A DNA stretch of 63,431 bases, filler included, from Octopus bimaculoides (GCF_001194135.2; 5 parts of 5 records of this genome joined end to end with filler, not necessarily neighbours in it); one strand, 5' to 3'; numbered from the whole stretch's first letter, positions 1-63,431 are shown. Notes: generated from the letters alone by a model not told the origin. Translations and numbers: made by a program.

Positions 1-15100: not shown

Positions 15101-15819
15101 TCAAAAGAGGCAACAGGGTATACAGTGACAATAGATGTTACTAAGCATGCCAACCTTTATGACATATTGCAAAATCTTATAAAACTGGAAGAAGCATTTC
15201 TCTAAGGAATAAAAAGTAAAACCTTCTCTCATGGAATTTAATACATACAATATTTAATACACAGAACATGGTACAAAACAACAGAGGGCTTCTACCTGTT
15301 CATTTGAACTGCTACAAATATCAATTAAATGTCCCTCGAAACACACATTACCACCTTTAATCACAGATTTGTTCAGTCAGGGCTGATAAGCTAAATAACA
15401 TACACACATACTTTAGCACATAAACACACGTGCATGCATACTCACTATCGCGAAATCGTGGTTTCAATTCCTAGACCAGGTTCTTGGACAAAATACTTAT
15501 CTCACGTTGCTCTGCGATCACTTCGACACCTAACGCGTGGTACCTGTTCAAACAACGATTTTTTGAGGGGGGGGTGATTTAATGTGTGGCACGGACATTT
15601 GATCACTATAAACAAATCATTTGTGCAGGTCGTTCGACAAAAGCTAAACGCACAAACGTCGTCTTCGACGGGACAGTTCATCATATGTTTGTGTGCGTGT
15701 GTGTGCGCGAGTGCATGTGTGTGTATGAATGTATGAATGTATAGTCCACAGAAGAGATCCAGAGATTTTCCGTATAGAAGACATTTAGTAGTATGTATGT
15801 ATGTATGTATAAAAGCTGT

Positions 15820-16440
15820 CCCCCACAATTTATACATACTTTAACAGTTGATAATCCAATTCTTATTTCTTTTTAGATTTAGCCCATTTGAAATAACGAA
15901 GGAGCCACACAAAGTTTTAAACAAAGATAATTTTTCTGAAAGGGCTACTGAAAATTTGAAAACAAAATACAAGTGCAAGAGCAGCCTAGAATCGAGTTTT
16001 AAGCAGATCCATAATCAGGAGATAAGTTTCAAGCAGATGGAACTGTTCAGAATGTCCATAAGAAACGTTCCGGAAGACTGCGGCCTTCCATGAGCCCCAC
16101 AAAGCCAGAAGTTTTGCCAGGATTCAAAACAATCTTTGTAACAAAAGAGTCATGAGATAGGAATTTCAAAATCAAGCATTCACCGTATTTTGAAGCGTCG
16201 TCATTACAAAAGTTACAGTCCAAGAATACTTCATGCTCTCAGTGAAGATGAATATTTTCGAATGACACTTTGGTAAGATGTCCAGAAGATGCACACTTTC
16301 CAACCAAGATTGTTTGGAGGGATGAAGCTACATTTAAATGAAATGGCTCGATTAACCACCAAAATTGGACCCACTGAGAATCTGAGAAGCCGCATATTAC
16401 GAAGAAATGTTAATTTAACAAGAGTTTCAATACTGTGAAG
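15820..16440 (+). mobile_element. Tc1/mariner-superfamily transposase remnant
   Basis: GISKSSIHRILKRRHYKSYSPRILHALSEDE...FPTKIVWRDEATFK*NGSINHQNW (first catalytic Asp, DEA motif). Confidence 0.8.
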
Positions 16441-16604
16441 CTTACCATCAAATAGATTAACTGAACCATTCTTTTTTGATGGTTATATATTGTTATATAT
16501 ATATCTCCATTTTCTATTCATTTTTGTATTATGCATATATATATATATATTTATATATATATATATATAATTGTGAAGTGGTATAGTATCCTTAATTTCT
16601 TGTT

Positions 16605-16765
16605 GGCTCTTAGAAGCTGGTGAGATTGATGAGGTTGATGTTCGGCTTAAATATTTTGGACACATGACTGCAGATGTTGAAGAAAAGAAAAGAAATAATG
16701 TTGTGGTCGACGGGTTTAGGGGAAGAATGCAGAGAATGATAGGTTCCAGTGATTTTAGTTCCAAT
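16605..16765 (+). mobile_element. Old RTE-like LINE C-terminal remnant
   Basis: VRLKYFGHMTADVEEKKRNNVVVDGFRGRMQRM resembles the RTE RLxYFGH...EGxRxRGRxRxRW motif. Confidence 0.5.
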
Positions 16766-17385
16766 GATCAGTGAGAAGATGACTGTATATAGTGTAGAGA
16801 CAATCCAAGTCAGCGGTTATAGGTTTAATACTAATTCTGAGTTACTTGTGGTTGTGATTCGACAGTTTAAGCTATAAACAATACTGGGCGCCATGATTAA
16901 GGTTGCGAGCTGGCAGAATCGTTAACACTTCGGACAATGTGTTTGGCGGCGTTTCTTCCGGCTATTTATGTTTGATTTCAAAAGCTGTCGAGGTCTACTT
17001 TAATTTTTCGTCCTTTCTGGATCGATACAAATACCAGTTGAGCACCAGGTTCGATGTAATCGACTGCTCCCCTCCCCTCAAAATTTCAGGCTTTGTGCTT
17101 ATAGTAGAAAGACGTGTGATGAGACAGCTTAAGCCATAGCAATCTTGTCAGTCAAGAAGAAGAAGAAAGAGAAGGCAGTTAGAGGGGGTAAGTAAGTAAC
17201 GAGCAGAATGCTAGATGTTGGTAGACCCCCCCCAAAGAAGAGTGTGAGTAAATGTCAGCAAGTCTGTCTGTCAGCAAGTCTGTCTGTCAGCTGACACATA
17301 AGAGAGGAAACTAAATCCGAGAGCTGCTGAAGGAAGACTTGTCGCCTTGATAAAACAAAAACAAACAAAAACAGAAAAATCCAAA

Positions 17386-17433
<48 letters not shown>

Positions 17434-18763
17434 AAATGANNNNNNNNNNTGGTGGTGGTGGTGGTGGTCCTGCTGATGATGATGAACACGATGACAATTG
17501 CTGATGCAAGTGTAGCGATGCTGATGATTGCTGTTGGTAGAGATTTTCATTATTGTCACAGTAAATAGGGCGGCATTTCGTCCGTCTTAACGTTCTGAAT
17601 TCAAATTCCACCGAGGTCGATTTTGCCTTTCATCCTTTCGGGGTCGATAAAATAAGTAGCAGTCAAGCACTGGGGGTCGATGTAATCGACTTACCACCAG
17701 CCCTGAAATTGCTGCCTTTGTGCCAAAAGTTGAGATTATTGTTACAGTAATTGTGGTGGTACTACTACTACTACTACTGCTGATGATGATTGTGGTTTGG
17801 AAGCAGTTGTGGTTCGATTCCCAGTTTGTTTAGCGATTTATCTTAAACATACATACATAAACAGACAGACTCCAAATATTTGCACACATATACACAAGCA
17901 TGCTTCTGATGTTGAAATTCCAATGAAGGAGCCTTGGATTTCGGTTAGAAACCGGACCTTTGTCCATTGGCTAGAAATCCAGAAATAAGACTAAATAATT
18001 CTATCTATGATACGCACGAGATTTGAAATTATAGGGAAGTTAATTAGATCGACCCCCGCCCCCAGGGCTCAACTGGTACTTATTTTATCAACCCCAAAAG
18101 CGAGAAATGCAAAACCAACCCTCAGCGAAATAGGAACTCAGAACGTAAAGAGTCGAAAGAAATGCTGTTAAGCGTATTCGGTGTGCTAGCGAGTCTGCGA
18201 GCTCGCTGCCTAATAATACTAAACAATAACATACATACATATGTACGTAGATATAAGTGTATCACGTGACCACTATCAGATGTTGTTATATATCGCTAGT
18301 CACAATACGCTTTGCATCGTTTTAGCCTTCGAATGATGCTGACAAGGTGATCAGCCCAACATTCCTTCTAATAGTCCGTCGAAGAGTTACCCAATTACAG
18401 CCTAGTGGACTGGAGCTTCACGAAATGAAGTGGTTTGTTCTAGGAATTGAACCTACGATCTACCGATCATGAGTATCACATCCTAACAGTTAGTCCACAT
18501 GCCATCTCATATATAAGTATATATGTATATATGCAAATCTATAGCTTCCCATTCGTCTCCTCTTTCAGAACTACTAACGTTCAACAAGTCAATGACATTT
18601 CAGTCGTCATTCAAGATATAAATTGATCCTTTAACCATCGAACTTTGGTCTTTGTATACAAATTTTTATGTGGATTCAATGTCTCGTGGTTTTACATTAC
18701 ACACACATATACACACACGCACACAAGTATATATATACATATATATGCATATATATATATATA

Positions 18764-18883
18764 CTTTATTTAAAAGCAGCAGAAATATAACAAAAAAACT
18801 GTTACTCTGAGTTTCACGTTCACGTTCCCGTGAAACTCAGAGTAACAGTTTTTTTGTTATATTTCTGCTGCTTTTAAATAAAG
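18764..18883. repeat. Perfect 55-bp inverted repeat with 10-nt spacer
   Basis: Arms 18764-18818 and 18829-18883 are exact reverse complements. Confidence 0.95.
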
Positions 18884-19177
18884 AATATTACTCTACCTCT
18901 GGTATTTGAGTACTCTTTTTTCCACCTTGTTGCACATTTCATGTGCTTACTCCNNNNNNNNNNNNNNNNNNNNNNNNNNNNNNNNNNNNNNNNNNNNNNN
19001 NNNNNNNNNNNNNNNNNNNNNNNNNNNNNNNNNNNNNNNNNNNNNNNNNNNNNNNNNNNNNNNNNNNNNNNNNNNNNNNNNNNNNNNNNNNNNNNNNNNN
19101 NNNNNNNNNNNNNNNNNNNNNNNNNNNNNNNNNNNNNNNNNNNNNNNNNNNNNNNNNNNNNNNNNNNNNNNNNNNNN

Positions 19178-19500
19178 TGGTTAGAGTGTCGGGCTTACAA
19201 TTATAAGTTCGATTCCCGGACCGGGCTCTGTGTCGTGTTCTTGAGGAAGGCACTTTATTTAGCGTTGGTCCAGTTCATTCGGCTGTAGAAATGAGCTGCA
19301 ATGTCACTGGTGCCAAGCTGTATCGGCCTTTGCCTTTCTCTTGGATAACATCAATGGCATGGCGATGGGAGGCTGGTATGCATGGGTGAATGGGTGACTT
19401 CTAGTCTTCCATAAACAACCTTGCCCAGACTTGAGCCTCGGAGAGGAACTTTCTAGGTGCGTCCCATGATCATTCATGACAGAAGAGGTCTTTACCCTTG
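19178..19500 (+). mobile_element. tRNA-derived SINE, related head with different body
   Basis: tggttagagtgtcgg...gttcgattcccgg...gtgttcttgaggaaggcacttt; similar headed repeats lie at ~15445-15680 and ~18255-18505(-). Confidence 0.7.
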
Positions 19501-19562
19501 TGTGTGTGTGTGTGTGTGTGTGGTAAATGAAAGACGGAAGATGGAATATACGAGAATATTTC

Positions 19563-19671
19563 TTTATCACACTCGTTTCGACACATCTATCACCGATCCC
19601 TCACGGGTGGGACACTCAACAACTGGTTCAGGAGCATCCGGCGGTGCAGATGTATCTCATCGGGTGATAAA
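19563..19671 (-). ncRNA. Type I hammerhead-like motif, CCGAUGA core, long stem II
   Basis: UUUAUCAC-CCGAUGA-GAUACAUCU...AGAUGUGUC-GAAAC-GA-GU-GUGAUAAA: 8-bp stem I, 9-bp stem II continued by CACCG/CGGUG; the N17 nucleotide appears deleted. Confidence 0.7.
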
Positions 19672-20048
19672 TAGATATAACTCGTTAAAATAACAGTTCC
19701 GCAATGTATCTTCTCATTTCGTAGAAAGAAAAGCAGCAAAACAAAGAATTTATCTTCATATATATATAGATCACAAACAGAATGACAGATTCAAAAATGA
19801 AACGAACGAGAAAAGTATTAAAAATAACCGTTAAAAGATATGGATGTATAAACGCCCTCGCGCAAGCTGCATGGCGCGTGTACACACATTCATACTAGCA
19901 TCTACGAAAATATAAGCATACGCACACGTGTAAGCATACACTTGGTGTTTATAAGAATGGAGAGGTTAATGGTAAACTTAATTCATCCATACCTTAAAGT
20001 AAATTATGTTAACAGTTACTAAAATTCATTCCCACTGCATTGTATGTG

Positions 20049-20087
<39 letters not shown>

Positions 20088-20642
20088 TGCGGATTTCTTT
20101 CAGTTTCCCTCAATCAAACCCACTCATGAAGCTTTGGTTGGCCCGAGGCCATAACCGTTATAACCGTTATAGCATAACGGAAGACACCTGCCGAAGGTAC
20201 CATGTAATGGACTGAACCTTTAACCATGTGGTTGGGAAGCAAACTTCTCGCCACACAGCCACGCCTGTGTTTTATATATAAATTATACATATAACATATA
20301 CGCATATATATCTAATATAATAAATGTGAAAACTAATTTCTGTGTGTCAGTGTGTCACACTTAGACTCCCTCTCTCACTCTTCAATGACACCCCTACTAT
20401 TCCTCATGATGGGGTGAGAGTCATAGTAGGCATAGAGTCGGTGAGGGCGGTGGCGAAGAGAGAGAGAGAGAGAAAAGTGAGAGTGAGAGAAAGAGAGACA
20501 AAGAAATTTTGGGAGAATTGATGATGTTTTGTTAAAAGTAGTAATGATGATGGTGGCAGTGGGAGTAATAATAAAAGAGGGGGAAAAGAGTGGGTATTTG
20601 AGAGAGAGAGGGAGAAACACAAAAGTAGACTATCATAGTAGA

Positions 20643-20960
20643 CTAGCTGGCCCCGTGCCGTCAAAAATGAAGGCTAATTGTAGTATTTGATACATAAATA
20701 AAGTACAAAACCAAATTTTTAGTTCAATAATTCTTTTATTACCATTTTTTTTAATGAAAAATCTAACCACAATTAACATCCCTTGACAAGAATTTCTAAG
20801 TTTTCCTTCCTCCTTGTACGACTTGAGGCCACATAAAGCTGGCCGTGATTAAATACGGGAGCTGGCAAGTAAATACCAACTTTTTCGAAGCGACGTTCCT
20901 TTACGATTGTGCTCTCCAGATCAACCTAAACTCATACGACTTAAAGCCACAAAAGGCAGT
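20643..20960 (-). mobile_element. Helitron 3' remnant (PIF1-type helicase C-terminus and 3' terminus)
   Basis: FEKVGIYLPAPVFNHGQLYVASSRTRRKENLEILVK (cf. the VFSHGQLYVALSR motif); the minus strand ends in a hairpin followed by CTAG|T at 20646-20642. Confidence 0.85.
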
Positions 20961-21050
20961 CAGTGACTTATAGTTGATGTTGTAAAAACTCCCTATTTAA
21001 AATTCATTACACAAATTTATTAATATAAATAAACAAGGCACATGTATGAA

Positions 21051-21625
21051 CTGCTAAATGTGTATTTATAATATACTTTTCAACTGCAGTCGTTTTATAT
21101 TCTTGATACGCTCAGGCAATAATTATTTTCTCTAATGAGTTTGTATATGTACGTGTTTGTGTAGATGTGTGTGATTGTAATAATTATTTGTAACAACAGA
21201 TAAGAATATGGATGGTAATTCAAATTAATACACTTCTCAATGTTATCTAGCGGTTGTATTTTGAGATGTGACATCAATCATCGTTAATTACTGAGAGAAT
21301 GCTGGTTAGTTTATGTATAGTTACTGAAAGAACACTGGGTAAAAATTAATTAAGGACATATATAAACTGTTAAATTAAGATGTGTATTTATAATATACCT
21401 TTCAACTGCAGTCGTTTTATGTTCTTCATACACTCAGGCAATAATTATTTTCCCTGATGAGTTTGTATATGTATATGTGCAGGTGTGTGTGATTGTAATA
21501 ATTATTTTAACAAAACAGATAGAATATAGATGGTAGATCATATTAATACACTTGTCAATGTTATCTAGTGGTTGTCTTTTGAGATGTGACATGGATCATC
21601 GTTTCTTACTGAAAGAACGCTGGTC
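21051..21625. repeat. ~320-bp tandem duplication
   Basis: atgtgtatttataatatac...caactgcagtcgtttt recurs at 21060 and 21380 with long colinear similarity. Confidence 0.85.
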
Positions 21626-22105
21626 CACACATACAAACATTCACATACTTCCCTTGTACTCACATACACATACACTCATATACTCACACAGAGTTGAAAC
21701 GCTGTTTGAATTTTCTTTTCAGTGTTGAATGTTCACCGTCCCACTTCCATTGCACACACACAAACACACACACACACACACACACATACACGCACACTCA
21801 CACAAACATTCACATCCCTCCCTTTTACATACACACACATGTAGTCACACAGAGTTGAAACGCTGTAATTCTTTTTCACCCCTTCCTTCCTTATTCATCT
21901 ATCCCCCTTCCTTTCTCATTCATATGTTGTGACGGAGAAAAACACAAGAGTTTTATTATAATAGATTATATATATAATGTATAATATATATATATATATA
22001 ATGTATTATATATATGTATATGTATATATATATATTATATATAATATATATTATATATTATACACACACACACACACACACATATATAATAATAATAATA
22101 ATATA

Positions 22106-22155
<50 letters not shown>

Positions 22156-22859
22156 ATATGTTACATAATATATTACATAGTATATATACTATATATTATG
22201 TATAATATATATTATATATATATATTATATATACACACATACACACATATATATATATATATATATTACATAATATATTTTATATTATGTGTATATATCA
22301 AATAGATACATACATACACGCATACACACATACACACACACACATACATACATACATACATACATACATACATACATACATACACACATGACTGGGCGGA
22401 TACATAATAGCTGTAAGGTGGCTCCAACCAATTGTGTGTTGCAAGAATCGGTTTAAACTGGTGTAATCTAGTTTGAATCTGTGTTACAGAAGCATATAGC
22501 CTCATTCAACTAAAGGTAACAAGCATTGAATTTATGTACCTTTAACACTGTTTCATAAGTTAACTGCAGGAGGAGGAGGAGGAGGNNNNNNNNNNNNNNN
22601 NNNNNNNNNNNNNNNNNNNNNNNNNNNNNNNNNNNNNNNNNNNNNNNNNNNNNNNNNNNNNNNNNNNNNNNNNNNNNNNNNNNNNNNNNNNNNNNNNNNN
22701 NNNNNNNNNNNNNNNNNNNNNNNNNNNNNNNNNNNNNNNNNNNNNNNNNNNNNNNNNGGAAGAAGAGGAGGAGGAGGAAGAAGAGGAGGAGGAGGAAGAA
22801 GAGGAGGAGGAGGAAGAAGAGGAGGAGGAGGAGGAGTTAATGCATTTCCGTGTTCAGAG

Positions 22860-23100
22860 CCGTTCCACTTGTGGCTATTCCATCTCTTGGACTGGTAAGC
22901 GCTGCATCAGATTAATGAATGCCATTTCCTTATTGAAGATGGTAAGGTGCGTTTGAGGATGATTTTGGCAGGTATTTCTACTCCAAAAGTATGGCAGTTA
23001 GTCTGAACGATATTTGAGCTCAAAACTCCGAGACTGGAACAAATATCGTATGGGAATTTTTCCTTCACTCCAGTTCCTATACTCCAATGACACTGCCATT
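22860..23100 (-). mobile_element. Highly degenerate LINE RT-like remnant
   Basis: LGVLSSNIVQTNCHTFGVEIPAKIIL...PVQEME weakly resembles RT domain 7 and the downstream PxMEY motif. Confidence 0.3.
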
Positions 23101-23483
23101 TCACCACCTATAGGATGAGAGGCACTGTTGACGGTGGCGAGATTTGAAATAGGGTAACAAAAGGGGAATTCCTGAGGGTTCCATCCTAGAGAGGAAGATC
23201 GGAAAGAACTGTTTAATGAAAGATCACGAGAATGAGACAGGGAAAGGATTGCGGAAGGTATCAAGGAACACAACCGGAAGTTGTTGCCCCATTCTTTCCA
23301 AGGAACGTACTAGCGCAAAGGCTTCTATTTTATTTCATAGTTATTTATTAATATTTATTTTCTCGGTTGTTCAAACGCATGATTCGTATAGTAAATATTT
23401 ATCCAGGGAGACACTGTTCAAATAAGCATGTCTCATCGTTATAATTTTATAAGTTTTATTTAAAAGTAGCTCTTGGGTGTAAA

Positions 23484-23578
23484 TCAAACCACAAATTCAA
23501 ATGGTAATTTAAGTGTACAAAATGAATTCAAACGTGAAAAGATAGACACAATGCTCAATGTAATGCTATATACGTAAA
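23484..23578 (-). CDS. Candidate terminal exon with hydrophobic (TM/GPI-like) segment of the IgSF gene
   Basis: Strong acceptor ctctgtttttttttcttttag|; phase 1 gives (V)YVYSITLSIVSIFSRLNSFCTLKLPFEFVV*; AATAAA on the minus strand at 23455-23460. Could arise by chance in AT-rich DNA. Confidence 0.35.
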
Positions 23579-23849
23579 CTAAAAGAAAAAAAAACAGAGC
23601 GTTTGTGAATGGAGACCCGTTGATCATTCGTCTGTTCGAGCAGGTTTGGCTTGGAGCTAAACAACAACATCAATAACAATAACAAGATCCGGAAGGTGGC
23701 GTTGCATGATGTAAGACAGCTTCTGATTAATTCTATATGTTATTTGATTTCAATTCCTGACTGTTTCCATACAATCTGCAAAGCCATGGACCCTCTCTCT
23801 TTCTCTCTATATTTCGTTCTCTCTTTCTTTCTCTCTCTCTCTCTCCCTC

Positions 23850-23880
<31 letters not shown>

Positions 23881-24371
23881 TCCTTAAGACCCAGCTAGTG
23901 AGAAAAAAGAATCAACTTCAATATAACTACGACTTAACTCACGGTATACGAAACTAAATCAATGAGATAGAGGTACTTTTAATATTGCATTGCTGTGGAA
24001 GACATGACAGGAGTTGGTCTTAAAGTTTAATCAAAGTGTCACACTTCTTAGGTGACAAGATTTTGTTGGGGAGAAAAACAGCATGCAGTGTCATCTATGT
24101 AAAGAACTGCATGGATATGTATCAAAAATATTACTCATATCGAAGAAGAGCAAAATGAAAAACTGCATAGTTATAGAAGATAGCTGCTGCTCTAAAACTG
24201 GATCAGCAGTAAATGGAAAGAGAAATATTCACCACCACAACCAGCAGGACAAGGCAGAATCGTCGAATATTTTCTCTTTCGCTCCTTAGGCGGCAGTGCC
24301 GTTCCATAAGTACGTAAACCGCTTATCTGGTCCCTTTTTATATAAACTATGAATTATCTCTCTCTTTCTCT

Positions 24372-24413
<42 letters not shown>

Positions 24414-24558
24414 TTCTCTGTGTGTATGTGTGCGTATTGTTGCCTCTTTTGGGACCAGGAACTGATTGTTCAAATAAGTACTCAATACTCGTGAGAACAC
24501 ATCTGTAGAGCAAATTGAATGCATGTCTATATATATATATATATACATATATATCTAG

Positions 24559-25266
24559 ACTCAAATTAAGTAATCAACTTTTTATACATACCCATACAGT
24601 TATAAATTCGACTTAAAATGCGTATATATATATTAATACATATCGACATGTATGAATATCTTTTTAATATTTTTAAAGATATGAATATATATATATATAA
24701 ATATACATAAAAATACATGTAAATGAAACCCATGTGGGATACATATAGAAAGAAGTGTGAGAAAAAGAACTGATAAAAATTATTTTCGCACCAAAACTAA
24801 GAGCGGTTGAGAGTTTCAATTAGAAGTTTCAATTATGAGGATGCCTTTCCTGATGAAGGGGACATTGCCCGCATGGTTTGTAAGATTTCTATTAATTTTT
24901 CTACCAGGACATGAACTCTGGAAACGGTCGTAGAAAGTGGATCTCCTCGAATTGTATTATATTCCTTATATACTATTTATACATTTAAAAAAAACACATT
25001 AAATTCTATGGATCTTCTAATTGAAACTCTTAACTGCTCTTAGATTTAGTACGAACAAAATCTTTATCAGTTCTTTTTCTCACATTTGTTTCCATATATA
25101 TCCCACATGGGTTTTATTTACATGTATTTTTATGTATATTTATATATATATTTATATTTTTCAAAATATTTTTTTAAATATTCCTATATGTCGATGTATA
25201 CACTCATTTTAAGTCGAATTTATAGCTATATGGGTATGTATAAAAAGTTGATTGCCTAATTTGAGT
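24559..25266. repeat. Diverged ~260-bp inverted repeat with 187-bp spacer
   Basis: Arms 24559-24826 and 25014-25266 (e.g. gagtttcaattagaag / cttctaattgaaactc; aattcgacttaaaatg / cattttaagtcgaatt). Confidence 0.9.
24845..24937 (+). ncRNA. Type I hammerhead ribozyme motif with ~64-nt stem II insert
   Basis: CUUUC-CUGAUGA ... GAAAC-GGUC-GUA-GAAAG: perfect 5-bp stem I and GUA triplet; the closing pair of stem II is mismatched. Confidence 0.65.
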
Positions 25267-26319
25267 TTATATCTTAATTCTTATCTTTTGTCTCGGGTTC
25301 GATCCGAGCACAACCTATGCAGTTCTATATATTTCGTAAGATAAAACAATAATAAGCAACAGGATATCAAGAAATCATGCAGTACGACCATTTCATTTAA
25401 TTGAACAATGCAATCATTACATCAATTTAAATGCAGTGCTATCATCAGCTGCACAAATAAATAGAATTTTAACCAGTTGGACACATTAATATAATTTTTC
25501 TCAAATGCTTTATCAGAGCAAGAAGATGGAAGAAATTCATGTTGCCGCTATTGTAGCTAAGAGTAAACTACACTTCCATCTTCTTGCTCTTCATTCCAAG
25601 AATGGCATGAAATCCACCGGGGGAATAACTTGTAAAGGATTGTGCTCCATTTTTAATTTATTTGTCTTTTTTTCAATTACTAAATCCAAAACTAGAGGAC
25701 TGTGTCTGTTTAGAATGAAGGGCAAGAGTGAGTTGACAGCTCATGGCTAGGTATGGTCATAAATATTGTCATATGTATTCTTTTTCCTCGGGAAAGGAAG
25801 AAGACATTAGGAATAGTAAATTGGATATAGAGTAACTGTCTATTAAAAGGAGGCTGGATTGGGGAAGACTCTAAATCATGATGTTAATTACCAGTTAAAG
25901 AGACAAGACGCTAATAAAACCTAGGATATTAATACAGAGGAAATTTTATCTTGGAGTACTATGGGTGATTGTTTATAAACAATATTGTTATGTTGTATAA
26001 AAATAAGATTTAAGATTATCAAAAATGATAACATAACCAAAATAGGTAAAATGCGTGTATATATCAATTATAAACATTAAAAAGGAAAGATTACATAAAA
26101 TCAGTTTAATATTCATTCATGTACTTAATTAATTACTTATTAGATGGTTTCTATAATGACTGCACAGGGCATTTACTTATGGAATACTGAAAAGATATCT
26201 ATATATTAAAAGATATCAATATATCTATATAATGATATATAGATGCTATCTATATATTAATATAATCCAAGAATCAGAAAAAATAAAGATGTGTACAGAT
26301 ACACACACATACTTATATA

Positions 26320-26580
26320 TGTGCACACATGCACACATACACATACACAAATATTTATACGTTTATATGGATATAGTATAACCATCTTGCATAGACTTAA
26401 GTAACTGAAAAGTATCTATTTACGAACTAGAAAAATAACAATTTAAAAGGGATAAGAGGTTAATAGATTATGCACATATATGCATATATACACATATACA
26501 AATATTTATACGTTTATATGGATATAGTATAACCATCTCGCATAGACCTAAGTAGCTGAAAAATCTCTATTTAAGAACAG
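26320..26580. repeat. ~150-bp tandem duplication
   Basis: acaaatatttatacgtttatatggatatagtataaccatct occurs twice. Confidence 0.85.
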
Positions 26581-27225
26581 TAACTACTTATACTGAATAA
26601 GAGTTTAATAGGTAAGGATATCAAAATAAGAAAACAAAATAATAAGAATTTATAGAAAATAACAAGAAATACATATAACCTACATTTAAAGAGACAGGGT
26701 ATTAAAATTTGAGGTAGGGAAGAGGTAAAGGTAACCCGAAAAGAGAAGGTAGTTGGTATAGGCGTAGTGAGGGCAGTTAAAGGTATTCAGACCGAAGAAG
26801 TTTTATAAGTTGTAATGTTACAAGTATTATATATATATATGATTTTACAGTTTCTAGAGGCTATATAATTAGGAGACTTACTTACATAAAAACCATTAAA
26901 AATATACATAATATGATCAGTAGGGTAGAACATCATAGAAAGGAAAAAAATAATTTAATCACCAAAAATATGATGAAGTCAGACTAACTAGGCATGAATT
27001 ATCATGGGATAGTAATTACACATAGCACACCACATGCCATAACATATGCAATGCAATTTAATTCACCATGTAACATAATATCCCATGATTTTATTATATT
27101 TAATACTAGAGGGTAAGTTTACAACGGATACGACACCAAAATTAATTTCCACCATCAAAGTTCAAGTAGACTGCTGAGATGATTCGAAAACACAACCCTA
27201 ATAACCTAACGGTATATCTTTTTTC

Positions 27226-27314
27226 TATTCCTCTGATGAGATTTTGCCTAATATAATGATTTAATAATTGCTATTTTAATCTTTAGTCTTAATTGAAACA
27301 GTTGCAAGAGAATA
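27226..27314 (+). ncRNA. Degenerate type I hammerhead motif with long stem II
   Basis: UAUUCCU-CUGAUGA-GAUU...AAUU-GAAAC-AGUU-GCA-AGAGAAUA; U16.1 appears mutated to C. Confidence 0.55.
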
Positions 27315-27841
27315 TGTTGGATTTTTGCATATAATGAACTTTTATTAAATGCTATATCTCCATTTTCTCGATTTCTTTTGAATGAGTATATGTGTGTGTA
27401 TAATTCTTTCTCTCTCNNNNNNNNNNNNNNNNNNNNNNNNNNNNNNNNNNNNNNNNNNNNNNNNNNNNNNNNNNNNNNNNNNNNNNNNNNNNNNNNNNNN
27501 NNNNNNNNNNNNNNNNNNNNNNNNNNNNNNNNNNNNNNNNNNNNNNNNNNNNNNNNNNNNNNNNNNNNNNNNNNNNNNNNNNNNNNNNNNNNNNNNNNNN
27601 NNNNNNNNNNNNNNNNNNNNNNNNNNNNNNNNNNNNNNNNNNNNNNNNNNNNNNNNNNNNNNNNNNNNNNNNNNNNNNNNNNNNNNNNNNNNNNNNNNNN
27701 NNNNNNNNNNNNNNNNNNNNNNNNNNNNNNNNNNNNNNNNNNNNNNNNNNNNNNNNNNNNNNNNNNNNNNNNNNNNNNNNNNNNNNNNNNNNNNNNNNNN
27801 NNNNNNNNNNNNNNNNNNNNNNNNNNNNNNNNNNNNNNNNN

Positions 27842-27891
<50 letters not shown>

Positions 27892-28660
27892 TGTGTGTTT
27901 CCGCGTTCGACGACAACGTCACATTTTGTATATGAGTGTCTATGTGTGTGTGAGTGTACGAGTGTGTATGTGTCTGAGTGTGTGTGTGTTTTCGCGTTTG
28001 ATACGTTATTCAACACACGCACATCTTCACATACATATACATATGTGACGAGTGATATGCGTGAATGTATGTCTGTGTGTGTCTTTCTTACTATATAGTA
28101 TAACACCCTATGACTGTCAACATATCGTTTTTTTTCATTTCGATTAAGACAATATAACTTTTCATACACATAATCTTTCTATAGTCAACTATAGTACAAG
28201 ATATTTTATATGAGTGTGTATGTATCTGTGTATGCATTTGCGCGTTCGATATGTACGGGATAGTAAAGGACATTTTATACCACGACACGACGATGTCACA
28301 TATATGAGCATGTATGTGTTTGTGAGTGTATGTGTGTGGGTATATGAGTGTGTATGTCTCTCTGACTCTGTGTGTGTTTCCGCGTTAGCTACGTTATTAA
28401 ACATACACACACATCTACACATACACATGTGACGACTAACATGCATGAATGTATATCTGTATGTGTCTCTCTCACTATATGTTTGTGACTGTATGTGAGA
28501 GTGTATGTGTGTGTGTCGTCACATTTTGTATTTGAATGTGTATGCGTTTGTGAGTGTGTGTTTGTGCGCCCGTTACGTACGTTATTAAACACACACATCC
28601 ATCTACACATACATGTACATATTTGACGATACGGCTGGAGGGGAAACTCTTGACAAAAAA
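27842..28660. repeat. Complex TG-rich satellite with recurring non-microsatellite blocks
   Basis: cgcgtt..tacgttatt(c/a)aaca(c/t)ac..catct..acatac..tgacga recurs about three times; cgtcacattttgta occurs twice. Confidence 0.7.
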
Positions 28661-28889
28661 CAATTACGTGGCAGGTCCAAGTTTTATAAAAATACACATC
28701 TACCATTCAATTAAACGTTCATAATTATCGCAGCAGTTGCAATGTATTTGCAATTTGCTTATATTTGGTTTATTTATACTGCATACAAAAATATAGACAT
28801 ACTAAATATATACAACTGCTTACAAAGATAGAGATTAATGTATATTTTTTCTATGTTCATAATTTTTTGTTTAAAGTATTGAAAAAAAT

Positions 28890-29563
28890 ATGCCATCAAA
28901 GAAAAGACATAATTTCTCCAGAAACACCTATAAAGCAAGGAGGAGTGCAAAAGATCGAAGGTGAGTGTCTCAAGAGATAAGAGACATGAGACTTTCTCAA
29001 CATCAGCAAAAGCATGCTGCAGCACGTCAGATGAGTCTCAATACAGAAGGGACATGACACTTTCCAAAGATCACCAAACGCATGCTGCAGCACGTCAAAT
29101 AGTCTCAAAGAGAAAAAGAGAGGAGACCTTCTCAACATCAGCAAAGGCATACTGCAACACGTCTGATGGAGTCCCAAGACAGAAGGGAGATGAGACTCTC
29201 TCAAGATCAGCAAAGGCATGCTGCAGCACTAAATGTTTAATCATTAAGACAACGTCTAGCACGCTACATTACACAGACGTCCAATAGCATAGCTCTCAGA
29301 AACACACCACGTACAAATTCGTTCTTCACAACACCTGGAGCTGCTTTCAGATATGATCCATCCCATTCTTATAAAAATGATAATTCTATCCAAATTGGTG
29401 AGCTAAACTCAAATTGTCGTTTATGAAAAGCTTTAAAATTTACTCCACAAATGTTTCGTTGTCAATGCTGCACTTTTCTAAATCACCTGTTTCAACATAA
29501 CTGTAATATATATAAACAAACTATGCCGTTTTAATTCCGAGCAACGCCGGGTATCTCTGCGAG
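28890..29563 (+). mobile_element. Internally deleted Helitron: Rep/Hel N-terminus with four ~23-aa repeats, zinc-finger remnant, 3' hairpin and CTAG-like end
   Basis: ATG 28890: MPSKKRHNFSRNTYKARR; repeats ESQDRREMRLSQDQQRHAAA-like x4 (66-69 bp); AAFRYDPSHSYKNDNSIQIGELNSNCR (Helitron AFxYDP..IG..C motif); 3' ccgagcaacgccggg hairpin, then CGAG|T at 29560-29564. One stop and frameshifts. Confidence 0.75.
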
Positions 29564-29567
29564 TGTG

Positions 29568-29598
<31 letters not shown>

Positions 29599-31449
29599 NN
29601 NNNNNNNNNNNNNNNNNNNNNNNNNNNNNNNNNNNNNNNNNNTTAATTAATTAANNNNNNNNNNNNNNNNNNNNNNNNNNNNNNNNNNNNNNNNNNNNAA
29701 AAAAAAAAAAAAATAATAATAATAATGACTTCTGATTTTGGCACAAGGTCAGCAAATTTTGAGGGGAGGTGGTTGGTCAATACTATCAACTCCAGGTGAG
29801 TGGTATTTTATTTCATCAAACCAAATAGATAAAAGACAAAGTTGACCTTGGTGGAATTCGAACTCAGAGTTGGAAGAAATACCCCCAAGGCATTTTCTGA
29901 CATTTAACAATTCTGGCAGCTCACTAACAATAATCCTTTGTGGGAGAGGTGCAATCAATTACATTGATTCCAGTGCTCAACAGGTACTTCATCAATCCCA
30001 AAAGGATAAAAAGGTAAAGCTGACCTTGGCAGAATTTGAACTCTAAATATAAAGCAGGAATAAATGCTGCTAAGCATTTTGTCCAATGCATTAATAGTTT
30101 TGCTAGCTCACTGCCTTAATAACGATGATGATGATGATGATAATAATAATACAGTTCTGGTAAATAAAAATAATAATAATGATAAGCAGTGCTGGCAACA
30201 TGAAAAGAGCACCCAGTTTACACTGTAAAGTGTTGGCATTAGGAAGGGCATCCAACCACAGAAACCATGCCAAAACAAACACTGGAACACAACACAGTCT
30301 TTATAACATCAGATCCTGTCAACTCGTCCAACACATGCCAGCACTGAACATAGATGTTAATTGATGATGATAATGATTTCCTTTAAATAACAACAAATAG
30401 TATTGGGAGGAAAGGTGCATCTCTGATCATGAGCAGGAATAGTGGGGGAGCATCATAGCTATGCGTTGAGAGGAATTCTTAGGGATTTGAATAATTCACC
30501 TCTAGAAACAGCAGTGTTTCATTCATCAGCCTTAAACAAACTTCATTCAGGGACCTTTTGAGTGGGATGAGCTACTCAACTGTAAGAAGATTTTCAGTGG
30601 GTCCCATCTGCAAGGTTATGCGCTGTTTATCTTGATATGAGTTCACTGTGTCGCACACATATGGTTATGATACATGTGCCTACTGTACCCTCATAAGATG
30701 GGTAGGTATATTGGGTTCTATATATTTGTAACCCAGCGCCACTTTGATGGCATGTATTTCTCTCTCACTCAATAATAATGGTTTCAAATTATGCCACAAT
30801 ACCAGCAGTTTCGGAGTAGGTAGTGAGTCAATCACACTGACTCCAGTACTCAACTCGTGCTTATTTTATCAACCCCGAAAGGATGACAGGTAAAGTTGAT
30901 GGACAGAATTTGAACTCAGTATGTAAAGATGGACAAAATAATAAGCATTTTGCCTTGCTTACTAACATTTCTGCCAGCTTGCCATAATAATAATAATAAA
31001 AATCCTTTCTACTATAAGTACAAGGTGTGAAATTTGTGAGGAGGGAGTTGATTAGTGACCTCGGTGCTCAGCTGGTACTTAATTTATCGACTCTGAAAAG
31101 ATGAAAGGCTATGTCGATCTTGGCAGAATTTGAACTCAGAACATACAGGATTTGAACCCAAAATATCAAAGAACATAACTAAATCCCATAAAGCATTTTG
31201 CCCTGTGCCCTGCTATTCGCTGTCAGGTGAATCAATACTAATAACACTTATTTTATTGATATCTAGAGGATGATGATGGGGAGGATTATAAAACAACAAA
31301 GTAATTCAGATGTGGAATTTGAACATAGGTGGTATATATACTTTAAAACATTTGGATTGGTATGTTTACCAATTATGCTAATCAAAAATAGTTATTTTAA
31401 AATTAATGAGAATATTCTGAAATGAAATAAAGATGAGAAATTTATTTAC

Positions 31450-31491
31450 CTGCAGTAGCAACAACAGGTCCCTCTGTCGCTGGGATGAGAC
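31450..31491 (-). CDS. Short linker/stalk exon of the IgSF gene
   Basis: Poly-T acceptor tttttttttaatgtag| and donor GCAG|gtaaat; 42 bp, phase 1/1; (G)LIPATEGPVVATA continues in frame from the C2 exon. Confidence 0.7.
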
Positions 31492-32045
31492 CTACATTAA
31501 AAAAAAAAACACGTGCAGAAATCATGCAAGAACCATGCATCATATTTACAGAAGGATTTGACATGCAATAATTTGAGGAGGTGAAGCACAGACTTGAAAA
31601 TTTTTCTACTTTTTCATAAATTTTGAAATTCCAAAATGCTTCAAAATTTTATATATATGTTTCCTATTTTTGATAGCCACCACAAGAGCTAGTTCTTTTG
31701 GTTGGGTGGGGGCTTGTGTGCCTCATTGACCATGAGAAGAGCTATACCAGCAAAGTACAACCTGCTAGTAGGGCCTCCCACACCAGACAGGTCAAAGGAT
31801 AGAGGACAGACTAATATGGACCAACTCTTCCCAGAGGAAAAAACAGGTTTGCTGTAGGGCCAATGGCCCTACGTAGAAAGAAAGCAAAGTTACTGTAGCA
31901 TCAAAGACAATTCAAAATCAACAGGACCTGTGGGAGAGGAAAACAGGCCAGAGTCAAGAATAGTGAAAAAATATCAGCAATAGTTCATTCATGTTCTATA
32001 GGAAGCAAAGGGCTTAAGTATTTTTTAAATAAACTTATATTCATT

Positions 32046-32103
<58 letters not shown>

Positions 32104-32704
32104 NNNNNNNNNNNNNNNNNNNNNNNNNNNNNNNNNNNNNNNNNNNNNNNNNNNNNNNNNNNNNNNNNNNNNNNNNNNNNNNNNNNNNNNNNNNNNNNNN
32201 NNNNNNNNNNNNNNNNNNNNNNNNNNNNNNNNNNNNNNNNNNNNNNNNNNNNNNNNNNNNNNNNNNNNNNNNNNNNNNNNNNNNNNNNNNNNNNNNNNNN
32301 NNNNNNNNNNNNNNNNNNNNNNNNNNNNNNNNNNNNNNNNNNNNNNNNNNNNNNNNNNNNCTATAGTCACTTCAGTTATTAACAATTTTAACAAATTTAA
32401 CAATTTCAAATTGTAAACCTGATAAAATTAATGTTGTATATGAGTTGCACAGAGTTTAACCATTTCAGTACCAACCCGGCTGAAACCGGCTCTGGCTCTG
32501 AGTACAATTGTCTTGTTTTCATAAGTTTTGAATTTAAATCTTCCACAAAACATTAGTCACAATTTATGTTCCTAACACAAGCTGAATGATAACTAAGTTA
32601 TTTTACTAAATTCTTTGTTATATTTGAAGTAATTGAAAGAAACACAGAGCATCTCAAAATAAATACAGTAACGAAAGGGTTAAAGGCGCATCATATAAGC
32701 AAAG

Positions 32705-33210
32705 GGTTAGCCCAAAAGTCTGGGGTTTTTTTTGTTGACACTAAACTTTAAGCAATCTAATAACCAGATAACTTTAGTCTGTCCCTTGTGCATGCACACC
32801 CATGAAATACTTGACACTTCAACATTGTTCAACATGAACTTGTAACAAGAAGTTATATTTTGTGTGCTTGGTATCAACCTGAAAATGGACAACCAAGATG
32901 ACCATTATGAACACTTTGTCTTTTTATTTTAGAAAAGGCAAGAAAGCAGTGGAAACCTGCAGGAAGATATGTGCTATATATATGGAGATTATGTATGTGC
33001 CACAAGTGATTTTCAAGATTCTGATCACCAAATTTTTCAGTTCTCAATCTGGCCAGCCAACTGAATTTAACAGTGACACCAAACCCCATTAAACAACTAG
33101 AATGATCGCAGATATTTCCCAAATATTCAAAAGCTGAGATGCACTGCTTTGAATATGATGGTTTAAAGACAATTACTTTTACCCCATACTGATAAAAGGT
33201 TGGTTTCTTA
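32705..33210 (+). mobile_element. Mariner transposase N-terminal remnant
   Basis: MDNQ...FYFRKGKKAVETCRKICAIYG. Confidence 0.7.
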
Positions 33211-34258
33211 TTTATCCCTAATTTAGTTTACATTCTCTTTAGATATGCTATAGTTATCCTTGATTCTTTCTGCAAATTCACTTTATGATTTTCAATTTTG
33301 GAGTTGAACACTTTACCTCATTTTCCTAGTTAGTGTAATTTGAATCCTCACAAAAGCAACACTACTTTAAGGTTTGCTATGCTTTGATAAATGACCTTGA
33401 ATATTTTTTGTGATGATGGTTATTTTTGCTGGTTAGCACCAGTTCTGCCCTCAAAGATATTCCATCCATAATCATCTTGGTCTTTACTTCATGTAAAATA
33501 GGATCATATTATACAAATGCTCATTGCTTTTTAGATACTGGGGAATAATTTGAGGTAAATTGAGTAGCCCTTTCTAGTACATGAAGTAACCACACAGGGT
33601 ACACTCTGGGTGATGGTGGCTGTGGTAAAAATGGTGATGAGGATGATGATGGCAGTTGTTCTTTAGCTCCATGCTGTTAACTGATTGAGCAGACTTATGA
33701 TCAAAGCTGTTCTAGCCATGACCTCCCATTCACTTTTTCAGATATTGTGTGGAGAAGATGACATTGTGCAACATATCTTTCCTTTAAAACTAAAAAGGCA
33801 TGACTTGAGTGCTGTTTAAGTAGGCTGAGTGACCACACAGATGTTTCCATGATAGTGGAAGTGATAATGAAGGTTTCGTGGGAGTCAAAATGATGATGGT
33901 GATTAAACATGAATATAAATATATCTGTCCATGTATACATGGAAGCACAGGTATACGCATATGCTTATTCAAATATGTGCATAAACAGGTATTCATGTAC
34001 ACAGACATACATATATATATATACATACAGATAGACAGACAGAAACAGATGTTCACACTTGCAAAAAATGACCGCACATACATTTGTAAAAACAAACACA
34101 GACATGCATAAACACATGCAAAAGTATAAAAGTACACAAATTAGAAAATAAACTCATGCTTGCACACATGCATAGTGACAATGTAAGAGCTGCCTGCATC
34201 TATAAAAAAGAAACTTAGAGTAAACAATGTAACAGAAAGAAAATTTTGTTGCTTTTAC

Positions 34259-34567
34259 CTGGGATGGAGATTGTTTTGGAAAGGCTTTCTGAAAATACTG
34301 TACAAGTGATGGTCGTATTGCTGCTGTCTTTAATTGTTACATTGTACTTATAGTCAGACTGTACTGGAGTAATACAAGAGCTCCTGCTTGACACTTGTAC
34401 TCTGTCTATTGTCTCTTCCCCATCTGCATTGTTACCATGTTTTACAGTCCATTTGAAGATGACAACAGTTTCAGATTTTGCAGCATTTGCATCACATCTG
34501 AAGGTAGATATCTGGTTCTCCGCAGGAAATGGGTAGGGATCTTGCAAACTCTTTATATAAGATTTCG
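34259..34567 (-). CDS. Exon encoding an immunoglobulin C2-like domain (same gene)
   Basis: Acceptor catttctttgcag| and donor CCAG|gtaaaa; 309 bp, phase 1/1, open: (A)KSYIKSLQDPYPFPAENQISTFRCDANAAKSETVVIFKWTVKHGNNADGEETIDRVQVSSRSSCITPVQSDYKYNVTIKDSSNTTITCTVFSESLSKTISIP. Cys...Trp...Cys spacing fits an Ig fold, and the phase is compatible with the V exon. Confidence 0.85.
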
Positions 34568-34965
34568 CTGCAAAGAAATGTAATAAATTATATACCATCA
34601 TCATCATCATTTTACATCTGCTCATCAATCTGGCATGAGTTGGATACTAACATATGTAAATCATAAGACAATAATCCTCACAATATAATATGGTTACACT
34701 GTCACAAGCTACAATGTTCATGCAATATAAAACTAAAATGTCTGACATCAATCAAACTATCTGAAACGCTGTATTACAATGTGAGCAGCTGCTTCCTAGT
34801 TTTCAACTAACTTTATAGCTCTAAACCAAAGTGGAACAGAGTTTAAGACTATATCAACACAAGAACGACACATACACACCTAGTCATTTATGTATGACTG
34901 TGTACACACACATATATGGGCATGTGCAAATATGTATATATGTACTCATATAACATACATGTAAA

Positions 34966-35562
34966 TATTGGGTTGTCCGGAAAGTTTGTGCTGATTTTCC
35001 AAAAGGTTCTTCTCACTCAACTCATGTGGTACCCAAACATCGTAGCGATTTGTGTACCCAAGCTTTACCAGGTGCTCATGAACGACGGATTTTGATAGGT
35101 TGAGGCTTTCTGCCAATTCTCAGGTTGTGCAATGTGGGTAATTCTCAATTAATGACTTGATTTGGTCATCATCTGTAGTGGATGGTCTGCCTGATCACTC
35201 TTTATCAATAAGGCTACAATCTCCAGCTCGGAACCTTGCGGGCCACTTCCGTACAGTTCTTTCAGATAAAAAAACATCACCATAAACTGCATATTTCTTT
35301 GGTTGCTTGTGAAGCATTTTTCCCCTTTACAGAAAAAGAAAAGCATCAAGTGCTCAAAATGAACTTTCTTATCTTCCATTTTAAAGGGTTACATATTAAC
35401 ACAGGTTATAGGAACATAAACCTTCTTCCACAAAAAGATAGCTTAAACTATGCTCTAAATGGAGGTGTAGTCAAATCTTATTTTATAGACTCAACCATGT
35501 TCTAAAATAAGTCGAAAGGTAAGCTACTATAAATCGACACGAACTTTCCAGACAACCCAATA
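34966..35562 (-). mobile_element. Mariner element, internally deleted, both TIRs present
   Basis: TIRs tattgggttgtccggaaagtttgtg / cacgaactttccagacaacccaata; transposase start MEDKKVHFEHLMLFFFCKGEK. Lies in the intron ~400 bp from the C2 exon. Confidence 0.85.
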
Positions 35563-37214
35563 GAACATGTACATACACATGTACAATATCTCCAAATAGT
35601 ATATTAGTGGAAAGTCAGTCAAATGTCATTCGTTCTTCACTAATTTACAACCACAGGGCAACTTCAATTCAACAACACAAGCTAAGAAATTGCTTTGTCA
35701 ACTTTACTATTGTTTACAGTGACTAGTTGTTTCTCATCCATGGTAGCCATTTTCAGTAAGGTCATTGAGTTATTCATAAGTTGCATTTCTTGATTACAGA
35801 TCTTTTATCTTCTGCTGGTTTCTTGTTACTTCAGAGTGCAGCCATACTGAGGCAACACCTTAAAGAAATTTCAACCAAATGAATCAATCTCAATACTTTT
35901 TTCTTTTTCTTAAAGCCTGGTACTTATTCTACTGGTTTCACTTGCCAAACCCCTAAGCCACAGGAATGTAAACACACCAACAGCAGTTGTCAAGCAATGG
36001 TAGGGGGACAAACAGACACACAAAATCACATACATGTGTAAGACATATATTTATATATACAATGAACTTCTTTCATTTTCCCTCTACTAAACCTACTCAC
36101 AAGTCTTTGGTTGGCCTGAAGCTATACCTCAAGACATTTGCCCAAGATGCCACACACTGAGACTGAACTTGGGACTATATGGTTGAGAAGCAAACTTCTT
36201 ACCACACAGCCACATCTAAAGTTTTTATGATACATGTTACCTGTGCTATACATAAAGATATAAAGAAAGCTATTTAAGTACCTACAATTGTCAGATTTCT
36301 GAAATTTAAACAGTGAGTCATGTAGCTCTATAATACTGATAATGAAAATTTGGTCAATAACTTATGCAGGTCTCAGGTAACTGATAATGGACAGTGATTC
36401 CAGTAGAATCTCCAAACTAGAAATAAATGTCACTAATGCAATGAAATAAACCCATTAATTAAAGTTAACTTAGTGCTAGATGGTGCAGCAAGTAAGCATT
36501 ATTTTAAAATGTCTATTTCATTATTAGGCAATGTCAATAGATATTTCCTGGACCTTCAGGCAGGTCTTATCAGGTTGAAGGGTAACAGACAGACAAAACC
36601 TTAACAACTAATAATGAGTTCTAGCCTAGACACAAAAGCATAAACTCTTTGCTCGTTTTTGGGTAAGTGGTATGAAGAGAGTTATTTTAACACTTTTGTT
36701 ATCATATTTCTGTTGAAATACACTGACTTTGTTTCAATAAATTCTGAAAATAATGGAGAACTTAGAAAAATATCTTTGTCATTATTAAGCTGGCATTTAG
36801 AAGATAAATTAGCATGAAAGCTTGACATAAAGTTTTAATTACAACCATTTTAAAACTAGAGCTGGCAGAAGATGGGGGTCTCAGACAGGTGAGTATCAAA
36901 ACGGTTAAATTCAAACTTAGCACTTGTCTGATATTTAATTCCATCAAGCTCAGAAGAATGAAAGTCAAAGTTGACTTTAGTAGGAATTGAACACAAGATA
37001 TAAAGAGCCAGGACAAATAATACAAGTCTGATGCTTTAACAATTCTATTAATGCCCTTCCCTAGTAAAAAATATTGTAAGCTTAAATTCAAAGGCAAGAT
37101 TTTGGAGGAGCAGGTACAGTAAATTAAATCTGATCCCAGTATTTGCCTGGTATTACATTTTACTTACTCTTATAGAATAAAAAGTAAAATGTGACCTTCA
37201 TGGGATTCAAGGTC

Positions 37215-37815
37215 AGAACATGAAAAAACTCATGTTGTGTTGAATATGTAATGAGTTTGATAGAAATGTTACTGTATGTAAATGAATGTCCTTGCCCAAA
37301 CCAGTATAAGTGGTGGCAACATGATGAGGTAGCAAAAGTTCTGAGTTGGAAACTGTGTGAAAAGTGGAAGTAAGAGAGAGGTAAGACATGGTATTACCAC
37401 AAACCACAGAGAATGACCAACTTGCAAAATCCTGTGGGATTTCCCAATTCAAATGGACCAGATAGATGCTTGTGCATAACAAACTGGACCTCAAGGTGGT
37501 GGACAAAATATATCATGTGCATTCTGTAATAGATGTTGCATGTCCATCTGACTCATGGATAGTTACAAAGGAAGGCAAGAAAGTAGACGTGTACAATGTC
37601 AATCCACTTAAATATGGATTTAAGAGGATTGACTGTGGAAGATAAAAATAGTGAAGATAGTGACAATTATTATTAGGGCCTTGGGAACAGTATCAAAGGA
37701 TATTGAGTGGAATATAAAGAAAATGGGAACAGAGTGTCCAGTAGAGCTGTTGCAAAACATCTGCCTCCTTGGTAGAGTCAGTAGCATCAAGAAAGTACTA
37801 GATTGTGGAAGAGAA
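37215..37815 (+). mobile_element. R4/Dong-like non-LTR retrotransposon 3' fragment (restriction-like endonuclease domain)
   Basis: QHDEVAKVLSWKLCEKW...WYYHKP...KILWDFPIQMD...HNKLDLKVVDK...IDVACPSD..I..KEGKKVDVY...IIIRALGTVSK...LLQNICLLG matches the RHD / KILWD / PD..IDxxxP / K..KY / GALG pattern of RLE-type LINEs. Confidence 0.85.
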
Positions 37816-39019
37816 CAAATAGAGAACTGTATGTTACAGGTAGCCAGCCTACTACTCATGCAAGATTCCAGGAGTTCCAACAAAACCCCAAGTTAAAAGA
37901 TTAGTAACATTAATAATTCTTTCTGCTATAAGCACAAGGCTTGAAATTTTTAAATGAAGGGGCTAGTTTATTGCAGCAACTCCAGTGCTCAACTGGTTCT
38001 TATTTTATCAACCTCAAAAGGATGGAAAGCAAAGATGACCTCAGTGGAATTTGAGCTTAGCATGTAAAAAGCCAGAAGAAATATTATGCACTTTGTCTGG
38101 TACGGTAACAATTGTCAGCTCGCTGCCTTTCAAATTTTGGTGCAAATCCAGCAATTTTGAGGAAAGGGGAAAAATCAATTATATCGACTCCAGTGCTTGA
38201 CTGGTATTTATTTTAATGAGGTAATATTTATTCCCACTTAGCGTGAATGTTCTGTAAGAACAGACATTACTGTAGTAGATGCCATGAGAGAAACACTCAT
38301 ATAGGCTTTTGGGGCAAAATGCATGCTGTTTACAATGCTTGCTGGGACTCTACGAACACCAGCACTGAGACAACCAGATCATATGATCTCAACGTTCTTT
38401 GGTCTCATCAGTTCATCAGCGATAGATGCTCGACCACTAGAGATAACAGTGGCTCATCTACCTGCTAGCAACATATAGAAAATTGTTACCTTAACAGTCA
38501 CTGATATCACAATTAGCCTGTGAGCATGTTAAAAAAATATATATTAGCGACAGAAGCAGTATTGATACTGAGAGGTCTCGAAAAGACCAAAGTCAAAGTT
38601 AACCTAAGTGAGATTTAGGTTTAACATATACAGACTCAGAAGAAATGGTACTAAGCACTTTGTCAGACACATTAATGATTCTGCCAGCCTGCAACCTTAA
38701 GAAAAATAGTAATAATGATAATTTTTTTTCTAATTTTGGCAAAGGCTAGCAATTGTAAGAGGAGAAAGCAAATTGATTATATAGACCTAATGCTTGAGTG
38801 ATGCTTTAAATTAGTAATCCTGAAAGGATGAAAAACAATTGTGATTGATTTGAATAGGATTTGAGCATCACAAGGAAATGTTGCTTAACTCTTTGCTTGA
38901 CATGGTAATAATTTTGTCAGCTAACTGCCTTAAGTAGGATGACACAAATTTTGCAAGAGATTAAATTATATAAATAACAGAAATAAATAATGAAAATTGG
39001 AAAGGAAATAGAATCTAAC

Positions 39020-39328
39020 CTTTTAGAAATTTTGGAGAGGAGGTGGGACTGTTTGTTTGACATTCGTATTGAGCTTCATCCTCACACTGGAGGTTATCTT
39101 TCCAGCACTTCACCTTCTCACCTATTGGTAAATCACACTTAAAATTATTCTTTGTACTCTTGATTAAAAATGCAGTCTTGATTTTATTGTACTCTATCTT
39201 CACAACAGAAGAATTGTTTTGCATTAACTTGAACATAATCAAATTTGCTATTACATAACTACATGTTATTTCCATTCTCTCTCCAATTTTAAAACCATTT
39301 TGGGGTTCCAGGCTTGAAATTTCAATGG
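39020..39328 (-). CDS. Exon encoding an immunoglobulin V-type domain (internal exon of an IgSF gene)
   Basis: Strong acceptor ttttttctttcttacatatag| and donor AAAG|gttaga; 309 bp, phase 1/1, open: (A)IEISSLEPQNGFKIGERMEITCSYVIANLIMFKLMQNNSSVVKIEYNKIKTAFLIKSTKNNFKCDLPIGEKVKCWKDNLQCEDEAQYECQTNSPTSSPKFLK. Shows a B-strand Cys (ITC) and the D-x-A-x-Y-x-C F-strand motif. Confidence 0.85.
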
Positions 39329-39639
39329 CTATATGTAAGAAAGAAAAAATAGATTATCAGACAAAAACATTTTTTTTTTTTACAATGATAAGGTAATTAC
39401 AGTTACAAAACAATTATGACAAAGTTAAAACAGTAAGAGGAAAGGCAGAAATTAGAATCAACAACAGAAAAGAAGATAAACTAGAAAAGCACTCGGAGAG
39501 CGCAGACCTCCACCAAGCAGCTCATTTTTAAGATAGATAAGCGAGTAAAATTACTAATAGAGAAATGAAAATAAACTTTGGGAACAGCAATGCCATCATA
39601 GGTTACGTGGAAACGATTAACGTGTTTTCAAGGGAGATA

Positions 39640-40040
39640 ATCCGCTTTTCATGCTAGCATGGGTTGGACGATTTGACTGAGGACTGGTCAACCAGATGGC
39701 TACACCAGGCTCCAATCTGATTTGGCAGAGTTCTGCAGCTGGATGCCCTTCCTAACGCCAACCACTCAGAGGTGCTTTTACGTGCCATCGGCACGGAGGC
39801 AAGTCAGGTGGTACAAGCAATGGCCACGCTCAAAATGGTGTATTTTACGTGCCACCTACACAAGAGCCAGTCCAGCGGCACTCGTAACGATCTCGCTCGA
39901 AAGTCTTTACACGTGCCAGAAAGATGACGCTGGGCACAGGTGCCATCACGATTTTGCTTTTGCTTGCCCCAACAGGTCTTAGCAAGCGGAGTTTAGTGTC
40001 CAATGAAGGAAAGGTACGCATAAGTGGGCTGGCTACACCC
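39640..40040 (+). mobile_element. Interspersed repeat with RTE-associated tail motif (ggatgcccttcctaacgccaacc)
   Basis: The same motif occurs inverted at ~30215-30340 (ggcattaggaagggcatcc); internal repeated tttacgtgcca motifs. Confidence 0.55.
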
Positions 40041-40049
40041 CTGGCAGAG

Positions 40050-40357
40050 GCCTTGGATTTAGATCTCACTTGGCTTGCCGGGTCTTCTCACGCACAGCAT
40101 AATTCCAAAGGTCTCGGTCAGAAGTCATTGCCTCGGTGAGGCCCAAGGTCTTGCTTCACCACCTCATCCAAGGTCTTCCTGGGCCTACCTCTTCCACAGG
40201 TTCCCTCAATTGCTAGGGAGTGGCACATTTTCACACAACTATCCTCATCCATTCTCGCCACATGACCATACCAGTGCAATCGTCCTTCTTGTACACCACA
40301 GCTGATGTTAGGTTCAACTTTTCTCTCAAGGTACTTACACTCTGTCTAGTATGCACA
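40050..40357 (-). mobile_element. RTE-clade LINE 3' end fragment
   Basis: LREKLNL..SCGVQEGRLHWYGHVARMDEDSCVKMCHSLAIEGTCGRGRPRKTLDEVVKQDL..LGLTEAMTSDRDLW; abuts an assembly gap. Confidence 0.85.
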
Positions 40358-41580
40358 NNNNNNNNNNNNNNNNNNNNNNNNNNNNNNNNNNNNNNNNNNN
40401 NTTAATTAATTAANNNNNNNNNNNNNNNNNNNNNNNNNNNNNNNNNNNNNNNNNNNNACAACAACAATAACGACAACAACATTGATAGCAACATCAATAG
40501 CAACAATGACAACAACAAGAACAAAGACAAGAACGACTCAGACAAGAAATAAGATGACAGTCAGTAAAGGGAAAGAAACCTTTCGAAAGAAACAATTATT
40601 TTCTTCAAAAATGAAAAAAAAAAAAAAAATCTTCAGAATATCGATATCGAATCATCTTTGATATGAGAATAAAGAGCTTTAATAGCTCCGAGATATGCAG
40701 CTTAATTCTAGTCCTTTCCTTTAGGTTAACAGGATAACCGGCAAAAACAGTCTTCCATCTTGGACAAGATTCTTATCTCTCCCAGGTAAATTTCATAGAA
40801 GCATTCATAACTCTATTTCTGTGGAATGGAATATAATTCTGTGACTAAGATAACGTGGGCTCCAGGAACTATTATCGCTGCTGCTGCTGCTGCTATTAAT
40901 TCAGCCATGATCCACTAGACGTATGAAGAAAAGCGTAAACTGCTGTGACCATCTGGATTAGATTATCAAATGTCTGCATCTTTATTTATTATAGCTGAAA
41001 GTGATTTAAAGGACATTTGGCTGCTATTTTTTTTTGTTATGCTCCAGGCTACCTTTGACCCAGCAGACCTATGATTAATGGCATTTCCTGTTGAGATCAT
41101 TCTAGTTTTGGATAAATTTGACAATTTTTTAAAATCTCGATTTTTTTTTCAGGGACAGTTTCATATGTTGGCGAACGGTCAATGGCGTTGGAGAGCATAA
41201 CAAATCAAAGTAGTCGTTGAGAAAAATTTAGCTGACATAGAGGAATAGAAGCCAGCTGAACCTGCATTGTGATGCCAGCACCATGACTGTTGCTCAATGC
41301 TTCATGAACAAAGGCTGTAAGACATGAGATAGATAGCTGCAACGGAGCTGTATGAGCGTGTGTGGAGTGAACATGCTTACGCACACATGCATCGGTAACA
41401 TTCGCTTATTTTCTTGAAAATGGGGTCATAACCCCGAAATATTGAATACAAGTCTACATTAATTCATATATTTGTTTTCTCGTGATTTGCCTTGCATTTA
41501 CTTCGCATTGTTCTGATCTTACCCACGATCCTTTATACAATATATTCTACAAAATGCTTCATAGTAATTATTCCATTATG

Positions 41581-41625
<45 letters not shown>

Positions 41626-42944
41626 CTTTTACTCTTTTACTTGTTTTAGTCATTTGACTGCGGCCATGCTGGAGTACCGCCTTTAGTCGAGCAAACCGAC
41701 CCTAGGACTTATTCTTTGTAAGCCTATGTAAGCCTAGTACTTATTCTATCGATATCTTTTGCCGAACCGCTAAGTTACGGGGACGTAAACACACCAGCAT
41801 CGGTTGTCAAGCGATGTTGNNNNNNNNNNNNNNNNNNNNNNNNNNNNNNNNNNNNNNNNNNNNNNNNNNNNNNNNNNNNNNNNNNNNNNNNNNNNNNNNN
41901 NNNNNNNNNNNNNNNNNNNNNNNNNNNNNNNNNNNNNNNNNNNNNNNNNNNNNNNNNNNNNNNNNNNNNNNNNNNNNNNNNNNNNNNNNNNNNNNNNNNN
42001 NNNNNNNNNNNNNNNNNNNNNNNNNNNNNNNNNNNNNNNNNNNNNNNNNNNNNNNNNNNNNNNNNNNNNNNNNNNNNNNNNNNNNNNNNNNNNNNNNNNN
42101 NNNNNNNNNNNNNNNNNNNNNNNNNNNNNNNNNNNNNNNNNNNNNNNNNNNNNNNNNNNNNNNNNNNNNNNNNNNNNNNNNNNNNNNNNNNNNNNNNNNN
42201 NNNNNNNNNNNNNNNNNNNNNNNNNNNNNNNNNNNNNNNNNNNNNNNNNNNNNNNNNNNNNNNNNNNNNNNNNNNNNNNNNNNNNNNNNNNNNNNNNNNN
42301 NNNNNNNNNNNNNNNNNNNNNNNNNNNNNNNNNNNNNNNNNNNNNNNNNNNNNNNNNNNNNNNNNNNNNNNNNNNNNNNNNNNNNNNNNNNNNNNNNNNN
42401 NNNNNNNNNNNNNNNNNNNNNNNNNNNNNNNNNNNNNNNNNNNNNNNNNNNNNNNNNNNNNNNNNNNNNNNNNNNNNNNNNNNNNNNNNNNNNNNNNNNN
42501 NNNNNNNNNNNNNNNNNNNNNNNNNNNNNNNNNNNNNNNNNNNNNNNNNNNNNNNNNNNNNNNNNNNNNNNNNNNNNNNNNNNNNNNNNNNNNNNNNNNN
42601 NNNNNNNNNNNNNNNNNNNNNNNNNNNNNNNNNNNNNNNNNNNNNNNNNNNNNNNNNNNNNNNNNNNNNNNNNNNNNNNNNNNNNNNNNNNNNNNNNNNN
42701 NNNNNNNNNNNNNNNNNNNNNNNNNNNNNNNNNNNNNNNNNNNNNNNNNNNNNNTGGGGTGGGGTGTCGTGTGGGCGTCAGGTAGAAAGTCACGTAAATG
42801 GGAAATAGTTAAAAAATATTCTTGGTGTGTGAAGGAAATGTAATATATTGCCATCTACGTGAATATTTTATTTACTTCGATTCAGAAGACATTATATCTT
42901 CAAGACTATCTTGTATGTGTTAAAAATGCTTTTTCTATTGAAAT

Positions 42945-43192
42945 AGGTGGTGGTGGTGGTGGTGGTGGAGACGGCGGTGGTGGTGCTGGCAACGGCGGTG
43001 GTGATGGTGGTGATACTGATGATGAGTTGGGTAGTGGTGACTGTAGGTAGACATGACGACGACAACGACGACGACGTGGACAAATATTATGATGATGATG
43101 ATGATGATGCTGATGTAGTGGTGGTGGTGGTTATGAGGATATGATGATGGTCATGGAGATGATGTGAATGATGAGGATGAATGTAACAAAAC

Positions 43193-43227
<35 letters not shown>

Positions 43228-43540
43228 GATGATGGTGATGATGATGATGGCGATGATAATGATAATGGCGATGACGATGGTGGTGATGTAAAAATAATGG
43301 TGGAGGTATTAGTGGTGATGGCAGTGATGATGGTGATGATCATGTTGATGAGGATGATGACGATGAAGGCGCTGACGACGACGACGATGACGACGGTGAC
43401 AACGATAATGATAAGGTTAAACTGATGACTGTGCTGATGATGTTGATGACAATGACGATGGTGATAATGATGATGATGATGGTGAAGCTAATAATGGTGT
43501 TGATGATGATCTTGATGATGACGACGACGATGATGATCCC
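42945..43540. repeat. Degenerate (GGT)n/(GAT)n/(GAC)n trinucleotide satellite
   Basis: Directly visible; accounts for the poly-M/D/G/V ORFs here. A similar (GGT/GAT)n tract lies at 63267-63431. Confidence 0.95.
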
Positions 43541-43703
43541 CCCCCCTAAATCACCGAATTTATCAATCTTATCATCGATGTTTACGGTGTGTAATATACA
43601 CATATATACATTATATAACTTCATACAGTATACACACACACACACAAGTAAGTATACAAATGTATATATACACCTACAAATGTGTTTATATAATTTTGAA
43701 TCT

Positions 43704-43741
<38 letters not shown>

Positions 43742-44024
43742 GCTTTCGGTGCGAATGGTTTTGTTAGACAGTGCTGAGTTTTACAATCCTGAAAATAATA
43801 ATGATGGTATTTTTTTATAAGCTTAAAGCTTATGGCGATCACCGTGCAATGATTAAGGAAAATATTTTCCTTAGTCATTGCACGGTGATAAAAGCTTATA
43901 AAATATACCATATGTATNNNNNNNNNNNNNNNNNNNNNNNNNNNNNNNNNNNNNNNNNNNNNNNNNNNNNNNNNNNNNNNNNNNNNNNNNNNNNNNNNNN
44001 NNTACATACACATAGACACAGGAG

Positions 44025-44181
44025 CGGCGGCTGTTTTGGTAAGTAGCTTGCTTACCAACCACATGGTTCCAGGTTCAGTCCCACTGCGTGGCACCTTGGG
44101 CAAGTGTCTTTTACTATATCCTCGGGCCGACCAAAGCATTATGAGTGGATTTGGCAGGCGGAAACTGAAAGAAGCCTGTCG

Positions 44182-44216
<35 letters not shown>

Positions 44217-44420
44217 ATGTGTGTGTGTGTATTTGTGTTTGTGTTTGTCCCCTCTCCATCGCTTGACAACCGATTTTGGTGTGTTTGCGGTCCCCGTGAT
44301 TTAGCGTTTCGGGAAAGACACCGATAGAATAATTACTAGGCTTGCAAAGAATAAGTCCTGGGGTCGATTTGTTCGACTAAAGGCGCTGCTCCAGCATGCC
44401 CGCAGTCAAATGACTGAAAC
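44025..44420 (+). mobile_element. SINE family A, near full length with internal (TA)n/(TG)n
   Basis: Head, ccttgggcaagtgtctt core, microsatellite, cgcttgacaaccg...tccccgt...gaccgcagtcaaatgactgaaac tail. Confidence 0.9.
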
Positions 44421-44778
44421 AAGCAAAAGAAAAAAATACATTATATAAAACAAAGTATGTGCGTCAAATATAGCATCGAGCTAAGAGATTGTAATGCAAG
44501 CACAAGAAACAAACAAAACAGGAATGAAAAAAAAAAAAAGAACTCCTCATTCACACGGGGAACCTCAAGCCTGCAAGTGACAAGATGCATCTCAGACAGC
44601 TAACGTAATATCCAAATGCCTATGTAAATATAAAGCTATAAACTTTATATTTCAAACTGTTGATAATATTTATATCCTAGAGAGAATTGCAGAAGCAAAA
44701 ACTAGATAAGCTATGGTTTACGTCATTAAAAACAAAATGGACTTAGATACAGTACCATGATAATAAATTGTTGCTATA

Positions 44779-45290
44779 CGGCGGCGAGCTGGCAGAAGCG
44801 TTAGTGCGCCAGGCGAAATGCTTACCGGTATTTCGTCTGTCTTTACGTTCTGAGTTCAAATTCCGCCGAGGTCGGGTCGATAAATTAAATACCAGTTGCG
44901 TACTGCGGTAGCACGCCGGGCGAAATGCTTAGCGGTATTTCGTCTGTCTTTACGCTCTGAGTTCAAATTCTTCCGAGGTTGACTTTGCTTTTCATCCTTT
45001 CGGGGTCGATAAATTAAGTACCAGTTGCGTACTGGGGTCGATCTAATCGACTAGCCCCCTCTCCCAAAATTTCGGGCCTTGTGTCTAGAGTAGAAATGAA
45101 TACGATGAGTTTGACAAGGCGGCGAGCTGGCAGAAACGTTAGCACGCCGGGCGAAATGCTTACCGGTATTCTGTCTGTCTTTATGTTCTGAGTTCAAATC
45201 CCGTGGAGGTCGGATCGATAGATTAAGTACCAGTTACGTACTGCGATCGATCTGATCGACTGGCTCCCTTCCCCCAAAATTTCGGTGCCT
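44779..45290 (+). mobile_element. Cluster of three tRNA-like SINE family B units
   Basis: ggcggcgagctggcagaa...gagttcaaattcc...ggggtcgataaa...aagtaccag repeated; further copies at 45650-46010. Confidence 0.9.
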
Positions 45291-46158
45291 CAGTCTTGGC
45301 CTGATTTCTACGTTTGGATGTTCTTACTGCCACCTAGCACTCTACATTTATATTGGGTACATTTTTTTATGGCACCACCAATATGGAGGTTGTCTTGCTC
45401 TCGGCAAGTCTACAGATTTAGCTCAACCCTGCGTACTGATTCAGTGGTCAACACTACTGAGTGTCTGAATGTTTATTGTTGTGTCCTGCATTTAAATACG
45501 ATAGTTGAACGACATAGAATTGACAGAGGCTTAAGGATTTCTAATAAAGATGTGCGTATGTGTGAGAGAGAGGAAGAGAGAGATAAAGCTAGAGTTATAC
45601 ATAGAGAGAAAGACAGACAAAGAGATGGAGAAATTTCTCTTTATAGTTTAGGTTTAAAAAGTGGCGAACTAGTAGAATCGTTAGGACGCTAGGCAAAATG
45701 CATTTCACCCGTCTTTATGTTCAGAGTTCAAATTTTGCCGTGGGCAACTTTGCCGAGCATTGGAGTCGATGTAAGCATCTCACCCCTCCCTCGGAATTGC
45801 TGGCCTTGTACCAGAATTGGAAATCATTATTTAGACGCAAAAAGACAGCGAGCTCGCAGAACCGTTATCACGCCGGGCAAAATCCATCCATCTTTACGTT
45901 CAAATTCTGATGAGTTCGTCTTTGCCTTTCATACCCTCGGGGAGGGCAATGCAATCGACTAGCCCCGTGTCCCAAAATTTTAAGCCTTGTGCTTATACTA
46001 GAAAGGATTATTTAGGCTTCAATAATGAAAAAAAAACCCTCATATAGTCGTTTTATATATCCGTTCCTTTATTTCATGGAATCGACAGAGACAAAAGTAA
46101 ATTCTGTAACATACATTACAATATACTAACGAACACTACTGCAAATTATGTAACTCAC

Positions 46159-46203
46159 ACAACTGTAAGATCGCCGAGTGTGTAAGCCATCGTTAACAAA
46201 CTC
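46159..46203 (-). other. Candidate small upstream exon (5' UTR or coding), gene assignment uncertain
   Basis: Long pyrimidine acceptor ttttgttttctcttcttgtctctttag| and donor TGT|gtgagt; 45 bp, open in phase 0 (EFVNDGLHTRRSYSC) and phase 2. Cannot be joined directly to the phase-1 V exon. Confidence 0.3.
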
Positions 46204-46649
46204 CTAAAGAGACAAGAAGAGAAAACAAAAATCTGTAAGAGTTGACATACATCTTAGAAACTTTATCTATTATAGATAAATGTCTGTAGCTTTTATTATC
46301 GTGATTCTTTTAGACCCCGAACTGAATTCACCCGGTCGTGATTTTAAACCTATATATCAAGTGAATTTAATGGTTACAAACATTTACGATTACAAATAGT
46401 GTTTCTTTCCTCCCCATAAAACTGTATGATTTTAACTGTTCAATGTATTTAAAAATTTAGAAAATGGAGAAAAAATTTTTTTTCCTCTTACGTCGATTAG
46501 GAAAAAGAAAAAAAATGCTTTTACGAATAACACATTTTTTCAGTATTATTTTAAATGTATTTAAAAGTGTCTTCTTCGTTTAAATCTTCAAATACTTTAT
46601 GTAGATTAATGTTTACTGAGGCCAAAGACAATGATTAAACGAAAGCAAA

Positions 46650-46741
<92 letters not shown>

Positions 46742-46992
46742 CCTGCCTCTAGATTTCTTCCTCTCCCCTCTTCTCTCTCCACCTCTCAGTCTCTATATGT
46801 TTATAAATATATAAATATATATGTGTATATATTCATATGTTTTAGCCAAAGCAATAAATCCAACATGTGTGTGTGTGTATTTCAGTCTGCACACGTGTGT
46901 GCGCGCGCGTGTGCGCGCGTGTGCGTATGTGAATGTATGTGTGTGCATATATATTTGGTGGTGCAAACAGGAAAACTGATTTCAAAACACGA

Positions 46993-47033
<41 letters not shown>

Positions 47034-47169
47034 CATAAACGTTGTTTTTTTTTCTATTGATAATCGGCATTAGTTACAGAGAAACCGAAAAGAAAGTCTT
47101 GCCGCATTTCAAGATGTGAAAGAAACAAGTACTTCTATGGTCTTAATAGATAGATTTAATCAATATAAT

Positions 47170-47660
47170 ATTTTCCTCTTATTATTAAAACCATAATCCC
47201 AACCATTTGGAGAATTGTTGATCCCTCGGGCGTAAAATACGTCAGGTTTCGAAGCCAAAAAGACTCTCAATATCATTTCAAAACTCTTTATGATATATAT
47301 ATATATATATAAACAACCTACTTTCACTTTAAATAATACTGAAATGATCTGAAAAGATGATAATCAATTGAAACAAATTCAGGAGAGTAAGGAGAATGAA
47401 GTAAAAATTGCAGTCTCTTTCTGAGTAACCTGATTAACTTGTAGTCTTGTATTATCGTGTAAGAGCAACACCCCTTTACAATTAACCACGGACGGGCTCT
47501 TTCTTTTTGCAAATATTTGTACCGTGTTTCCTTTTATCACCCTATCTTTTTTTTATAAAGGCATAATATATCTCAGAAGACGTTACCCAATGTGTCTTTC
47601 TGAAGAAAGTAGCGATTGGTATGAGAAAGATTTGAATACTATTTCTGGTTGACTTACACT
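47170..47660 (-). mobile_element. Mariner transposase C-terminal remnant
   Basis: LLHSPYSPEFVSIDYHLFRSFQYYL resembles the mariner HPPYSPDLAPSDYHLFRSLQ motif. Confidence 0.8.
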
Positions 47661-47867
47661 CTGGGCAATAGTGATTCAGAAAACTTATTTTCAAAAGAGT
47701 TCCCTATTCTTACCATCTCTTCTTTATACAACAGACTGAACTGGAACATCCGTCTTCGTTTCTCATTTCTACAACGTCACAATTATTTAATCTTGCAATA
47801 AAGACATTTTCCAGAAAACTTTTATTTATCTTTTTACCTGGGGAGTTCACAGACGCTTTTTTCTTCA

Positions 47868-47928
<61 letters not shown>

Positions 47929-48144
47929 GCTACTGCCACTGCTGCTGTTGCTGCTGCTGCCGAGACCAATCTGAGTCATCCGTCTGTCTCTATCATTGTT
48001 TGTGACATTGTATAGAATGTCAAAACCACTTAATCTTACAATAAACTTTTCCTGCAAAATTCTATTGTTTTGTTCGTCCATTTGTTGTTCCAGCTGGCAA
48101 CGATCTAAATATGTCTAAACTGTCTGACACCTCACCCCAATAAT

Positions 48145-48700
48145 AAAAAGAGCACTCAGGGAGCGCAAACCTCCGCCAAGGCAACATCAACGTTCTCTCA
48201 ACGATTAGCCGGAGATGATTTTTAAAATGAGAACATCTGAAATAAGCTCAACTGCTCTCACAAACGAGAATACTGAAAATGAACTGGACTACTCTCAAAA
48301 ATTAAGTAAAAAAAAAACAGGAAAAATAATCCAGAATCTTTGTCCCGTACCGGATCGATCCCAAAATCTAATCAGTTCGTGCCAGTCACAAGGCCAATCA
48401 TCCCTGAAAGTTTCATCCGAATCCATTCNNNNNNNNNNAGAATACTGAAAATGAACTGGACTACTCTCAAAAATTAAGTAAAAAGAAAACAGGAAAAATA
48501 ATCCAGAATCTTTGTCCCGTACCGGATCGATCCCAAAATCTAATCAGTTCGTGCCAGTCACAAGGCCAATCATCCCTGAAAGTTTCATCCGAATCCATTC
48601 AGCGGTTCTTGAGATATCTTGTCCACGGACAAACAAACAAACAAACAAACACAACTGAAAACAATACCTCCAACTTCCCTAAGGCAGAGGTAATAATAAA
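48145..48700. mobile_element. Non-autonomous element with short subterminal inverted repeats (Helentron/Pearl-like)
   Basis: acctccgcc near the left end and ggcagaggt near the right end; a related head (gcactcggagagcgcagacctcc) occurs at ~39480-39520. The internal duplication across the 10-N gap is probably an assembly artefact. Confidence 0.5.
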
Positions 48701-48899
48701 GAGTCATCATTAGTTTCTGTAATTGACCAAGCAAGCGCTGCAGAGGTTACATATATTTGCCCATATGTTTCCAAAAAGTATTTCCTTTCTTGCTTTGAAA
48801 CTTTTCAAAAAGCCGAAATGGCTAGTTTAAATCCAGAGGAGAAAGTTGTTAACCTGACTGTCTACTAAACATCCATTCTACACCAGCTTATTGTGACAA

Positions 48900-50297
48900 C
48901 AGCGCCTCTGTCGTGGGACGCTAGACCGACGATTCGGTCGAGTTGCTCGGGGTCTGGTTTGGTTTGGATCTCCAAACGGAGAAGAACTGGAACGAGAAAA
49001 CGAGCAGGGTGGTCACTCTCGCCCGGCAATGGGCCGAGAGGAAGCTGTCCCTAATAGGTCGGGCGGGTGTGACGAACACGTACATCGCATCCGTCATCTA
49101 CTACCGCCTGACCTTCATGCCTTGTCCCGACCCTAACATCACCAAACTAGAACGCATTCTCTTCCGCTTCTTGTGGAAAGGATGCGTTCCGATGGTCAGG
49201 CGATTCATTTGCTGCCAACACCCGTTAAAAGGAGGGCTGGGCATGCCGTAGCTGATGATGCGCAGACACGCGCTGAGACTGCGACATCTCCGGTTCTCAA
49301 GCAACTATGCCGTCCCGGGTCGACCTTGAGCAACTTCAACACAACCAAAGCATTCCATAGGGGATTAGTGGAGAGGAGGTACGACGACGATCTCGGGGCG
49401 AACCTGGCCGTTGACAAGGAATACCTGACCCGCCTGTTCGAGACGACTTTCGAGCCGGGACCTATGGACAACTTACAAAGATCCATGGCCTGGCAGTGCT
49501 ATCGAGAAGCGCTACCCTTTCGGGATAAGCTCTACAGGCATTGCTCGAGAAATACGGGGCCGACTTGCCTGAGATGCGGTCAGACCGACGAAACCGTTCT
49601 ACACGCACTCGTACAGTATCCAACCATTTCCGACCTGTGGGCCTATGTCGAACGACTGCTATCGCGTGTGGGACGAGTCAGTTTATCAACCGAGTCTATC
49701 GTGAATATTGTAGCGTCTCCTTCCTTGAAACGTGAAGGAAGAGCCATTTTCATTGTACTTGTGCCTATGGCGAAAGAATGGATATGGTGGACGCGTCTGA
49801 AAGGTCTAGAGACAAACATTTTCCTCTCTGGTGAATCTCTCATCGATTTCTTCAAGTATCACTTGAAAAGGAAGGTGAGAGTAGAGAGGGAAGTTTTGCT
49901 TAGCGAATGTTTCAACAAAAGATGGGTGAATGTAGCAAGGATGGCAAGTGTGAATGACAGCCACCTTAAGCATAATCCTATGAATCTCCCCCAAAAAGAA
50001 GGGAAAAAAGAGAGTCACTTACTGTAATGAGTCTTTTTTTTTGCATGACATTATTGCCCGAGGTTACCGTGGTCTTTTCCGTAGGCGTTTCTTTCCACGG
50101 ATAACCCTAATCTGTTTCCCCTTTTTACACTATGTCATTTGTGATACACGATCCCTATTGGTCGGCCTTTTTTTTTTCAATGATTCCTTTTGATCGAATT
50201 TCTACCACTCTTTTTTTTCTCCTTCTTCTCTTCCCAAAAAGAAAAGGTCTACTTTGTATTTTGTCCCCTCTGTGTTCAGCGCTGTGTGGCCAATAAT
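48900..50297 (+). mobile_element. Tx1/L1-clade LINE, 5'-truncated ORF2 C-terminus and 3' UTR
   Basis: ELLGVWFG..NW...RKLSLIGRAGV..YIASVIYYRL...FRFLWKG....RR..C.HPLKGGLGMP followed by a zf-RVT-like TCLRCGQTDETVLHAL segment. GC content is elevated; stops and an apparent internal deletion are present. Confidence 0.85.
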
Positions 50298-50369
50298 GAA
50301 ACATATCTGTGTCTCTCTGTGTCTCTCTGTGTCTCTCTGTGTCTCTCTCTGTCTCTGTCTCTCTCCCTC

Positions 50370-50414
<45 letters not shown>

Positions 50415-50539
50415 TTAGATATATATATATATATATATANNNNNNNNNNNNNNNNNNNNNNNNNNNNNNNNNNNNNNNNNNNNTTAATTAATTAANNNNN
50501 NNNNNNNNNNNNNNNNNNNNNNNNNNNNNNNNNNNNNNN

Positions 50540-50592
<53 letters not shown>

Positions 50593-50607
50593 CACATATA
50601 TATATAT

Positions 50608-50650
<43 letters not shown>

Positions 50651-50804
50651 CAGACAGACAGACAAGGAAAGAGAGTGAGAGCGACATGGGTAGATAGACA
50701 ATCCGACGGACAGACAAACGGAGACGGTTACAGACAGACAGACTTACACACAGCCACACAAACATATATACAGACACACACAGACACACATAGACACGGA
50801 CAAA

Positions 50805-50856
<52 letters not shown>

Positions 50857-51035
50857 TATATATAAATTCGGTAGTGTTGCGTTCTATTACTTAATAAATG
50901 AAAAAAATGTATAAACAAACGAAGTAACGTATGCTGAATGTAAAATCGAACGGGAGACAAACGGAAAGTCCATAATTCTTCATTAGTTGTCGATCAATAA
51001 TTCTGTTCAGTTTCAAACCTTTAACGATAAGACTG

Positions 51036-51279
51036 AGTGCTTCCCTAGTGGCGGTGCCAGCAAAAAAGTTTCCTTGGGTAGAATTAGGGACAAGAGCAAA
51101 CAAAACGAAACAAACGAGCAAAACGCCACAGAGTGTGATTTAGGACAGTGGACGAGGACAAACAGTCGAGCAAAATACGGCCTTGGGGCCCAGGAGACAA
51201 GAATATTGGGTAACGTTTCGAAAATATTTTGAAGGATGGAAAACTTTTTTGCCGGCACCGCCAATAGGGAAGCACTTTT
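51036..51279. mobile_element. MITE with ~38-bp imperfect TIRs
   Basis: agtgcttccctagtggcggtgccagcaaaaaagtttcc versus ggaaaacttttttgccggcaccgccaatagggaagcact; no clear TSD. Confidence 0.7.
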
Positions 51280-51650
51280 TCGGAAACAGAAAACACAGGA
51301 AAGTCCAAACATACGTTCATACATACATACATACATACATACATACATACATACATACATACATACATACCTCATTTTTTTACGTGGTAAGATTTCAACA
51401 AGTAGAATAGCTGCAGCATTCAATCAACTAACAGGGTAAAGATAATGTTCTAATAAAAACCGCAAGTCTTGCTAAATATAGCTACCCAGCATTTTCTGGT
51501 TGAAACATTAATTCATTTCGCCATTTTTCAAGCTGAGAATAGTTTGAAAAATGGCAAAATAAATTAATGTTTCGACCAGGGAACTCCCCGTAACTGTATT
51601 TAGCAAGAATTGTTTTTATTTAACATTATATACGCACACGCACGCGCTCG

Positions 51651-51734
<84 letters not shown>

Positions 51735-52379
51735 CACGCACACACAAGCACATGCGAGTGAGTGAACAAACCAAAGAAAGTAGTACTTAGCCCTAGCACG
51801 TAAAGACTGCTACCGCTAATGTGTTAATTCTCCACTGAATGATCATCACCGCTACAACTCCACCTTACTACGTGTGGTATGAAATGCTATGAACTAATAT
51901 CGCTAAATACACACGATATCGCACCAGGCAGACATAGTGGCGACAGCTACTTGCTCTCAACTTGTCCGAGCACGTAAGCTTTGTTATAAAACTGATGTCG
52001 TTTTCGCAGCCTGTGATCTGAATGGACCAATTGAAGCCTAACATCTAGAATTTGTCTCAGATCCAAAAACTCTTCTTCACTAAAATACCTGATATGTTCT
52101 CCCCTGAGTCCAGACAATTTTAGGTCATATAGAGCAAATTCAAATGGTTATTAAATAATCATTTCCATTATAGGCACAAGGCCAGAGATTGTGTGGAGAG
52201 GGGATTAGTCGATTACATCGACCCCATTGTTTCACCTGAACTTATTTCATCGAGCCCAAAACCATGAAAGGCAAAGTCGGCCTCGGCGGAATTTGAATTC
52301 AGAAATGTAATCGTGTCGTTCAGCCTGACCACGAAATCCCATGCAATATGTATGTAAATATGTATTTTCCTCTCTCCCT

Positions 52380-52421
<42 letters not shown>

Positions 52422-52527
52422 ACTTGGGGATGGTCATATTGCCAGTTTAGTCAATAAAAACACACGCACTGTATATTTGGTGTTAATTTGCTTCAGCTTT
52501 ATATTACATTAATCTTAATCTTATTTC

Positions 52528-52571
52528 GGCCAGAGTTCTTTCGTCACACTTCTGTGACCTCATCAGTGGCC
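52528..52571 (-). ncRNA. Minimal type I hammerhead ribozyme motif
   Basis: GGCCA-CUGAUGA-G-GUCACA(GAAG)UGUGAC-GAAA-GAAC-UC-UGGCC: 5-bp stem I, 6-bp stem II, minimal stem III. Confidence 0.8.
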
Positions 52572-52762
52572 CTTTGTTTCCTTCTTTCTTATGTGTGTCT
52601 CACCTTGCTAACTATCAGCCATTTTGTATTTTGTATATATATATTGTTGTATTTCGGGGGATGGTTATTCTTTTTATGTTGCCAAATAAACACACGCACT
52701 ATATATTTGTCTCCTCATTCGTTTATTACTGTTCTTATTTTATTATTCTAACTCATGTCTAT

Positions 52763-52807
52763 TGTCCGGAAATCTTTCGTCACACATCTGTGACCTCTTC
52801 AAAGACA
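52763..52807 (-). ncRNA. Degenerate second copy of the 52528 hammerhead
   Basis: UUGAAGA-G-GUCACA(GAUG)UGUGAC-GAAA-GAUU-UC; 236 bp from the first copy. Confidence 0.6.

Positions 52808-63431: not shown

Follow-up and report, generated by a model that had tools for sequence, protein, structure and literature searches.

Three exons of Octopus bimaculoides encode the ectodomain of a member of a fast-evolving, coleoid-specific family of two-Ig-domain surface proteins

Three minus-strand exons in the window analysed here, which is the whole stretch of 63,431 nucleotides from Octopus bimaculoides, constitute the ectodomain cassette of the gene LOC106883640, which consists of two immunoglobulin (Ig) domains, D1 (V-like and membrane-distal) and D2 (C-type), followed by a short stalk (Table 1). 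This gene belongs to a family of surface proteins with two Ig domains that is arranged in tandem clusters, is specific to coleoid cephalopods and is still undescribed in the literature that we searched; the closest relatives of the gene are the LOC115221679 genes of O. vulgaris and O. sinensis. The cassette is probably (about 0.6) the ectodomain of a diversifying recognition receptor, with a coding sequence that has changed faster than the non-coding DNA around it, as happens in recognition or immune-type receptors.

Table 1. Features of the LOC106883640 region, numbered from the first nucleotide of the window; splice borders are written with a slash between intron and exon.
Feature	Position	Strand	Length	Acceptor	Donor	Description	Evidence
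Upstream sequence to scaffold end	39329..40357	-				Intron or flank; non-LTR-retrotransposon-like ORF tail at about 40120-40280	
D1 exon (V-like Ig domain)	39020..39328	-	309 nt	tttcttacatatAG/CC	AAG/GTtaga	Residues 1-102 of the joined peptide	Splice sites, frame, RefSeq model, AF2 strands, mid-exon divergence
Intron 1	34568..39019	-	4.45 kb			SINE-like copies and a mariner/Tc1-type element	
D2 exon (seven-strand C-type Ig domain)	34259..34567	-	309 nt	ttctttgcAG/CG	CAG/GTaaaa	Residues 103-205	Frame, AF2
Intron 2	31492..34258	-	2.77 kb as assembled			Holds a (CA)n microsatellite and an assembly gap	
Assembly gap (N)	32104..32360	.				Within intron 2; both sides collinear with O. vulgaris L003	
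(CA)n microsatellite	32040-32103					Within intron 2	
Stalk cassette exon	31450..31491	-	42 nt	ttttttaatgtAG/GT	CAG/GTaaat	14 codons, GLIPATEGPVVATA, phase 1-1	Frame
Downstream sequence to scaffold end	29699..31449	-				Repeat-rich, SINE-like copies	

A sequence-only reading of this DNA had proposed three minus-strand exons of symmetric phase 1 in a single frame, and they hold with exact coordinates. AG/GT borders and phase 1-1 occur in three out of three exons, each of which has only one open frame, common to all of them, and the joined exons form an open frame of 219 codons, with a chance probability of 3e-7 in sequence that is 63% A+T. The exon joins are confirmed by a retrocopy in O. vulgaris that lacks introns and carries the homologous ones (L001 10001-10912), and by the O. 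sinensis isoforms; isoform X3 of O. sinensis skips precisely the homologous 14-codon stalk exon, which sits before the transmembrane (TM) exon in the full-length relatives. Identical junctions are also found in the RefSeq model of LOC106883640 (XP_014790218.2, “uncharacterized”), a partial model whose earlier version (.1) had wrongly taken a retroelement ORF as the first exon. The gene is consequently not unannotated, as had been claimed; it is a RefSeq locus, and many entries of the family are labelled “uncharacterized protein”.

The exons are flanked by transposon remnants, as noticed previously, among which the mariner/Tc1-type element of intron 1 (about 34960-35560) is internally deleted and frameshifted. 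Both flanks of the assembly gap have their counterparts in contiguous DNA of O. vulgaris L003, window 32970-32680 at 23581-23847 and window 32061-31714 at 24096-24430. No family exon was found when one was sought at the gap region, and in all full-length relatives the sequence ...SIPG joins the stalk directly. Since the gap is intronic and the relatives pass from ...SIPG to the stalk with no insert, the reading frame is unaffected. LOC106883640 is cut off by its 10.66-kb scaffold, and therefore its signal-peptide and membrane/tail exons are absent: signal-peptide, TM and cytoplasmic-tail exons were sought along the scaffold and none was found, with no signal-peptide exon upstream of the cassette and no TM or cytoplasmic exon downstream.

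Structure prediction, one of the checks suggested for the original proposal, returned a stalk and two domains with the Ig fold, a beta-sandwich of two sheets with 7-10 strands. AF2, run with a 37-sequence family alignment, models two all-beta Ig sandwiches (pLDDT 93.6, pTM 0.81), and a Foldseek search with this model gave about 985 PDB matches at E<=1e-3, those listed being two-Ig proteins, with best TM-scores among them of 0.52 (DIP-alpha Ig1-2) and 0.44 (VCAM-1). The parallel check, HMMER with the Ig-clan Pfam models, gave nothing above the gathering score for the window peptide: the “ig” model (PF00047) reaches 20.1 bits in the window peptide, below the cut-off of 21.8, and matches at E<=0.01 in only 2 of 19 family members, and the V-set, I-set and C2-set models match neither the window peptide nor the family members. 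The coleoid two-Ig family is too divergent for current Pfam models.

As formerly suggested, D1 appears V-like in the AF2 model, with 9-10 predicted strands (DSSP: 2-7, 18-23, 31-36, 39-47, 52-58, (63-64, 68), 71-76, 85-91, 95-101) and a spacing between the B and F cysteines (C22-C89) of 67; a V-set domain is marked by additional C' and C'' strands and a spacing of about 65-75 residues. Its Ig hallmarks are C22 and D83-x-A85-x-Y87-x-C89, with Phe32 in place of Trp; both this Phe, at the position expected for the C-strand Trp, and the ending LQCEDEAQYEC had been pointed out before and are present. The corresponding hallmarks of D2 (C127, W142 and C191) are all invariant, and the D2 exon carries in addition Cys167 and two N-x-T sites. 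This second domain has seven predicted strands in the AF2 model, of which the one at 153-160 was matched by profile, at a weak E of about 1e-4, to the D strand of C-kappa (a C1-set domain). A C2-set domain is recognised by seven strands, of which C' belongs to the CFG sheet, and by the absence of a D strand.

The family shows eight conserved cysteines (22, 64, 74, 81 and 89 in D1; 127, 167 and 191 in D2) together with W142, all of them retained in the window peptide. Decapodiform members have lost both C64 and C74. C81, immediately ahead of DxAxYxC in D1, and C167, before strand E in D2, are both invariant and align with Cys80 and Cys171 of the rabbit kappa light chain in the best PDB profile matches (weak E of 1e-4), residues which form a known V-C disulfide (PMC10038998). 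This alignment leads to the prediction of a D1-D2 interdomain disulfide, C81-C167, on the basis of alignment and covariation. Foldseek, too, ranks Fab light chains first by E-value, although their whole-chain TM-scores are only about 0.36, so the angle between domains in the model differs from that of Fab light chains. The likeness to rabbit kappa is almost certainly a convergent analogy.

When 1.84 billion representatives were searched with HMMER, 36 matched the family profile at E<1e-10, and the window peptide matches this profile, whose alignment includes it, with E=9e-116. All the named members come from Octopus spp., Argonauta or Acanthosepion, and in each Octopus species the family lies on one chromosome. 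The genes share a structure of one phase-1 exon per domain, which is also that of the window gene, and their products vary in how they end, some with a short hydrophobic segment resembling a GPI-anchor signal and others with a mucin-like stalk and no tail. The LOC115221679 genes (XP_036366772.1 and isoforms; CAI9737726.1; all “uncharacterized protein”) encode type I membrane proteins in which a signal peptide is followed by D1, D2, the stalk, a single TM helix and a cytoplasmic tail. They share with the window gene the modules D1, D2 and 14-codon stalk and the same eight cysteines, but they are complete and have alternatively spliced tails, whereas in the window the scaffold ends truncate the gene. 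The window peptide is 59-63% identical in amino acids to the O. vulgaris members, with D1 only 50-55% identical to that of the LOC115221679 genes. In the O. vulgaris cluster, introns are 83-97% identical to those of the window, and the exon structure is common with L003. A lineage-specific, fast-evolving mollusc family had been anticipated, and this is what emerges, restricted to cephalopods by HMMER and with dN/dS values mostly above 1.

Exons are 75-84% identical and their flanking introns 83-97% (p=4e-4 to 4e-8), which corresponds to a divergence in exons 2-4 times that of the introns; the D2 exon, for example, is 83.5% identical to the O. vulgaris copy, between introns of 96.7% and 91.4%. 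Pairwise comparisons of these short sequences, one of them with a retrocopy that has a broken tail, give dN/dS ratios of about 1.4-4 (overall 1.94-2.17), and by domain of 1.85-5.8 for D2 and 0.9-1.5 for D1; the Fisher test for rapid evolution gives p=0.004. The dS of D1 is also raised (0.24-0.41), perhaps in part through gene conversion at the scale of exons or the persistence of old allelic lineages, and that of D2 roughly matches the divergence of the introns. Variation concentrates mid-exon, in the D1 strands C-C'-C'': invariant columns amount to 16% in this hypervariable region (residues 25-61) versus 63-67% in the A-B strands of D1 and most of D2.

At the syntenic O. vulgaris locus, D1 is a pseudo-exon with a stop and a frameshift, the stalk exon has an 18-nt in-frame deletion, and no TM exon was found between the stalk exon and the signal-peptide exon of the next gene. 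With D1 broken and the TM exon missing there, the window cassette may likewise be a partial duplicate, reduced to D1, D2 and stalk, non-functional and untranslated, with open frames that are a recent leftover. The lack of signal-peptide and TM exons on the scaffold and the partial RefSeq model agree with such an origin, as does the protein collection searched, where no transcript-derived protein near-identical to the window copy was found, a weak piece of evidence for low or no expression. We consider this unlikely, however. Canonical splice sites remain intact around three exons that are all open (a chance probability of 3e-7), and every family cysteine and Trp142 are kept; the excess of exon over intron change, together with a D2 dS similar to intron divergence, is not that of neutral decay; moreover, since related genes reach lengths of up to 130 kb, missing exons are to be expected on a scaffold of only 10.66 kb.

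Regarding the preferred reading of a diversifying recognition receptor, D1 would offer its hypervariable C-C'-C''/FG face to a ligand, and the D1-D2 unit would be stiffened by the canonical intradomain disulfides C22-C89 and C127-C191, the local C64-C74 and the predicted interdomain C81-C167. The tails of the O. sinensis isoforms X1-X4 contain LHYAEL, which fits the ITIM consensus ([ILVS]-x-Y-x-x-[ILV]) and is conserved between octopus and cuttlefish in long-tail relatives; the long cuttlefish-type isoform combines it with [IV]LYATV and T[ED]YA[DV]I. From these consensus motifs we infer a putative ITIM-type function in the family genes of other species. The relatives' tails also carry a VYENN (YxN) motif and a poly-Pro run, and the full-length proteins finish in a PDZ-type C-terminus, GSAV in octopus and GSTV in cuttlefish-type sequences; judging from such motifs, the tail would couple to SH2, SH3/WW and PDZ proteins. 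The ligand-binding part would change under diversifying selection within a birth-and-death cluster, a pattern typical of “paired receptor” families of the recognition or immune type, CEACAM and SIRP among them.

The same architecture could instead belong to an adhesion molecule, junctional or homophilic, that works in the manner of CTX/JAM/CAR/nectin, with an adhesive D1, the GS[AT]V end as a PDZ anchor and tyrosine signalling as a secondary trait. Full-length relatives do share with CTX/JAM/CAR the order of V-like and C-type domains, the TM segment and a class-I PDZ-type end kept from octopus to cuttlefish-type sequences (the C-terminus of CAR is -SIV, which GSAV resembles), and the best whole-model matches, DIP-alpha and VCAM-1, are rod-like adhesion pairs. 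However, no sequence relationship to JAM, CAR, CTX or nectin was detected among PDB sequence or profile matches or in the search of 1.84 billion representatives, and the cysteine pattern differs. Homophilic adhesion proteins are normally conserved, and here evolution is very fast, with dN/dS >1 and a hypervariable binding face, in a family that includes GPI-signal-like and tail-less mucin-stalk forms, all of which makes an adhesion role improbable. Even less credible is a neuronal wiring label, in which clustered two-Ig proteins would mark neuron identity like insect Dpr/DIP or the expanded octopus protocadherins: the TM-score of DIP-alpha Ig1-Ig2, best among those listed, the mixture of TM and GPI-signal-like forms and the tandem expansion in Octopus speak for it, but the same HMMER search shows no Dpr/DIP similarity, wiring molecules seldom show dN/dS >1 when close species are compared, and the ITIM-type motif indicates phosphatase-coupled signalling.

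FREP, CREP and GREP proteins (VIgL) are secreted and carry one or more IgSF domains together with a fibrinogen, C-type-lectin or galectin domain at the C-terminus. Like the coleoid family, these gastropod proteins are mollusc molecules with diversified Ig domains, but a secreted Ig-lectin of this kind, suggested by the sequence-only reading on account of a CxDxxxYxC ending, has a negligible probability here, given that the full-length relatives have no lectin domain and are membrane-anchored, the coleoid family is unrelated to these proteins in sequence, no gastropod protein appears among the HMMER matches checked for origin or sequence, and the motif is the generic F-strand DxAxYxC of Ig domains plus one extra Cys (C81), better explained as one partner in the predicted interdomain disulfide. 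Membership was rejected on the ends of the relatives as well, which are TM plus tail, hydrophobic anchor signal or mucin stalk. Taken as a whole, that earlier interpretation keeps its exons, its Ig folds and its fast cephalopod family, and loses the “unannotated” status and the FREP link.

The recognition-receptor reading finds its closest parallel in vertebrate families such as CEACAM and SIRP, where an ITIM-bearing founder (ITIM tails are also found in PECAM-1, Siglec and PZR) coexists with GPI-anchored or secreted relatives under rapid evolution. An immune role of the coleoid family, likened in this way to vertebrate receptors, is putative; there is no detectable sequence homology, and the coleoid proteins have two domains, to which they add the predicted interdomain disulfide and the PDZ-type end. 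Common to both are an N-terminal V-like domain under apparent diversifying selection, tandem birth-and-death clusters, the coexistence of TM, hydrophobic-tail and tail-less forms, and the [ILV]xYxx[ILV] motif in the tail of the founder.

The three minus-strand exons proposed by the sequence-only reading stand as described: each is flanked by a pyrimidine-rich tract with an AG acceptor and by a GT donor, each holds a single open frame with phases 1-1, and joined together they form one continuous open frame of 219 codons, which has a chance of about 3e-7 in DNA of 63% A+T. These exons are the ectodomain cassette of one member of an uncharacterised, coleoid-specific family of two-Ig putative receptors under diversifying selection. 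The gene had been described as unannotated, which is wrong, as RefSeq already covers the exons with identical junctions (LOC106883640, XP_014790218.2, “uncharacterized protein”, 204 aa) on an unplaced Octopus bimaculoides scaffold of 10,659 bp. This model begins with an internal Met (39275) and closes with GK* read into the intron after exon 3. The older XP_014790218.1 (243 aa) had a false first exon, made from a retrotransposon-tail ORF near 40250 and dropped in version.2. A tblastn search of the scaffold with the corresponding segments from O. sinensis and O. vulgaris, at a permissive setting (E<=10, word size 2), found no credible signal-peptide, transmembrane (TM) or tail exon.

Features of the scaffold, in positions of the window
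Feature	Position	Strand	Details
Exon D1 (V-like Ig domain)	39328-39020	minus	309 nt, phase 1-1
Exon D2 (C-type Ig domain)	34567-34259	minus	309 nt, phase 1-1
Stalk exon	31491-31450	minus	42 nt, 14 codons, phase 1-1
Assembly gap	32104-32360		inside intron 2, adjoins (CA)n run
(CA)n/(TG)n microsatellite	32040-32103		~64 nt, immediately abuts the gap
Mariner/Tc1-type remnant	34960-35560	minus	intron 1, internally deleted, frameshifted
ORF (...HWYGHVARMDED...GRGRPRKTLDEVVKQDL)	40120-40280	minus	part served as false first exon of XP_014790218.1
Broken ORFs (...IIIRALGTVSKDIEWNIKKMGTECPVELLQNICLLGRVSSIKKVL...)	37460-37900	plus
SINE-like repeat core (...GACCTTGGCAGAATTTGAACTC...)	29832-29876, 30010-30054, 31104-31148, 36961-37005, 37181-37225, 38025-38069, 38589-38633		7 copies, single orientation
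Second repeat piece	30840, 31058, 37979		3 copies

The assembly gap is irrelevant to the reading frame, because it is intronic, its O. vulgaris counterpart is free of family exons and the relatives join D2 directly to the stalk. Its flanks (32970-32680 and 32061-31714) match contiguous DNA (23581-23847 and 24096-24430) of the syntenic O. vulgaris locus L003 (OX597833.1, 43.67-43.73 Mb), where no family exon was found in the stretch corresponding to the gap, and in every full-length relative the ...SIPG end of D2 passes straight into the stalk. The adjoining microsatellite probably caused the assembly break. Regarding the transposon remnants, the mariner/Tc1-type element gives matches to Pfam HTH_32 (E=1.2e-7) and HTH_48 (Mos1 transposase, E=4.7e-5), both just below the cut-offs, and shows terminal inverted repeats of ~21 nt, read by eye (ttgggttgtctggaaagttcg ... 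caaactttccggacaacccaa). The minus-strand ORF resembles the C-terminal tail of a non-LTR retrotransposon ORF2, and the broken plus-strand ORFs may represent the conserved C-terminal end of some retroelement protein; no Pfam match was obtained for either. In the O. vulgaris locus, too, both the SINE-like core and the second repeat piece are present in many copies.

On the window peptide as a single sequence, Pfam “ig” scores 20.1 bits against a threshold of 21.8, the same model matches only 2 of 19 relatives, and a single-sequence PDB search with the peptide gave sub-threshold Ig matches only. An AlphaFold run on a 3-sequence alignment (pLDDT 43) was discarded, and the 37-member family alignment used instead yielded a model with pLDDT 93.6 and pTM 0.81. 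In this model, D1 has ~9-10 strands and a C22-C89 spacing of 67 (residues numbered along the joined three-exon peptide), and is predicted to be V-like; D2 is modelled as a C-type domain of seven strands, which may be of the proposed C2 type or of C1 type. Foldseek returned ~985 PDB matches at E<=1e-3, and among the matches listed all are Ig-domain pairs, with the best E-values for Fab light chains (1.6e-7; TM ~0.36) and the best TM-scores for DIP-alpha Ig1-2 (0.52) and VCAM-1 (0.44). The proposed membership of the immunoglobulin superfamily and the V-like nature of the first domain are thus both borne out, and the peptide does carry Phe32 at the usual position of the C-strand Trp, as well as the LQCEDEAQYEC ending.

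Eight cysteines are conserved in the family, five of them in D1 (22, 64, 74, 81, 89) and three in D2 (127, 167, 191). To judge from the sequence, C22 with C89 and C127 with C191 make up the canonical pairs, and C64 is predicted to pair with C74, since decapodiform members have lost the two jointly. The cysteines left over from these pairs, C81 and C167, correspond, in the best profile alignments to PDB entries, to Cys80 of rabbit V-kappa (DLECADAATYxC) and Cys171 of rabbit C-kappa, and a D1-D2 disulfide C81-C167 is therefore predicted, in positions that parallel the known V-C interdomain disulfide Cys80-Cys171 of rabbit kappa chains (PMC10038998). This predicted bond would account for the “CxDxxxYxC” ending that had been likened to the Ig domains of gastropod FREPs. 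Such a link finds no backing, as neither a gastropod FREP nor any other non-cephalopod IgSF protein was among the checked matches when 1.84 billion representatives were searched with a HMMER profile.

That search recovered 36 clusters at E<1e-10, whose named members all belong to O. bimaculoides, O. vulgaris, O. sinensis, Argonauta hians or the cuttlefish Acanthosepion pharaonis, in agreement with the restriction to cephalopods suggested from the DNA; further sequences, close to that of the cuttlefish, come from unnamed transcript assemblies. All members are labelled “uncharacterized”, “hypothetical” or “unnamed”, the nine weak matches inspected (E>1e-6) cover only TM or low-complexity parts, and no description of the family was found in the full-text literature searched (LOC identifiers, cephalopod IgSF). 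Within each Octopus species the members share a single chromosome and their locus numbers are often consecutive, and O. bimaculoides has at least 13 family loci. The proteins end either in a TM helix and a tail closing with GS[AT]V, in a short hydrophobic end (...LILLLLVAAISR) that resembles a GPI-anchor signal, or in a Thr-rich, mucin-like stalk. Two O. vulgaris entries, P0005 (CAI9737738.1, 1202 aa) and P0006 (CAI9737731.1, 726 aa), contain 4-5 tandem D1(-D2) units with Thr-rich mucin-like linkers between them; these models represent either genuine mucin-like proteins with several units or neighbouring genes run together.

Homologues with 59-63% identity occur in O. vulgaris and O. sinensis as full-length type I proteins, built of a signal peptide, D1, D2, the stalk, a TM helix and a tail; a complete O. 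vulgaris gene takes up 130 kb. The gene for one of these homologues, P0002 (CAI9716300.1), has no introns and lies at 10001-10912 of L001 (O. vulgaris OX597814.1, ~165.12 Mb), and its ORF is followed by a collinear copy of the tail, frameshifted and with a stop. Being intronless and continuing collinearly into a broken tail, this locus is a processed retrocopy, and it records a spliced mRNA in which D1, D2, stalk and TM are joined in the same way. The retrocopy (L001 9940-11115) sits on another chromosome and includes 5′ leader-like sequence; the annotated ORF is intact through the TM helix, after which come a tail frameshift or duplication and an in-frame TAA. The 14 codons of the stalk are precisely missing from O. 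sinensis isoform X3, and the stalk exon is therefore a true cassette.

The syntenic O. vulgaris locus has fared worse than the window copy. Its D1 exon (L003 9722-10045) is a pseudo-exon, broken by a stop and by a frameshift; the stalk exon (~24921-24944) has an 18-nt in-frame deletion; and no TM exon was found between the latter and the signal-peptide exon of the next gene (30870-30914), beyond which a second, intact D1 exon lies at 45693-45989. This damage, together with the finding of no transcript-derived protein matching the window copy in the protein collection, would fit a partial duplicate in a birth-and-death cluster, an explanation that we consider improbable and against which stands the intact O. 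bimaculoides cassette. The O. vulgaris model CAI9737727.1 (P0004) joins the D2 of one copy to the D1 of the next.

Fast evolution, also anticipated by the sequence-only reading, is clear from the exons, which diverge more than their introns and show dN/dS values mostly above 1. The window is collinear with L003 9464-25584, where D1 is 78% identical to copy A (upstream intron 92%, downstream 83%; Fisher p 4e-4, exon versus flanks) and 75% to copy B (94% and 86%; p 4e-8), and D2 is 83.5% identical (96.7% and 91.4%; p 4e-5). The dN/dS measurement that had been proposed, made pairwise with ranges spanning NG86 and LWL85, gives 1.94-2.17 for the whole ectodomain against the O. vulgaris retrocopy (Fisher p=0.004), 4.0-5.8 for D2 against the retrocopy, 1.85-2.3 for D2 against the spliced L003 exon, and 0.9-1.5 for D1; the sole pair with a YN00 value, D1 against the retrocopy, stands at 1.52. 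Since the dS of D2 (0.03-0.11) is close to the intron divergence, its excess is specifically non-synonymous, a pattern that points to positive selection and away from decay or gene conversion. For this domain it is thereby less likely that conversion from a divergent paralogue made the exon diverge more than its introns; in D1, where dS is also high (0.24-0.41), selection may be joined by the effect of old lineages or of such exon-scale conversion. In four close members of the TM type, invariant columns account for only 16% in D1 residues 25-61 (strands C-C′-C′′), compared with 63-67% in the A-B strands of D1 and most of D2. The C-C′-C′′ face is the usual ligand-binding face of V-type adhesion and recognition domains. 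Mutually exclusive D1 exons in one gene, prompted by the LOC115221679 models, whose D1 differs between O. vulgaris and O. sinensis, were set aside because one D1 is common to 5/5 O. sinensis isoforms and a signal-peptide exon separates the cassettes in L003. Gene models in the cluster are currently unreliable, with a scaffold-end truncation, a retrotransposon-ORF first exon, an O. vulgaris fusion and a broken-tail retrocopy annotated as protein.

The tails of the relatives give some indication of function. Long O. sinensis isoforms carry VYENN (YxN), a poly-Pro run and DQLHYAELQL, with GSAV at the C-terminus, and the cuttlefish-type gene has two tail isoforms, a short one ending in SGSTV and a long one with [IV]LYATV, PLHYAELEL, T[ED]YA[DV]I and poly-Pro. 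Conservation of LHYAEL, an ITIM consensus, between octopods and decapodiforms suggests that the tail of the founder gene may couple to phosphotyrosine/SH2 and PDZ partners; none of these motifs is present on the window's scaffold. A decapodiform orthologue with two alternative cytoplasmic tails (transcript L002, Logan SRR24189505, 1870 nt; proteins P0056/P0023 and P0059/P0060) has two ITIM-consensus motifs, one ITSM-consensus motif and a poly-Pro run in the long tail, and SGSTV at the end of the short one.

With a probability of roughly one in four, the cluster could be an independently evolved cephalopod counterpart of the vertebrate paired receptors (CEACAM, SIRP, KIR). An ancient founder gene with an ITIM-type motif and a PDZ-type end would be surrounded by fast-evolving relatives in TM, GPI-signal-like hydrophobic and mucin-stalk forms. 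The V-like face of their D1 would change under pressure from an arms race between hosts and pathogens, or from conflict over self/non-self or gamete recognition. The V-C interdomain disulfide would lock the fold, convergently with rabbit kappa chains, and one cassette of the system, intact and positively selected, would lie in the window.

Exons that change faster than introns are the mark of a molecular conflict or recognition system, and here they belong to a coleoid-restricted family, clustered on one chromosome, which Pfam models barely pick up and which does not figure in the literature searched. To our knowledge, cephalopods lack adaptive immunity, and descriptions of recognition receptors on their cell surfaces are very scarce. 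If the receptor reading is true, the recognition of pathogens, partners or self by octopus cells could be approached concretely through this family, which would also be a clean case of convergence, in a lophotrochozoan, on receptor clusters of the CEACAM and SIRP kind with ITIM-type signalling. The closest systems in mode of working would be the CEACAM and SIRP recognition receptors of vertebrates, to which the cephalopod family is unrelated.
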